A stretch of DNA of 64,000 nucleotides from Candidatus Woesearchaeota archaeon (lineage in GTDB: Archaea; Nanobdellota; Nanobdellia; Woesearchaeales; ARS49): positions 1 through 64,000 of the forward strand of contig JAWADY010000001.1 of assembly GCA_038891615.1 (NCBI GenBank). The letters are read 5' to 3'. The position numbers and the translations under genes were made by a program. The stretch's first letter is position 1, and the number at the start of each line of letters is the position of its first letter. This document shows positions 1-64,000 of the stretch, piece by piece. The notes under the pieces are model-generated. The model had not been told where the DNA came from, made no database searches, and saw only the letters and a list, made by a program, of their open reading frames with translations.

Positions 1-16
1 TGTCCATAGCAATTAT

Positions 17-3000
17 GTGTGGCAGGGAATTGGTATATTCGGCGTTGCTGGTTACGCACATGCAACAATACTCAACAACACCCTCTTCAATAACAAACAT
101 GGAATACTAATCTCAAACAGCGTAGGTAGCCCAACAAGCGGATACAGAATCATAGAAAACAACATCACAAACAACACATTTGGAGGATTTTCAGGCAGCG
201 GAATTTTCATTGAAGGCGCAGACGCAACAAACCTTGTCAGTGATGTCTTGATTGAAAACAACACAGTAACAAGCAATGCTTACGGAATCTTCATTAACAA
301 AAACACACAAAACAGCACCATACGCAACAATTCAATCACAAAAAGCACATTCATAACAGAAGGAGGAACAGGAATACTTGTTTTCAGACCCAGCGCGCTT
401 GGCGCTGAACAAAACCCACGCAACATCAAAATAGAAAACAACAGAATTACAAGCAACGAAAGAACAGGCATCAGCATAATTCGCGGAACTTCTGTATCAG
501 TGTTCAATAATGGTGTTGAAAACAACAACGGCACAGGTATTTTTATCAATTTTGGGAATTCAGCATCCGTAATTGGCAATATTGTTACTGCACCGACTCT
601 GCCACCAGCCGCAGATGGCATTTTTGTAGGTAACAGTAACTTCACGACCATAGCAAGCAACACCGTATCAGGATTTAAAGGAACATTTATGGCTGGGATA
701 AGCGTTGGAATGAACAGCTTTTTTGCACTCGTAACTCAAAACATACTGTTCAACAATAACAGGGGCATTGAAAATTTCCAGAATTCCTTCAATAACATAA
801 CAAACAACAACATCTTTGACAACTTGGGAATAGGCGTACTTGTTGAGGACTCCCATAACAATATTGTAAGTGCAAACACTGTAACGAACAGTCCAAGCTC
901 AAGTGCTTTCACCGGTGCAGCAGGTATTCGAGTTTCAACATTTGCGACTCCAAGTTCCAACAATAACATTGTTGAGAATAATGTGGTAACAGAAGGTTTT
1001 GGAAAGGGAATTGATTCTTTTTCCTCAAATGGGTTGATAATCAAAGGCAACACGGTGAGTAACAAGGAGAGGCGGGCAATAGAAGTCTCAAGTGCCAGAG
1101 GTGTAGTAATTCAGAATAATATTCTAACAAACAATGGCAGGATTGGTGGCAGGGGAATACTTGTCTTTAACACTCCGGACCATGTGCTTGTTGAGGGAAA
1201 CACTGTGACGGGGCACAGGAGGACTGATGGAGGATTCTCGCCTGGAATTGATGTTCAATCAGTCGGCTCGGCAACAATAAGGAACAACAATGTCAACAGT
1301 AATAATAGAGGGATATTTGTTTCAGGCCTAATTGGCGGCGCAACAATCGAAGAAAATACTCTAAACAGCAACGACCTAAATGGCATAGAGACTTTTGTTG
1401 CGAGCAACATTGTTGTGCGCAATAACGTCATAAGAGGTAATGTATCAATAGCAGGCAATAAGGGTATTTTCATGCAGATTGGTGATAGCAACATAATTGC
1501 GAACAACAGCGTACTTGACAATGGATTAGAAGGAATATTTGTTTTTGGAAACTCTACAAATCCGTTCTCCAATTTCTTGATAGAAGGAAACCACCTTTCA
1601 GGAAACAACAGAGGAATTTTTGTTTTCAGCTTTTCATCTGATGGAACTATTCGCGGAAACACTGTGGCCAACAATTCCTTGCGCTTTGGTTCTTCAGGTT
1701 TGGGGATAGTCGTAAACGGAATCGCAGTTGCTGAGAGGCCCGCGAGGATACTTGTTGAGGGCAATTCAGTCTCACGAAATACTGATGATGGAATACATGT
1801 GAACGGAGGAACAGATGTAACAATACGGTCAAACAATGTCTTTGATGGAACAGCCGATGGCGCCCGAGGGATAAGAGTCCTCAATGCGGTCAATACACTT
1901 CTTGAGAACAACACAATAACAGGCACAAAGCGTGGCATTCTCGTCTCAAGTCCTGCGATTGTACGCGGAAACTCTTTAACCAATCTTTTTACTATAAGTC
2001 CATTCCTTGCCTTTGGAATAGCCGTAACAGGAGCAGAAGCTGCTGGAACGATTATTGAGAACAATACAATAACAGCCACTGATTTTGGAATCCTATCGTT
2101 CAATTCTCCCAACGTGGCTGTGAAGAAAAACACAGTCATCAACGCAGCAACAGTTGGTCTTTCGGCTGATGGTTCAAATTTGAACACTTTTGAGAGTAAT
2201 ACCGTTAGTGGATCTGGTGACGGGTTACAGGCGGCTGGGTTTCTGAGTGGCGCTGGAAGCAATGACTTAGTTGCACTAAATAATGTGATAACTTCGGGCA
2301 ACAGAGGTATTTTACTGGCAAATGGCTCAACACGTGCAAGAATTGAAGGAAACAGAATTTCAGGAATGTCGCTGGCTGGTGCTTCGCTTGAGGGAGCTCC
2401 TGGAAACAGTTTGCTTAGAAATGACATTTCAAGCTCAAACATAAACGTCAAGCTGACTGACAGTCCAAACACAAGTATTTTAGAGAACAACATAACAAGT
2501 GGTTCAGTAGGAGTATTGATATCCAATAGCACAAGCGGTCTCGCGTTCTCGCGCAATAATTTGGTAGGTAATACTAAACAGATTGAATCAGACGCTGCAG
2601 TGGAGCTAAGCGTGGCAGGGGTCGGAAACTTCTGGGGCAGGACAACTGGGCAGTGTTTTATTCCCGGCACAGACAGCAATCGGGCAGATGTAACTGACAG
2701 CTTCTGCTTCTTTGCTCCAGTTACTTTCTTTATAGACACTGACAACGATGGAATAGAAGAGCCTATTGATGTTCTGCCAACAACATTTTCAAACGATTTT
2801 AGTGATGTTCCACTTGGCAATGGAGGGAGCACAAGTGGAACAATAACGGATAGGGCTGGACTGGGCTGGACAGTGTTTGAGCTGCCAAACCCTGCCGGAG
2901 TCAGGATAAAGGTTGGCGGCACAGGAAAGGGAAAGGTTAATGCTTGTGGCAGGGAAATTCTTGTGAATGCACCTGCACAGTTTGTTGTAAAGTGTTCAAA

Positions 3001-5137
3001 CCTCGATATTACGGTAGAGGCTGGAAGCGTGGAGCTTCCGCTGGTGGTGCAAACACCAACAATTGGAACAAGAAGCTACACTTCACGACTGCCTGAAGGT
3101 TCCAGAGCAGTGTATGTTACTGAAACAATTGCGCCTGGAAACGAGGAGGTCGCAATAAGCCAGATTGCTGGAAGTAGCGAGCTTTTCATTGATGGGATAA
3201 AGATTCATGAGCCATTGTCAGGCGAGACGGCCAAGCTCGGCGACCGCGATGCTGACGGGATTGAGAGCCTGCTTGACATTAACCGCGATTCAGGTTTTGT
3301 GGATACAAGCGCAGTCTTTAGTGACAAGTGGTCAAATGAGCGGCTTAGGACAGATGGAGTTCTAGGCACAAGCTTTGGAAGAATTGTTGAACGTGGTGGA
3401 TTAACAGCAACAGCCTCGACAGCTGCAAATCGCTTTGTAAGAATTGCAGCATCAGGAGCTGGAACTGGAATTGCACAGAGCAGGATTTGCCATGAGAACT
3501 TGCTGATAAAGTTGAGGGCTGGTGAGAGTGTGGACAAGCGGTGCGGAAGTGTTGACATAAAAGTCGTGGCCGGCCAGCCAGAGGTTGTTACAGAACTTGC
3601 TGATGCAAATGTAAGCTCAATTCTAAGTTCTGATGCACAGATTGTATTTAATGTTTTGATTCCTACAGAAGTGACCATCACAGTAATTTCAGGAACAGTG
3701 GCCTCAGCAGTCCAGACAACAGAGGTTTCAGTAGTTCAGACAGTGCCTTCGACAGTGACAATCGCAACAGAAACAGATCCTTCAACAGGGACAATTACTG
3801 TTGTGCCAACGGTTGAGAATGGTACAGCGACTATTGTTCAGGCGGGCCAGGAGACAACTGTTGGGGCTGGCCAGAGTGCAACTTTGTTTGACCAATGCCC
3901 TGGGATTGATGGTCGTGCGTTGTATAATGGTTGTCCTTTTGCTGACAGGAACATCGTAAGTTTGCATGTTATTGATCAGGCAAAGTCAGGAGCCTGTCCA
4001 GGCGGTGCCGGGAGTTGCAAGTTCCCGATTGCAGGAGCAAGCATAAGGGTGTTTGACAGGAATAGGCTTGCTGGTTTGACTATTATTGGTCTTGACGGCG
4101 GCGCTATTACCCTGACAAAGAATCCTTCTGGTTCTTTGTATGATGATATTTTTGAGTCGGATGTTGCTAATTCTGTTGCAAAGTCTAGCTTCTGTACAAC
4201 TGACAGCTTTGGAAGTTGCTATGCTGGTGAACGGGTTGTTGGGGATTATCTTGTGATTGTGAAGTATGTTGATGGTCAGACAGGCAGGATTGTCTACACA
4301 GGTTTGCCAAAGTCAGCTTCTGACTTTGTTGATAGTGATGGTGATACAATTGTCGATCTTGCAACAAAGGACTTCCAGATAATGAAGACAATAAGGAGGG
4401 ATGGAAGCGTACAGGTTCTTGGAGGCTCCAAGGTTGTCGTAAGGGGAAGCGTGTTGGAAGTTCTTTATCCGATTGAGGCTGTCTGGGATGTTGTTGCATC
4501 ACAATTCTTATATCCATTCATTTTCATTTCTGACAGCAGCTGGTCTGTTGATGTTTGTGCCGAGGTGCCTGTTGGTTATTCAGTGGTTGGTGCGTATGAT
4601 GAGTTTGGGAATTTAATTAGTGAAGGGGGTTGTACGCATGCTTTTGTTGCAGGCCAGACAAAGGTGGTTGCTTTTGATGTTGCCAAGACAGGAAGCCCGT
4701 CCACATTCGATGTTGGATTTAATCTAAAAGCTCGTGGTCCAGATGGCAAGGTGCAGGCAATAGGCTTAAAGGTTGCCAGCAAGCGCACAACAGTAGAGAG
4801 CATGGTTGCTGCTGCTGACAGACAAACCAAGGGCATCGAACAGGCTCTTGCAAAGTTTGATGCGCAGATAGCCGGCATTGGAAGGCCGGCTGTTGTAGAA
4901 ACTCCACCTGATCCTCTGGATGCTGCAGTGCAAAGAACATTAAAAGCAAGGGCAAAAGTTCAGCCAAAAATTCCAGAACCGGCCAAGACAAGAGGCAAGG
5001 GTGCCCCTGTGGCAACTGGCGCGATAACTGATTTCTCAAAAAACAATCCGATGAATTCAGATTCTATGTTAGCATTATTCGTTCTGTTTTTGGTTGCGCT
5101 CATTGTCTACCTTTTGCTCATTAGACGGAAGAGATAG
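17..5137 (+). CDS. Giant cell-surface protein: parallel beta-helix (NosD/CASH-like) repeats, two DxDxDG-initiated Cys-paired domains, C-terminal TM anchor; probably 5'-truncated by the window edge
   Basis: ~880 aa of Asn-ladder repeats (IENNTVTSN..GI); DTDNDG and DRDADG motifs; DQCP..NGCP; ends MLALFVLFLVALIVYLLLIRRKR; no signal peptide at the apparent start. Confidence 0.85.
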   Translation: MWQGIGIFGVAGYAHATILNNTLFNNKHGILISNSVGSPTSGYRIIENNITNNTFGGFSGSGIFIEGADATNLVSDVLIENNTVTSNAYGIFINKNTQNSTIRNNSITKSTFITEGGTGILVFRPSALGAEQNPRNIKIENNRITSNERTGISIIRGTSVSVFNNGVENNNGTGIFINFGNSASVIGNIVTAPTLPPAADGIFVGNSNFTTIASNTVSGFKGTFMAGISVGMNSFFALVTQNILFNNNRGIENFQNSFNNITNNNIFDNLGIGVLVEDSHNNIVSANTVTNSPSSSAFTGAAGIRVSTFATPSSNNNIVENNVVTEGFGKGIDSFSSNGLIIKGNTVSNKERRAIEVSSARGVVIQNNILTNNGRIGGRGILVFNTPDHVLVEGNTVTGHRRTDGGFSPGIDVQSVGSATIRNNNVNSNNRGIFVSGLIGGATIEENTLNSNDLNGIETFVASNIVVRNNVIRGNVSIAGNKGIFMQIGDSNIIANNSVLDNGLEGIFVFGNSTNPFSNFLIEGNHLSGNNRGIFVFSFSSDGTIRGNTVANNSLRFGSSGLGIVVNGIAVAERPARILVEGNSVSRNTDDGIHVNGGTDVTIRSNNVFDGTADGARGIRVLNAVNTLLENNTITGTKRGILVSSPAIVRGNSLTNLFTISPFLAFGIAVTGAEAAGTIIENNTITATDFGILSFNSPNVAVKKNTVINAATVGLSADGSNLNTFESNTVSGSGDGLQAAGFLSGAGSNDLVALNNVITSGNRGILLANGSTRARIEGNRISGMSLAGASLEGAPGNSLLRNDISSSNINVKLTDSPNTSILENNITSGSVGVLISNSTSGLAFSRNNLVGNTKQIESDAAVELSVAGVGNFWGRTTGQCFIPGTDSNRADVTDSFCFFAPVTFFIDTDNDGIEEPIDVLPTTFSNDFSDVPLGNGGSTSGTITDRAGLGWTVFELPNPAGVRIKVGGTGKGKVNACGREILVNAPAQFVVKCSNLDITVEAGSVELPLVVQTPTIGTRSYTSRLPEGSRAVYVTETIAPGNEEVAISQIAGSSELFIDGIKIHEPLSGETAKLGDRDADGIESLLDINRDSGFVDTSAVFSDKWSNERLRTDGVLGTSFGRIVERGGLTATASTAANRFVRIAASGAGTGIAQSRICHENLLIKLRAGESVDKRCGSVDIKVVAGQPEVVTELADANVSSILSSDAQIVFNVLIPTEVTITVISGTVASAVQTTEVSVVQTVPSTVTIATETDPSTGTITVVPTVENGTATIVQAGQETTVGAGQSATLFDQCPGIDGRALYNGCPFADRNIVSLHVIDQAKSGACPGGAGSCKFPIAGASIRVFDRNRLAGLTIIGLDGGAITLTKNPSGSLYDDIFESDVANSVAKSSFCTTDSFGSCYAGERVVGDYLVIVKYVDGQTGRIVYTGLPKSASDFVDSDGDTIVDLATKDFQIMKTIRRDGSVQVLGGSKVVVRGSVLEVLYPIEAVWDVVASQFLYPFIFISDSSWSVDVCAEVPVGYSVVGAYDEFGNLISEGGCTHAFVAGQTKVVAFDVAKTGSPSTFDVGFNLKARGPDGKVQAIGLKVASKRTTVESMVAAADRQTKGIEQALAKFDAQIAGIGRPAVVETPPDPLDAAVQRTLKARAKVQPKIPEPAKTRGKGAPVATGAITDFSKNNPMNSDSMLALFVLFLVALIVYLLLIRRKR

Positions 5138-5146
5138 GTTCTTTTT

Positions 5147-5272
5147 GTGAAAACAACATCAAACAAAGCAGTGGCTGCAAGAACCATTCAAGCCCTTCCA
5201 GATTCTTTAGATGCTGCGGCGCAGTGCACAGCAAAAGCAAGAATGCAGGTGCAGCCAAATTATTTGGTCTAA
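5147..5272 (+). pseudogene. Short relic ORF (41 aa) paralogous to the C-terminal stalk of the upstream surface protein
   Basis: Translates VKTTSNKAVAARTIQALPDSLDAAAQCTAKARMQVQPNYLV, versus PDPLDAAVQRTLKARAKVQPK encoded at ~4907-4969. Confidence 0.55.
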
Positions 5273-5360
5273 AGCTTCCTTTAGCCATCTCATTTTCTTC
5301 ATTTATACTTAACCCGCAAATTCAAAAAATTTATAAATCCTTTTGGCTGATTTTCTTGAA

Positions 5361-5591
5361 ATGAAAAGTATAAAAGAACTCAAAGAATGCCCTGACTGTA
5401 GTTCTGGAGATGTTATTTATGATGCAAAACGAGAGCAGCTCATTTGCAGAAGTTGCGGTTTAATTTTTGAGCCATTGCTACCTGAAGTAGAAAAAAAATT
5501 TAGAGAAAGCCATAAAATCCTTGAACCAAAAAAATCAGCAAAAAAGACAAAAAGAAAAGGAAAGAAAAAACAGCAAAAAAGAAGAGTTTGA
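5361..5591 (+). CDS. Small TFIIB-type zinc-ribbon protein with Lys-rich tail
   Basis: CPDC-x17-CRSCG; TTTATAAA ~25 nt upstream of ATG 5361. Confidence 0.75.
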   Translation: MKSIKELKECPDCSSGDVIYDAKREQLICRSCGLIFEPLLPEVEKKFRESHKILEPKKSAKKTKRKGKKKQQKRRV

Positions 5592-5659
5592 TTGGACAGC
5601 AAGAATTTACTTAGCACTGCTAATGTAAGCTGGGAATAGCCAACATTAAGTTTGAAAAA

Positions 5660-6637
5660 TCACCAAGTTATTTCAACTTCGTCGCTTCTTTCGTATGGTC
5701 GGATGTCTGCGGCTTCAGGCTTAAGCCTCTCACCCGCTTTGTGCTGAAGCCATCCCTGCCATGCAATCATCGCACCATTGTCCATTGCGTATTCAAGGGG
5801 CACGGCGTAAAAGCGCGCACCCCTTTCCTTGCACATTATTTCAAGCATCTCACAAAGCCTTTTATTTGCAGCAACACCACCAATTAGAAGAAGTTCTTCT
5901 TTTCCAGTGTGTGCCATTGCGCGTTCTGAAACTTCTGCAAGCATTGCAAAACAAACTTCTTGCAAGCTAAAGCAAAGATCTTGTAGGCTTGCTTTTCCTG
6001 CTTTGAGCAGCCTAGTTGCCTTTGTAACAATGCCTGCAAAACTGACATCCATTCCTTTAACAGAATAAGGCAGCTCAACTAGGCGTCCGCCTTTTGCTAG
6101 CTCTTCAATCCTTGGTCCTCCGGGAAAACCTAGGCCTGCCTCTCGTGCAAACTTATCAAGGGCATTTCCTAAACCTATGTCGAGTGTTTCTCCAAATATT
6201 CTGAAGCGTCTTCCCGTTGCTGCAATCACTTGAGTATTAACACCTGAAACATAAAGGTAGACAGGATTTTTTGCACCTGTCATGAGTTCTCCGATTGTTA
6301 GGTGGGCAACGCAGTGATTTACGCCAATTATTGGAATATTTCGCTCAGATGCAAGTTTCTTAGTAAGCTCCATTCCAACCCGCAAGCATGGAGGTAAGCC
6401 AGGGCCATGTGCGTATGCCAAAAGCCCTATGTCTTCAATTCGCAGTTTTGCTTTTGTTAGAGCTTCTGAAATAATTTTAGCAGCAACCTCTCTGTGGTGC
6501 TGTGCGACAATGTTAGGGATTAAGCCACCTTCGCGTGTCGTGAAAACAGACTTTTGATTAGCTAGAATTTTTCCTTCGCTGCTAACTATGCCTGCTCCGA
6601 AAGTATGCGCAGTACTTTCAACACCAAGGACATACAT
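5660..6637 (-). CDS. kae1: tRNA t6A37 threonylcarbamoyltransferase Kae1 (KEOPS)
   Basis: LGVESTAHT, GPGLPPCL, VNHCVAH, GETLDIGLGNALDK, GGVAAN, DNGAMIA. Confidence 0.97.
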   Translation of the reverse strand: MYVLGVESTAHTFGAGIVSSEGKILANQKSVFTTREGGLIPNIVAQHHREVAAKIISEALTKAKLRIEDIGLLAYAHGPGLPPCLRVGMELTKKLASERNIPIIGVNHCVAHLTIGELMTGAKNPVYLYVSGVNTQVIAATGRRFRIFGETLDIGLGNALDKFAREAGLGFPGGPRIEELAKGGRLVELPYSVKGMDVSFAGIVTKATRLLKAGKASLQDLCFSLQEVCFAMLAEVSERAMAHTGKEELLLIGGVAANKRLCEMLEIMCKERGARFYAVPLEYAMDNGAMIAWQGWLQHKAGERLKPEAADIRPYERSDEVEITW

Positions 6638-6818
6638 TGTTCGGATTGTTCTTCTAACTCCTTATAAATATTTTGTAGCTTAGAAAAATGACCGTTCAAC
6701 TCGTTTGTTTCACAGCGTCGCATGTAATGCCTTTTGTGAATGATTAAATTTTAATTAGGTAATCAGAGAAAGCTTGAGTGGCGCTTTAATTTCTTTTCAA
6801 ATGAAAATAATAGAAAAA

Positions 6819-9784
6819 ACCGTGCGGCAGGAAGTTTGTTAGAGCGGACTGTTGGGGGACGCATGCTGAGGCTCTCGTTACCTTGAGCCTTACACACCGT
6901 CTCCATCAAACCCGTCTTCTACGGGTGTCCTATGATGCCTCATCTCGAGGAGGGTTTCGTCCTTAGATGCTTTCAGGACTTATCCCTTATGGCGTGGCTG
7001 CCCAGCTTAATGCCCTGTCGGACAGCTGGTTGACTAGAGGCCACGAACGCCAGTTCCTCTCGTACTATGGCGTCCTTCCCCTCAGGCATCACGCAGTTCC
7101 AGTGGATAGTACACCAACTGCCTCACAGCGTTGTGAACCCAGCTAACGATCCCTTTTGATAGGTGAACTCCCTCACCCTTGGATGCTTCTGCACACCCAG
7201 GATAGGAAGAGCCGACGTCGATGTAGCAAGCCGCGCCGTCGATGTGAACTCTCGGGCGCGACGACTCTGTTATCCCCGAGGTAACTTTTCGGTCATCCCC
7301 GGCCCCCATCAAGGAGGACACGGAGGTTCGCTAGGCCAAGCTTTCGCTCTTGGAATCCTTCTTGGTCAGATTCCAATCAGGCCGGCTTATGCCCTTGCAC
7401 TCCACACCCGATTTCTGACCGGGTTGAGCCGACCTTTGGGCCCTGACGATATCCTTTCATCAGGGTGCCACCCCAGCCGAACTGTCTGCCAACAGTTGTC
7501 CCGTTGGTTTTTCCAACGGTTAGCAGCACAAGTGGTGAAGGGTGGTGTTACACTTTTGTCTCAGGCACAACCTGACGGCAGTGCCCTCAAGCGACTCCCA
7601 CCTACTCTATACGACAACACTCGCACCGCAGCTGCAGGCTACAGTAAAGTTCTACGGGGTCTTCACTTCCTACTGGAACTCTCTGGCCTTTGCACCAGAA
7701 AGGGGGTTCGGGGGCTTCCGACTGGGGACAGCGACAACCTCGTTACGCCCTTCATGCACGTCACCATTCAGATGACAAGGCATTTCGCTACCTTAAGAAA
7801 GTCATAGTTACTTCCGCCGTTTACCGGTCCTTGCACCCCTTGAAAAGGGTATTCGGATACCGGCACTGGGCAGACGTCACCGGCTATACATAGCCTTTCG
7901 GCTTGGCAGCCAGTTGTGTTTTTGTTAAACAGTCGGGCCGTCCTTGCCACTGCGCCCTGCGCTCGCCAGGCACAAGACCCACAAGCGCAGGGATCCCTTC
8001 TACCGAAGGTACGGGACTAATTTGCCGAGTTCCCTCAGCCGGATTAACACCCTCACACCTTAGGCTTCTCACCTAGGGGCACCAGTGCTGGTTCTTGGTA
8101 CGGTTGCCCGGCGTCCTTCCCTGTTCCCTTTTCATGGGCTCCAGGCATCGGCGGGACAACCCAAAGGGCTGCTATTCAAGGCTTTCATCCTGTTCTCGCC
8201 ATTACGGCACTCCCAGGATGTATGCCTTTTAACGCAGACGACAATCTGCGCCCACCTAGCCAAAAGCGTCAGGAACAGGGCTTGCGTTGCCGCACGTAGC
8301 CGGGCAGTACTGGAATATTAACCAGTTGCCCTTTCTCCACTGCACCAGTTGGGTGGTGGATTAGGACCGACTAACCCTTGGCTGATCTACATTGCCAAGG
8401 AACCCTTGCCCTTTCGGCGGCGGAGACTCTCACTCCGCTAAGATCCTACTAGCACCAGGATTCTCATTCCTGAACGGTCCATGCCTTCTTTCGAAGACAC
8501 TTCTGCCCGAACAGGACGCCTGCCTATCACTCACCTTTTGGGTGGTCTGCAGTATCGGCAGCTGGATTAGCCCCGTCCATTTTCGGGACCCACAGCCTTG
8601 ACGGGTAAGCTGTTACGCACTTTTTAACGGATGGCTGCTTCTAAGCCTACCGCCCCGCTGTCTCTGGCTGTGGACACCCTTCCTCCTTTCACACTTATCC
8701 AGCGTTTAGGGGCCTTAACTGCAGTCTGGGTTGTTCCCCTTTCGGAAACCGACCTTACGCCGGCTCCCCGTCTCCCGAGGTCTACGAGGCAACAACCTTC
8801 GGAGTTAGACAAGGGACTGATCCCTTTCGGAACCCACATCCCAAATCTGTGACTCTACAGCTGTTGCACTCTCGCTCGAGGCTTGACTGCGGCCAACTTC
8901 GGCAGGTACCAGCTATCACCGGTCTCGATTGGCTTTTCACCCCTAATCCAAGGTCAGAGGAACGGGTGCATCCAGAACCCCTACAGGCCTCCACCGGGTT
9001 TTACCCCGGCTTCACCTTGCCCTGGATTAGCTCGACCGGTTTCGGGTCGCATCCGCGTGACTCCGGGCACGTTAATACCCAGCCCCTCACAGCTAATGCT
9101 GTTGCGTGCTTTTCGCTTTCGCTGCGGATCCCTCCTGAGTAGGAGTTATCCTCGCCACCCAGATGCACTCCCTGGCACGTTATTCTAAACGGACGGCAGA
9201 ACACCATAGTGCCCTGCCAGACTATCCTTGTCAGGTTTCAGGCTCTTTTCACTCCCTGTCACGGGTTCTTTTCAACTTTCCCTCACGGTACTAGTTTGCT
9301 ATCGGACTTCGAACGTATTTAGAGTTGGATGTTGATGCCACCCATCTTCCTGCCCCATTTCCGAGGGACAGTACTCTGGACTTGGTACCTTGTCCACCTC
9401 AGTTGCCCCTACGGGACTATCACCCTCTATGGTGCTCCATTCCAGGAGACTTTGGGTTCCCAAGGCCGGACTTTAAAACGGCACGGTCCAAACCCCACAT
9501 CTGGAAATGCTTACGCATTCCCATTCGGTTTGCTCTGAGCGGTTTTCAGTCGCCCTTACTAACCGCATCACAATTGTTTTCTTTTCCTGCGGGTACTAAG
9601 ACGTTTCAGTTCCCCGCGTTCCCCGACCTTTCGGTCTTTAAGGGAAGTCCCATTCGGAGATCTCCGGTTCAACACCTGCATACGGTTCGCCGGAGCTTAA
9701 CGCAGTTAGCCACGTCCTTCGTCGGCGCTCGAAGCCTAGTCATCCACCTGACAAGTGGATCTAACGCCCTTTCTGCCGCACGGT
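6819..9784 (-). repeat. 23S processing stem: inverted repeat 6819-6842 / 9761-9784
   Basis: ACCGTGCGGCAG (6819-6830) is the exact reverse complement of CTGCCGCACGGT (9773-9784); further pairing GTTAG/CTAAC. Confidence 0.8.
6831..9772 (-). rRNA. rrl: 23S rRNA (ends approximate)
   Basis: Conserved LSU motifs on minus strand (GGGGATAACAG, GAAGACCCCG, CTTAAGGTAGCGAAAT, AGTACGAGAGGAAC sarcin-ricin loop); flanked by an inverted repeat. Confidence 0.97.
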
Positions 9785-9946
9785 CTCATCAACATCAGTC
9801 GCCAGTGCTTTTCGCGTTACTAGGCTGTTTGCCTGTAACGCTACTGATGTCTCACCGATAATTGTTCGCAAGGCTCATGCTTGCGAACAACTGAAAGCTT
9901 ACTGTTTGGGCCTTTGCAGTTAGCCCATGACTTTTTCAGTATGCAA

Positions 9947-10066
9947 TGGACCCGTCGGGAAACTCGACGCTGGCAAGACGCCAGTCGCCCAACGTCTTGA
10001 AGACGTTCTCGAACCCGATGCCTCCACCGTGCAAGGGTGGCGCTCTACCAGATGAGCTACGGGCCC
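9947..10066 (-). tRNA. tRNA-Ala(TGC) in the 16S-23S spacer with 47-nt BHB intron in the T-loop (59/60; intron 9961-10007)
   Basis: Acceptor GGGCCCG/CGGGTCC-A with G3:U70; anticodon arm CCACC-CT-TGC-AC-GGTGG; splicing restores GGGTTCGAGTCCC, 73 nt mature. Confidence 0.93.
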
Positions 10067-10231
10067 ATGAGCATTAGATATGATAAAGAGTGCAGGCAAG
10101 CCAGTTTAAAAAAATAGGAGGTGATCCATCCGCAGGTTCCCCTACGGATACCTTGTGACGACTTAACCCACCTCACCGAACAAAGGTTCGGATTGGCCAA
10201 GCAGCCAATACTCACCCAAGCCCGGCTCGGT

Positions 10232-10276
<45 letters not shown>

Positions 10277-10573
10277 GGCAATGATAATACCCGATTACTA
10301 CGGATTCCAACGTCACGAGGATGAGTTGCAATCCTCGATCCGTACTGGGGCAGCTTTTCGAGGTTTAGCTTCTCCTTTCGGAGTTGCATCCCATTGTGGC
10401 TGCCATTGTTGCGCGCGTGTAGCCCAGGATATCCGGGGCGTACGGACTTACCGTAGCCCGCACCTTCCTCCTTCTTTCGAAGGCAGTCCTCACACTGTGC
10501 CCGCTCAACCTTGCGGTCGCGTTGGTAAGTGTGAGCACGGGTCTCGCTCGTTACCTGACTTAACAGGACACCT

Positions 10574-10611
10574 TAACCGGCGTTTGCAGTGATTAAAGCC
10601 TGCAGAACGCT
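10574..10611 (-). other. 38-nt BHB intron in 16S rRNA (after ~G1079, E. coli numbering)
   Basis: GCCG-TG^A-GCGTT...AACGC-CGGT-TA^A-GGTG; cutting both bulges restores CGTGCCGTGAGGTGTCC. Confidence 0.88.
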
Positions 10612-10750
10612 CACGGCACGAGCTGACGGTGGCCATGCACCACCTCTCGGCTCGTCAGCAAAGCCCTTTAGACTGTGCTTCATCCTGCCGTCAACCCTGG
10701 TGAGATTCTCGGCGTTGAATTCGATTAAACCGCACGCCGCACCCGTTGTA

Positions 10751-10781
<31 letters not shown>

Positions 10782-10895
10782 CCTTGCGACCGTACTCCCC
10801 AGGTGGCGTGCTTAACGACTTCTCTACGACACTGCACATTCTCGAAGAATGTGCAACATCTAGCACGCAGCGTTTACGGCTAGGACTACTCGGGT

Positions 10896-10997
10896 AATTA
10901 GTCGACAAAACCCCATTTTACGTCAAAAAGTTTCGCAAAAGTAGTTTTTTGGCGATCTTTGTGAAACTTTTCATACGAACTACAGGGGTGAGTCGAT
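10896..10997 (-). other. 102-nt BHB hairpin intron in 16S rRNA (after ~U793, 790 loop)
   Basis: TTAG-AT^A-TCGAC...GTCGA-CTAA-TT^A-CCCG; cutting restores GGATTAGATACCCG; interior is a long hairpin with no ORF. Confidence 0.92.
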
Positions 10998-11257
10998 ATC
11001 TAATCCGGATCGCTCCCCTAGCTTTCGTCCCTCACCGTCGGAGCCGTTCCAGCAGAATGCCTTCGCCATTGGTGGTCCTCCCAGGATTATAACATTTTAC
11101 CGCTCCCCTGGGAATACCTTCTGCCTTTCCCGGTCCCAAGTCTGGCAGTCTTTCCTGCGCGCTGTCGGGTTGAGCCCGACAATTTCACAGGAAATTTACC
11201 AAACCGGCTACGAACGCTTTAGACCCAATAATAGTGGTTCCCACTTGTGGCGCCGGG

Positions 11258-11289
<32 letters not shown>

Positions 11290-11992
11290 CCACTTATTCG
11301 CCAAGATTTTTGCTCTTGGCAAAAGCCCGCCGTAAAGCGAGCACTTGGAATCCCCTCATCACGCTTGCGCGCATTGTGAAGTTTTCCCGACTGCTGCACC
11401 CCGTAGGGCTAGGACCAGTGTCTCAGTGTCCTTCTCGGGGCATCCTCTTCCAAGGCCCCTACGGATCTTCGGCTTGGTGAGTCCGTTACACCACCAACTA
11501 CCTAATCCGCCGCCGACCCATCCTTGGGCGGTTTGCGGTTTTACCCTAGCCTTTTCAGGAAAGGGACTTTCCAGTTTTCCTTTCCCTAACGGCCATTAGC
11601 CTCAGTTTCCCGAGGTTATTGCCATCCCAAGGGTAGGTTGTCGACGTGTTACTGAGCAGTTCGCCGCCGGCTCCCTCTTGCGAAGGAGCAAGCCGACTTG
11701 CATGTCTTACTGGGATTCCAATAGCAGCAACCTCCTGCAGGATAAACAGGGAACTGCGGTTTTACCGCTGCAGGGTGTGGTTCCAGACGAGAACCCGACT
11801 CCTGTCGGGAGCCTCGCCAATAACCCCTTTCGTCGCAAAGCTTTTCTAGGAACTGGCTTGCCTGCATCGTGCTCAACAAGAGATTGAGCACTCACTCTAT
11901 TAGCAGACTCAGCTTTCCCGAGCCTCATTTTTTTAGAAGCCGGATGATGTTACCGGCACGGGAGGTGAAGATTATTTTAATCACCCACCTCC

Positions 11993-12000
11993 TTTATAAA
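11993..12000 (-). promoter_or_regulatory. Probable TATA box of the rRNA operon
   Basis: TTTATAAA directly upstream of the structured, GC-rich 16S leader. Confidence 0.55.
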
Positions 12001-12111
12001 TATTTCGCTTTTGTTGCTCTATCATTTCAAAGCAAGCTTATTTTGTTATTACAAAGTTATTGACGCAACTTTTTTAAAGAGCTTTTAGGTTTTCTTGTTT
12101 CAAAACAACAC

Positions 12112-12186
12112 GCCCCTGTCGTCTAGCCCGGCCAAGGATAGAGGCCTTTCGAGCCTTTGACGCGGGTTCAAATCCCGCCGGGGGCA
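12112..12186 (+). tRNA. tRNA-Glu(TTC)
   Basis: GCCCCTG/CGGGGGC-A acceptor; GAGGC-CT-TTC-GA-GCCTT; GGTTCAAATCC. Confidence 0.95.
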
Positions 12187-12187
12187 T

Positions 12188-12285
12188 GCCACCGTATCCT
12201 AATGGTAAGGAGACGGTCTCGAATAAACATTTTCGAGCAAACCGTTGCCCACAAGGGCTTGCAGGTTCGAGTCCTGCCGGTGGCG
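12188..12285 (+). tRNA. tRNA-Ser(CGA) with 16-nt canonical intron (12224-12239)
   Basis: BHB CTCG/CGAG with bulges AAT/CAA; mature ACGGT-CT-CGA-AA-ACCGT; long variable arm; G73. Confidence 0.92.
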
Positions 12286-12367
12286 TTCTCACATTTTCAT
12301 TTTGGTTGCTATAGAAGTCGATATTTGCCAAAAGTGATGGGAAATCTCTTATAAATTCTTTTTATGC

Positions 12368-12895
12368 TTAGACACCTTTTTTTGTCTTTGCCATCCAGAG
12401 CTTCCAGGCGGTTAAGAAAGGCGGAGTCCACTTTTTTTCATCCTTCACAATTTCCTTTCTCAATTCATTGATTGACATCCACTTTCCAGTAAGCACCTCT
12501 TGCCTATCAAGCTTTATTTCGCCATCAAATTCATCAAGGACATAAAGCACGTCTTGCTCTCGTTCTATCGGTTCCATCACGTCAAAATCGCAAACCCTTT
12601 CAAGTCTTTTTGCAGAAACAGAAATCCCCAGCTCTTCTTTGAGTTCCCTCACTGCTGCTGCATCATAGCTTTCTCCTGACCTTACATGGCCTGACGCAGA
12701 AGCCATCCAAAGGCCTGGATACCGGTCTTTTGTGTTGCTGCGTTGTTGAACAAAAATTTGTCCTTTTTTGTTGAACACAAAAATCATAACTGCTCTGTGA
12801 ATGTAATTCTTTGCATGCACCTCGCTCCTTGGCACGCCACGCTGAATGACTACATCACTCTCATCAACTACATCAAGAAGCTCTTTTTCATCCAT
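12368..12895 (-). CDS. NUDIX hydrolase (IDI-1/YfcD-like)
   Basis: HRAVMIFVFN, QQRSNTKDRYPGLW, Nudix box GHVRSGESYDAAAVRELKEELGI. Confidence 0.85.
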   Translation of the reverse strand: MDEKELLDVVDESDVVIQRGVPRSEVHAKNYIHRAVMIFVFNKKGQIFVQQRSNTKDRYPGLWMASASGHVRSGESYDAAAVRELKEELGISVSAKRLERVCDFDVMEPIEREQDVLYVLDEFDGEIKLDRQEVLTGKWMSINELRKEIVKDEKKWTPPFLTAWKLWMAKTKKGV

Positions 12896-13086
12896 TTGCA
12901 CTTCACAATTTAACACATCAACTCCTTATTTAAAGTTTTGTTTTTTTTGGAAAATTTAGCCAAAAGTAGTTGTTTTACATGAAAGGAATATTAACTTAAA
13001 AGGCACAAAAAAGAAGGCAATATTTACACTAATACTTACTGCAATAGGTTTTATTAAAAAAATGTAGGGATTTCCTCTTGTTAAAA

Positions 13087-13398
13087 TTAAACACCAACCA
13101 TCTCTATTTCGATGTTAAGACCTTCAGGAATAGGAACTCTCATTACTAACCTAAGGGCGCGCTCATCAAGACCAAGGTCAATAAGTCTTTTGTGGATACG
13201 CATCTCGTAGTGGTCCCAACTAGCCTTGCCATCCCCACAGGGACATTTTCTTGTTGTGACACGTAGCTTCTTTGTTGGCAAAGGGATTGGCCCTCGCATA
13301 TCCACGCCAGTTTTTTCAGCAATATCTTTTATGTACTGACATGTTTGGTTTAGCTTGTCTATGTCTATGCTCGCGAGTTTTATTCTTGCCCTTTGCAT
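13087..13398 (-). CDS. rpsJ: 30S ribosomal protein uS10
   Basis: ARIKLAS, GPIPLPTKKL, YEMRIHKRLID. Confidence 0.97.
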   Translation of the reverse strand: MQRARIKLASIDIDKLNQTCQYIKDIAEKTGVDMRGPIPLPTKKLRVTTRKCPCGDGKASWDHYEMRIHKRLIDLGLDERALRLVMRVPIPEGLNIEIEMVGV

Positions 13399-13485
13399 TT
13401 TTAATCACAGCGAACCATTGGTCGCCATGACCTCTTTGAAAAATTAAAAACAAAAGCTTTTGTCAAGAGCACTAAACTACTGTAT

Positions 13486-14769
13486 TTACAATGGCTTCTT
13501 GACATAGTCGATGCACATTCCAGCAGCAACAGTCAATCCAGAGTCTCGGATAGAGAACCTTGCAAGCTGCGGGATGTCCTTTTGCTTTTCTATCACTATT
13601 GGCTTGACTGGTTTGAACCTGACCACTGCAGCATCGCCGTTCTTTAGGAAGTCTGGATGTTCTTGCAGTGTCTCACCAGTTGCTGGGTTTATCTTTTTTA
13701 CTATTTCAATCAACTGACATGCAACCATTGACGTGTGAATGTGAAATACTGGAGTGTAGCCAACAGTCATGACGGTTGGATGATTAAGCACGATTATTTG
13801 TGCAGTGAATTCTGTTACAACAGTTGGCACATTTGTAGTATGTCCAACCACATCTCCTCTTGCAATGTCCTGCTTGCTTATTCCTCTGACATTGAAACCA
13901 ATATTGTCGCCAGGCTCGGCTTGGGTAAGTGGTTCGTGGTGCATCTCTATGGATTTTACTTCCCCAACAACGCCTTTACCTTCCCTTGCAGGAACAATTA
14001 TTATCTTATCACCAACCTTCATTACTCCTGTTTCAACCCTTCCAACAGGAACAACGCCTATGCCTGTGATGTTATAAACGTCCTGCAATGGCAGCCTTAA
14101 TGGGAGATTTATTGGCTTTTCTGGAGTTTCGAGCTTGTCAAAGGCTTCGAGGAGTGTTGGCCCTGTATACCAAGGCATGTTTGCAGACCTCTTGACAACA
14201 TTGTCTCCTGGATAAGCTGCTATTGGTACAAACTGAACTTTTTCTGTTTTGAAACCATAAGTCTTTAGGCATGTTTCTATATCTTTTTTTCTCTGCTCAA
14301 ACGCCTTCTGGTCATATTTGACCAGGTCCATCTTGTTGCAGGCAACTATTAGCTGATTAATTCCGTATGTTTTTGCAAGAAAGACATGTTCTTTTGTTTG
14401 CGCCTGGACGCCTTCTGAGCCAACAACAAGAACAGCGGCATCTGCTTGGCTTGCTCCTGTTATCATGTTTTTGATAAAGTCTCTGTGCCCTGGCGCATCG
14501 ATTATTGTAAAGTCGTATTTAGGTGTTTCAAAACGCTTGTGGCTCAGGTCTATTGTAAGACCACGTTCTCTTTCTTCCTTGAGATTGTCCATTACAAAAG
14601 CAAATTCAAAGCCGCCCTTGCCCAGCTCTTCTGCTTTTTCTTTGAGCTTGCGCATTGTTTGCTCATCAATCATCCCAGCATCAAAAAGAAGTCTACCAAC
14701 TGTTGTTGACTTTCCATGGTCTACATGACCTATGAATATAATGTTTATGTGGGGCTTTCCCTTTGGCAT
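13486..14769 (-). CDS. tuf: Translation elongation factor EF-1alpha
   Basis: [37 protein letters not shown]; GGAGG SD upstream of ATG 14769. Confidence 0.98.
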
Positions 14770-14899
14770 CGTCATCCCTCCAATATTTGCTTATGGAAAT
14801 AATGTGAGTTTTGATTATGCTGATTTATTTAAAAAGCTTTCGTTATGTTATGCTATATTTAGCTGTTTGTCTAGCAGCACCTTTCACGACAGCAGCCAA

Positions 14900-17101
14900 T
14901 TAAACACCTGTCTCTGTTGGCTTCAAGCCTTTGCGCTGCCTTATTGCGTTTATGACCTTTTCCTGGAGCTCAGAAGGCACGCGCTCAAAGGTCTGGTCTG
15001 AGAGTGAAGAAACTCCTCTTCCCTCAGTCGCACTTCTAAGGTCAGAGCTCCATCCAAGCATCTCTGAAACAGGAATCTTTGCCTTAATAATTGTCTTATT
15101 TCCTTCTTGTTGCAACTCTATAACCTGCCCCCTTTTATTCATCACAAGCTTGGTGACCTCGCCTGTGAAATCGATTGGGGTTTCGATAAGATGCGTTTGG
15201 ACTGGCTCAAGCATCATTGGGCCCGCGTTCATCATTGCAAGCTTTATGCCATCGCGAACACAAGGATACATTTGTGCAGGCCCCCTGTGAATTGCATCTT
15301 CGTGCAGGTTTGCATCGACCATAATTACTTTCACTCCATTGCATGGCTCTCTTGCGAGAGGCCCATTGTCCATCACTTGCTCAAAGCCGTCAAGGATAAG
15401 ACCTATTGCTTCATTAAGCTGCACAATTCCTCTTGTTGCATCAATAAAGATGTTTCCTTTGTATATATCTTTGACAGAAAGAGCAGTTTCATTGTCGTAG
15501 CCAACCTCGACTAGCGTGTCTCTTATGTTTAAATCCTTTTTCTTTATTCTTCCTTCTGGCAGTTCACCGTTCCTTATAAGTTCACGCACGTGAGGCTCAA
15601 GCGGCTCGACCTTAAAGTACAGCTTATTGTGCCTGTTTGGTGACTTGCCTTCGACAACCGGACTCTGTCTGGTTATAGTTTCCCTGTACACCACAATTGG
15701 AGGACCTGTTTTTATGTCTAGCTTTTTTTCAGTCTTTATTCTGTTCTCAATAATTTCGAGATGAAGCTCACCCATCCCACTTATGAGGTTTTCACCTGTC
15801 TCGAGGTTTATCTCTACCTTGAGGGAAGGGTCTTCCTTCACTACTTTCTTAAGAACGTCAACAAGCTTTGAAAGGTCCTGAGGCTTTGCAGGCTCAATAG
15901 ACTTCGTTATAACAGGTTCAAAGATGTGTTTCAACTCCTCAAAAGGCTGCTCTGGAGCTTCTGTTATTGTCTCTCCGACATTCGCTGCAATTCCGGCAAT
16001 TGCAAGAACATTTCCTGCAGGAACCTCTCCGATAAGCTCTGGCCTTATGCCCTGATACATGAACACTTGCCCAACTCGTTGGGTTTGTTTTGCATTATTG
16101 AGATAAATGGTCATTCCTTCGCGCATCGTTCCTGAAAAGAGCCTACCTGCGCAAATTTCGCGGCCAGATCTTGGCTCAATGACTATTCTTGTTATTACAA
16201 ATGCCAATTTGCCAGCTGGGTTGCAGGATAGAAGGTCTTTACCAAATTCTGACTCAAGCTCTCCACGCCATATTTTTGGGATTCTGTATGCTTGCGCAAC
16301 AATTGGATTTGGAAGATGTTTCACAACCATGTCGAGGAGCACTTCGTGTACAGGCATTTTCTCCCAACAATAAGTTGTTCTTTCTTCATCGCTCATTTCT
16401 TTGTACATCCTCAGTACATCCTTAAAAGTTATTCCTGTCTTTTTCATGTATGGAACTGAGAGTGCCCAATTATCTCTGGCAGAACCAAATGCAACAGAAC
16501 CATCTTCTACATTGACTTTCCATTTTTGCTTGAATTCTGGTTCTGCAATCTGCTCTATAAGTTGATTGAACTCAATAACGATGCTTGCTAGCCTTTTCTG
16601 AATCTGTTCTGGAGTGAATAACAGCTCGTTTATGAGTCTATCGACCTTGTTTATGAAAAGAACTGGCTTTACACGTTCGCGCAGCGCCTGTTTGAGGACT
16701 GTCTCTGTTTGTGGCATTATCCCTTCAACAGCGCAAACAAGAACTATTGTGCCATCAATTGCCCTCATTGCTCTTGTTACATTTCCGCCAAAATCAACAT
16801 GTCCAGGAGTGTCTATAAGATTAATGAGGTACTCCTCATTCTCAAAGGAGTGCACCATTGAAACATTTGCAGCATCAACTGTTAACAATCTTTCCTGTTC
16901 ATCCGTGTGCTGCCAAGTCAGCATTCCCTTTTCAAGATCACCCGCAGCAACCTTTGACATAAACCCTGCTGCTGCAAGCAGATTATCAGTTAGAGCTGTT
17001 TTGCCATGATGAATGTGAGCGCTTGTGGCTATGTTCCTTATGTTCTTAGGATTACCGGCAAGCCTCTTCATCTTTTGTAGCACATCTTCGCTCACGGCCA
17101 T
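14900..17101 (-). CDS. fusA: Translation elongation factor EF-2
   Basis: IDTPGHVDF, NKVD, GMGELHLEI, diphthamide loop HEDAIHRGPAQ. Confidence 0.98.
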   Translation of the reverse strand: MAVSEDVLQKMKRLAGNPKNIRNIATSAHIHHGKTALTDNLLAAAGFMSKVAAGDLEKGMLTWQHTDEQERLLTVDAANVSMVHSFENEEYLINLIDTPGHVDFGGNVTRAMRAIDGTIVLVCAVEGIMPQTETVLKQALRERVKPVLFINKVDRLINELLFTPEQIQKRLASIVIEFNQLIEQIAEPEFKQKWKVNVEDGSVAFGSARDNWALSVPYMKKTGITFKDVLRMYKEMSDEERTTYCWEKMPVHEVLLDMVVKHLPNPIVAQAYRIPKIWRGELESEFGKDLLSCNPAGKLAFVITRIVIEPRSGREICAGRLFSGTMREGMTIYLNNAKQTQRVGQVFMYQGIRPELIGEVPAGNVLAIAGIAANVGETITEAPEQPFEELKHIFEPVITKSIEPAKPQDLSKLVDVLKKVVKEDPSLKVEINLETGENLISGMGELHLEIIENRIKTEKKLDIKTGPPIVVYRETITRQSPVVEGKSPNRHNKLYFKVEPLEPHVRELIRNGELPEGRIKKKDLNIRDTLVEVGYDNETALSVKDIYKGNIFIDATRGIVQLNEAIGLILDGFEQVMDNGPLAREPCNGVKVIMVDANLHEDAIHRGPAQMYPCVRDGIKLAMMNAGPMMLEPVQTHLIETPIDFTGEVTKLVMNKRGQVIELQQEGNKTIIKAKIPVSEMLGWSSDLRSATEGRGVSSLSDQTFERVPSELQEKVINAIRQRKGLKPTETGV

Positions 17102-17238
17102 TGTTTATCTTCCTCACTCTGCTTTCTTGAGCATATCGCCAAGACATTAGTTTATCATCAAATGTGTAGTGGCGTCAATGCTATGTTGCATTTGCTCATT
17201 TTTTGTTTTGCATCGCCCTTTCATTTATTATCAACTTA

Positions 17239-17496
17239 CTATTCACTAACATTTCCTTTCACAGCACTTTTTTCTTTCAGGATGGTTTCTTCCTCTTTTA
17301 CAGTTCTTTTTTCTGTTGGTGTAATGCCTTTTACATAGCTGCTAGTCCACTTGAGAAAACGTGCCTTTCTGCCAAGCTTGATAAAGCTTTTATCGCATTT
17401 GTTTGAACAAAAAATAAAAATCCTGCCATCATTCTTCACAAACATTTTGCCAGTTCCAGGATTTATGGCTTTTCCACAAAATGTGCATTTTAGCAT
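17239..17496 (-). CDS. rpl24e: 50S ribosomal protein eL24
   Basis: [29 protein letters not shown]. Confidence 0.95.
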
Positions 17497-17504
17497 TTTA
17501 TAGT

Positions 17505-17843
17505 CTAAGCTGTTCCTCGACCACCTTTCTCAAGTGGCCTTGCTTCTGTTTCTGTTTCTCTAAGCATCAATATATCGTCTTTCTGGACAGGGCCTTTGAC
17601 ATTTCTTCTTAGCACCCTGTCTTTATCTCTTCCTTCAAGAATTCGCACTCTTACCTGTATTGCTTCCCCTCTCGAACCGGTTCTGCCAATTATTTCCTCG
17701 ACTCTTGCAGGAATCGCAGGAGAAAATTTGACTGCCGGGCCTGCTTTCTCCTCCAGCTTCATCGCCTTTCCACTAGCTGATTTTTCAGCAGGTTGCTTTT
17801 TTTCCTCTATGTTAACATAATCTTTTATCTTTGTGAACCCCAT
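17505..17843 (-). CDS. rps28e: 30S ribosomal protein eS28 with N-terminal extension
   Basis: [37 protein letters not shown]. Confidence 0.95.
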
Positions 17844-17852
17844 CTTTCATAC

Positions 17853-18188
17853 CTACTGCTCAATTTTTGATTTTATTTCTTTGATAATGTTTTTTGCTTC
17901 TCCTTCTTCAATTACGGCAACAGCAGAAGTTGGCACACCGATGCCAGCAGCATTTCCGAGCTCTTCCCTACTTTCAACTTCGACTGCAGGAATCCCCTTT
18001 TCTTTGGCAAGAAGAGGGAGATGAAGGGTTATCTCGGCTGGAGAAACATCCTTCGCATATACAACAAGCTTAGCAAGTCCTCTTTCAATAGCCTTTGTTG
18101 TCTCATTTGTTCCCTTTTTTAGTTTGCCTGTTGTCCTTGCAATTTCAACGGCTTCAAGAGCTTTATCCGAAATTTCCTTGTCTACCAT
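17853..18188 (-). CDS. rpl7ae: Ribosomal protein L7Ae (eL8)
   Basis: KKGTNETTKAIERG, AKDVSP, ELGNAAGI; SD GGAGG upstream of ATG 18188. Confidence 0.96.
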   Translation of the reverse strand: MVDKEISDKALEAVEIARTTGKLKKGTNETTKAIERGLAKLVVYAKDVSPAEITLHLPLLAKEKGIPAVEVESREELGNAAGIGVPTSAVAVIEEGEAKNIIKEIKSKIEQ

Positions 18189-18405
18189 CCTTTTTCCTCC
18201 GCAATGTGCTATGTTATTTTTGTTTTGAGGATAAAAAGCCGTCCTCATTCAGCCATTTGGGCTTCATCAGTCATTGGTATTTTTAGGCACAATGGAATCA
18301 TTTATAAATCTTTTGCAAGAGCTGTCATTGTTTTTTTCGTGCTTAAAATGTCAAGTTTTAATAGATTATAAGAAAATTTATAAACAAGGCGATAAAAAAA
18401 AGGTT

Positions 18406-20544
18406 ATGGCACTTGTTTATGTAAAAAAGAGGAGCGGCAAGCTCGAACGTTTTGACCGTTCAAAAATTGAACAAGCAATTCTTAAGGCTTTGGTTGCAAC
18501 CAAAAGCGGAAACGCAGCTATTGCGGAGAAGCTCACCGCAGACGTGGTAAAGCGCCTTCAACGCACTTTTGCAAGAAAAATTCCTTCTGTTGAAAACATT
18601 CAAGATGCAGTTGAAGAGGCTCTCATGACCTCCGGCTTTACTAAAGCAGCTAAGGCATACATTCTCTATAGAAAAAAAAGAGCAGAAGTCAGGGCTGCTA
18701 AGCTTGCAATTGTTGGCGTTCCACACGAGGAGCTAAAGCTTAGCACAAATGCGATTGCGGTTCTCGAAAAAAGATATCTTCTTAGGGACATGCAAGGGAG
18801 AATCATTGAAACTCCTGTGCAGCTTTTTAGGCGTGTAGCAAAAGCAGTGGCTGCCATTGATTCAAAATATGGTGAAAATCCCAAAAAATCTGAGAAGGTA
18901 TTCTATACAATGATGGCAAATCGTTGGTTCATGCCAAACACTCCAACTCTGATGAATGCAGGAACTCCTATTGGTCAGCTCAGTGCTTGTTTTGTTCTTC
19001 CAGTCGAAGATTCCCTAGACAGCATTTTCAAGACACTTTGGGATTCGGCAAAGGTTCATCAGACAGGCGGAGGAACTGGTTTCAGCTTTTCAAAGCTCAG
19101 GCCTAAGGGCGACCTTGTTGGCTCAACAAAAGGTGTAGCCTCTGGTCCTGTGACCTTTATGACTATTTTTGACAAAGAAACAGATGTCATAAAGCAAGGT
19201 GGGAAAAGGCGTGGTGCTAATATGGGCATCCTCCGCGTAGACCACCCAGATATCGTTGAGTTCATAACAGCAAAGTCTGACCCTACTATGTTAAGGAATT
19301 TTAACATCTCTGTTGCCGTCACAGACAAGTTCATGCGCGCTGTGAAACGCAATGGCTTGTTTGAGCTGATAAATCCAAGAACAAAAAAAGTCGTAAGAAG
19401 GGTTAAGGCACGGGAATTATGGGAACTAATAATAACCTATGCTTGGAAAACTGGTGATCCAGGAGTTATTTTTATTGACACCATCAACAGAAAAAATCCA
19501 ACGAAGCATGTCGGCACCATCGAGGCAACCAACCCCTGCGGCGAACAGCCTCTTCATCCATACGAAAGTTGCAACTTGGGCAGCATAAATCTTGGGCTGA
19601 TGACAAAGCCGGGCAAAAAAGGGTGGCACGATGTTGACTGGGAAAAGCTCAGACAGGTTGTGCACGATGCTGTTCACTTTCTTGACAATGTCATTGATGC
19701 AAACAAGTATCCAATTCCGGAAATTGAGCAAGTCACAAAAGCAAATAGACGAATTGGTCTTGGCGTGATGGGTTTTGCAGATCTTCTTTGCCTTCTTGGA
19801 ATACCCTATGACAGTATGGCTGCTGTGAGGCTAGGTGAGAGGATTGCTAAGTTCATCAATGATGAAAGTCATAAAGCCAGTTCAGAACTTGCAAAGAAAA
19901 GGGGCAACTTTCCAAATTTTAAGGGAAGTTTGTGGGAAAAGAATGGATGGAAGGCTATGAGAAATGCAACAACAACAACCATTGCACCAACTGGGACAAT
20001 ATCAATAATAGCCGGCTGTAGCTCGGGTATTGAGCCTCTTTTTGCAGTATCCTTTGTTCGCAATGTGCTGGAAGGTTCGCGTTTGTTTGAGTCCAATTGG
20101 GTTTTCGAAAAGGTTGCTACTGAAAGAGGGTTTTGGAAAGAAGAGCTGATGGAAAAGATTGCACGTACTGGTTCTGTTCGCGGAGTGCCTGGCGTTCCTA
20201 AAGATGTGCAAAGGGTTTTTGTTACAGCTCTTGAGATTGCACCAGAATGGCATGTCAGAATGCAAGCGGCGTTCCAAAATCACTGCGATAACGCTGTTTC
20301 AAAGACAATAAACTTTCCAATGGAGGCAACTGTTGATGATGTCAGGAAGGCATACGAACTTGCCTATCAGCTTAAATGTAAAGGAATAACAGTCTATAGG
20401 TATGGTTCAAAGCCAGAGCAGGTTCTTACAATTGGTGAATTAGAACGCAAGCGCGAAGCTCAAACAACCGCCCCGCCCTTTGTTGTTGCAGAGAGCGAGT
20501 TTTCTGGCGGCTGTCCTACTCCTCTCTGCCCAGCACCTGCATAA
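18406..20544 (+). CDS. nrdJ: Class II (adenosylcobalamin-dependent) ribonucleotide reductase with N-terminal ATP-cone
   Basis: VKKRSG ATP-cone; PNTPTLMNAG; QLSACF; TNPCGEQ; CNLGS; TIAPTGTIS; C-terminal CPTPLC; no R2 gene nearby. Confidence 0.93.
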   Translation: MALVYVKKRSGKLERFDRSKIEQAILKALVATKSGNAAIAEKLTADVVKRLQRTFARKIPSVENIQDAVEEALMTSGFTKAAKAYILYRKKRAEVRAAKLAIVGVPHEELKLSTNAIAVLEKRYLLRDMQGRIIETPVQLFRRVAKAVAAIDSKYGENPKKSEKVFYTMMANRWFMPNTPTLMNAGTPIGQLSACFVLPVEDSLDSIFKTLWDSAKVHQTGGGTGFSFSKLRPKGDLVGSTKGVASGPVTFMTIFDKETDVIKQGGKRRGANMGILRVDHPDIVEFITAKSDPTMLRNFNISVAVTDKFMRAVKRNGLFELINPRTKKVVRRVKARELWELIITYAWKTGDPGVIFIDTINRKNPTKHVGTIEATNPCGEQPLHPYESCNLGSINLGLMTKPGKKGWHDVDWEKLRQVVHDAVHFLDNVIDANKYPIPEIEQVTKANRRIGLGVMGFADLLCLLGIPYDSMAAVRLGERIAKFINDESHKASSELAKKRGNFPNFKGSLWEKNGWKAMRNATTTTIAPTGTISIIAGCSSGIEPLFAVSFVRNVLEGSRLFESNWVFEKVATERGFWKEELMEKIARTGSVRGVPGVPKDVQRVFVTALEIAPEWHVRMQAAFQNHCDNAVSKTINFPMEATVDDVRKAYELAYQLKCKGITVYRYGSKPEQVLTIGELERKREAQTTAPPFVVAESEFSGGCPTPLCPAPA

Positions 20545-20599
20545 GACTGCTGTTAAAAAACAAATCTTTAAAAACCAAAATTTTTTTCTTTTGGGTGCA

Positions 20600-21262
20600 A
20601 TGAGACTTTTATATCTTCAGGCAAAAGTAAATGGCAGTATAAAAATTCCTGATTCAGAACTTGCAAAGCTGCCGTCAAAGATAGGCCTTGTTGCATCAAT
20701 CCAACACATTGATGAGCTGCCAAAGCTAAAAAAAAGAATTAAAAAGGCAGTTATTGGAGGGCAGGTCCTTGGTTGCAGGGTTGATTCTGCTGAGAAAATA
20801 GCCAGCAAGGTTGATGGCTTCCTCTTTGTTGGTTCTGGAGAATTTCATCCAATTGGCATTGCCATTGCTACAGGAAAGCCTGTTTACATTCTAGACCCTC
20901 TTTCACCAAAGAAGGGTTTGCAAAAGCTTTCACCAGAGCGCATCGAGCGCTTTCTCAAAAAGAAAAAGGCTGCAATGCTTAAATTTTTGCACGCAAAATC
21001 AGTGGGCTTAATCATCAGCACAAAAAACGGTCAAAGAAATATTAAACATGCAATTGCTCTAAAGGAGCTTCTTGACAAAAACTCAAAAGAAACATATCTT
21101 TTTCTTTGCGATACACTTGAATTTGACCAACTGGCTAATTTTCCATTTATTGATTGTTGGGTCAACGCAGCTTGCCCACGAATAGCCGATGAACGGTCAG
21201 ATATGATTAATGCCGAAGATGTGCTAAAGCTTTTGACTTCTAACCAAACCTTATCTTTTTGA
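20600..21262 (+). CDS. dph2: Diphthamide synthesis Dph2-like protein, short form (220 aa)
   Basis: GQVLGC, GSGEFH, STKNGQ, NAACPRI; lacks the N-terminal domain. Confidence 0.8.
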   Translation: MRLLYLQAKVNGSIKIPDSELAKLPSKIGLVASIQHIDELPKLKKRIKKAVIGGQVLGCRVDSAEKIASKVDGFLFVGSGEFHPIGIAIATGKPVYILDPLSPKKGLQKLSPERIERFLKKKKAAMLKFLHAKSVGLIISTKNGQRNIKHAIALKELLDKNSKETYLFLCDTLEFDQLANFPFIDCWVNAACPRIADERSDMINAEDVLKLLTSNQTLSF

Positions 21263-21263
21263 T

Positions 21264-22232
21264 TTAGGTCCTTAACTCAATCTCGTTGTTTGCTGAGCTC
21301 GCTGTTAACTCTGCACCTATCCCGCGTCCAACATAATAGGCAAAGGAATTAGTTGCATCTGCGAGGCTACCAAACAGCCTTGGCTTACGTTTGAATTCAA
21401 AAACCTTTGCTGTGATGTTTAAGCTCCTTTCAAGCATTTTAATGGCATCGTTGCGGTCGCCGAGCTCGTCGATAAGCCCAAGAGTCAGTGCTTCTGTTCC
21501 AAGAAATATTTCCCCAGTTGCAACCTCCCTCACTTTTTCAATTGGAAGCTTTCTGTTTTCCGCGACATCCCTAACAAAAAATTCATGCACAAGGTCTATC
21601 TTCCTTTGAAGAAGTTCACGCTCTGCAGGTGTTAGTTCCTTGAACCTTGAACCCATGTCCTTATACTTTCCTGAAACAAGCCTTTGATAAGTGACATTGT
21701 ATTCCTTTATCAAGCCTGAAAATTCTAGATAAGATGCAAGAACTCCTATTGAGCCCGTGACAGACATAGGATTTGCTAGGATCTTATCACTTGCGCTTGC
21801 GACCCAATATGCCCCAGAAGTTCCAACTTCCCCTATCACAGAATAAACCGGTTTTTTTTGTCTAGCCCTTTTCACTGCTCTCACAATCTCATCGCTTGCA
21901 ACAGGAGTCCCTCCAGGCGAGTTTATGTCCAGGATGATTGCTTTTATATCAGCACTCTCGGCTGCCTTTTCAATCCATTCGGTTATTTTCTTTGAAGAAA
22001 CAAACTCTCCTAACAGGGTGGCAGCATCATTATCTGCTGTCAGGGTTCCTTTTAATGGCACCACTGCAACATTTCCTGTCACAATTTCAGCTGCTGGAAG
22101 AAAGAAAGAAAGGATAAAAAGCAAAATAAAAATGGTTATTCCTATTTTTAGAATACTCCCAATGATGGTGCCAATCGATGAAATCTTTTCCGCAAGTGTG
22201 CGCTTTTCAGCAGCCTCTTTTTTTACAGGCAT
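21264..22232 (-). CDS. sppA: Signal peptide peptidase SppA (S49)
   Basis: N-terminal TM; INSPGG, SGAYW, TGSIGV, SGKYKD. Confidence 0.93.
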   Translation of the reverse strand: MPVKKEAAEKRTLAEKISSIGTIIGSILKIGITIFILLFILSFFLPAAEIVTGNVAVVPLKGTLTADNDAATLLGEFVSSKKITEWIEKAAESADIKAIILDINSPGGTPVASDEIVRAVKRARQKKPVYSVIGEVGTSGAYWVASASDKILANPMSVTGSIGVLASYLEFSGLIKEYNVTYQRLVSGKYKDMGSRFKELTPAERELLQRKIDLVHEFFVRDVAENRKLPIEKVREVATGEIFLGTEALTLGLIDELGDRNDAIKMLERSLNITAKVFEFKRKPRLFGSLADATNSFAYYVGRGIGAELTASSANNEIELRT

Positions 22233-22288
22233 TGTTGCATCCAGATTAAAGCAACATCTTTATAAAGTTATTGCCTAAAATTAGTGAC

Positions 22289-22630
22289 ATGGGAAAAAAG
22301 GAAGAGCTAGAACAGCAACAGCAGATTGAAGAAGAGATCAGGCGTACTCCAATTCCGCGTGGTAGGCAGGTGATTGGTATTTGTGAGCAGCGTCTCGGAG
22401 GCTCAAGGATGAAGGTACGCTGCGCTGATGGTAAGACAAGGATATGTAGAATTCCGGGAAGGCTTAGGCGGCAGTTATGGGTTCGTGAAGGTGATCTTCT
22501 ACTCGTCGAACCATGGGAACTCGGCGGAGAAGAAAAAGGTGATATCCTTTACAAATACAAACCGTTACAGGTAGATTTCTTAAGAAAAAAGGGTTACCTC
22601 AAAGAGTTTGAAGCTGTCGAGGAATTTTAA
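22289..22630 (+). CDS. eif1A: Translation initiation factor aIF-1A
   Basis: RLGGSRMKVRCADGKTRICRIPG, WVREGD, VEPW. Confidence 0.95.
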   Translation: MGKKEELEQQQQIEEEIRRTPIPRGRQVIGICEQRLGGSRMKVRCADGKTRICRIPGRLRRQLWVREGDLLLVEPWELGGEEKGDILYKYKPLQVDFLRKKGYLKEFEAVEEF

Positions 22631-22747
22631 TTCAGTAGATTCTCATAAAGCAGTTTAAGGTTTCTGTTGATTGTCGCTACTTAAGAATAGAAATATTTAT
22701 AAAAGTCAAACTGTTTCACAAACAAAACGGTGCTAAAGGTGATACAA

Positions 22748-23170
22748 ATGTTCCTAAAGCTTTCAGGAATGCTTATCCTAATTTTGTTGAATTTTCTTGG
22801 AACTTTGATTCTTGAAAAAGAGCTTTCATCAAACACCTCAGAACCTATTATAATTGTCTTAGGAATAATTCTTGCAGTTATCTTGCTGTATGGATTTGTG
22901 TCAAATGCCAGATGGAGATGGCAACTTTTTACAATCTTTTTTGCTGGAAGCCTTGCAAATGTAACTTGGCTATATTTTAAGGCCGGTGAGGGCTTTCTTC
23001 CGTTTATAGGAACTGTATTCTTCGCTTGGCTTGGGCTTATGATTTCAATTATTTCAATACCCAGCGCTGGAACAGAAAATGTCGTAGAACCTGTTTACGA
23101 AGAGGCTTCCCAGCCTGAAACTGCTTACACCCCACCTGTTATTGGCAAGAAAAGAAAGAGAAAGCGCTAA
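22748..23170 (+). CDS. Hypothetical membrane protein (4 TM, basic tail)
   Basis: Four hydrophobic segments; SD AGGTGA upstream. Confidence 0.7.
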   Translation: MFLKLSGMLILILLNFLGTLILEKELSSNTSEPIIIVLGIILAVILLYGFVSNARWRWQLFTIFFAGSLANVTWLYFKAGEGFLPFIGTVFFAWLGLMISIISIPSAGTENVVEPVYEEASQPETAYTPPVIGKKRKRKR

Positions 23171-23616
23171 TAATTTTTAATCTTTTTTTTCAAAGAATTG
23201 ATTATCAGCCAAAGCAAGGCAATGATTAGGGCGCTATCTGCGACATTGAACGCAGGCCATATCCTAAAATCGATGAAATCGCGTACATAGCCAAACAAAA
23301 GTCTGTCCATAAGATTTCCCAGAATTCCGCCACTAAGCAATGCCAGGGGAATTGCTGTTTCTAATTTTTTGAGAAAAGCATTTCTGCTCTTTATAATGGC
23401 TGCCAACGCAGCAAATGAAATTAGAACAGGAACAGCAGCAGGAACTTTTAGACCGAATGCAGAACCAGTGTTTTTAACTATGCTGAAGTATAATGCCCCT
23501 TTAATTACTGGTAGTGACTCCTCGGCTGAAATTGTGCTGAAGACTAAGGTCTTGGCAACCTGGTCTAAAAGAAAAACAACTACTATGAGAAGCAAAAAAA
23601 GCCTACGAATGCTCAT
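23167..23616 (-). CDS. lspA: Lipoprotein signal peptidase II (LspA)
   Basis: LDQVAK, KNTGSAFG, GGILGNLMDR, VRDFIDF, PAFNVADS. Confidence 0.92.
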   Translation of the reverse strand: MSIRRLFLLLIVVVFLLDQVAKTLVFSTISAEESLPVIKGALYFSIVKNTGSAFGLKVPAAVPVLISFAALAAIIKSRNAFLKKLETAIPLALLSGGILGNLMDRLLFGYVRDFIDFRIWPAFNVADSALIIALLWLIINSLKKKIKNY

Positions 23617-23939
23617 GCCCCTTCTGCAATCCTCTGTATTCGCTCAATCCGTTGTTCGATACTTTCAAGCCTTGCCTGCAAAGCATCAAGTTTCGAGGAG
23701 ATGATGGCTAAATCTTTTTCTATCAGCGTTTCTTTTGTCACCTCAACAGGCGTGGGATAATGCTTGAACTCTGGCGTAGCCACTATTGGCAGTGGTGCTG
23801 AAGGTTGTAGAGGCGGTGTTTCTTCAGAGACCTTTTCTTCAAAGGGATATTTTGGCAGCATTGGTGGCGACGTGCCCTTGAATTCCGGTGCCTCAACTTT
23901 TCTCCTTTTCCAGAACTTTATGACATCAAAAAATCCCAT
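23613..23939 (-). CDS. Hypothetical protein (Pro-rich linker, C-terminal coiled coil), translationally coupled to lspA
   Basis: MGFFDVIKFW..., DLAIISSKLDALQARLESIEQRIERI; ATGA overlap with lspA. Confidence 0.7.
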   Translation of the reverse strand: MGFFDVIKFWKRRKVEAPEFKGTSPPMLPKYPFEEKVSEETPPLQPSAPLPIVATPEFKHYPTPVEVTKETLIEKDLAIISSKLDALQARLESIEQRIERIQRIAEGA

Positions 23940-24127
23940 CAGCCACCTCTCTTTAGGCTTACACAAGAGCCTTACTATTTAAATTTTTGTTAAAAATGTC
24001 TAACAGTTTTGAAACAAACTCATAATGCATCCTTTTTACACAATTTTTGCTTTCCTTTGGGAACACAAACAGTAAAATTTTTAAACCACAACCAAGTTTG
24101 CTTCAATCCTCCATGGAGGTGGGGAAA

Positions 24128-24379
24128 GTGAGTGAAAGACAAATTTGGGAGAACAAAAACTTTGAGAGCCTTCTAGAAGACTTAGAAAGCAGATTTGATA
24201 AGCTTTATTTTATAAACAAAAAGCCCCGCTTTTGTTCTGATATAAGAACAAGAAGGCAGGACCCTAAAAGTAACTTCAATCACAGCTCTACATACAAAAG
24301 CGAATGTTATCGCAGGCGCATGCAAGAGAAGCAGTCCTTAAGAAATTACATTGTTTATTACATTAGAAACAGCTGTTAA
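24128..24379 (+). CDS. Hypothetical protein
   Basis: GGAGGTG SD before GTG 24128; fills gap between convergent genes. Confidence 0.45.
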   Translation: MSERQIWENKNFESLLEDLESRFDKLYFINKKPRFCSDIRTRRQDPKSNFNHSSTYKSECYRRRMQEKQSLRNYIVYYIRNSC

Positions 24380-25068
24380 CGCTTTTTATCTTTTATTGTG
24401 CCCCGATAGCTCTCGAGATATTTAATTAGCGGCTCGAGTGCAATCCGAGACCACTCTTCTACACAAACATCTGGCGAGGAAAGTAGGTGCTGGAGCCCCT
24501 CGATGGGTTTAAGACAGCCCATTTCTATTTCATTCCCTTTTGGTCGAATTGTGCTGCAATTTGTTTCGAGGATATATAGTATTCCAAAATGAACCTTCCC
24601 GACATCGTTTGAGTCGTAGTTTATGTAGCCAAGCACGTCTGGTTTTGTAAACTTTGCCAGACTTTTTTCTACCCCTTCAAAGACTATTTCTTCTTCAACT
24701 TCGCGGAGTATACTTGATGTGATTGGATTACCACCTTCTATTTTATCACATTTTTCTATATGACCACCAATTCCCCAAGACCATTTCCCCTGTAGCCTTT
24801 TTTCTGAATAAGCGGAGTCTTTGCTTGCACGCTTGTATACAAAAACACTTCTTTGTACAGGATTGACAACAAGAAGGTAAGCTATTGGCTGTTTATAGCT
24901 TGGATCAGTCTCTGCAGTGCTGCGGGGAAAATACTTATGTTTTTGCAGGATTATTGAAATGTAGTCTGTTTCATAATGAGGCTTGAAGCCCTCAAACCAC
25001 ATCTCTCCATTTTTTCCAAAAAGCTGTTCTCGTTCAACAACCATTATCAATTTATCGTCCTTTTTCAT
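24376..25068 (-). CDS. NUDIX-family predicted phosphoesterase (COG4112-like)
   Basis: AETDPSYKQPIAY, EKRLQGKWSWGIGGHI, REVEEE, VGKVHFG. Confidence 0.85.
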   Translation of the reverse strand: MKKDDKLIMVVEREQLFGKNGEMWFEGFKPHYETDYISIILQKHKYFPRSTAETDPSYKQPIAYLLVVNPVQRSVFVYKRASKDSAYSEKRLQGKWSWGIGGHIEKCDKIEGGNPITSSILREVEEEIVFEGVEKSLAKFTKPDVLGYINYDSNDVGKVHFGILYILETNCSTIRPKGNEIEMGCLKPIEGLQHLLSSPDVCVEEWSRIALEPLIKYLESYRGTIKDKKR

Positions 25069-25741
25069 TGGATGAGGTTAAAACAGCCGGTTGATAAATT
25101 TTTCTATGCTTATTTTTGTTGAGCTCTTTCTCATGCCTTACAATTAAAGCATGGAATTCTTTAAATAGCTCAACATTTGTTGGCAGCCATCTGTGAAAGA
25201 GCTCTTGAATCTGCTCATAGCTGTGCTCTTTTGTGCAAAGGCCAAGTCTAGAAAGGAGTCTTTTTGTGTAAGCATCAACAACAAACACTGGTTTTTGCCC
25301 AGCATAGAGCAGAATGCTATCAGCTGTTTCAGGACCAATGCCCCAAAGAGATAGCAACTCCTCTCGCAGTTTTGGTGTTGATTTTTTGAACATTGCTTTC
25401 AGATTGCCCTCATAATTTTCAACAACATGACGTGCAAATGAGCTTAAGCTTTTTGCCTTTTGCCTAAAATAACCCGAACTTCTTATCAGCAGCGCAAGCT
25501 TTTCAATAGGCATTGAAGCAATCTTTTTGACTTCAAGTGAGTTTTTTTCTCGCAACTTTAGAAGAGCCTTTTCAACATTCCTCCAACTTGTGTTCTGTGT
25601 GAGAATTGCTCCTACGCACACTTCAAACACATCTTTTTCAGAGAGTCTCTTTTTTCCAGAATATTTGCCTCCTATTGGCCACCAGCCTTGTGGGCCATAT
25701 GTTTTAAGCAAAAAAGTATATAACTTTTGCAACTCATTCAT
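25052..25741 (-). CDS. Endonuclease III-related HhH-GPD glycosylase lacking the C-terminal Fe-S cysteines
   Basis: YGPQGWWP, GAILTQNTSWRNV, GIGPETADSILLY, VVDAYTKR. Confidence 0.9.
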   Translation of the reverse strand: MNELQKLYTFLLKTYGPQGWWPIGGKYSGKKRLSEKDVFEVCVGAILTQNTSWRNVEKALLKLREKNSLEVKKIASMPIEKLALLIRSSGYFRQKAKSLSSFARHVVENYEGNLKAMFKKSTPKLREELLSLWGIGPETADSILLYAGQKPVFVVDAYTKRLLSRLGLCTKEHSYEQIQELFHRWLPTNVELFKEFHALIVRHEKELNKNKHRKIYQPAVLTSSNEKGR

Positions 25742-27462
25742 TCCTTCAGCCAACCTAACCTCTTCACTTTCTCAAGAAGTTCTTCAGCTTCTCTGTTTAG
25801 CTTTCCATCCTTTTTAGACCAGCCTTTTGCTAGCAAAAGGGTTTCAAAGGTTTTATACGGAACCTTTTCTATCACGCCTCTGAGCAGCTCTTGTTCAGGT
25901 TTTGTTAGAAGGATTGCATTTTTTTCATAGTCCAAAAATGCACCGTATGCCACTGGCGCAACCGCTTCGACAAACTTAGACCAATGCTTTGCATACAATT
26001 GGATTTCCTTCTGTGCATGCGGGTCGTCGCGCAACTTTAGAAAATGAAAGATGTTGTGCAAGTCCACTTTTTCGCTTCCTCTTGTGTAATGACCAACTCC
26101 TTTTATTTGCATGGCCAGCCACCAAGGAACCCCGAGGCTCTTAAGCTCTTGGGTAACTTTGTTTTGCATTGTGAACTGCTCCTTAAGCACAGACTTTATT
26201 TCTTCTTTCACCTTTTCCTCAAGCTCACAACCACGCCCTTGCCTGTTAGACTTTGATTGCTCCTTTAGCTCGCTGTCAGAAATCTCATACCAGTCTGCTA
26301 ATGGAAGCCATTGTCCAAGAACCCCTTCTTTGTCAAAGGTTCTGTGCCTTCCTGCTTGTCTAGGTCTTACAAAGATAGGTGTCTTTGATTCTGCCTGCAG
26401 TGAGACATGTTCAAAAGGAGTTGTATGCTTGTGTCTTAAAAGGTACCTTATGAGCTGATTATCCTCACTCGTCTTTCTTGTGCCAGCACCATAGCTGACT
26501 CGCGCTGACTGAACAACAGAAGCATCCCCACCCATATAGTCTGTTGGCATGAACCATCCTTTATTGAGATACTGTTGTGGCACAAATAACAGCTCTTCTG
26601 CCGTTGGAATAGTCAACCGTTTTGTTGTGCTAATCCCATATCTTGGATTTTTATTCGGTTCTTCCTCAAATGCATCGTAACAAACCTCAAGCTCTTGGGA
26701 TGAGTTGATTGGTCGGCATAGTGCTTCACAAGCAAGAGGCGCAAGCCGTTTGCAAACATCCTCTATTGCTTCGGCAAATTCTTTCAAATCCGGATTGCTT
26801 TTTGATGTCAAAAGTGCAATCTTGGTTGCTTGAGCAAGTTCTTCTAAATTTGCAGAAAGATAGAATTTTGTTTGATTGTCAAGGCCAAGACCTATTCTGG
26901 CTAGCTCCCGTGCAAGATTTTTGTCAAGCAGCAGCTCATACCATTTGCGATTCTTTTGTTGAATTTCAGAAATCTTTTTGGCTGCTTCTGCAGCCTTTGA
27001 CATGCGCTTTTGTTCATCAGGTTCATCAATAATTCTTTCAAGCTCGTCTGCAGTCACGCTTCGTGATTGATCCATCATAATTGAATATCTGCCAGAATAT
27101 TCATTTATCTTAAAACGCTCAAAGTATACCCAAAAAAGCGCCGAACTTATTGGCATCTCAAGATGAAACTTTGCCTGAACAAACTTGAAAGGATTTATGA
27201 TGCCATTTTGTCGGAGATAGTGAAAGAAGTTAAGAACTCCGCATTCTGGTTTTACTGCTTTGAGCCCTACCCCGCCTGTTGCTGCATAAACAATAGATTC
27301 ATCACCACCCATATAATCAACCAACCTAACAATCCCGTTCTTTAATCTTATTGGTCTATAAAGAATTTCTTCACTCGCGGAATTTGTCAGTCTTTTTGTT
27401 TGCGAGATTCCAAACGGATTTGTATCAAAATCCTTATATTCTTCAAGAGAGCCTTCAGCGAT
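25738..27462 (-). CDS. thyX: Tandem two-domain flavin-dependent thymidylate synthase; frame extends 46 codons upstream of the ORF-track start to a probable ATC start
   Basis: Two copies of GIS.TKRLT...DYMGGD; NEYSGRYS in domain 1; HTTPFEH, RQAGRHR, LRDDPHAQKEIQ in domain 2. Confidence 0.9.
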   Translation of the reverse strand: MAEGSLEEYKDFDTNPFGISQTKRLTNSASEEILYRPIRLKNGIVRLVDYMGGDESIVYAATGGVGLKAVKPECGVLNFFHYLRQNGIINPFKFVQAKFHLEMPISSALFWVYFERFKINEYSGRYSIMMDQSRSVTADELERIIDEPDEQKRMSKAAEAAKKISEIQQKNRKWYELLLDKNLARELARIGLGLDNQTKFYLSANLEELAQATKIALLTSKSNPDLKEFAEAIEDVCKRLAPLACEALCRPINSSQELEVCYDAFEEEPNKNPRYGISTTKRLTIPTAEELLFVPQQYLNKGWFMPTDYMGGDASVVQSARVSYGAGTRKTSEDNQLIRYLLRHKHTTPFEHVSLQAESKTPIFVRPRQAGRHRTFDKEGVLGQWLPLADWYEISDSELKEQSKSNRQGRGCELEEKVKEEIKSVLKEQFTMQNKVTQELKSLGVPWWLAMQIKGVGHYTRGSEKVDLHNIFHFLKLRDDPHAQKEIQLYAKHWSKFVEAVAPVAYGAFLDYEKNAILLTKPEQELLRGVIEKVPYKTFETLLLAKGWSKKDGKLNREAEELLEKVKRLGWLKE

Positions 27463-27508
27463 GTTCCCACCCCTCTCCTAAAAAGACTTTGCTTCTATAT
27501 AAAACTTT

Positions 27509-27889
27509 TCAGACAACTTCCGGCACAAGAAGATATGCGATTAATGTTGCGACTGCACCACTCAGAATTCCGTAACCAACCGACTGCCCGCGATAATTAA
27601 GTTTTGCTGAGGCGTAGGCAACAAGAGCCGCGGTAATGGCTGCAAAAGCAGTATATGTTTTGCTGCCATAAAAAAGACTTGTGAATGTTGCAAGCGAAAT
27701 CGCCATTCCAACATGAATGTTTGCTCTCTTCATAAAGAAAGTGGAAAAATGAATTAAGGCAAGCGCAAGAACTAGTTGCCATACAGTCAGCCAATAGTTC
27801 CCAATAATCGCTCTGACAATAACCAAGCCATAAAATGGAAGACTTCCAATGGCTAGCAAGTCTCTGTAGAGCTCTTTTGCGTTTGTCAT
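27509..27889 (-). CDS. Hypothetical membrane protein (possibly PAP2-like fold)
   Basis: RDLLAIGSLPFY, 4-5 hydrophobic segments; TATA ~25 nt upstream. Confidence 0.65.
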   Translation of the reverse strand: MTNAKELYRDLLAIGSLPFYGLVIVRAIIGNYWLTVWQLVLALALIHFSTFFMKRANIHVGMAISLATFTSLFYGSKTYTAFAAITAALVAYASAKLNYRGQSVGYGILSGAVATLIAYLLVPEVV

Positions 27890-28077
27890 TTCTCAGCCAA
27901 TGCTTTTTCTTTATAAAAGCTTTGCTCACTCATAAATGCATAGCTTGTGTTCTGATTTAAAGTGATGTCTTACAAAAGTTTTATAAAATAGCTCAACAAT
28001 AAACAATCGTCGAATTCAAACTAGCATGCGATTTATTTACAATTTTTGTGAGATTAAGGGGGATTTTGGGGGCCAAA

Positions 28078-31000
28078 ATGCAAGGGCTTGAACAGCTTCT
28101 GCTTGAGAGCCGCGGGAAAACTGTTCAAAGCTCAGACCAGTTGGATTCAAAAAAACCCAATGGTTACTGGTATTGTGACTATATTGGTTATGAGACTAAG
28201 TTGACTCGTGAAAACAGGCTAATTCTTGGTTTTCGTTACTGGAGTCCAGAAGGCACTAAAAGGGGTTTTGTCTATGTTCGTAGGCCCGTAAACATACCCT
28301 CTCATTTTATTCATCATACTTCCACCCAAGAACTTGAAAATATAATTAATAAAATCTACAAGGACCCTGAGCTTTCAAAGATAAAACTTGTTTTACATCA
28401 TCATGTTAAAAGAAGTCAAGAGGTTGCAAAACTTGTTAAAAATTATCCAGAGCAAATACAACTCCAGCCGAGGTCTGGAAGTAAAAACTATTATGTCATG
28501 ACAGCAATCCTTCCCAAAAACAGACGGCTGATTGACAGGCTAAAAAAGATCTCAGGAAAATTTCAAACTTCAAATTATGACAAAATTGCCAGATGGGAGC
28601 TCGATTGCCTGTACAAAAAGGTCGAGCTCGAGAATTCGCTTGTTGACGCCTTTGAATGCAAAAATGAACTTATAAAAATTTATGAAGAGATGAAAAGGCT
28701 TGCCGGCACGACCTCTACCGGACGAAAAATTTTGAATCGAAAAGCGATGAACGAGCTTCTCAATGAAGGCCTCGCATGGCACACTAAAGAAGAAATCCTT
28801 CAATATCTTGAAAAGGCAAAAGGAGGTCTTGAGGCTTTCATGCACTTTGTAAAGGAGGAGCCAGCTAAAGCTGAGAGGCTTCTTCAGCTTTCAAAGGTTT
28901 GCTCATCATTGCTTGACAAAGTAGGAAAGGACATGCTTAATGTTGACAGCGGAAGCAGATTTTTTTATAATCCACAAACAGATGATTTTGAACTTGAGCT
29001 TTCATCGCTCGGCCCGCTAAAATTCCTTGACAAAAGAATAAGCGAGCTCGAGTTCAAGCAACAGGTTTGGTGCTATCTTGATATCGAAAAGCCTTTTTGG
29101 AAACGGTGGTGGGAAAAGCTTTATCTTACTGCAAGAGAGCTAATTTCTGAAACAAGAGTTAACAGAAAATATTCATCATGGCTTGTTGACAAGATGGAAG
29201 AGCTAGAAAAAGAAGCACTTTTAAAGTCTGATGAGCACACTTCTGATGTTCTCACTACATTTTCAATTTTAAAGGAAAAGTGTAAGAGAGGTGCATTTGC
29301 CGAAGCTTTGGATGTTGTTGAAAAAAAGCTCACCTTGCAGTTAGGCGGGCACGAAGTTAAGCTTTGGGAAGAGCCTTATGATGCAAAAATATCCTATTAT
29401 TCGCTCATATTTAAATTGCACGACGGCACAAAAATAAGAGAGATTCACACCATTCACGAGTCTGGTCTCAATGAAGTTCAAGGTTTTTCGGTTTACACCC
29501 ACAAAGATGAAAAAGAGCTCATTTCTGCGATTATCAAAAGAATGAAAGAACTAAATGTAGCTGTCATTCTTGGCTACAATCTCTGCTACGATGTCATACA
29601 ATCCCGTGAGGCTGCAAAAAGGACAAAAGCAGAACCAATGGATTTATTCATAACAGCCATCTTTCCAAGACGAGCATATGTTAGAGCTGCCTACCAGGAA
29701 ATGCGAAAGGATATAGAGTATATTGACCTTTGGAGGCTTGCTGTTGTAAATCATGGTTTTTTTATTGGAAAGAACCCTCCTGGAGACTTGAAACTCGCAA
29801 CCTTATCAAAATATTTACTTGGCGAGCATGGTCTGACAAAAGCTTTTAGCTACGACGAGCTTCGAGAGCTTGAAGCAAAAGCAATTGCTGGAGATAAAGA
29901 AGCGGTAAGATTAATCTTGAATTATTCTACAAAGGATGTAGAGATTCTTGAAAAAATAATTGAGTCGAATGAGAATTACTTAAAGAGGATTTTCAAGGTT
30001 CATAAGCTCATTCCAAATACCCCGCTGACAAAAGTTGCCTTTTCGCCAAACTGCGTTCTAGACATATTTGAAGAGAATCACTTTAGAAGGCATCAAAACC
30101 TATTATTTTATGGTTATGCCCAAAAAAAGCGCGAGGATGAGTTACAAATATTCAAAAAGAGATTTGTTTCAATAAAGCATGACAGATTAAAAAAGGCGAA
30201 GATAGATGTGAGAAGCAAACCAGGTACATATCCATGCGTCTGGCAGGTTTATCTTCCGCTCGAGGAATGGTTGAAGGAGGTAGTTATCACAGCTGCACCA
30301 CAGTGGCAGGACTATTATGCAGCTCTTAGTAGCTCTCCTGTTGAAAGGTTTGGTGATTTACAATACCCAAGAGCCTTTCTTCGCGAGATACTTGCGGATT
30401 ACTATTTTGTCATGAACGAGTTCACGCGTTACAACAACATGCTTGGTCAGATTCCATTGCGCAGATTGGAAATAGAAGGAAGAATTAATTCTTATGAAAA
30501 TGCAGCAAAAAAACAAATGTTGAACAGATACTATAGGCTTTTTGAGGAATTAAAGACCCGCTATAGGAGTATTTACTCAGCACTTAATAAAAAACTTAGG
30601 GCTGCCATAAGAGCAGACAGAACAAAGAAGCTGCATGCACAAAAAACATTTTTTTTCATGGATTTTTTCAAGAGAGATAATGAGGAACTTTTTCTACTAA
30701 GAGCCAATGCAGAGAAGGTAATGCCTGCTTTAGACATAAAGAAACAGTCACTATTAAATGGCTTCTTAACGGCCTTTGATAGCCTTGAGAAGCTCAACAA
30801 AGAGCTTGAGCCACTTGCAAAAAAATATTCTAACACGCAGCTTTCCGCTTTAAACCTAATTTATTTATCCAACCAAAGAAGCCGTTTAATAAAGCGAATT
30901 AAAAAGTTTCATTCAAAATACCACCTAACGCCATTTGAGCCTTCTAAGTATCCACTTAATCTAGAGCAAATCCAGCCCAGCGGCGATTCGGCACCCCTTG

Positions 31001-31329
31001 AAGGGAAAAGTGTTCGTTATCTTTTCAACAAGTCCTATCACGACTTGAAAAGAGAGCTTGAAAGAATTGGATCAGTTGTACACTTAAGAGGAGACTATTT
31101 GTTCCTTGTCACATCTAATGGCCAAGAGCTTAATTTTTCTAAGGCGGCTCTCATACCTTTGAGATGCATTGAAAACTTTTCATTGCCATATTCAACAGCT
31201 CAGGCACAATTCCAGCTAGACCAGCTGCAACTATTTGGAGACTGGTTTGAAGAGCAAGAGCTTTTGGAAGATGGACAATCTGCATCTCTACTTGAGGAGC
31301 CATTAGATATTTTGGAAGAGAGTTCGTGA
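28078..31329 (+). CDS. Large divergent PolB-like protein: DEDDy 3'-5' exonuclease motifs, degenerate polymerase region
   Basis: ExoI YLDIEK, ExoII ILGYNLCYD, IDLW, LKLATLSKYLLG, ExoIII NYSTKDV; no DxxSLYPS, KxxxNSxYG or YGDTDS. Confidence 0.65.
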   Translation: MQGLEQLLLESRGKTVQSSDQLDSKKPNGYWYCDYIGYETKLTRENRLILGFRYWSPEGTKRGFVYVRRPVNIPSHFIHHTSTQELENIINKIYKDPELSKIKLVLHHHVKRSQEVAKLVKNYPEQIQLQPRSGSKNYYVMTAILPKNRRLIDRLKKISGKFQTSNYDKIARWELDCLYKKVELENSLVDAFECKNELIKIYEEMKRLAGTTSTGRKILNRKAMNELLNEGLAWHTKEEILQYLEKAKGGLEAFMHFVKEEPAKAERLLQLSKVCSSLLDKVGKDMLNVDSGSRFFYNPQTDDFELELSSLGPLKFLDKRISELEFKQQVWCYLDIEKPFWKRWWEKLYLTARELISETRVNRKYSSWLVDKMEELEKEALLKSDEHTSDVLTTFSILKEKCKRGAFAEALDVVEKKLTLQLGGHEVKLWEEPYDAKISYYSLIFKLHDGTKIREIHTIHESGLNEVQGFSVYTHKDEKELISAIIKRMKELNVAVILGYNLCYDVIQSREAAKRTKAEPMDLFITAIFPRRAYVRAAYQEMRKDIEYIDLWRLAVVNHGFFIGKNPPGDLKLATLSKYLLGEHGLTKAFSYDELRELEAKAIAGDKEAVRLILNYSTKDVEILEKIIESNENYLKRIFKVHKLIPNTPLTKVAFSPNCVLDIFEENHFRRHQNLLFYGYAQKKREDELQIFKKRFVSIKHDRLKKAKIDVRSKPGTYPCVWQVYLPLEEWLKEVVITAAPQWQDYYAALSSSPVERFGDLQYPRAFLREILADYYFVMNEFTRYNNMLGQIPLRRLEIEGRINSYENAAKKQMLNRYYRLFEELKTRYRSIYSALNKKLRAAIRADRTKKLHAQKTFFFMDFFKRDNEELFLLRANAEKVMPALDIKKQSLLNGFLTAFDSLEKLNKELEPLAKKYSNTQLSALNLIYLSNQRSRLIKRIKKFHSKYHLTPFEPSKYPLNLEQIQPSGDSAPLEGKSVRYLFNKSYHDLKRELERIGSVVHLRGDYLFLVTSNGQELNFSKAALIPLRCIENFSLPYSTAQAQFQLDQLQLFGDWFEEQELLEDGQSASLLEEPLDILEESS

Positions 31330-31343
31330 GAAACCGAAAAGGC

Positions 31344-31733
31344 TTATCCTTCTGAAATTAATACCGCATTCACAGCGCCATCCTGCCCTGGTCTTGAAGT
31401 TACTCGTGCCTTCCCCATTTCTGTCTGTATAATCGCGCCTTTTGTAATAATGTTTCTTCTGATGTAATGGCGATTTGCAGGGTTATCAATCACAGAAATT
31501 ATTCCAACTTTTGAAAACTCCTTGCTTTTAGGGTTAAAAAGATTTGCAATATTTGTTGAAAGTAGAACACTTTTTGTGCCAGCCGCCTTTGTTTTGATTA
31601 TTCTTTTTTTTATCTCGCCAATTTTTGTTAAGGCTGGCTCATTGCCAAGTTCAAACAGCCTTTTCTTTCTAGCACGAACATATCTTCCACCACTTGGCTT
31701 TCTTCCAACCCTGCCTTTATGTGAGATCGCCAT
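31344..31733 (-). CDS. rps8e: 30S ribosomal protein eS8
   Basis: [40 protein letters not shown]. Confidence 0.97.
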
Positions 31734-31962
31734 ATAAAAGCAAGTCTTTAAATCATTTATAAATTTTGCTGAGCTACCGAGCCATTTATTTTACACATTG
31801 TTTTTATCTTTTTCACATCATTTGAAGCAAAACAAAAGTGCCTCATCAATAAACCATTTTTCGCACATAAGATTGTGTTTTTAATGTGTAAAATTTCCAA
31901 ATTGGCGGTTTTTCCATGCAGCAATAAAAAAAATTATAAAAGATTTGTACTTTTTTGCTGAA

Positions 31963-32421
31963 ATGCTAAAGGACTTTTTTGGGAAGGGACTACTAAACCT
32001 CGGTTCGCACATTGGTTATTTTTCCGGTATAACCACACTTGTTCCTGTACTTTCCTCTGCGCTGCGTTTTGGAAAGTCTCCATGGAGCGTTTTTCCACCA
32101 AGCTTTTGGATTGCTCTTGCTTTGATTTTTGTTTCATCGCTAATAATATTCTTCTTAAAAAAATCTCTTAGCGAAGGGCTTCGCGCAATTGGAATGATGA
32201 CAATGATTCCAGGCTTTTTTGCAGTTCTCTTTGGAATCATAAGTCAGGAAGAGGTCTTTTCTGCGCTGAATGCCAAATTTGTCGGTTTCTCTGTCATCCA
32301 ACCTTATGTTAAGCTTTTCGTTGAGCACACTGTACCAAAAACTCTTGTAGTAGGGATACTTTACATATTAATTGGTCACCTCATCTGGAGGATAGGTGTT
32401 AGACTCAGTCAAGGGTTTTAG
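31963..32421 (+). CDS. Hypothetical membrane protein
   Basis: Multiple hydrophobic segments; TTATAAA upstream. Confidence 0.65.
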   Translation: MLKDFFGKGLLNLGSHIGYFSGITTLVPVLSSALRFGKSPWSVFPPSFWIALALIFVSSLIIFFLKKSLSEGLRAIGMMTMIPGFFAVLFGIISQEEVFSALNAKFVGFSVIQPYVKLFVEHTVPKTLVVGILYILIGHLIWRIGVRLSQGF

Positions 32422-32434
32422 TTCTATTGAGAAA

Positions 32435-32965
32435 TCAGTATTCTATCCCTTTTCGTGCCACAATCTTTTTTGGCATCTTCAAAGTCACAAACTCTGTCAC
32501 ATAATCCGCTGCTCTTATAAGTCCTTTTGGTGCAAAACGTCCTGTGATATAGACTGTTGTTTTTGGAGGAACATTCTTAAGAATTTTAAGTACTTCATTG
32601 AGTGGCACAAGTTTGAATGCGACTGCGAGAGCAAGCTCATCAAGCACAAGAAGATGAGGTTTGCGCTTAAGACACTCCGCTGCAAACTTTAGGCCTTTGC
32701 GCGCAAGCTCAATGTCAATTTTTGACGGATTGTGCAGATCAACCCACCCAACTCGACCAAACTGATGCACCTCGTAATAAGGCTTGAGTCTTTCCATTAT
32801 TTTGTATTCCCCTATGTCCTTTCTGCCTTTTAGAAACTGTATGATTATGACCTTTTTCTTATGACCAACTGAGCGAAGAGCAACGCCTAGGCTTGATGTT
32901 GTTTTGCCAGCACCTGTGCCTGTCCAAAGATAAATCGTACCTCTTTTTTTTGCTTTTTTTGGCAT
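32435..32965 (-). CDS. cobO: ATP:cob(I)alamin adenosyltransferase (CobO/BtuR type)
   Basis: TGTGAGKTTSSLGVALR, IQFLKG, LVLDE, ITGR, ADYVTE, ARKGIEY. Confidence 0.93.
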   Translation of the reverse strand: MPKKAKKRGTIYLWTGTGAGKTTSSLGVALRSVGHKKKVIIIQFLKGRKDIGEYKIMERLKPYYEVHQFGRVGWVDLHNPSKIDIELARKGLKFAAECLKRKPHLLVLDELALAVAFKLVPLNEVLKILKNVPPKTTVYITGRFAPKGLIRAADYVTEFVTLKMPKKIVARKGIEY

Positions 32966-33070
32966 AAAGTGATAATTTTCGGCTATTATAAATAATTTTC
33001 CACGATTATGCGCTTACAAAAGTTTAAATAGAACTATGACAAGCCTATTTAAACTTAAAGGAGGTGCAGC

Positions 33071-33313
33071 ATGCCAAAGGTTAAGATTTACACAACACCA
33101 ACCTGTCCATACTGTGCAATGGCAAAAGCTTTCTTTAAGGAAAACAAAATTCCTTATGAAGAGATTGACGTTGCATCGAACCAAAAGGCACTCGATGAGA
33201 TGGTCTCTAAGTCAGGGCAGATTGGTGTGCCGGTTATTGAAATCGATGGAAAAATAATAATAGGCTTTGATAGGCCTGCTCTTGCAAAAGCGTTAAAGCT
33301 TGAGCAGAAGTGA
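33071..33313 (+). CDS. Glutaredoxin/NrdH-like protein
   Basis: YTTPTCPYC, SGQIGVPV, IIGFD; GGAGGTG SD. Confidence 0.92.
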   Translation: MPKVKIYTTPTCPYCAMAKAFFKENKIPYEEIDVASNQKALDEMVSKSGQIGVPVIEIDGKIIIGFDRPALAKALKLEQK

Positions 33314-33329
33314 CCCTTGCTAGCCAAAA

Positions 33330-34307
33330 ATGAGAAGAACGAATGGCTTGTTAAAAAAGCAAGGTTCAAAAAGCAAAGCAAGAGAAAAGGTTTACGACCT
33401 CATTATTATTGGTGCAGGTCCTGCTGGAATTGCAGCGGCAATCTACTGCGCAAGGCAAAAGCTCGATTTCGTGATTCTATCAAAGGATGTTGGTGGACAG
33501 ACATTGCTGAGCTCTGATGTTGAAAACTATCTCGGATTCCACTTTTTGTCAGGAGCTGATTTAGTAAAAAAATTCAGAGAGCACATTGCTGATTATGGCA
33601 TAGAAATTAGAGAGGGGGAGTCTGTCATAAAATTGGCTAGGAAAGGTAATGTGTTTTGGGTAAAAAGCAATAGGGGAATTTACAAAGCGCGAACAATCCT
33701 CATCGCAACTGGTAAAAAGCCCAAGAAACTTAATGTGCCTGGTGAGGATTCCCTTTATGGCAAAGGAGTTACCTTTTGCGCGACATGTGATGCACCCCTT
33801 TTCAAAGGCAAAGATGTTGCTGTGGTAGGTGGTGGTAATTCTGCAATGGATGCTGCGCTTTTTGCAGCTAAATATTCACCAAAAGTATACCTTGTGACAA
33901 TAAATCCTGCACTTGAGGGGGAGAAGGGCTTGATGCAAAAGGTTCTTTCCAACAAGAAAATAACAGTACTATACAATGCTATTACAAAAGCAATTCTTGG
34001 CAAAGATTTTGTTGATGGTATTATTATTGAACAGGATGGCAAGACTAAAAGGCTTTCTGTGCAAGGTGTTTTTGTTGAAATAGGGCTAATTCCAAGCTCT
34101 GATATTGTCAAAGGAATGGTCAAGCTTAATAAAAAAGGCGAAATCATTGTTAATAAAAATAATATGACGAGCGTTCCAGGAATATTTGCAGCAGGGGATG
34201 TAACAAACGTTTGCGAAAAGCAGATTTTGGTTGCAGCTGGAGAGGGTGCAAAAGCTGCTCTTGACATAATAAAATACTTGCAGAAGAAACCTGCTCAGAC
34301 TTATTAA
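33330..34307 (+). CDS. trxB: Thioredoxin reductase
   Basis: GAGPAG, CATCD, VVGGGNSA, GIFAAGD. Confidence 0.93.
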   Translation: MRRTNGLLKKQGSKSKAREKVYDLIIIGAGPAGIAAAIYCARQKLDFVILSKDVGGQTLLSSDVENYLGFHFLSGADLVKKFREHIADYGIEIREGESVIKLARKGNVFWVKSNRGIYKARTILIATGKKPKKLNVPGEDSLYGKGVTFCATCDAPLFKGKDVAVVGGGNSAMDAALFAAKYSPKVYLVTINPALEGEKGLMQKVLSNKKITVLYNAITKAILGKDFVDGIIIEQDGKTKRLSVQGVFVEIGLIPSSDIVKGMVKLNKKGEIIVNKNNMTSVPGIFAAGDVTNVCEKQILVAAGEGAKAALDIIKYLQKKPAQTY

Positions 34308-34352
34308 AAAGAACTTTAAAATAAACTCCAAACACTGCATGCAAGGTGAGAA

Positions 34353-35327
34353 ATGGGAATGAAATACCATGTTGTGACAGTTGGTTCTGCAACTGTTGAT
34401 CTATTTGCCAGGATGACAAAGCGGTTTAGCGAGCCAAAGCCAGGAGACAAAGTACTTTTAGATTTCATCGACATAGAGGTTGGCGGAGGAGGGGTAAATC
34501 CAGCAATTGCTCTTTCACGAATGGGCTTGCGCACAGCGTTTTTAGGAAAGCTGGGTTCTGACCATAATGCTGATGAGATTGTGCGAACACTTGTGATGGA
34601 GGGTGTTGAACTTTTGAATCAGAAGATTTCAAAATTAAAGACTGCTTTCTCAATTATTTTGACAAGCAAAAAGGAAGCAGACAGGATACTTTATACCTAC
34701 AAGGGTGCTAGCAACGACCTTGGCTATGATGAAGTGGATGAGCGCGCCTTAGCAAATACAGATTGGATATACCTTGCAACAATGCTCGGAAAATCTTTTA
34801 AGACTGCTGAAAAAATAGCTCAATTTGCAAAGCAAAATGGCATAAATCTGCTATTCAACACAAGTCTTTATCTAGCTTCAATGGGAGCTAGCTATCTTTC
34901 AAAAATCCTCGAAGCTGCTTCGGTTCTAATCCTCAACAGAGAAGAAGCTGCAGTTTTGCTTGACAAACGGCAATCAACGCCTGTCAGAACGCTCCTAAAC
35001 GGCCTTGCTGCGCTTGGACCGCGAATATGTATTGTTACAGATGGTGCAAGAGGAGTTCACGCCTTTGATGGTGGTTGTTATTATTTTATGAAGCCTTATA
35101 GGGTGAAAGTTGTGAGTACTGCAGGCGCAGGTGATGCCTTTAATTCTGGTCTTCTCGCTGGCCTAATTAGGACGAGTAGTCTTGAAACAGCAATCAAGGT
35201 AGGAATGGCAAACGCAGCATCCGTAATTAAATATTGGGGAACAAAAAATAGGCTGCTTAGCTGGTCAGAAGCGCTGCAATTCATCAGAAAGCACACTGAA
35301 AGCGTGCTAAAAACAGTCTGCCAATGA
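34353..35327 (+). CDS. PfkB-family carbohydrate kinase
   Basis: GGGGVN.AIALSRMG, LNREEA, VTDG..G, STAGAGDAFNSG. Confidence 0.9.
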   Translation: MGMKYHVVTVGSATVDLFARMTKRFSEPKPGDKVLLDFIDIEVGGGGVNPAIALSRMGLRTAFLGKLGSDHNADEIVRTLVMEGVELLNQKISKLKTAFSIILTSKKEADRILYTYKGASNDLGYDEVDERALANTDWIYLATMLGKSFKTAEKIAQFAKQNGINLLFNTSLYLASMGASYLSKILEAASVLILNREEAAVLLDKRQSTPVRTLLNGLAALGPRICIVTDGARGVHAFDGGCYYFMKPYRVKVVSTAGAGDAFNSGLLAGLIRTSSLETAIKVGMANAASVIKYWGTKNRLLSWSEALQFIRKHTESVLKTVCQ

Positions 35328-35344
35328 GCCAGCGTTAAGAGCCT

Positions 35345-36148
35345 TCAGCCAAGCTGCTTCAATGCCCTGTCAACGTCTTGCCCTTCAAAAATTATTTTCT
35401 TTATCGCCCTTGTAATTCTAAGCGGGTTGCTATGGCTCCAAACATTTCTTCCAACAGCAATTCCAGCAGCACCTGCTGACATTGCTTCTGAAGTCATTTG
35501 GAGAAATTCTCTGTCAGGCATTGGCTCTCCTCCAGCCACAACAACCCTTGCTTTTCCAGCATTTGCTACAACCCATTTAAAGCCAAGAACATCACGATTA
35601 TATTTTACCTTGACGATATCTGCACCTAGCTCAAGTCCTGCTCTTGCTGCATGTGCTATCACATCTGTAGAAAACTCATTGACAACAGAAGAGCCACGCG
35701 GGTACATCCATCCAATGACAGGAATACCACTGTTGTGTGCTTCTTCGACAATATTTCCGAACTCTTTAAACATCTGCCCTTCGTGATGACTACCGACATA
35801 AATGGTATAACCAACAGCGTCCGCGCCAAGCTTTAATGCGCGTTTAACAGAGCAGTGCTGTAACGATAGGGGTTCTGTCTTTGCAATGCTTGTTCTGCCA
35901 TTCAACTTTATGATAAGTGGCACTTTTTTTATCGTGCCATAATACTTTTCAGCAATGCCTGGCTGAAGGACGACGCCACTGTAGCCTCCTTTCTCTGCTA
36001 TTTCTATTATTCGTTCTGGCTTACAATTTTCGAGATTGAAATCCGCAGATGGGCCATGTTCAAGCCCATGATCATAGGCAAGAAAGATTGCCTTTCCTTC
36101 CCTTAAAATCTTATACAGCCTTACCATTTTCCTCTTTTTGACACTCAA
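35345..36148 (-). CDS. Class I fructose-bisphosphate aldolase (DhnA type)
   Basis: LAYDHGLEHGP, KLNG, WMYPRG, ELGADIVKVKY, AVGRNVW. Confidence 0.92.
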   Translation of the reverse strand: MSVKKRKMVRLYKILREGKAIFLAYDHGLEHGPSADFNLENCKPERIIEIAEKGGYSGVVLQPGIAEKYYGTIKKVPLIIKLNGRTSIAKTEPLSLQHCSVKRALKLGADAVGYTIYVGSHHEGQMFKEFGNIVEEAHNSGIPVIGWMYPRGSSVVNEFSTDVIAHAARAGLELGADIVKVKYNRDVLGFKWVVANAGKARVVVAGGEPMPDREFLQMTSEAMSAGAAGIAVGRNVWSHSNPLRITRAIKKIIFEGQDVDRALKQLG

Positions 36149-36220
36149 ATTGTATTATCATGTTGCTTTTATAAAGTTTTTTACCAAAAAATTTTTAATC
36201 CTGCCTTTTTCCTTTTCTTT

Positions 36221-36874
36221 ATGTTTACAAAAAAAGAGCTTGCTAGCCGTATTGATGCCTCAATTCTAAGGCCCGATGTGACAATATCCGAGCTAAAACG
36301 CTTTTGCACTCAAGCAAAAAAATATGGCTTTCATTCTGTTGCAGTCAATTCAATAAATGTTGCAAGTGCCAAGGCTTTTTTAAGAGGCAGTCCTGTTCGC
36401 GTTACTTCAACAATTGGGTATCCTCTTGGAGCAGTGCCAACAAAAGTAAAACTTGAAGAAGTCAGAATCGCGATTGCAGCAGGAGCGGATGAACTTGATG
36501 TAGTTATGAACATTGGCGCTTTAAAGTCAAAACAATACGACAGGGTTCGTAAGGATCTAGAGGCAGTTGTAAAAGCCGCGCGCGGGAGGATTGTTAAAGT
36601 AATAATTGAAACCGGATTGTTGAGTGAGGAGGAAATAATAGCTGCCTGCAAGTGCGTCAAGGAAGCTGGAGCGCAGTTTGTGAAGAGTGGCACCGGTTGG
36701 GGTCCTGCAGTTACTGTAAAAGACATAAAGCTGATAAGAAAAACTGTTGGTCCTGGATTTGGGGTAAAGGCAGCTGGCGGCATTCGCACAGCCAGGCAAG
36801 CCTTTGCTCTTCTAAAGGCTGGTGCTGACAGGCTTGGGATAAGTGCAGCGGCAAAAATTGTTGATGAGCTTTAA
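36221..36874 (+). CDS. deoC: Deoxyribose-phosphate aldolase
   Basis: IGYPLG, GADELDVV, KVIIETG, FVKSGTG, VKAAGGIR. Confidence 0.95.
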   Translation: MFTKKELASRIDASILRPDVTISELKRFCTQAKKYGFHSVAVNSINVASAKAFLRGSPVRVTSTIGYPLGAVPTKVKLEEVRIAIAAGADELDVVMNIGALKSKQYDRVRKDLEAVVKAARGRIVKVIIETGLLSEEEIIAACKCVKEAGAQFVKSGTGWGPAVTVKDIKLIRKTVGPGFGVKAAGGIRTARQAFALLKAGADRLGISAAAKIVDEL

Positions 36875-37037
36875 TAAGAAAAAATCTTTTTGTTGAAAAA
36901 AACGTTGCTATGGAAATATTTATAAACAAAAAAGCTTTTCTTACTTTGACCAAAGGGGGATTTTTTTAGTTGGAGACCTCCAAACTAATGAGATTTCTTA
37001 AAGCAATGCTTAAAAACTATTCAAACATTCCTTTCTA

Positions 37038-37109
37038 GGGCCCTTAGCTCAGCAGTAGAGCGCATCGTTCGCTGCGATGAGGCCGCGGGTGCGAATCCCG
37101 CAGGGTCCA
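37038..37109 (+). tRNA. tRNA-Ala(CGC), atypical (U37, D-loop lacking GG, T-loop TGCGAAT)
   Basis: GGGCCCT/AGGGTCC-A with G3:U70; CATCG-TT-CGC-TG-CGATG. Confidence 0.85.
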
Positions 37110-37174
37110 TAAAGTTTGTTTTCATACAACTTCGAGATAGTTTTTTAAACGAAATTTTATTTCAGAGCCTTTGC

Positions 37175-37258
37175 GGGCCGGTGGCGTAATGGTATCGTGC
37201 TCCCTTGGCTTTGAAACCAGAAAGGGAGAGACTCCGGGTTCGAATCCCGGCCGGTCCA
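37175..37258 (+). tRNA. tRNA-Ala(GGC) with 12-nt intron (37211-37222)
   Basis: GGGCCGG/CCGGTCC-A with G3:U70; helix TTGG/CCAG, 3' bulge AAA; mature CTCCC-TT-GGC-TA-GGGAG. Confidence 0.85.
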
Positions 37259-37386
37259 TCACGCTTTGAAAACTTTAGCCACAACCCGAAAAATCAAAGC
37301 TTGCCAGAAACAGCAGATTTACAATGAATCTAATCTAATCACAATATTTAAATATATTGCCACGAAATTTTACTTTTGGGTAAAAA

Positions 37387-38025
37387 GTGATAAAAGCAGT
37401 TTTGTTTGATTTTTGGGGAACTATTGTGGAAAATGGAACCTTTTCTCCACTCAGACAGACTTATGTAATCCTCCGTGTAAACATGCCTTTTTCATCTTTT
37501 GTCCAGCGCTTCGAGGAGGCTTTTATGACAAAAAAATTTGAGGACCTCTCAAGCGCGCTTAAATCTGCAATTGGAGCATTTCCAGGCTTGGAACCAAGCC
37601 CTTTTGTCATTGAAAAGTTGATTGGAATTTGGAACAAAAACAGGCTTTTGGCAAAACCTTTCCCAGAAACAACTGCTGTGCTTGAAGAGCTAAAGACAAA
37701 AGGGTTAAAGATTGGGCTAATCTCAAATGCAGATTGCTTTAGCATCGAGCCTCTGTTAGAAAGGTTTGACCTTGCAAAATACTTTGATGCAATGCATCTA
37801 TCATGGCAGACTGGGTTTCTAAAAACAAATCCAAAATCATTTGAGATTCTGCTTAGACAACTTGGTGTTTCAAAAGATGAGACACTAATGGTTGGTGATA
37901 GCCTTGAAACAGACATCGAAGGCGCTAGAAAGGCCGGAATACGGGCAATTCTTATTGACAGAAAGGGGAAAAGGGATTATCCGAATAAGATAGGCAACCT
38001 AAATGAACTCATGAGGTTCTTGTGA
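37387..38025 (+). CDS. HAD-superfamily hydrolase
   Basis: LFDFWGT, ISN, K, MVGDSLETDIEGA. Confidence 0.9.
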   Translation: MIKAVLFDFWGTIVENGTFSPLRQTYVILRVNMPFSSFVQRFEEAFMTKKFEDLSSALKSAIGAFPGLEPSPFVIEKLIGIWNKNRLLAKPFPETTAVLEELKTKGLKIGLISNADCFSIEPLLERFDLAKYFDAMHLSWQTGFLKTNPKSFEILLRQLGVSKDETLMVGDSLETDIEGARKAGIRAILIDRKGKRDYPNKIGNLNELMRFL

Positions 38026-38435
38026 AAATGTCTGATTGCATTTTCTGCAAAATAATCAAAAAAGAAATTCCTGCAAACATTGTTTATGAAAACGACAAAG
38101 TAATTGCATTTTTAGACATAAGGCCAATAAACACAGGGCACATGCTTGTTGTGCCAAAGACTCATAATGTCAACCTTTTAGACACCCCAGAAGACATTCT
38201 TTGCGAATTAGCAATTGCAACAAAAAAGATTTCAGCAGCCGTAATCAAAGCAGTTGGCGCGCAAGGCTTTAACATTGGAATGAATAACGGCAAAGCAGCA
38301 GGTCAGCTCGTCATGCACGCACATTTGCACATAATCCCAAGATTTCCAAACGATGGACTTAGGCACTGGCCTGGAAAGGAAAGTTCAAAAGAAGAGCTTG
38401 AAGCTATAGCCAAAGAAATAGTTAAGCTTTTATAA
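38022..38435 (+). CDS. HIT-family nucleotide hydrolase
   Basis: DCIFCKI, GHMLVVPK, HAHLHIIPR. Confidence 0.95.
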   Translation: MKMSDCIFCKIIKKEIPANIVYENDKVIAFLDIRPINTGHMLVVPKTHNVNLLDTPEDILCELAIATKKISAAVIKAVGAQGFNIGMNNGKAAGQLVMHAHLHIIPRFPNDGLRHWPGKESSKEELEAIAKEIVKLL

Positions 38436-38462
38436 ACACTTTTTCTTGTTTTGACTAAAAAA

Positions 38463-38536
38463 GCCGGTGTAGCTCAGCCTGGCAGAGCGACGGTCTCATA
38501 ATCCGTAGGTCATGGGTTCAAATCCCATCACCGGCA
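38463..38536 (+). tRNA. tRNA-Met(CAT), elongator type
   Basis: GCCGGTG/CACCGGC-A; ACGGT-CT-CAT-AA-TCCGT. Confidence 0.9.
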
Positions 38537-38542
38537 CGTAAT

Positions 38543-38637
38543 GCCGCCGTGGCACAATGGTACTGCGCGGGACTGGAGACAAAGTTCAGCAATCCCGTTC
38601 CCGAAAGGGTTTCCCGGTTCGATTCCGGGCGGCGGCG
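38543..38637 (+). tRNA. tRNA-Ser(GGA) with 13-nt intron (38579-38591)
   Basis: Helix CTGG/TCAG, bulges AGA/CAA; mature CGGGA-CT-GGA-GA-TCCCG; long variable arm. Confidence 0.9.
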
Positions 38638-38698
38638 TTTTCGCACAACGCTAATTCACGAAAGCTTTAAAACAGCCCTCTTTCTTTCAAATGCGTTA

Positions 38699-38808
38699 GC
38701 CCCTGTAGTCTAGCCCGGTCAAGGATACAGCCCTCTCGGCGTGTTTGCCAAACAAAAAGTACAAACGTGAGAAAGGCTGTGACGCGGGTTCAAATCCCGC
38801 CGGGGGCA
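38699..38808 (+). tRNA. tRNA-Glu(CTC) with 35-nt intron (38739-38773)
   Basis: Body nearly identical to tRNA-Glu(TTC) at 12112; mature CAGCC-CT-CTC-GA-GGCTG. Confidence 0.9.
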
Positions 38809-38908
38809 TTAAAAACAACTTTTAGTTTCAATGCCACTATTCAAGCCAACTCACTGATTTTAAAAGATGCAGAACATTTATAAGGAAGCCACATTTTTTT
38901 AATTAAAA

Positions 38909-39019
38909 ATGAAGCGAAGCTCAAGGCGGTGGAAAAAAAAGAGGCAAATGCGTTGGAAGTGGCAGCGCAAGCGCATGAAGAAAGAGAAGCGAAAGCGCAA
39001 GGCAATGGCTGCAAAGTAA
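38909..39019 (+). CDS. rpl41e: Ribosomal protein eL41 (36 aa; below ORF-track cutoff)
   Basis: MKRSSRRWKKKRQMRWKWQRKRMKKEKRKRKAMAAK; TTTATAA ~25 nt upstream. Confidence 0.85.
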   Translation: MKRSSRRWKKKRQMRWKWQRKRMKKEKRKRKAMAAK

Positions 39020-39036
39020 GCATGCGCTTGGATTTA

Positions 39037-39124
39037 TGGGCCGAGGCGGATTCGAACCGCCGACCTCCACCTTTCATAGACATTGCTTGTAAGGGTGGTG
39101 TCATAACCACTAGACCATCGGCCC
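39037..39124 (-). tRNA. tRNA-Val(TAC) with 15-nt intron (39073-39087)
   Basis: GGGCCGA/TCGGCCC-A; mature CCACC-CT-TAC-AA-GGTGG; GGTTCGAATCC. Confidence 0.9.
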
Positions 39125-39237
39125 TTATCGTGTTAAAGCAGCTTGTTTAAAAAGCCTTTCCCATGACCTTAGTAACAAAACTTTTATTTGACTGCAACAT
39201 AAATATTTAAAAAGAGAAGAAAACAAAGCTTTCTTGA

Positions 39238-39342
39238 GGGCCCGTAGCTTAGCCTGGTTATAGCGACGGTCTTATATGGCATTGCTATAAACAAAATGCC
39301 TAGGCGAGCCGTAGGTCTGGAGTTCAAATCTCCACGGGCCCA
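39238..39342 (+). tRNA. tRNA-Ile(TAT) with 30-nt intron (39277-39306)
   Basis: GGGCCCG/CGGGCCC-A; BHB CTTA/TAGG, bulges TAT/CGA, inner stem GGCATT/AATGCC; mature ACGGT-CT-TAT-AA-GCCGT. Confidence 0.9.
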
Positions 39343-39366
39343 TATAACTTCAAATGGAGGGTAAAA

Positions 39367-39627
39367 ATGGAAAAGCTTGACCTTTACACAAGCGACCAAG
39401 AATTTGTAAAGTATTTGAACGAGCACGGCTACCACCTTGAAGATGCGTGCGGTGCAGGAGTTGTTGTTTTTTCAGTGGTTGATGAATCCCTATACAAAGT
39501 AATCGAAGAAAAAAAGTTTAGTGCCGAAATTCGCGACACCAAAGGTAGTTTTGTAAGGGTGTATAACAAAGGGAAGCCCCTTTCAGATTCGGAGCTTGAA
39601 AACAGACTTAAAGGGCTCTCAAAGTGA
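39367..39627 (+). CDS. Hypothetical protein
   Basis: GGAGGGT SD before ATG; 86 aa with globular composition. Confidence 0.65.
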   Translation: MEKLDLYTSDQEFVKYLNEHGYHLEDACGAGVVVFSVVDESLYKVIEEKKFSAEIRDTKGSFVRVYNKGKPLSDSELENRLKGLSK

Positions 39628-39752
39628 CCACTTGCGCGCGAGCTCCAAACATTAAGAAGCAACTGTTACAGAAATTTATCTTAACGCAATGTAACATTTC
39701 TAAAAAAAGTTTAAATAGATTTTAAACAATCATTGTTCTCTGTCTGAGACTT

Positions 39753-39823
39753 GCGCCTGTGGTTTAGTGGTAGCACGTGACCTTGCCAAGGTCAAGGCGC
39801 GGGTTCGATTCCCGCCAGGCGCA
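39753..39823 (+). tRNA. tRNA-Gly(GCC)
   Basis: GCGCCTG/CAGGCGC-A; TGACC-TT-GCC-AA-GGTCA. Confidence 0.95.
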
Positions 39824-39879
39824 TTCAGTAGTTAACGAGGCCAAAAGATTATTAAGCCCAAAGAGACAAATACCAAGCA

Positions 39880-40614
39880 ATGCAAGAAAAAATATTTCAC
39901 ATTCTTGTCGAGAATGATGATATTGGATGGAAGTCGATGATTTATGAGCTAATAAACTCAGAACAGCTTGATCCATGGGATATTGATATTTCAGTGCTCA
40001 CTCAAAAGTACATTGAACAAATTAAAAAATATAAAGCCCTTGATTTCAAACTTTCAGGAAAGGTGTTGCTTGCCGCCGCCATTCTGTTAAAAATAAAATC
40101 AAAAAGGCTTGTGGGTGACGACATAAACGAATTTGACAGGTTACTTGTGTCAGGAGAGCTTAACGAGGAAGCATTTTATGAACAACTTGAGGCAGAGCAG
40201 CGAGTTGTTCAGCCAGAGAGTTATGAGCTAGTGTCAAGGATGCCTCAACCAAGAAAAAGAAAAATTTCTGTTTTCGACCTTGTCAGGGCATTAGAAAAAG
40301 CGCTAGAGGTTAAGCATCGAAGGCTAATGAGATTTACTCTTCCAGAGCTTGTCATTCCTCCAAAACAAATTGACATAACGCTGGAAATCAAGAAAATTTA
40401 CAAACGAATACTTGAGGTATTTCTTCAAGGCAAGCGCGAGTTGGAGTTCAGTGAGCTATTAAACGTTGGAGACAAAAAAGAAAAAATTTACACACTCATC
40501 CCGCTGCTTCATCTTTCAAACCAACGCAAGATTGATCTTGAACAAAAAGTACCTTTTGGTGAAATTCAAATAAAGCTTGCTGGCCGGCCTGCTAGCAAGC
40601 GTAACTCAAACTAA
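39880..40614 (+). CDS. scpA: Segregation/condensation protein A (kleisin)
   Basis: LDPWDIDI, SGKVLLAAAILLKIKS, LIPLLHL, LEQKVPFGEI. Confidence 0.92.
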   Translation: MQEKIFHILVENDDIGWKSMIYELINSEQLDPWDIDISVLTQKYIEQIKKYKALDFKLSGKVLLAAAILLKIKSKRLVGDDINEFDRLLVSGELNEEAFYEQLEAEQRVVQPESYELVSRMPQPRKRKISVFDLVRALEKALEVKHRRLMRFTLPELVIPPKQIDITLEIKKIYKRILEVFLQGKRELEFSELLNVGDKKEKIYTLIPLLHLSNQRKIDLEQKVPFGEIQIKLAGRPASKRNSN

Positions 40615-40714
40615 AACGAGGTCGATTGAAAACATCCTGGAGTTCCAAAATGAGGTTATACAAATTCTCAAGTCCTGAAGAGACTACCTAAAGCAATTTC
40701 AAAGTTTGATAAAT

Positions 40715-41263
40715 ATGAAAATCAAAAATATAGATCTTAAAATTAAAATGCTTATCACTCTGACGATACTTGTTATAGCACTAAGCTCATATTTTCTTCA
40801 TCAAAAAACAAAGGTTACAAATTTCGATGAATGTATCAAGGCAGGCAATCAAATAATTGAGACTTTTCCTCGTCAATGTGTTTTCAATGGTAAAAGATTT
40901 GTAGAAGGAATTATAAGAGCCGCATTAGAAACTTCATTTCATCTTAAATTTAATAACACAGCTCTTATCGATGATAATATTAGAGTGAAATTTTTAAGAA
41001 TAGACGAAGATTCTAGGTGCCCTTCTGATGTTCTATGTCCGTGGGAAGGGCAGGCGACTATCGTTGTTAACATTATAAAAGATAACAAAAATCTTGGCAA
41101 CTTTCCTTTAACTATCAGAGCTGGAGGCGGCGAGAATCTTTCAGCCAAAGTTTTTGATGAGCTTTCTATCAGGTTGATAAAGCTGGAGCCATACCCAAGA
41201 ACCGACAAAAAAATAACACCTTCAGATTATGTAGCTACACTCATTGTTTCAAAAGAGAAATAA
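40715..41263 (+). CDS. Secreted/membrane-anchored protein with two Cys-paired domains
   Basis: N-terminal TM; NFDECIKAGNQIIETFPRQC; EDSRCPSDVLCPWEGQA. Confidence 0.75.
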   Translation: MKIKNIDLKIKMLITLTILVIALSSYFLHQKTKVTNFDECIKAGNQIIETFPRQCVFNGKRFVEGIIRAALETSFHLKFNNTALIDDNIRVKFLRIDEDSRCPSDVLCPWEGQATIVVNIIKDNKNLGNFPLTIRAGGGENLSAKVFDELSIRLIKLEPYPRTDKKITPSDYVATLIVSKEK

Positions 41264-41358
41264 TCTTTTCAAAATCTATAAAGTGTCTCACAACAGTTTT
41301 TAGTTATATCAAATTTAACGTTGATTTAATTTAATATTTGGTTAATTTCATTTTTCAT

Positions 41359-41880
41359 TTAAGAATTTATTCTTTCTGGTCTTAAATTTTTTGCAAGATT
41401 GATAAACATTTCATGCATTTTTGGACCACGTTCATAGTACTCCACAATTTTATAATCCTCTATGTATGGTTCTGGATGGTCAATATCAAAGATAGGAAAC
41501 CTAGATGAATTTTCTTTAATTGCGGATGATACAGATGCCTCTATAGCTTCCCTTGTGATTATATCTGCAATAAACACCAAAAAATCACCTCTATTTCTGT
41601 AATTCTTTTTTTCTCATATATTTTTTAATTAAAGGATGTTTGACGTATATTTCAAGTACTCCTTCTTTTTCAATAAATTCACTTATTCTTTTTGTTTCTT
41701 TTGTAGAAAAGCGAATATCTCTAAATAAGCCTGTAATTGAAGGTTCTGGAACAATAGTTATATGAATTTCTGTTGTTTTATCCTCGTATTTTGCTGTTAC
41801 AGTCGCTTTTTCCCCTATATGTTCGTTGCCTTTTACTTTTTATTGAAAACCAAATACAAGAGTTTGAGAATATTTTCCAA
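41359..41880 (-). pseudogene. Frameshifted C-terminal fragment of an unknown gene
   Basis: Open frame VKGNEHIGEKATVTAKY...EIYVKHPLIKKYMR joins NYRNRGDFLVFIADIITRE... if one A is removed from the A7 run at 41606-41612; no start; AT-rich. Confidence 0.6.
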
Positions 41881-41988
41881 AGTTAAAAAACAAAATATAA
41901 TAATATAATAGACAAATGTTATACCTTGAGGGTTCATTAAATACATTTAAATATCCCCATCCCCAACCATAATCCATATATAACCAAA

Positions 41989-42213
41989 ATGGTCAGAAAA
42001 AAGAAAGGGAGAAAGGCTAAGAGGGCTAAGAAAAAAGCCGAAAAGGTGAAGGAAGAGACACCAACAGAGCACAAGGCAAAACATAGCAAGGCGGTTGAGG
42101 CGCTTTTGAGAGAGATAGAAAAAAAGGAACAGGAAATAAAGGAAGAAGAGCTCCACGAGCTGTACCGTGAGTTGGAAGCGCCTATGGAGGAAACTGAGAT
42201 AGAAGAAGAATAG
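41989..42213 (+). CDS. Small bipolar protein (Lys-rich N-terminus, Glu-rich C-terminus)
   Basis: MVRKKKGRKAKRAKKK...EETEIEEE. Confidence 0.65.
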   Translation: MVRKKKGRKAKRAKKKAEKVKEETPTEHKAKHSKAVEALLREIEKKEQEIKEEELHELYRELEAPMEETEIEEE

Positions 42214-42237
42214 TTTCTATTTGACTTATGTTCTGTT

Positions 42238-42651
42238 CTAAGTTGCCGAATCTATTTCTTTCCGCTTTTTTACAAGCTCATTTAGCTGTTGATGTTTCTG
42301 GATTCCTTCGCTAAGCTCTTTTTTAATGTCTTTCAACTCTTCCTCATTCATTTGCATAAATCTTTGTGATTCTTCATTAGCCTTTGTTGCTTCTTTCTTG
42401 AGCTTTTCGAGTTCCTTTTTTATGTTGGTTATCTCTTCCTCAAAAGAGTTGCTCCCTTCAAGAAGTTCTTTGATAGTTTTTTCTGATTCGGCAGCTGATT
42501 CAGTGGATGGAGTCTTCTTTTTGGTTCCAAGAATTATCTCTCGCGCCCTTGCATAAGCTTCTTCGGCTGTTGCAACAATGTGAAGCTCCTTTAGGCTTTT
42601 TGCAAGGCTGCTTATGCGCTCGGCTGTTTTTGCATCTATTTCTTCTACCAT
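42238..42651 (-). CDS. Hypothetical coiled-coil protein
   Basis: MVEEIDAKTAERISSLAKSLKELHIV..EEAYARAREII followed by heptad-rich region. Confidence 0.65.
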   Translation of the reverse strand: MVEEIDAKTAERISSLAKSLKELHIVATAEEAYARAREIILGTKKKTPSTESAAESEKTIKELLEGSNSFEEEITNIKKELEKLKKEATKANEESQRFMQMNEEELKDIKKELSEGIQKHQQLNELVKKRKEIDSAT

Positions 42652-42753
42652 TTGTTTAAACTTTTCTTTTTTTCTTATTAAACTTTTCCATAACTTTTTT
42701 ATAGTCTTATTGTGCCCAAAAGGGTGAAGATAAAGGCAAAAGAGGTGGTTTTC

Positions 42754-43299
42754 ATGCCTAACATTAGGGAAAACATTCGCGTCATGAAGGACCTTTCTGA
42801 GCTCATTGTTGACCTTGCTTACAGCGCACTTTTCCTTCACGAACCAAAAATTGCAGAAGAGGTTGAAAGCCTTTACGACCAAATCAAGCTTTTGGAAAAA
42901 GAAACGCTAAAGCTTCTTTTTAGGATTAAAGGTTCTGAGGAAGAGCGCATCTACATCATAGAACTCATTGATGAGATACGAGACATAGCTGGTTGCGCAA
43001 GGCGCATTTCTTATCTTTCAAAAGGCAAGGTTGTGCCTTCAATCATTAAGGAGATATTGAAGGAAACCGATGAAAGAATTATTCTCCAAACCATTAGTGC
43101 CCGTTCAAGCTTAGCGGGGAAAAAGATTGGCGAGGCTGAAGTTAAAAAGCACACACGCGCACACATCATTGCCATAAAGCGAAAAGGAAGGTGGATATTC
43201 AAAGTAAGCAGGGAAACAAGGATTCTCCCTGGAGACCTACTGGTCGCAGTTGGTAGCAAGTTTGCCGAAGAGCCGTTAAAGCGTGCAGCAACATCTTAA
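42754..43299 (+). CDS. PhoU + TrkA-C (RCK-C) domain protein
   Basis: MKDLSELIVDLAYSAL; SSLAGKKIGE..IIAIKRKG..ILPGDLLVAVG; GAGGTG SD. Confidence 0.85.
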   Translation: MPNIRENIRVMKDLSELIVDLAYSALFLHEPKIAEEVESLYDQIKLLEKETLKLLFRIKGSEEERIYIIELIDEIRDIAGCARRISYLSKGKVVPSIIKEILKETDERIILQTISARSSLAGKKIGEAEVKKHTRAHIIAIKRKGRWIFKVSRETRILPGDLLVAVGSKFAEEPLKRAATS

Positions 43300-43309
43300 G
43301 CCTTGCTAA

Positions 43310-43855
43310 GTGGTTTTTAATCCAATGGAAAAGGCGTTCAAGGAAATTCTTGTTTCAGAATTTGTATCAATAACAGGTGGTCTTGCTGCTGGAACAATCC
43401 TCGCGCTTTTTACAGAGAAGCTCTTGCTTGTGCCAGGCCTTTTTATATTGTTGCCTGGCTTTCTTGAGATGCGAGGAAACATTGCCGGTTCGCTTTCAGC
43501 TCGCCTAAATAGCGCACTTCACATTGGTTCATTAAGGCCTGGTGAAAAAAATCCGATTCTTAGTGCGAACAATGTAGCAGCATTTGTATTGGGAATCCTC
43601 GTAAGCGCAATTTTAGGCGTTATTGCTTATCTTGCAACATTCTTCATACTTGGTGTCTCAAATCCATCAATAATTGTTGTTTCACTCATAGCTGCGGTGC
43701 TTTCTAACATTGCTATGATTTGGCTCACTACTTCAACAACCATTTGGCTTTTCAAAAAAGGGTTTGACCCAGAAAACATAATGGGCCCCTACATAACAAC
43801 CGTGGGAGACATCATTAGCATCGTTTCGCTGCTCGTGGCAATAGTTATTGTATAA
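43310..43855 (+). CDS. MgtE integral-membrane domain protein (half 1)
   Basis: PGFLEMRGNIAGSLSARL; GFDPENIMGPYITTVGD. Confidence 0.88.
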   Translation: MVFNPMEKAFKEILVSEFVSITGGLAAGTILALFTEKLLLVPGLFILLPGFLEMRGNIAGSLSARLNSALHIGSLRPGEKNPILSANNVAAFVLGILVSAILGVIAYLATFFILGVSNPSIIVVSLIAAVLSNIAMIWLTTSTTIWLFKKGFDPENIMGPYITTVGDIISIVSLLVAIVIV

Positions 43856-43897
43856 TGCTTAGATGCTTACAAATAAGTAATTCATCAAAAAAGTAAA

Positions 43898-44485
43898 ATG
43901 GTTCAACCAGAAAATTTAGGTGCTGGAAAACTTATAAGAAAGATAGTATTTGAAAGTATTGGCATTTTGGTGTTTGCTTCAATCACTAGCTCTATAGGTG
44001 GAATTGGCATAGAGTTGATAGAGCGCAAGATAATATTTTTCCTTCCGTTGCTCATAGTCATACCTGCCCTTAACGACATGATCGGTGATTTTGGAACCAT
44101 AACTGCTTCAAACTTTACCACACTTTTATACATGGGTAGAATTAATGCAAAAAATTGGAATAAGAACTTTGAATTAAGAAAGCTTTTCATTAGGATTGTA
44201 CTTACTTCTTTTCTCAGCGCGCTTTATCTTGGGGTAGGAGCCTATTTGTTAGCTATGGCAAAAGGCTTTGAGTTTGACCTTTCACTTTTTTTGAAGGTCC
44301 TCTTTACAACCGTCTCGATTACCGCAGCTCTTGTATTTATAATATTCCTTCTTTCTGTCATTGGAGGCTTTTATGTCTATAAGCAAAACCACGACCCAGA
44401 TAACTATCTCATCCCCTTGACAACAGCTATTGCAGATGTTGTGAGCATGCTTGTACTAGCGTTCATGGTTTCCTGGCTGTTCTAA
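43898..44485 (+). CDS. MgtE integral-membrane domain protein (half 2)
   Basis: PALNDMIGDFGTI; DPDNYLIPLTTAIADV. Confidence 0.85.
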   Translation: MVQPENLGAGKLIRKIVFESIGILVFASITSSIGGIGIELIERKIIFFLPLLIVIPALNDMIGDFGTITASNFTTLLYMGRINAKNWNKNFELRKLFIRIVLTSFLSALYLGVGAYLLAMAKGFEFDLSLFLKVLFTTVSITAALVFIIFLLSVIGGFYVYKQNHDPDNYLIPLTTAIADVVSMLVLAFMVSWLF

Positions 44486-44542
44486 CCAGTAAGATTTATA
44501 TACACTACAGATTAAAAAGAAGCAAAAGACGAGGTGATGTTC

Positions 44543-44722
44543 ATGCCAAAAGCACAGCCAAGCATTTCAGAGGTCCAGGACATAGAAGCTACTATTCGCG
44601 ACCTTAAAAACTGGGTATTTGTTTTTGCCAAGGAATACGACCTTCCACAAGAAGCAATCGATATGTTGCATAATAAGATAGATGAGGTTGCATCAAAGGT
44701 TGGAAGGCTTACTTGCAAGTAA
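44543..44722 (+). CDS. Small hypothetical protein
   Basis: GAGGTGA SD and TTTATATA upstream; amphipathic helices. Confidence 0.6.
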   Translation: MPKAQPSISEVQDIEATIRDLKNWVFVFAKEYDLPQEAIDMLHNKIDEVASKVGRLTCK

Positions 44723-44749
44723 GAACTCTCTATTGTTTCCAAAGAAATT

Positions 44750-45421
44750 TTACTCCGTCTTCTTTTCTAACAACTCTTCAGCCTTCCTTTTTGCTATCCT
44801 GTGGGCAAAGTGTAGCGGTTCAGGCATCTTGTGAGGAGGTCTTATGCATTTAAGAACGATTTCAACAGCGCTCTTGATAGTTATCAGATTTCCTGGACTA
44901 ACAAAGATAGGCCTTGCGTACTGCTTTGTTTGGACCACCATCCCAACGACTTCATTCTCAAGAACTATGTCCGATCCCTTCAGCTCACCAGCCACTAAGC
45001 TTTTTGCAACGCCAATGGTTGGCTTTGCCAGCTCAACGCCAATATAAGTAGCAAGTCCTGCCTTGTTTGGATGAGCTATACCATGACCATCAACAAGAAT
45101 CACATCAGGTTCATTTTCAAGGTTATAATAGCTCTCAAGAATTAGCGGACCTTCCCTGAATGCGAGCAGAGTTGGCACATAAGGCATTGGTGCTTTCTTG
45201 ACGAGCGTTCTTTTTTCAATAACCTCTAGCTGCGGGAACGACATGACAACAGAACCACAAACAAGCTGTTCTGGCTGGCCTTTCGCAGCAGGAACTGCTG
45301 CAGCATCAAATCCTGCTATCTTTTTAATCTCGCTTATATTTATTGAGTCTTCAAGAATAACCTTATTTTTTATTTCCTCTTGCAACTTCCGCAGCCTTGC
45401 AATGCCAAAATGCGCATACAT
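44750..45421 (-). CDS. nfi: Endonuclease V
   Basis: IAGFD, PYVPTLLAFREGP, LVDGHGIAHP, PTIGVAK, MPEPL. Confidence 0.93.
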   Translation of the reverse strand: MYAHFGIARLRKLQEEIKNKVILEDSINISEIKKIAGFDAAAVPAAKGQPEQLVCGSVVMSFPQLEVIEKRTLVKKAPMPYVPTLLAFREGPLILESYYNLENEPDVILVDGHGIAHPNKAGLATYIGVELAKPTIGVAKSLVAGELKGSDIVLENEVVGMVVQTKQYARPIFVSPGNLITIKSAVEIVLKCIRPPHKMPEPLHFAHRIAKRKAEELLEKKTE

Positions 45422-45496
45422 GGAGCAAAACCTCTTTTGAAAAAATTGTTTTTAGCGAATATTTAAATCTTTACACAAAGAAAATGCTTGCGAGAA

Positions 45497-46039
45497 TCAT
45501 TTCAGCTTTGTCTTAATAGCTTTTTCAGAAATTATTGCGGAGTTTCCAGTTTTGTCTTCAATTATCACCTTAATCTTTTCTTCGCCCCATAACACTCGCT
45601 GAATTTTCTTTAAGAGATTCTTTGCCTTTTTTCTTGTTTCCTCATCCTCTTCGCTATCACGCAGATGTTCTATCTGTTCTTTTATTTTTGTTATGAGCCC
45701 TTCTATGTTTGTTACATACCCTTCAGAGGCTGTTCCTGGCTTGATTTCTCCGATGTAAGGAATCTTGACTATTGCCTCGCTTGATTTTACAACCCGAACA
45801 TTAAGGTCTTCCTTTGCAGTAACTTCAAAAGTATACCTGGCTGGCTCGTGACGTTCGGCAGCCTCAACATCAGAAGTGTGATAATTGCAGTTGCTGCATG
45901 TCATTGAGAAAAGATATGTCTTTCCAAAAAAAGGAATGTCAAGTTCAACTTCTGTTAGAGTAAGGCTTTTCTTACCACACAAAGGGCAAAGGTTTCCTTT
46001 GAGAATAGCATTAATCTTGTGTCCCTGCTCTTCATTCAT
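45497..46039 (-). CDS. ZPR1 zinc-finger protein
   Basis: CPLC...DIPFFG...CSNC; DLNVRVVKS; TNIEG; IEDKTGNSAI. Confidence 0.92.
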   Translation of the reverse strand: MNEEQGHKINAILKGNLCPLCGKKSLTLTEVELDIPFFGKTYLFSMTCSNCNYHTSDVEAAERHEPARYTFEVTAKEDLNVRVVKSSEAIVKIPYIGEIKPGTASEGYVTNIEGLITKIKEQIEHLRDSEEDEETRKKAKNLLKKIQRVLWGEEKIKVIIEDKTGNSAIISEKAIKTKLK

Positions 46040-46148
46040 TAGCAAGATTCAGCCCTAACTTATTTAAAAAGTTTGCGAACGCCAAAAATAGAATCCCCTA
46101 AACCACAATCAGATTTGTAAAAGCATCAAGCATCACATAAGAGATGCC

Positions 46149-46547
46149 TTATTCTGAAACACGCTCTTCCTTTACTTCTCTTGTTTGTTTGCTTCTGTAA
46201 ATCGTAGCAAACGAAGGTGTTGCCACAATGAAGTCGTCGCCAAAACCAGCGACTTCGCCTTCCAGCGCATCTGTTGTTTTCTTTAGCTTGTTTATTGCCC
46301 TCTTTAGTTCAACAAGGTCTTTTTCTCTTAATGGCTTTATGTTTATGAGCGCAACAGTATATCCTTCACGTAAGGAATCGAGGACTGGTTTTATGTCGTC
46401 AAACTCCTCAAGAACAAAAGGTCTTATCACAATTTTGGCTTTTTCCTCACCTTCTGTGTCAACATGAACATAATCTTCTTCCTCCTCGCCTACCTCTTCA
46501 TATTTTGGCCCAATTATTTTTTCTTTTATTTGCGAAAGAAATCCCAT
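46149..46547 (-). CDS. sepF: Cell division protein SepF (archaeal)
   Basis: Amphipathic MGFLSQIKEKI; LREGYTVALINI; ELKRAINKLK; GEVAG..FIVATP. Confidence 0.85.
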   Translation of the reverse strand: MGFLSQIKEKIIGPKYEEVGEEEEDYVHVDTEGEEKAKIVIRPFVLEEFDDIKPVLDSLREGYTVALINIKPLREKDLVELKRAINKLKKTTDALEGEVAGFGDDFIVATPSFATIYRSKQTREVKEERVSE

Positions 46548-46757
46548 TTTTTTACAACCTCCTTAATCATCAACTTTTACCTTTTTTTTGTTTTTGCAAA
46601 TTACAGCCGCCCAAATATATAAATCTTATGCTTTTTGTCTGCACTCTTCAGTGGACTGAAAAGGCAGCCTGCGCAAAGGAATTTTTCCAAACACTAAGAG
46701 TTTTGACGGCGTGGCTATTAGAAATGTTTTTAAAGATGTGTCCGCAAATCTTGAGTC

Positions 46758-47030
46758 ATGAAAGGGAGAATTGATAACTTTTGCGGTGGTTTAAGGACAA
46801 GGAACAAGGGGCGACATCTAATAGTAAAACCTGAAAGCATTTCTGATAAAAACTCAGCAGCAAGCCTTGTTGGGAAGGCTGTTGTTTGGAAGAATCCTGA
46901 AGGCAAGCAGCGTAAGGAAATAAAGGGTGTTGTAAGGGCAACGCATGGAAGCAGGGGTTCTGTGAGGGTTGTTTTTGAACGTGGCCTTCCTGGGCAAGCA
47001 TTGGGGACAGAGGTTGAGATTGTAGATTAG
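46758..47030 (+). CDS. rpl35ae: 50S ribosomal protein eL33 (L35Ae)
   Basis: LVGKAVVW, GVVRATHGSRGSVR, LPGQALG. Confidence 0.92.
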   Translation: MKGRIDNFCGGLRTRNKGRHLIVKPESISDKNSAASLVGKAVVWKNPEGKQRKEIKGVVRATHGSRGSVRVVFERGLPGQALGTEVEIVD

Positions 47031-47056
47031 TGCTACTTTGTGTTTCATTTTTTTAA

Positions 47057-48820
47057 ATGGTTTTCAAAAAAGAGAAGTGGACGCTTAAGGAACTAATCCC
47101 GAGCACGAATGCGAAGGGTGTGCAAAAGGTTATTATGGCTTCTGAGGGTGTTTTAAAAAAAATTGAAGGCTATAAAAACAGCTTTACTCACTCAATCACT
47201 GAAAAAAAATTCAACGAACTTGTTGATTTGTGGGAAAGGTATCTTTTACTGGCAGCACGCGCTAGTCAGTTTGCGCAGCTGAAGTTTGCTGAAAACAGCA
47301 AAGATGCTGCTGCAGGAGCTCTTGAGGCAAAAGTGAGGCAAACCCTTTCAGAACATGACAATAGACTGTTATGGCTCAAACTTGGTTTTGCACGATTTCC
47401 AAAAAAAGACATTAACAGGTTGATTGATTCATGCCCAAATGCAGCCTATTTTCTCAAACGGCTTGTTGCCACAAAGGACTTTCTGTTAAGTGAAAAGGAG
47501 GAAAAAATAATAAATTTGAAGAATGTCAATGGAGTAAGTGCTCTTTCCACACTTTATGACATCCTCACAACAGGATTTACCTACACCTTCATGGGAAAAG
47601 AGCTCACCCAAAACGAACTTCTGAGCTATGTGCGAAGCGCCGATGCAAAGACAAGAGAACTAGCTTACGAGACGCTTCTAAAACAGTTTCAAAAGCATGA
47701 AACGGTTTTTGGAGAGCTTTATCGCGCAATTGTTTCGGATTGGTATAGTGAATACTGTGAGTTGCGAGGATATCCAACTCCTATTTCTGTCAGGAACATT
47801 GCAAATGATATTCCTGATGAGGTCGTCGAGATGTTATTATCTCTCGCAGAAAAAAACCAGGTACTCTTTCAGAGGTATTTTAAACTTAAAGCAATGGCAT
47901 TGGGGCTAAAGAAGTTGAGGCGATTTGACCTTTATGCACCAATAGGCAAACTTGACAAGAAAATAAGTTATTCAGATGCTTGCAGGCTTGTGCTGGAAGC
48001 TTTTAGGGCGTTCTCGCCAAAGTTTTATTTGGCTGCAAGAATGCTTTTTGAACGAAAACATATTCATTCAGCCATTTCAGTTGGAAAAAACCAGGGAGCC
48101 TTTTGTTCAGGAGCTGTGCCAAATGTTGGTCCTTTTGTCCTTCTTAACTTTACTGGAGATTTGAGGAGTGTTTTAACATTGGCACACGAGCTTGGTCATG
48201 CGGTTCATTACGCACTTGCGGCTGAAAAACAGTCAATTTTTCATGTGGATGCTCCTCTCCCTATTGCAGAAACAGCCTCAACCTTCTCAGAACTTCTTCT
48301 CATTGAAAGCTTGAAAAAAGAAAAACCAGAACTTGTTAAATCACTGCTTTTCCAGGAGCTTGACGAAGCATATGCCTCGATAGGAAGGCAGCTTGAGTTT
48401 GTGGCATTTGAGAAGGAAGCACATGAACTCATAAAGAATGGTGGCTCAACAGACGACCTTAAAATGCTTTATCTGAACAGACTTAGAAAGCATTTCGGTC
48501 CAAGTGTCAAAGTGCATAAGGGCTTTGAGATAGAATGGAGCTATATCTCGCACATCTTTCACACTCCGTTTTATTGTTATGCGTATGGCTTTGGCAACCT
48601 TCTCGCCTTTGCAGTTTATGCTACATACAAGCAGCAGCTAAAAAAGACTGTTGATAGATTCATAAAAATGCTTGCAGCTGGAGGCTCAAAAAGTCCTGCA
48701 GAACTTGTAGGAATGCTTGGATTCGATATAACAAAAGAAAGCTTTTGGCAAAGAGGATTTAATGTCATAAGCAGAATGATTGATGAATTGGAAGCCTACC
48801 TCAATAAAAAACAATCCTAA
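47057..48820 (+). CDS. pepF: Oligoendopeptidase F (M3B)
   Basis: GAFC, TLAHELGHAVH, AETASTFSE, HIFHTPFYCYAY. Confidence 0.92.
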   Translation: MVFKKEKWTLKELIPSTNAKGVQKVIMASEGVLKKIEGYKNSFTHSITEKKFNELVDLWERYLLLAARASQFAQLKFAENSKDAAAGALEAKVRQTLSEHDNRLLWLKLGFARFPKKDINRLIDSCPNAAYFLKRLVATKDFLLSEKEEKIINLKNVNGVSALSTLYDILTTGFTYTFMGKELTQNELLSYVRSADAKTRELAYETLLKQFQKHETVFGELYRAIVSDWYSEYCELRGYPTPISVRNIANDIPDEVVEMLLSLAEKNQVLFQRYFKLKAMALGLKKLRRFDLYAPIGKLDKKISYSDACRLVLEAFRAFSPKFYLAARMLFERKHIHSAISVGKNQGAFCSGAVPNVGPFVLLNFTGDLRSVLTLAHELGHAVHYALAAEKQSIFHVDAPLPIAETASTFSELLLIESLKKEKPELVKSLLFQELDEAYASIGRQLEFVAFEKEAHELIKNGGSTDDLKMLYLNRLRKHFGPSVKVHKGFEIEWSYISHIFHTPFYCYAYGFGNLLAFAVYATYKQQLKKTVDRFIKMLAAGGSKSPAELVGMLGFDITKESFWQRGFNVISRMIDELEAYLNKKQS

Positions 48821-48857
48821 CAGCTACTCTCCTTTTTCATTTTTTGCCAGGCTTCAG

Positions 48858-50060
48858 TTAGTTAAAAACCAGCCAAAGAATGGTTGGCAGTAAAAGACAT
48901 CCCATGCAATGACTTCTGGATGTGCCAAGTCTTATGGCAAGAATTCCAATCAAGGTCCCAACTATAAGCACTGCAAGGCCCTTCAAGCCAGAAACAAAGA
49001 GCACAAGAAGTGAAACAAACACAAAGACTCCAATTGAGAGCAGCTGATAATTAAGCTTTGGAACTATTTTTGAGAACTTTGCTGCAAGCGCTAATGTGAC
49101 AAAATAGGAAGCCATAGCAATGCCTATCGCCGCTCCAAAGAATAATGCAATTGCACTTGCATCAAGTTTTGGCAGCACTTGTGAAATCGCTGCAGTGCTT
49201 CCATTCCTTGCCTTGCCAATTGTTGCGGCTGAAATCATTGATAAAAGGATGTTGATGGTGTTTACACCACCAATCATTGTCAAATAGCTGCCCTCTTTTC
49301 TCAAAACATTTGAGAACATTGCAGCTGCTTGGCTTGGGCCAAGCGCGGGAAACAAAAGGATTGTACTACCAGCAAGTGTTGCAGCCACTGCTGCTTTTGC
49401 TGCTTCAACATTGTTTATTGGCAGTTTTCCTGTAGACACAATCTGCTCAGGAAAGGAATTTTTTCTTAAAAAAGAAATGACAAGACCAGAAAAGCCAAAA
49501 AGCCCTGAAAGCATAGGGAGCAATGGTTCTTTTACATTTGAATCAAGAACAAAAAGTCCAAAAAGGCCTGTTAGGAGAAACACAAGGAGAGCAGAGAGCA
49601 TTCTATCAATGTTTTGTTCGCTTGTTATTAAGAAAGAAGCTATGACAATCAACAAAACCCCAAGAAATGGCTTTAAAACCGAGTAGAGCAGTGGCAGCAT
49701 AAAGTAAAATATTGGCGCAATGGCTATAGAACAAACAACTCCAAGTGCAGAGCCGAGAACAGAAAGCCTCACTGCGTCATAAGCCTTTCCCCGAAGAAGC
49801 ATCCTATGGCCTGGCAGCACCGCCATGACCGTATCTTCGTCAGGCGCTCCAAGGAAAACAGAAGGAATTATCGAAACAAAAGAATGGACCAGCGCTACAG
49901 AGAAAATAAAAAGAGCAATGGCTTGTTGAGAGGCAAAGCTCAAAATCGGCGCGAGAGAAAGGGCTGTGGCTGCGATAAGATTTGTATGCAGTCCTGGAAT
50001 TAGTCCAGTACCGATTCCAACCAACCAGCCGGCAAGCGTGGCAAGCGCTTCAACCAACAT
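48858..50060 (-). CDS. Stand-alone TctA-like membrane protein
   Basis: GIGTGLIPGLH, IPSVFLGAP, VLPGHRML, PMLSGLFG; about 12 TM. Confidence 0.85.
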   Translation of the reverse strand: MLVEALATLAGWLVGIGTGLIPGLHTNLIAATALSLAPILSFASQQAIALFIFSVALVHSFVSIIPSVFLGAPDEDTVMAVLPGHRMLLRGKAYDAVRLSVLGSALGVVCSIAIAPIFYFMLPLLYSVLKPFLGVLLIVIASFLITSEQNIDRMLSALLVFLLTGLFGLFVLDSNVKEPLLPMLSGLFGFSGLVISFLRKNSFPEQIVSTGKLPINNVEAAKAAVAATLAGSTILLFPALGPSQAAAMFSNVLRKEGSYLTMIGGVNTINILLSMISAATIGKARNGSTAAISQVLPKLDASAIALFFGAAIGIAMASYFVTLALAAKFSKIVPKLNYQLLSIGVFVFVSLLVLFVSGLKGLAVLIVGTLIGILAIRLGTSRSHCMGCLLLPTILWLVFN

Positions 50061-50314
50061 TTGTTGTTGTTTGTAAGCATTTTTTAATATGCATTCTCTG
50101 TCATTTTTCGAAGGATTTTCGAACAAAATAATGGTTATTTTAACATTTGATTGCTTATGGCGGGTGCATTTAACTGCTTATCTGAATGTCTTGCCTCAAA
50201 TTCAACTTTTGTCAAAGCCACGCAAAACATCCAAAAGATTTGATAAGAAAACTATTCCGTGAGGTTTTGTTAAGACGCAAAGATATTTAAATTTGCACTT
50301 GTAGCAATTTCATA

Positions 50315-51247
50315 ATGCCAAAAAGAATTCAAAGCCCAAGCTCCATTAATATTTACAAGGAATGCCCAAGAAAATATTATTATAGATATGTTATGGGGCT
50401 TCCAATGAGGCCGACTTTGCAACAAACTCGAGGCAAAATAGTTCACGCAGTCCTTTACAGATTCTTTGATGAGCTTCCAAAGCAACTCAACCATCCAGAC
50501 ATCTCTATCTCATGCGATGGAGCTACAGACGCAAATACAGAAATTTGCAATGATTTTTGGGAAAATGCAGATGAGTTGATTACAAAAACAATTCAAAATC
50601 TTTTGGCAGAGGAATGGTTCAAAGCTCGCAGTGAACTTGATAAGTTTGCACTCAACAGAGCAGAAGAGGCAGCTTATTTTGAAGAAAGTCTAGCAATGCT
50701 CCTCAATTGGGCTGGTTGGTTTAGAAAAAGACTTGAAGCACTGAGAGGACTTTCTTTTGCAGAAGCCTTTTTTAAGCTTACTCCGATTGCACGCGAGTGG
50801 GAATATATTTCTGTAGAACACTCTGTTCGTGGGATAATTGATGCAGTAGAACTTTCGGCTGATGGTGACGTGACAATAATTGATTACAAAACAACAGGCG
50901 AAGGAGAGGTGAATGATTATAAGATACAACTTGCAACCTATGCCCAGCTTTATACAGAATTTCATGGAAAAATGCCTGAAAAAGTTGGTGTGCACTTCTT
51001 AAAAGATGGCGTTTTCAAAGCAATCCCTGTCGATCCATCGCTACTTGCTTTTGCAAAATCAGAATTTGAGCAAATTCATATAAAAACTGCTTCAGACAAC
51101 ATAGAGGATTATCCGCAGGTGATTGGTTCTCATTGCAAGTGGTCAGGAGGAAAGTGCGATTTTTATGAGCTTTGCTTTCCAAATGGCAGGCAAGCGCCCA
51201 GAGCTAGAGCGCAAGGTCTGGACGTTGGTTCTGCGCAAAAATTATAA
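50315..51247 (+). CDS. PD-(D/E)XK nuclease, Cas4/AddB-like with four Fe-S-type cysteines
   Basis: SPSSI..YKECPRKY, RGKIVH, E..RGIID..IIDYKT, QLATY, HCKWSGGKCDFYELC. Confidence 0.88.
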   Translation: MPKRIQSPSSINIYKECPRKYYYRYVMGLPMRPTLQQTRGKIVHAVLYRFFDELPKQLNHPDISISCDGATDANTEICNDFWENADELITKTIQNLLAEEWFKARSELDKFALNRAEEAAYFEESLAMLLNWAGWFRKRLEALRGLSFAEAFFKLTPIAREWEYISVEHSVRGIIDAVELSADGDVTIIDYKTTGEGEVNDYKIQLATYAQLYTEFHGKMPEKVGVHFLKDGVFKAIPVDPSLLAFAKSEFEQIHIKTASDNIEDYPQVIGSHCKWSGGKCDFYELCFPNGRQAPRARAQGLDVGSAQKL

Positions 51248-51270
51248 ATCAGAAAAGCACCTCTCAAGCA

Positions 51271-51438
51271 ATGACAACATTTAATTGTCATACTTGCGGA
51301 TTTAAATCAACAAAAAAGGGTTTGTGTCCGAATTGCGGAAAGCCCTTGCATGCCACATGCCCTGTGTGTGGCTATGGCAAGGATTATTGCATCTGCACAG
51401 CTGACATTGCTTCAACAAAGGCGCATAAGCCTCGATGA
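51271..51438 (+). CDS. Small double zinc-ribbon protein (55 aa; below ORF-track cutoff)
   Basis: MTTFNCHTCGFKSTKKGLCPNCGKPLHATCPVCGYGKDYCICTADIASTKAHKPR; TTATAAA ~25 nt upstream. Confidence 0.75.
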   Translation: MTTFNCHTCGFKSTKKGLCPNCGKPLHATCPVCGYGKDYCICTADIASTKAHKPR

Positions 51439-51448
51439 GCTTAATTTT

Positions 51449-52366
51449 TTATTCTTCGCATCGCTCTCCCATCCTTGGAATCTTGTGCCCACCAAATTTG
51501 TGTCTTATGATTGCAACAACTTTTGATGCAAAGTTAGGCTTTTTTCTTGAACGATATCTTTGCCTAATTGCAAGTCTCACTGAAGGTAAGCTAATACCAA
51601 ACCTTTTTGCGCTATTGATAGCCCATTTGCCAGTCGTTCCTCCACAAACAATCCCTGATATTCGCGAGAGTTTTGGGTCCTCTTCTAGTGCTTCTTGTAG
51701 TAGATCAAGAAGCCAGGAGCGTATGACAGAACCATTTCGCCAAAGCTTTGTGACTTTTCGAAGGTCGATTTTTGGCCTTGAGACGGCTAGGAGTTGGTAT
51801 CCTTCGCCATACCCCTCGAGTAAACAGTACTCTATTGCGTTGTGTACCATCTTCACAAAATGACCAGTGCCCGGCCCTCCGAGATGAGCAAAGCCGTCTT
51901 TTGCTGAAAGGGCTTCAAGAACTGGCTTGATCCTCACAAAAGCCCTTTTTTCACATCCAACCCCAATAGAAGCTCCTTCTCTTGCACCTTTTATTCCTCC
52001 AGAAACCCCTGCGTCAACAAAGAAAACGCCTTTTTTTGCAAGGCTCTTTGCCCGCTTTATCGAGTCCTCGTAAAAAGAATTTCCACCATCAACTATCACA
52101 TCCCCTTGACTCAGGTGAGGTAAAAGAGCAGTTATCACAGAATCAACAGCCTTTCCAGCGGGTATCATCAACCAGATTATTCTTGGGGCTGGGACTTTTA
52201 TTGCCAGGTCAGCAAGACTTTTTGCAGCAATCGCTCCAACCTTTGATGCCTTTTTCCTTGAACTTTGCCTTCTGGCATACGCAACAACCGTCCAGCCCTT
52301 TTTAATAAGTCTTGCTGTCATGTTTAAACCCATTTTACCAAGACCTACAAAACCAATTGTTTTCAT
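51449..52366 (-). CDS. gnd: 6-phosphogluconate dehydrogenase (short-chain decarboxylating type)
   Basis: GLGKMG, DGGNS, DAGVSGG, GHFVKMVHNAIEY, SVIRSWLL, FGGH. Confidence 0.94.
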   Translation of the reverse strand: MKTIGFVGLGKMGLNMTARLIKKGWTVVAYARRQSSRKKASKVGAIAAKSLADLAIKVPAPRIIWLMIPAGKAVDSVITALLPHLSQGDVIVDGGNSFYEDSIKRAKSLAKKGVFFVDAGVSGGIKGAREGASIGVGCEKRAFVRIKPVLEALSAKDGFAHLGGPGTGHFVKMVHNAIEYCLLEGYGEGYQLLAVSRPKIDLRKVTKLWRNGSVIRSWLLDLLQEALEEDPKLSRISGIVCGGTTGKWAINSAKRFGISLPSVRLAIRQRYRSRKKPNFASKVVAIIRHKFGGHKIPRMGERCEE

Positions 52367-52395
52367 TCTTTCTTCACCTTAGTTAGGCAATTTGC

Positions 52396-53835
52396 TTACT
52401 TCACAACCAAATGCCAGCTCCTTCCATCTTTTCTTATCAACTCATCAGCTTCTTTTGGATAGCTTCCAGGATTATAAATGCTGATTTTAGGCTTTTTTGC
52501 TATGAGGTCATCAATTATTTTCCATGAAAGTTCTATCTCGTCATCCCTCAAGAAAACAGACTGGTCACCTGCTACAACATCCGCAATAAGATTTTCATAA
52601 GCCTCAGGAGTGTTTGGTCCAAAGATGCACGGATGACAAAACTCAAGCTTTATTGGAGTTATGTCCATCTTTCCAGGAACCTTTGCATTAAGCCTTATGT
52701 AAAAGCCTTCTTCAGGTTGTATTTGTATGACAAGATAATTTGGCACAAAAAGACATATCCCTTCAAACAAAAGACACGGCGCCTGTTTGAATTGGATGTA
52801 TATTGAAGTTATCTTCTCTTTCATCTTCTTTCCTGTTATAAAATAGAATGGAAGGCCTGACCAACGCCAACTATCAACAAAAAGCTTTGCTGCTACAAAT
52901 GTTTCTGTTTTCGAATTCTTTTTCACACCTTTCTCACGAGTGTAACCGCGGTACTGTCCTAGCACCACATCTTTAGGATTAATTTTTCTTATCGCCTTTA
53001 GAATCTTCATTTTCTCGTCACGAATGCTATCTGCAGTCAATCTGTACGGAGACTCCATTGCAGTAAGACACAACAGTTGCAACATGTGATTTTGAACAAC
53101 ATCCTTTAGCGCACCATACCTGTCATAGTACGCACCGCGACCTTCTATCCCGAAGTCTTCACTCAAGATAATCTGAATGTGGTCTATGTTTTCTTTGTTC
53201 CAGAGAGGTTCGAGTATTTGATTGGTAAACCTAAGAACAGAAATGTTTTGAACAAGCTCTTTCCCAAGGTAATGGTCTATTCGGTAGATCTGGCTCTCGT
53301 CAAAGACCTTTCTGATTGTCTTATTTATGTGCTTTGCCGAAGCAAGGTCACTGCCAAATGGTTTTTCAAAAACAACCCTTCGCCATCCATTTCCAGCTTT
53401 CTGCGCTGCAAGCCCTTGCTTGTGCAATTGTTCTATAATTACCTCAAAGTGCTCAGGCATGGTTGCAAGGTGAAAGATTCTGTTTCCACTAAGTTTGTGT
53501 TTTTGTTCAATGGCTCTGATAAAAGCTCCAAACTCAGCCCAACGCTGGCTCTCATAAAAGTCTGCCCTGAAATAATAACTTATTTTTTTAAGCGTCTTCC
53601 AGTTCTTTTTCTCAAGGTTCTTTATATACGGCCTGGAAGCTTCAAGCCATTTATCTGTGCTTAAAGGTCTGCGCCCAACCCCTATAAGCGCAAAATCTCC
53701 GACCCTTTTGTTCACAAATAGTCTATAAATGGCAGGGACAAGCTTTTTCTTTGCTAAGTCGCCTGTGGCTCCAAGAATGACTATAAGAAAAGGTTCTCTT
53801 CCTTTTAGTTCATTTCCAGTTTTTTTCTCAACCAT
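52396..53835 (-). CDS. zwf: Glucose-6-phosphate 1-dehydrogenase (bacterial type)
   Basis: GATGDLAKKK, EKPFG, YRIDHYLGKE, DVVQNH, EAYENL. Confidence 0.97.
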   Translation of the reverse strand: MVEKKTGNELKGREPFLIVILGATGDLAKKKLVPAIYRLFVNKRVGDFALIGVGRRPLSTDKWLEASRPYIKNLEKKNWKTLKKISYYFRADFYESQRWAEFGAFIRAIEQKHKLSGNRIFHLATMPEHFEVIIEQLHKQGLAAQKAGNGWRRVVFEKPFGSDLASAKHINKTIRKVFDESQIYRIDHYLGKELVQNISVLRFTNQILEPLWNKENIDHIQIILSEDFGIEGRGAYYDRYGALKDVVQNHMLQLLCLTAMESPYRLTADSIRDEKMKILKAIRKINPKDVVLGQYRGYTREKGVKKNSKTETFVAAKLFVDSWRWSGLPFYFITGKKMKEKITSIYIQFKQAPCLLFEGICLFVPNYLVIQIQPEEGFYIRLNAKVPGKMDITPIKLEFCHPCIFGPNTPEAYENLIADVVAGDQSVFLRDDEIELSWKIIDDLIAKKPKISIYNPGSYPKEADELIRKDGRSWHLVVK

Positions 53836-53838
53836 CTT

Positions 53839-55188
53839 TTAATAGCCGTTGCCTTTTTCAAACCTTTTAGCAAGCAATACTCTTGTCTCAGCCTTATATT
53901 TCTCAACAGCAGGTTGGTCAAATGGGTTTACATTAAGCAGGCTTCCAATAAGAACAGTTTCAATCATTTTCAACATAATAAACTGACCTATGCTTTTTGT
54001 TGATAAGTCTGGAAGAGTTATCTCTGCAAATGGTCTTTTGTTTTTTTTATATGCGGCTTGAACCCCATCAAGAATTGTATTCCTCAATTCATCAATCCTT
54101 TTTCCTTGAATTTTTGGAACAATCCTTTCATACTCCTCAATGACTGGCAGCCTTGGACTTTCCTTGTTTTCGATAACTCTTACAAAAGTAGTCCATTTAT
54201 CGAAAGGTCCTGCAAGATATAGAGGAGCCATTGAGTGCATGTCATTGCTTCCGATAGAAACAGTTGGAGTTATCCCTTCAAACACCCTTTTACCATTCAA
54301 ATCGAATTCTTTTGCAAGACCTTCCCCTACCAATTGCCTCCACCATTTTCCAATCCCTTCCAGATTAGGACTCCACAGGAAAAGGTCATGAATGGGTTTG
54401 CCTTTTTTGTAATGAATGTAGGCAAGTGAAGCACCAATAACAGCTGGATTGCTCATAATGTTTTGGTCTTGCTTTAAGCAATACTTTGCCATTTCTGCTG
54501 CACCATCAACAAGGCTTTTTATGTCGGTCCTTAAAAGTGCCAGCGGAAACAGTCCAACCGCAGAAAGCACAGAATATCTTCCTCCTACTTTTTTTGGAAT
54601 CTCTAACAATGACCATCCATTTCGAATAGCAAGCCTCCAGAGCTTTGAATCCCTATCTGTTGTTGCAATAATATTACTCTGGTACTTCTTTGGGCTATGT
54701 TTTTTTAGCAGCCACTCCAGTAGTTCAAAATTTGCAATTGTTTCGGTTGTTGTTCCTGATTTGCTAACAATATTTATAAGAACTTTCTGCCCTTTTTTTA
54801 ATAGGCCATTTATAAGATGTAAGATTGTGGCAATGCTTAGAGGATCAAGAGTGTCCACATAAAAGACCTTTGTACCTTTTCCTGACTCATTGTAAAGCTT
54901 TCCAAGCACTGCCTCTTGTACCGCAAGTGTACCTAATATGCTTCCGCCAATCCCAACAACAAAAATGGCAGCTGGTTTGAGCTTAAGCTTTTCCTTTGCA
55001 AGAGCCGTTGTGGCTTTGATATTCTCATGGTCAAATGGCAAATTTATAAAGCTCCTCTCATTCGAATAATCGCCATTCTTTCTAACTTCTCTAAACAGCT
55101 CTAGCTCTGACTCTAACTTTTTTGTGACTTTTACAAGTTCTTGCTTTGGTACATTGCTGTTTTCATACCGCAGCTTTAAGGTTATCAT
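53839..55188 (-). CDS. pgi: Glucose-6-phosphate isomerase
   Basis: GIGGS.LG, SKSGTTTET, VGGRYSVLSAVGL, DMHS, FDQPAVEKYK. Confidence 0.92.
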   Translation of the reverse strand: MITLKLRYENSNVPKQELVKVTKKLESELELFREVRKNGDYSNERSFINLPFDHENIKATTALAKEKLKLKPAAIFVVGIGGSILGTLAVQEAVLGKLYNESGKGTKVFYVDTLDPLSIATILHLINGLLKKGQKVLINIVSKSGTTTETIANFELLEWLLKKHSPKKYQSNIIATTDRDSKLWRLAIRNGWSLLEIPKKVGGRYSVLSAVGLFPLALLRTDIKSLVDGAAEMAKYCLKQDQNIMSNPAVIGASLAYIHYKKGKPIHDLFLWSPNLEGIGKWWRQLVGEGLAKEFDLNGKRVFEGITPTVSIGSNDMHSMAPLYLAGPFDKWTTFVRVIENKESPRLPVIEEYERIVPKIQGKRIDELRNTILDGVQAAYKKNKRPFAEITLPDLSTKSIGQFIMLKMIETVLIGSLLNVNPFDQPAVEKYKAETRVLLAKRFEKGNGY

Positions 55189-55192
55189 TTGC

Positions 55193-56029
55193 TCATTGCT
55201 TGCGAACTTTTCTTTTCAACCCAAGCACCGCATATTCAGGAACAACATCGGCAGTAAACCTTCTCATCCCTTCTTCAGTCTTAGGGTGCTGTAGACATCC
55301 TTTTATGACATCAAATGGGCAAGTTGCAATATCTGCTCCAACAAGAGCTGCCTCACGTACCTGCCTTGGGTTTCTCATTGAGGCTGCAAGCACTTGCGCA
55401 TTAAAGCCATACTTTTTCTTTATCTCAACAGTCTGTCGCACGAGTTCTATCCCTGATATTATTCCATTGTCCTCAAGGATTGTATTATCCTTGCGCCAAC
55501 CATAGGCTGGGAAATAATCTCCTTTTTGAAATTGGATGTTATTTAGTTCCCTAATTCTATCATCAACCCTGCCTGCAAAAAGGCTCACAATCTTTGCACC
55601 AGCCTTGGCAGCCAACAGTGCCTGTTCTGGAGTGTGAATAAGGGTACAGTTAACAGGGATTCCAGCTGCTGTTAAGGTCCTTATTGCCTTCAAACCATCT
55701 GTGCTTGGCTCATCACTAAAAGAAGGATTCACTGGAATTTTTATGTAAACATTCCTTGCAACCGGATTAAAGATTCTGTAAAGTCTTTTGCCTTCTTCCA
55801 CCATTTTTTCATAGGCAAAAGATGAAACCTCAAGGCTTACAGGAGTTCCTTTTGCTACGCGCAGAATCTCTTTGATATAGCTCAAAAGTTCAACCCTTTT
55901 GCCTTTTGCTTTCAGCTCATCAACCGCCTTTTTTAGAAGCGAAGGATTTGTTGTCACACCATCAACAATTCTTGCAGAATAACAGTATGCTATTTCATCT
56001 AGCTTTGCAGAGTCGAGGAATATTTTCAC
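55193..56029 (-). CDS. tal: Transaldolase
   Basis: IFLDSA, GVTTNPSL, YIKIP, VNCTL, AGRVDD, LAASMR; GAGGTG SD. Confidence 0.92.
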   Translation of the reverse strand: MKIFLDSAKLDEIAYCYSARIVDGVTTNPSLLKKAVDELKAKGKRVELLSYIKEILRVAKGTPVSLEVSSFAYEKMVEEGKRLYRIFNPVARNVYIKIPVNPSFSDEPSTDGLKAIRTLTAAGIPVNCTLIHTPEQALLAAKAGAKIVSLFAGRVDDRIRELNNIQFQKGDYFPAYGWRKDNTILEDNGIISGIELVRQTVEIKKKYGFNAQVLAASMRNPRQVREAALVGADIATCPFDVIKGCLQHPKTEEGMRRFTADVVPEYAVLGLKRKVRKQ

Positions 56030-56106
56030 CTTTTCACCTCTTTTTCATCTCCTTTTGGCATAACTCCAATGGAAGCTAACAAACTCTGAATACAATCATA
56101 AAATAT

Positions 56107-56114
56107 TATATAAA
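56107..56114 (-). promoter_or_regulatory. Probable internal TATA box for tal-pgi-zwf-gnd
   Basis: TTTATATA on the minus strand in the 300-nt gap between tkt and tal. Confidence 0.4.
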
Positions 56115-56336
56115 GTTATCTTGTTTGTTAAATAACTTTTCAAAATTAAGCCACGGCTAAAATTAATGCTATCAAAATCTAGAAGGGTCATAATAAGCTA
56201 ATCATGTTTTGATTGCTTGCACATGCAACTAAAACAATAACAAAATTAATTGATATAGTGTTGATGCTTTGTTTAAAGTTTATGAAGAGGCGATACACCT
56301 CTGCGAAGCGCTAAAAAATCAAAATTTTATATGATT

Positions 56337-58136
56337 TCACACAAGCCTTTCGACAGCATTTGCAATCGCCGTAGCATCAATTCCATATGCCGACATTAGT
56401 TCTTCTGGCTTTCCTGAGCGAGGAACTTCCCTTATGCAAAGACTAACTACCTTGCCAACAATCTCCGCAACAACCGATGCAATGCCGTTGGGATAATGGT
56501 CCTCTACGACAACCACTTTGTGCTCGCAAGCAGCTGCATTCTCAAGCAGTCCCTGGGCATTTACAGGCCGTAGTGAATACAAGTCTATGACGCGTACGTT
56601 TATTCCTTTTTTCTTAAGCATAGAATAAGCCTTTAGTGCTTCATGAACTGTAATTCCTGCAGCAACCACTAGTGCTTTGTCGTCGGGATCTGAACGAAGG
56701 AGCTTATAACCTCCAAGGGGAAAGGTTTCATCATTTTCATAAATAACTGGGGTTTTTTCGCGAGTTGTTCTAATGTATGATATTCCTTTATGCTTCGCAA
56801 CCTCGTTCACTAACTTCTCTGTTGAAACAGCATCGCAAGGATACACCACTGCAGAATCTGGCATTGCAAGGAACATTGAAAGGTCCTCGAGCCCCATTTG
56901 CGATGGCCCATCCTGTCCAATGCTAACTCCTGCATGCGAACCACAGAATTTTATGTTTGCCCTTGAATATTGCGCCATTCTTATGAAATCATGAGCTCTT
57001 GAAAGAAAACAGGAAAAGGTCGCCACAAACGGAATAAATCCTTGAGTTTGCAAGCCAACCGCTGCCCCAACCATGTTCTGCTCAGCAATAAAAAATTCAA
57101 ATGCCCGTTTTGGAAAGCGTTCAAAGAAATATTCTGTTCTCGTAGAATTCTTCACATCTCCATCAAGCACAACAACAGCTTGGTTTTTCTCGCCAAGCTT
57201 AACAAGTGCCCTTCCATAAGCCTCACGGGTTGCAACCATTTCGCCAAGCGCATACCGTGTTGGCTGAAATGGTCTTATCTTGACCTTTTGTCGTGGAAGG
57301 CTTTTGTTTATTTTTGAAGAAAGGCTGAATTTCTCGCTAATCGATGGAAGCTCTTTTAGAGCCTTCTCAAACTCTTCAACAGTCAATGCTTTTCCATGCC
57401 AACCATTTTTGTCCTCAAGAAAAGAAACTCCCTTTCCTTTTATTGTTTTTGCGATGATGACAAAAGGTTTTCTACTACGCCTGGATTGCTTTAGTGCTGA
57501 AATAATCTGTTTCACATTATGACCATCAATTGTTCGTGCCTCCCAACCAAAGGCTGAAAACTTTCTTGCATAAATTTCAAGGTCGTGGCCATGCTTTGTT
57601 TCTTGCGATTGCCCCAGTCTGTTAACATCAATAATCGCACAAAGATTGTTTAGCTTATAATACGTAGCAAGGTTTGCTGCTTCCCATATAGCACCTTCTG
57701 CACACTCTCCATCTCCGAGTAGGACAAAAACATTCCCCTTTTTCTTCAAAAGTCTTTTGCCTAGAGCCATGCCGAGCCCAGCAGAAAGGCCCTGGCCAAG
57801 GCTTCCAGTAGCAACCTTTACATACGGCATGAGCGAAGTTGGATGACCCTCAAGTGGGCTTGTGAATTTTCTAAGGTTCAAAAGCTCAGAAGGTGGGAAA
57901 AGGCCTGCTTCTGCATAGCACGCCCAAAGAATTGGTGCCGCATGACCCTTAGAAAGCACAAACTCGTCTTCCTTTTCAAGTTCTGAAAAGAAAAGGCAAC
58001 TCATTAGCTCTGCAGCTGACAAGCAGGATGTGGGGTGACCTGAACCTGCGGTGGTTGTTGACTTCAAAGAATGAATCCTTAACTTGTTCGCCATCACCTC
58101 AAGGGCTTTTATCTTGTTTGTCTTTGTCATGCTCAT
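56337..58136 (-). CDS. tkt: Transketolase, single-chain
   Basis: SGHPTS, LSKGHAAP, TGSLGQG, GDGE..EG, IAEQNM, GQDGPSQ. Confidence 0.95.
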   Translation of the reverse strand: MSMTKTNKIKALEVMANKLRIHSLKSTTTAGSGHPTSCLSAAELMSCLFFSELEKEDEFVLSKGHAAPILWACYAEAGLFPPSELLNLRKFTSPLEGHPTSLMPYVKVATGSLGQGLSAGLGMALGKRLLKKKGNVFVLLGDGECAEGAIWEAANLATYYKLNNLCAIIDVNRLGQSQETKHGHDLEIYARKFSAFGWEARTIDGHNVKQIISALKQSRRSRKPFVIIAKTIKGKGVSFLEDKNGWHGKALTVEEFEKALKELPSISEKFSLSSKINKSLPRQKVKIRPFQPTRYALGEMVATREAYGRALVKLGEKNQAVVVLDGDVKNSTRTEYFFERFPKRAFEFFIAEQNMVGAAVGLQTQGFIPFVATFSCFLSRAHDFIRMAQYSRANIKFCGSHAGVSIGQDGPSQMGLEDLSMFLAMPDSAVVYPCDAVSTEKLVNEVAKHKGISYIRTTREKTPVIYENDETFPLGGYKLLRSDPDDKALVVAAGITVHEALKAYSMLKKKGINVRVIDLYSLRPVNAQGLLENAAACEHKVVVVEDHYPNGIASVVAEIVGKVVSLCIREVPRSGKPEELMSAYGIDATAIANAVERLV

Positions 58137-58138
58137 TT

Positions 58139-58783
58139 TTATTCAAGCGATGCTTGAAGCACTTCAACTGCTTGCTTCACATCTTCTGCTTGGACAAGAT
58201 AGGAACCTACAACAAATCTGTTTGCACCTGCCCTACTCACAAGCCCTATTGTTTGAGGGTTTATCCCGCCATCAGCCTCAATATCTAGCCCTGGCTTTAG
58301 CTTTCTTATATCTCTTATCTTATGAACAGTATCAGGCTCAAAAGGGTTTCCATAATCTCCAGGCGTGACTGTCATTATCAGTGCCTGGTCGATGATATCA
58401 AGAAGCCCTTTTATTTTTCCAACAGGAGTTGGAGGATTTATTGCTATCCCTGCCTTTAGATTTTTCGATTTTATTAGCCCAATAATCTCTGCTGCTTCTT
58501 TTTGATTTTTTGTTGCCTCTGCATGGAAAATTATTGCATCAACCTTCTTCCACAGCCTTTCAACCATTGCAGCAGGCTCTGTAACCATCAGATGCGCCTC
58601 AAATCTACATCCTTTTTTTGGAAGTTTGAAGTCAAAGTTCAGAGAGCGATTGCCAACAAACTTCCCGTCCATGATGTCCAGATGCAACCATTCTGCCCCT
58701 TTGCTTAGCTTTTCAACCAGCACATCTAGCTGCTCCTGCCTTTCTGCAATAACAGAAGGAATTATTACCTTTACTTTTTCCAT
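58139..58783 (-). CDS. rpe: Ribulose-phosphate 3-epimerase
   Basis: LHLDIMDG, EAHLMV, FHAE, EADGGI, VVGS. Confidence 0.94.
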   Translation of the reverse strand: MEKVKVIIPSVIAERQEQLDVLVEKLSKGAEWLHLDIMDGKFVGNRSLNFDFKLPKKGCRFEAHLMVTEPAAMVERLWKKVDAIIFHAEATKNQKEAAEIIGLIKSKNLKAGIAINPPTPVGKIKGLLDIIDQALIMTVTPGDYGNPFEPDTVHKIRDIRKLKPGLDIEADGGINPQTIGLVSRAGANRFVVGSYLVQAEDVKQAVEVLQASLE

Positions 58784-59271
58784 TTTCCAACTTTTTCTTT
58801 TTCTTCGATTTCACTTATTTTTTTAAGTCTTCTCACATGTCTGGGCTCTTCAGAAAAAGGGGTTGAAAGCCACGCAGACACAATCCTTTTTGCTTTTGCC
58901 AATTTGATCCCTAGTCCGCGAACCTTTTTCAGCAGCCCTCCCCCAGCCAAGCAGAGTATGTTAGCGTCATTGTGCTTCCTCGTAAGCTTTGCTGCTACAA
59001 CGCTTGGTGGTGCAACAGCCCTTACACCATTTACCTTGTTTGCAGCAATGCAAATTCCTTCTGCAGAGCCGCATACTAGAATTCCAAAACTCCCTGGTGT
59101 TTTTGCAACAGCCTTTGCGACCTTGTAGGCAAAATCAGGGTAATCATCGTTTGGCTCATAGCGGGTGTTGCCAAGGTCAAAAACTTGATATTTTTTCATT
59201 GTTCCAAGCCACCCTTTTAGCTTTTCCTTCAATTCAAATCCGGCATGGTCTGCACCAAGAAAAATTTTCAT
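58771..59271 (-). CDS. rpiB: Ribose-5-phosphate isomerase B
   Basis: GADHAGFELK, DYPD, CGSAEG..AANK, HNDAN, RHVRR. Confidence 0.94.
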   Translation of the reverse strand: MKIFLGADHAGFELKEKLKGWLGTMKKYQVFDLGNTRYEPNDDYPDFAYKVAKAVAKTPGSFGILVCGSAEGICIAANKVNGVRAVAPPSVVAAKLTRKHNDANILCLAGGGLLKKVRGLGIKLAKAKRIVSAWLSTPFSEEPRHVRRLKKISEIEEKEKVGKWKK

Positions 59272-59467
59272 ATCAAGCCCTCTTTTTTGACCAAACAACG
59301 CCAAGAGCTTATAAATTTTCTTATAGCTTTTTCATTTTTAGATTTTTCTATTCTTCTTAGCCAAGCAATTGCAGAAGGCGTTGGTAAAATGTAGGTATAT
59401 TTCAAGGAGCTTTTAGTGCAATCCAATCAAAAGTTTTATAAACATCCCTATCACGAATTCTTAAACA

Positions 59468-59698
59468 ATGGTTGAAACAACCTCAAGACCGCTTGATGCA
59501 TTGAACAAGGCGCGTGGCAAAAAAGTCATCATAGAACTAAAAAACGGAAGACAATATGTAGGCAATCTTAGCGCATTTGATATGCACATCAACACTGTCC
59601 TTGAAGATGTTGAAGAAAGGGTTGATGGCGAGCTTCGGAGAAAGCTTGGGGTTGTTTTTCTAAGGGGTGATGCAATAATAATGATATCGCCAGCATAG
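59468..59698 (+). CDS. Archaeal Sm-like (Lsm) protein
   Basis: RPLDAL, LKNG, FDMHIN, FLRGD..ISP. Confidence 0.95.
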   Translation: MVETTSRPLDALNKARGKKVIIELKNGRQYVGNLSAFDMHINTVLEDVEERVDGELRRKLGVVFLRGDAIIMISPA

Positions 59699-59761
59699 AA
59701 CGCCAAGCCAACAACCCATGCTGGCACAATTCGTTGTTTGACATTTTTGTAGAGAAACATC

Positions 59762-59926
59762 ATGGTAAAAGGAACACCTTCAAAGGGAAAAAGATCAAAA
59801 GGAACAGTTCACATAACATGTAGGCGCTGTGGTAGGCATTCCTATCACAAAAAGAAAAGCATATGCAGTCATTGTGGTTATGGTAAAAGCCCAAGACTAA
59901 GGAGTTACTCTTGGCAGACTTTTTGA
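59762..59926 (+). CDS. rpl37e: 50S ribosomal protein eL37 (54 aa; below ORF-track cutoff)
   Basis: [38 protein letters not shown]; the usual lsm-rpl37e order. Confidence 0.96.
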
Positions 59927-60103
59927 GTTCTTTGGAGTGCCTTAATAAGTGTTCTGCCGCCCAAAGGCCAGCTACTACGAGCTCAGGCGTGAGCAACAAA
60001 TGGTTTTTTGGATTTATGTTGAATTGGTGAAAAACTAAAAAGAACAAAGGCTCTGAAGCGCAACTATTATATAATATATAGCCGTGCCATCTTATATTTC
60101 CTT

Positions 60104-60262
60104 GCGGAGGTGCCGGAGTGGCCAAACGGGCCAGAAGGAATTGTCAAAAGGCATTTCCTGGCAAAGCTTAGGTTTTGCCTGTTTAAGCAAACTTTGTTTA
60201 AACAGGTTAAAAGGAAACCTGGTGGCTTAGTGCCTGCGCAGGTTCAAATCCTGCCCTCCGCA
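60104..60262 (+). tRNA. tRNA-Leu(TAG) with two introns (60135-60165 at 30/31; 60173-60216 at 37/38)
   Basis: GCGGAGG/CCTCCGC-A; removing both inserts gives CCAGG-CT-TAG-GA-CCTGG, variable arm GGC-TTAGT-GCC, 84 nt. Confidence 0.88.
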
Positions 60263-60598
60263 TGCGCTTTTATGCAAACTTTGAAGGGCTTAAGGGTTTA
60301 AAATGGTAATATTGCCAAATTCAAAAGGTGTACTTATTCAAAAACAAAAGTGTATACTGACTTGCTTGCAGATTTGCTTTTGTTTAACCAGACCACTCAA
60401 AAGTAATTAAATTGACAATGAGTGTGCTAGCAACCTTACGGACAAATGTATAAAGACAAATGCAGCGCTTTGTAAAGCTTTATTGTCAAAGATTTTTGTT
60501 TTCGCGCAACTTTTATCGTCGACAAATAAATGGCAAGCATATGCCATAAAAATCAAAAAAAGTGTATACAATAAAATATATTTTATACAAGATAAAAC

Positions 60599-60606
60599 TT
60601 TATAAA
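60599..60606 (+). promoter_or_regulatory. Probable TATA box of the S-layer gene
   Basis: TTTATAAA followed by leader hairpin GGTGAAG/TTTCACC and strong SD GAGGTGAT. Confidence 0.55.
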
Positions 60607-60704
60607 TAAAGCGGAGTTTTAGCTAGAAAAAAGGGTGAAGAGTGAAGAAAAATTTCACCTAACAAAAAAGTTAATCCAAAACACGCAAAACGAGGTGATT
60701 TAGC

Positions 60705-63101
60705 GTGAAACTTAGAACAGCTGTAAAAAAGATGGTTGCTTTAGGAACAGGGCTGGCAATGTTGGGAGCCACTGCATTTGGTGCGCTGGCTGCTGACCTG
60801 AGCCAATATCCAAGCCCCTTGTTCGTAAAGGATGGCCAGTTTGATGCCTTTTTTGTTGTAGGCGCAAACGCAAAGACAGACGATGTTCTTGGCGCAATAG
60901 AAGTTGCAACATCGCTGCAAACAGTTGCAGTGAAGAAAAAGACAATCCAAACAACAACACAAGTTAGTGTACCAACAGGAGTGCAGATTAAGAGAACAGG
61001 AAACCAGCTGACCTATGGTAAGTACTTGAACGACGTGCAGAACACTGCCCTTGATGAGACAGACCTGCCATCACTACTCGCAGACGGAAAATACGATGAC
61101 ACTGAAGGAGAGACTGATAACTCTGTTACATACACACAGGAGCTTTTCTTCCCGGCTGGAAACGGCCAACTGCTCTTCTTCCAAGACGACGATGACATGC
61201 CAATTGCTCAGCCAACGCTATTCTTGGACAAAAAAGTCCTCTACAACTACACTCTTGAGTTTGATGAGGAAGTTGAGTACGATAACTCAACCGCTTCAAA
61301 TGCTCAGGATGACATAGAAGATACTGTTCTAGAAATACTTGGCAACAAGTACACAATAACAGACGTAGGCACCACAACAGCAAACAAGATTAACAAGCTA
61401 ACCCTGCTTGCAGGTGAGACAGTTGTCTGGCTTGCGCAAGGAGATGTTGTTACAAAAACTATTGCAGGGGTTGACCATACAGTATCCCTTACAGATGTCA
61501 ATGAGGATGCTGACAAGTGTGGTCTCAGCGTTGATGGCACAGTTGCCTGGATTAAGAAGGGAGAGACAAAAACTGTCAATGGAGTTACTATTGGAGTTTC
61601 TGACGCAATTGCAGTCCACAAAGAATCAGGCAAGGATGTATGCCAGGTTAATATCGGAGCAACAAAAATAGTTCTTGAAGACGGCAAGGAAGTTGAAGTT
61701 GATGACAAGGACATTGACGGTTCAACTGTTGGGCTAATTGGTACTCCAGGAAAATGGGGCGGGTTTAGTGTGACATTTAAACCCGAAGAAAAAGAATACC
61801 TTGCAAAAGGAGAGGACTTAATTGACCCAATATTCAAGTCCTTCAAAATAAACTTTGAAGGGCTGACAGATGAAAAGACAGAGACCTACAAGTTGACTGC
61901 TTCAGGAGACGACTTGACTCTTACTTTCCTGAACAATGACGGAAAAGAAGTCAAGATCCAGTGGACTCTTGATTCAAGCAATAAAATAATCCTTGGAACA
62001 GATGACGACATTGATGAGCGCATCTACCTTGAAGGCCAAAATGCGACAGTAACTTCTGACATAACAGAGCTTGAAGGTGCAAAGTTCTATGTCGTGACAA
62101 GTGGTGGTGAGGCACACGTCATGGAGATAAGGGACTTTGACACAACCAACAACAAAATAACAATAAAGGACAGGACTTATGATGCAGAGAAGACTTCTGA
62201 CTTTGATGAGGGGACTCTTGGCGCTAAGACAATAGACCTGCCAGCAGGTGCTGGAACAGCAATACTGAGTTGGCTAAATTCAACTGGTGGAACAGGAACA
62301 GGCACCACTGGTAGAGTGTTGAACTTTACATCCACAGGTTCTAGTAGGCAAGCAGAAACACTCTACAACGAAGAAGGTATAACTCTTGGCGTGATACCAA
62401 CAACTGGAGCAGACCCTGCAACCTTGTTTTATGTCAAAGACGAGACTGATGACGGTGTCAGCGCAATAACCTTTGGTGTAAACGCAACTTTCGACTCAAG
62501 CGATAAAGACATAAACATTAATGCACCTTGGGCAATATCTGGTTCCTTCCATGCGAGTGGTGTTGACTTTAGCAGCACAAATGACGATGACAAGTGGTAT
62601 GTGACAAACTGGTCTACAACAATCCTTTATGACAGTGAAAACAATGATGAGTTGACAATTACATACCCAGATGACTACAGATTTGGGCAGGTGTTTGTGG
62701 CTCCAGTCGCAGCAGAAGTTGTAACAACTGCTGGAGGGATTGAGACAGTCGAGCTTGTACCAATACAGGTTGGTTCTGCAAAGCTTGACACAGAAATTAC
62801 AGACCCTGCTGCTCAGAACCTTATAGTTGTTGGCGGGCCTTGTGCAAACTCAGTGGCTGCAAAGTTGCTGGGAAACCCTGCTGACTGCACTGAAGGCTTT
62901 ACTCCAGGAGAAGCATGGATAAAGCTCTTCGAGCATACAACGGGCAAGGTGTCCCTGCTGGTTGCTGGCTACTCTGCCCTTGACACAAGGAGGGCAACAA
63001 GAGTGCTTGCAAACTACAAGGACTATGCCGCAAACCTCAAGGGTTCTGCAGTGAAGGTCAAGGGAACAACCCTGACAGACATAACTGTGAGCGCTGCTTA
63101 A
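60705..63101 (+). CDS. S-layer protein
   Basis: Signal peptide; ADLSQYP..FVVGANAKTDDVLGA; very acidic; C-terminal NLIVVGGPCANS..LLVAGYSALDTRRA; several N-x-S/T sequons. Confidence 0.9.
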   Translation: MKLRTAVKKMVALGTGLAMLGATAFGALAADLSQYPSPLFVKDGQFDAFFVVGANAKTDDVLGAIEVATSLQTVAVKKKTIQTTTQVSVPTGVQIKRTGNQLTYGKYLNDVQNTALDETDLPSLLADGKYDDTEGETDNSVTYTQELFFPAGNGQLLFFQDDDDMPIAQPTLFLDKKVLYNYTLEFDEEVEYDNSTASNAQDDIEDTVLEILGNKYTITDVGTTTANKINKLTLLAGETVVWLAQGDVVTKTIAGVDHTVSLTDVNEDADKCGLSVDGTVAWIKKGETKTVNGVTIGVSDAIAVHKESGKDVCQVNIGATKIVLEDGKEVEVDDKDIDGSTVGLIGTPGKWGGFSVTFKPEEKEYLAKGEDLIDPIFKSFKINFEGLTDEKTETYKLTASGDDLTLTFLNNDGKEVKIQWTLDSSNKIILGTDDDIDERIYLEGQNATVTSDITELEGAKFYVVTSGGEAHVMEIRDFDTTNNKITIKDRTYDAEKTSDFDEGTLGAKTIDLPAGAGTAILSWLNSTGGTGTGTTGRVLNFTSTGSSRQAETLYNEEGITLGVIPTTGADPATLFYVKDETDDGVSAITFGVNATFDSSDKDININAPWAISGSFHASGVDFSSTNDDDKWYVTNWSTTILYDSENNDELTITYPDDYRFGQVFVAPVAAEVVTTAGGIETVELVPIQVGSAKLDTEITDPAAQNLIVVGGPCANSVAAKLLGNPADCTEGFTPGEAWIKLFEHTTGKVSLLVAGYSALDTRRATRVLANYKDYAANLKGSAVKVKGTTLTDITVSAA

Positions 63102-63112
63102 AAGCAGCTGCC

Positions 63113-63150
63113 TTTTTCTTTTTTGTTTAATTTTCTTCTGTTTTTAATTA
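63113..63150 (+). terminator. Oligo-T archaeal terminator after the S-layer gene
   Basis: Consecutive T-runs directly after the stop codon. Confidence 0.5.
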
Positions 63151-63361
63151 TAGCCAATTTGGAGTAGAGTACTTTCTTGAGCATTTGAGCATTGCTACAT
63201 AACATAGTAAATGGCTTTTTTGTTGTAAAAGGTATACCAACAACTATTCTCTTTCGGACATTGCCAAAAAAATTCTGTAGAAAAGCTAGTTGCAAAGAAA
63301 GGCAAATGGCCATATTACACAAAGCTTAAATATTTGGTTAATTGCCTTTAGGTGGTTTGCC

Positions 63362-64000
63362 ATGGCTGAAGAAAAAATATTACTGACTTATGAAACTCTC
63401 TATGAACTTGTGCGGAGGGAGAAATCCAAAGAAGAGCTTCAACCCCTTGATGCTAATTTTTTTAACAGCCTTGTTGAATATCTAAAAGAAAAGAATCTTC
63501 TTTATGAAGAGTCTCTTAAGAAGAATGACATTTTTTCTGTCGCAGACAGGGAAAGGCTTGCAACACAGCTTGCAAACATCCTAAAGCTAGTTCGCGACCT
63601 TTACGAAAGGCGGGAGAAGAAAATAATAGCTCTGGCAATTAATAAGTCAAGGACAAACTCTTCAATCATTGACACATCAAACCTACTTGCAGAGGAAAGA
63701 GCATTTTTTAATAGCCTTGTTGGTGTTCTTGACGAGTATAGAAAAGGTGTTCTTGGAAGCATTCTTGAGCTAAGGCTTCCAACCATAGCAGGAGAACATT
63801 CTAAAAGCATTACGGACCAAAGCAATTCCACAGAACCAAGTCCAGACAGCAGCCTAGAAGGACAAAAGAGGAGCGATGTTGAAGCAACATCTTCTGAACA
63901 AAAAAAGACAGCGTTAGTGACCTTCATCCAGCCAGTGCCACAGCTTGTAGGCCCTGAGCTAGAAACCTATGGACCATTTGAGCCTGGCTCAAAGGCTTAT
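63362..64000 (+). CDS. GINS-family DNA replication protein, 3'-truncated by the window edge
   Basis: LTYETLYELVRREKSKEELQPLDANFF, LYERREKKII.LA, NLLAEE..FF, linker, then VGPELETYGPF. Confidence 0.8.
   Translation, partial: MAEEKILLTYETLYELVRREKSKEELQPLDANFFNSLVEYLKEKNLLYEESLKKNDIFSVADRERLATQLANILKLVRDLYERREKKIIALAINKSRTNSSIIDTSNLLAEERAFFNSLVGVLDEYRKGVLGSILELRLPTIAGEHSKSITDQSNSTEPSPDSSLEGQKRSDVEATSSEQKKTALVTFIQPVPQLVGPELETYGPFEPGSKAY

What the first reader, a model, noticed from the sequence alone, without database searches (positions are those of the whole stretch)
10574..10611. Minimal 38-nt BHB intron in 16S helix 36 (after ~G1079)
Seen: the insert forms GCGTT/AACGC plus TGCAG/CTGCA and supplies CGGT to pair with exon GCCG. 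Cutting after the second base of each 3-nt bulge regenerates exactly GCCGTGAGGTG. It is tRNA-intron sized with no ORF. I do not recall this site among the classical Thermoproteales 16S intron loci, but that needs checking. Inference: tRNA-type mini-introns can invade rRNA in this lineage without a homing endonuclease, or are remnants of such introns.
Basis: partly seen in the sequence, partly recalled or inferred. Interest (0 to 1): 0.7.

Follow-up and report, generated by a model that had tools for sequence, protein, structure and literature searches.

The report
Small tRNA-type intron in 16S rRNA
The single 16S rRNA gene of this tiny hot-spring archaeon carries a 38-base insert that has the shape of the introns that archaea cut out with their tRNA-splicing enzyme; this kind is known, but it sits at a site not listed before.

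Summary
The 16S gene lies on the minus strand at 10116-11753. It has 38 extra bases at the tip of helix 36, at window 10611..10574, between E. coli positions 1079 and 1080. In the RNA, exon GCCG pairs with the intron's 3'-terminal CGGU (4 bp). Two 3-nt bulges, UGA and UAA, flank that helix, and the rest of the insert is a hairpin. Cutting after the second base of each bulge gives GCCGUG+AGGUG, the consensus GUGA loop.

The fold energy of this one sequence is not better than shuffles. The support is comparative. A search that fixed only the exon flanks found 19 inserts at this site, 14 of them distinct, 28-52 nt long. All 14 keep the 4-bp helix (56/56 pairs), both 3-nt bulges, an adjoining hairpin (66/70 pairs) and a GURA loop after excision. 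One helix pair covaries, C-G with U-A.

The genome encodes one splicing endonuclease and one RtcB ligase. No RNA data from this organism were available, so splicing is inferred. Short hairpin introns without an ORF are already known in crenarchaeal 16S genes. What is new is the site (1079), the host lineage (Woesearchaeota-like DPANN), and an outer helix that only helix 35 can supply across a junction. Confidence in the intron reading is about 0.85. Interest is modest.

The parts
10116..11753 (-). 16S rRNA gene, the only copy in the 661-kb assembly; 1638 nt against a 1478-position model
   Evidence: Rfam RF01959, 1380.5 bits, full length. It is the single match in the whole genome.
10574..10611 (-). 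38-nt putative BHB intron between E. coli positions 1079 and 1080, at the tip of helix 36. RNA 5'-A GCGUU C UGCAG GCUUUAAUCA CUGCA AACGC CGGU UA-3'
   Evidence: 39 bases against 1 in the model. Sequence; fold. It is unique in the genome by blastn-short, with only a self hit.
10614..10617 (-). Exon strand X of the central helix H: GCCG, which is the 5' strand of helix 36 plus the first loop base
   Evidence: Pairs with intron CGGU in the MFE and centroid folds. Paired 4/4 in all 14 distinct inserts; position 2 covaries, C-G in 11 and U-A in 3.
10611..10613 (-). 5' bulge UGA. The inferred cut is after UG, so exon 1 ends at window 10612
   Evidence: Unpaired 3-nt bulge. The bulge is U-R-N in 14 of 14 inserts. 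The cut position follows from standard BHB geometry and was not measured.
10580..10610 (-). Intron hairpin (outer helix h'): GCGUU/AACGC, a 1-nt bulge C, UGCAG/CUGCA, and a 10-nt loop
   Evidence: -11.7 kcal/mol for the core. The five pairs next to the bulges form in 66 of 70 cells across the 14 inserts, with 4-7 pair types per position.
10576..10579 (-). Intron strand X' of the central helix H: CGGU
   Evidence: It is CGGY where the exon is GCCG and CGAY where the exon is GUCG.
10573..10575 (-). 3' bulge UAA. The inferred cut is after UA, so exon 2 starts at window 10573 (A, the last base of the GUGA loop)
   Evidence: Three unpaired bases after X'. The third base is A in 14 of 14 inserts. 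In folds with long flanks this 'bulge' opens into the h35/h36/h37 junction.
10896..10997 (-). Second insert of the same gene: 102 nt between E. coli 793 and 794. X = UUAG, B1 = AUA, hairpin UCGAC.../...GUCGA, X' = CUAA, B2 = UUA. Excision gives GGAUUAGAU+ACCCGAG
   Evidence: 103 bases against 1 in the model. Sequence. Fold z = -2.12. Inserts of 49-189 nt with the same ends occur at this site in many relatives.

Best explanation
The 38 bases are an archaeal bulge-helix-bulge (BHB) intron in the pre-16S rRNA. It has no ORF and no ribozyme.

In the precursor, the 5' strand of helix 36 plus the first loop base (GCCG) pairs with the intron's 3'-terminal CGGU rather than with its mature partner GGU. 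The rest of the intron forms a hairpin. This presents two 3-nt bulges, UGA and UAA, on opposite strands, 4 bp apart.

The cell's single tRNA-splicing endonuclease (EndA) cuts after the second base of each bulge. RtcB then joins the exons to give GCCGUG-AGGUG and probably circularises the intron. The freed GGU then pairs with GCC to form mature helix 36 with its GUGA tetraloop.

Shown here: the insert, its predicted fold, conservation and covariation of the motif at this site in 14 distinct inserts, and the EndA and RtcB genes. Inferred: transcription through the intron, the cut positions, ligation, and the refolding. The outer helix on the exon side is not supplied by neighbouring bases. In predicted folds, helix 35 stacks directly on the central helix and stands in for it across a three-way junction.
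For: (1) Rfam alignment shows 38 extra bases exactly in the h36 loop.

(2) MFE and centroid folds give the 4-bp GCCG/CGGU helix, a 3-nt bulge and the hairpin.

(3) A pattern that fixed only the exon flanks and an insert of 24-54 nt found 5 loci in 185,579 species genomes and 11 metagenome contigs. With the window and two relatives that makes 19 rows and 14 distinct inserts. In all 14 the central helix is paired 4/4 (56/56) and both bulges are exactly 3 nt. The adjoining hairpin is paired in 66/70 cells with many pair types. Excision restores a GURA loop: UG in 8, UA in 6, and the final A in 14/14. Slid registers give at most 28/56 and 38/70.

(4) There is compensatory change. The exon reads GCCG with an intron ending CGGY (11 inserts), or GUCG with CGAY (3 inserts).

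(5) The intron cores share little sequence. The window's core has no homologue in the genome or in the fetched loci. So the structure is what is kept, not the sequence.

(6) The closest 16S genes lack the insert, with clean boundaries: 23 of 26 relatives' loci. Presence is patchy on the 16S tree.

(7) One EndA gene is at G000:C2:29585-30106, 174 aa, 103 bits to PF01974. One RtcB gene is at C2:144473-145765, 566 bits. The genome has many intron-bearing tRNA genes, so the machinery is in use.

(8) The same gene has a second insert with the same architecture, at 793/794.

(9) The motif definition (a 4-bp helix flanked by two 3-nt bulges) and the circularisation of excised introns come from passages of PMC7714728.
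Against: There is no RNA evidence. The only RNA runs found hold at most 0.21 of the sampled words. They come from groundwater and other habitats, not the hot springs whose DNA runs hold the sequence. When laid, contigs that skip the 38 bases occur in the RNA run X7 and also in both DNA runs. The listed DNA pieces that skip them differ from the window at 10-18% of positions. So these are intron-less 16S genes of other organisms, not spliced transcripts.

No listed zero-difference DNA contig covers 10569-10773, so the runs do not independently confirm the insert in this organism.

The fold energy of the single sequence is ordinary, z = -0.74.

The exon-side outer helix h is missing. The bases next to the central helix give U-G and then G-G, so the motif is the relaxed HBh' type. 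The sole EndA aligns without gaps to the M. jannaschii alpha4 enzyme. It lacks two short insertions present in the N. equitans catalytic subunit. Passages of PMC5829648 state that only loop-bearing (alpha-beta)2 and epsilon2 enzymes remove relaxed motifs efficiently.

The fold that uses helix 35 as surrogate outer helix appears exactly in 7 of 13 sequences and partly in 2. Four fold otherwise.
Confidence: 0.85

Rival explanations
1. The insert is a retained expansion segment. The 38 bases stay in the mature 16S as a longer helix 36, and nothing is cut.
For: No RNA data exclude it. The insert is a stable hairpin at the tip of a helix, where expansion segments often sit. The motif lacks a proper exon-side outer helix, and the only EndA looks like the strict alpha4 type.
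Against: An extension of helix 36 would not need the following features. The intron's last 4 paired bases compete with exon GGU for GCC. Exactly 3 unpaired bases sit on each side in 14 of 14 inserts. Those bases would rebuild a GURA tetraloop on excision in 14 of 14. The CGGY/CGAY element tracks the exon's GCCG/GUCG. If the insert were retained, the conserved exon GGUGU would be left unpaired in the h35-h37 junction.
Confidence: 0.09
2. The insert is an intervening sequence that is cut out but not re-ligated. EndA or another nuclease removes the hairpin, and the 16S then works as two fragments held together by base pairing.
For: Only the cutting motif is evidenced here. Ligation is assumed. 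Fragmented rRNAs exist in other organisms (recalled, not checked here).
Against: An RtcB ligase gene is present, and tRNA splicing in this genome needs it. The flanking bases are selected to rebuild a closed GNRA loop, which matters only if the ends are joined. Passages of PMC7714728 describe ligation and circularisation as what follows BHB cleavage in H. volcanii.
Confidence: 0.04
3. The insert is an assembly or binning artefact, or lies in a dead rRNA gene copy.
For: The Logan contigs listed for the two DNA runs do not include a zero-difference piece across 10569-10773.
Against: It is the only 16S gene in a 98%-complete genome. It scores as a full-length SSU. Thirteen other distinct inserts with the same architecture at the same site occur in other genome and metagenome records. 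Six DNA runs hold 0.84-0.86 of the sampled words of the gene.
Confidence: 0.02

Closest known systems
Short hairpin-forming BHB introns of crenarchaeal 16S rRNA genes (Thermoproteales, Desulfurococcales, Aigarchaeota; Jay & Inskeep 2015, PMC4496867)
   Same: They are under 50 nt, have no ORF, form a hairpin, sit in highly conserved parts of the 16S, and have a BHB core at the exon-intron junctions presumed to be cut by the tRNA splicing endonuclease and joined by RtcB (section 4 read).
   Different: The site differs: 1079 is not among the 13 listed loci (374, 548, 722, 781, 803, 901, 908, 919, 978, 1093, 1205, 1213, 1391). The host differs: it is a 0.66-Mb DPANN (Woesearchaeota-like) genome, not a crenarchaeote. 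No homing-endonuclease intron is nearby in this gene. The exon-side outer helix is not formed by adjacent bases.
Archaeal pre-tRNA introns with the canonical hBHBh' motif
   Same: The size range is the same; this genome's predicted tRNA introns are 9-77 nt. Both have a 4-bp helix between two 3-nt bulges, with cuts after the second bulge base. The same enzymes would act. In tRNA-Ile(GAU) of this genome, the bulges UA|A and AA|A fit that geometry.
   Different: The host RNA is rRNA. The central helix is built from an rRNA helix strand plus the intron's 3' end. The outer helix that the anticodon stem supplies in tRNA is missing here, and only helix 35 across a three-way junction can stand in for it.
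Relaxed (HBh'/hBH) BHB motifs cut by loop-bearing EndA types (Kaneta et al. 2018, PMC5829648; passages seen)
   Same: One of the two outer helices is missing, so the 3' cleavage site is not a closed bulge.
   Different: Those substrates are tied to (alpha-beta)2 or epsilon2 enzymes, or to DPANN alpha4 enzymes with an extra 'L3' loop. The enzyme here is a single 174-aa protein that aligns without gaps to the M. jannaschii alpha4 enzyme. I could not decide whether it has L3.
BHB introns reported alongside group I introns in archaeal (mostly DPANN) rRNA genes (Nawrocki et al. 2018, PMC6125680; passages seen)
   Same: That work notes that BHB introns occur in the rRNA genes that host its archaeal group I introns; its table of group I hosts is largely DPANN.
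   Different: That paper catalogues group I introns. In the passages I saw, no BHB intron positions are given and no 1079 site is mentioned. Its supplementary table was not available to me.

Membership tests
Archaeal BHB intron (rRNA/tRNA type) | A central 4-bp helix flanked by two 3-nt bulges on opposite strands | tested here: met
   GCCG/CGGU with bulges UGA and UAA. The helix is paired 56/56 and both bulges are 3 nt in 14 of 14 distinct inserts at this site, against at most 28/56 in slid registers. Definition from PMC7714728.
Archaeal BHB intron (rRNA/tRNA type) | Both outer helices h and h' close the bulges (canonical hBHBh') | tested here: not met
   h' is present at 5+5 bp. The exon-side h is not formed by adjacent bases (U-G, then G-G). 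Helix 35 stacks on H in 7 of 13 long-flank folds, leaving the 3' bulge open into a junction. So the motif fits the relaxed HBh' class, not the canonical one.
Archaeal BHB intron (rRNA/tRNA type) | Excision at the bulges restores the conserved mature sequence | tested here: met
   GCCGUG+AGGUG equals the model consensus and the intron-less relatives. A GURA loop is restored in 14 of 14.
Archaeal BHB intron (rRNA/tRNA type) | Splicing endonuclease and RtcB ligase are encoded by the host | tested here: met
   PF01974 at 103.4 bits, one gene. PF01139 at 566.5 bits, one gene.
Archaeal BHB intron (rRNA/tRNA type) | The insert is absent from mature rRNA, and a circular or linear excised intron is detectable | not testable with these tools
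   No RNA run of this organism was found. The laid RNA contigs belong to other organisms.
Mobile rRNA intron with homing endonuclease (LAGLIDADG) | An ORF for a homing endonuclease inside the intron | tested here: not met
   The insert is 38 nt, too short for any ORF. No long insert was seen at this site in 26 relatives' loci. No Rfam hit boundary falls at model position ~1018 in the hits of the 88 of 151 order-level genomes that had a 16S match.
Group I / group II self-splicing intron | A ribozyme core detectable by a covariance model | tested here: not met
   No intron family passed its gathering score anywhere in the window. 38 nt is far below ribozyme size.
rRNA expansion segment | The insert coaxially extends the native helix and is retained | tested here: inconclusive
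   The pairing displaces the native partner GGU instead of extending GCC/GGU, which argues against this. Retention itself could not be tested.

The most novel reading that the evidence does not exclude
The 1079 element is a natural relaxed (HBh') substrate of a loop-less, M. jannaschii-like alpha4 EndA, which recognises it only because rRNA helix 35 stacks on the central helix across the h35/h36/h37 junction. This would tie excision to correct folding of the 16S head domain, so the intron would act as a folding checkpoint. These endonuclease-free mini-introns, at 793, 1079 and 1093, would persist and move among Woesearchaeales 16S genes by an RNA-level route or by co-conversion, rather than being decayed homing introns.
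Probability: 0.15. Interest if true: 0.6.

Novelty: new member of a known kind. Interest (0 to 1): 0.38.

Why it matters
It adds a new insertion site, the tip of helix 36 at position 1079, and a new host group, Woesearchaeota-like DPANN with sub-megabase genomes, to the catalogue of archaeal rRNA introns. It shows that this site is used repeatedly: 14 distinct inserts are in public data.

Practically, such inserts, together with the roughly 100-nt insert at 793 inside the 806R primer site, affect 16S length, alignment and primer matching for these organisms.

Mechanistically, it pairs a relaxed BHB motif with what looks like a strict alpha4 endonuclease. That makes a simple in vitro test of EndA substrate range worthwhile.

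Tried and rejected
RNA evidence. The look-up of sequencing runs found six hot-spring DNA runs holding 0.84-0.86 of the words, but no RNA run above 0.21. Read laying on X1, X3 (DNA) and X7, X8 (RNA) showed 'skips 38' joints in both DNA runs and in the RNA run X7. The listed DNA contigs that skip the 38 bases carry 17-31 differences per ~170 bases. So they are other archaea without the insert, and this says nothing about splicing here. The part 10569-10773 had no listed zero-difference contig, which is no evidence either way.

Fold energy. The single-sequence z-score was not significant, so I dropped it as an argument.

Phylum-wide pattern search. Of 401 genomes, 10 matched. Only G000 and G056 were real inserts at this site. 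A 13-nt-longer h36 region in G296 was not examined. The rest were chance matches outside rRNA as judged by their sequences; I did not check those loci.

Origin from a tRNA intron or a repeat. blastn-short of the 38 nt against the genome and all fetched loci gave only self hits.

Remnant of a homing-endonuclease intron. I found no long insert at 1079 in 26 relatives' loci. No split Rfam hit falls at that position in the order-level sample. Of 18 long 16S genes fetched, 12 could be read at this site: 11 had no insert and one (L071) had a 28-nt insert. That insert is identical to L032's, on a contig of the same length. Six of the 18 could not be read at this site: L063, L064 and L070 matched none of my patterns, and L065, L067 and L074 did not match at this site. 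This is weak negative evidence only.

Alternative outer helix. CACC upstream pairs with GGUG in one fold. I rejected this because it needs a 10-nt asymmetric loop and is not kept in L033.

EndA loop typing. PMC5829648 places 'L3' only 'in the C-terminus region'. I could not decide whether this enzyme has it.

tRNA controls. ARAGORN's intron boundaries were imprecise for several tRNAs. Only tRNA-Ile was used as an illustration.

Literature. Searches found no description of a 16S intron at helix 36 / position 1079 or of BHB mini-introns in Woesearchaeota. Castelle et al. 2015 is not held, and supplementary tables were closed, so a mention there cannot be excluded.

Unpublished genomes. G009 (L023) and G034 (L024) are rows. 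The statement that L023 has an insert at 1093 and none at 1079, and that L024 has the 793 insert but not the 1079 one, rests on them. G024, G361 and G446 appear only in search tables. For G361, I judged its single pattern match to be chance, from its sequence alone.

Full report
WHAT IS THERE. Rfam's archaeal SSU model matches the window at 10116-11753 on the minus strand, full length, 1380.5 bits. It is the only 16S gene in the assembly, which has 661,270 bases in 5 contigs and is 97.9% complete. The gene is 1638 nt against 1478 model positions.

Two large inserts account for most of the excess. One is 39 bases where the model has 1, between ...CAGCUCGUGCCGUG and GGUGUCCUGUUAAGUC. The other is 103 bases where the model has 1, after GGAUUAGAUA. 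The first is the finding.

On the RNA strand it reads GCCG UGA GCGUU C UGCAG GCUUUAAUCA CUGCA AACGC CGGU UAA GGUG. The MFE and centroid folds give exon GCCG paired to intron CGGU, a 3-nt bulge UGA, and the 5+5-bp hairpin.

THE BHB READING. The motif cut by archaeal splicing endonucleases is a 4-bp helix flanked by two 3-nt bulges (PMC7714728, passage). GCCG/CGGU is that helix. UGA lies 3' of its exon strand and UAA lies 3' of its intron strand.

In a canonical pre-tRNA intron (between positions 37 and 38), the cuts fall after the second base of each bulge. This is established geometry that I recalled. It is illustrated in this genome by tRNA-Ile(GAU), whose bulges are UA|A and AA|A. Applied here, exon 1 ends at window 10612 and exon 2 starts at 10573. 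That gives GCCGUG+AGGUG, which is helix 36 (GCC/GGU) closed by a GUGA tetraloop. Intron-less relatives have exactly this sequence.

SITE NUMBERING. By recalled E. coli primer positions the site is 1079|1080. As a check, relative L023 (unpublished genome G009) has an insert after UGUUAA, 14 bases downstream. That position is the published locus 1093.

IS IT MORE THAN CHANCE? Not on energy. The fold has z = -0.74, and 49 of 200 shuffles fold as well. The evidence is comparative.

Among 26 loci covering the site (the window plus 25 genomes of the same family or order), two besides the window carry an insert there: L025 (52 nt) and L026 (30 nt). The other 23 have none.

I then scanned with a pattern that fixed only the exon flanks and allowed 27-57 free bases. 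It found 5 loci in the species-genome collection. Four are titled Candidatus Woesearchaeota and one is titled as a Methanosarcinales MAG. It found 11 contigs in the metagenome collection. Together these make 19 rows and 14 distinct inserts of 28-52 nt.

Nothing in the pattern required structure, yet all 14 share these features:
- The four bases before the last three pair 4/4 with the exon tetranucleotide (56/56).
- Both bulges are exactly 3 nt.
- The five bases after the first bulge pair with the five before the intron strand of the helix in 66 of 70 cells, with 4-7 pair types per position.
- The first bulge begins U-R (UG in 8, UA in 6) and the second ends in A (14/14), so excision always rebuilds a GURA loop.

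Sliding the 3' partner by 1-3 bases drops pairing to 5-28 of 56 and 18-38 of 70. Where the exon reads GUCG instead of GCCG (3 distinct inserts), the intron reads CGAY instead of CGGY. That is a two-sided change.

The intron interiors are otherwise dissimilar. The window's own intron has no relative in its genome or in any fetched locus.

THE MACHINERY. The genome has one PF01974 splicing-endonuclease gene (G000:C2:29585-30106, 174 aa) and one RtcB gene (C2:144473-145765). ARAGORN predicts introns in 26 of 41 tRNA genes, though some of these are long variable arms misread as introns. Rfam alignments of six window tRNAs with inserts (12-35 extra bases) place them all in the anticodon loop.

Four relatives, two with and two without the 1079 insert, each have one EndA gene, in open frames of 178-201 aa.

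A TENSION. The exon-side outer helix is not formed by the bases next to the motif (U-G, then G-G), so this is the relaxed HBh' form. Passages of PMC5829648 say that relaxed motifs are removed efficiently only by enzymes with an extra specific loop. They also say that DPANN alpha4 enzymes often carry a loop called L3.

The enzyme here aligns without a gap to the M. jannaschii alpha4 enzyme over residues 29-174. It lacks two short insertions seen in the N. equitans catalytic subunit. I could not place L3, so its status is open.

When helices 35 and 37 are included in the fold, 7 of 13 sequences give an uninterrupted 10-bp stack of helix 35 on the central helix, followed by the 3-nt 5' bulge. The 3' bulge then opens into the h35/h36/h37 junction. 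Two more sequences do so with helix 35 partly open, and four fold otherwise. Helix 35 may therefore act as the outer helix. This is inference.

WHAT COULD NOT BE SHOWN. No RNA run of this organism exists among those served. The 38-base 'skips' in the laid runs appear in both DNA runs and in RNA run X7. The listed DNA pieces carrying them differ from the window at 10-18% of positions, so they are other organisms' intron-less genes. Splicing, ligation and circularisation are therefore inferred.

DISTRIBUTION AND ORIGIN. I built a 16S tree of 39 rows. Two short rows were dropped and L034 was left out as a duplicate of L025. The 16 insert-bearing rows need 9 changes, and at least 6 are forced by well-supported branches. 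Several have intron-less sisters: the window with L018, L025 with L023/L024, L056 with L011, and L026 with L007. The sample is biased, because carriers were collected by the feature itself. So this shows only that presence is patchy, not how often the insert was gained.

In a phylum sample of 401 genomes, only G000 and G056 showed a real insert of 15-100 nt at the site. Many of those genomes lack an assembled 16S. G435, from an order-level 16S search, has a 28-nt insert (L071) identical to L032's, on a contig of the same length. No long or ORF-bearing insert at 1079 was seen. Whether these are remnants or independent arrivals stays open.

COMPARISON WITH WHAT IS KNOWN. Jay & Inskeep 2015 (PMC4496867, section 4 read) list 13 16S intron loci in Thermoproteales, Desulfurococcales and Aigarchaeota. 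They report short (<50 nt) hairpin introns at 7 of them. Position 1079 is not listed, and 1093 is.

Nawrocki et al. 2018 (PMC6125680, passages) note that BHB introns share host rRNA genes with archaeal group I introns, whose listed hosts are largely DPANN. They give no BHB positions in the text I saw.

My seven literature searches found no description of this site. Supplementary files and Castelle et al. 2015 were not available.

The kind of element is therefore known. The site, the host lineage and the junction-type outer helix are new details.

VERDICT. The BHB-intron reading is well supported by comparative structure (confidence about 0.85) but unproven at the RNA level. Novelty: a new member of a known kind. 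Interest is modest.

Noticed in passing
window 10896-10997 (minus strand): The same 16S gene has a second, 102-nt insert between E. coli 793 and 794, inside the 806R primer site. It has the same BHB layout: UUAG/CUAA helix, bulges AUA and UUA, hairpin UCGAC.../...GUCGA. Relatives carry 49-189-nt inserts with the same ends at this site. It co-occurs with the 1079 insert in 9 of the 11 distinct carriers whose 793 site could be read. 793 is not among the 13 published crenarchaeal loci.
   Followed up: partly
window 9948-10066 (minus strand), in the 16S-23S spacer: The spacer holds a tRNA-Ala(UGC)-like gene. Rfam matches it as only 57 nt because roughly 45 bases interrupt the T-loop (sequence). 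The fold shows the T-stem, a 3-nt bulge, a 4-5-bp helix, a 3-nt bulge and then an intron hairpin. That looks like a BHB intron at a non-canonical T-loop position. However, the standard cut rule gives a T-loop that is too long, so the register or the gene's integrity is unclear.
   Followed up: partly
L076 and L078 (43-nt inserts); L023 (G009, unpublished; insert length not measured): Small inserts at the published 16S locus 1093, 14 bases downstream of the 1079 site, occur in other Woesearchaeales-like genomes. None of these three genes also has the 1079 insert.
   Followed up: partly
Relatives' 16S hits (e.g. G057:C34, G058:C1, G040:C40, G239:C35, G119:C12, G455:C23): Many relatives' 16S matches stop at model position 828, sometimes followed by a separate 28-nt piece (830-857) at a contig end. 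Others split at 496/517, 705/706 or 1343/1344. Recurrent assembly breaks or large inserts at the same few 16S positions suggest long introns in this order.
   Followed up: no
G000 whole genome (contigs C1-C4): ARAGORN with introns allowed predicts 41 tRNA genes, 26 with introns of 9-77 nt, in a 0.66-Mb genome. Its tRNA-Pyl and tRNA-SeC calls are probably misreads of intron-bearing genes.
   Followed up: no
L037 (G296:C35:38-70): A same-class genome has 16 bases instead of 3 between GCCG and GAUGUCC, at a contig end. This is a 13-nt longer h36 region with no obvious BHB.
   Followed up: no
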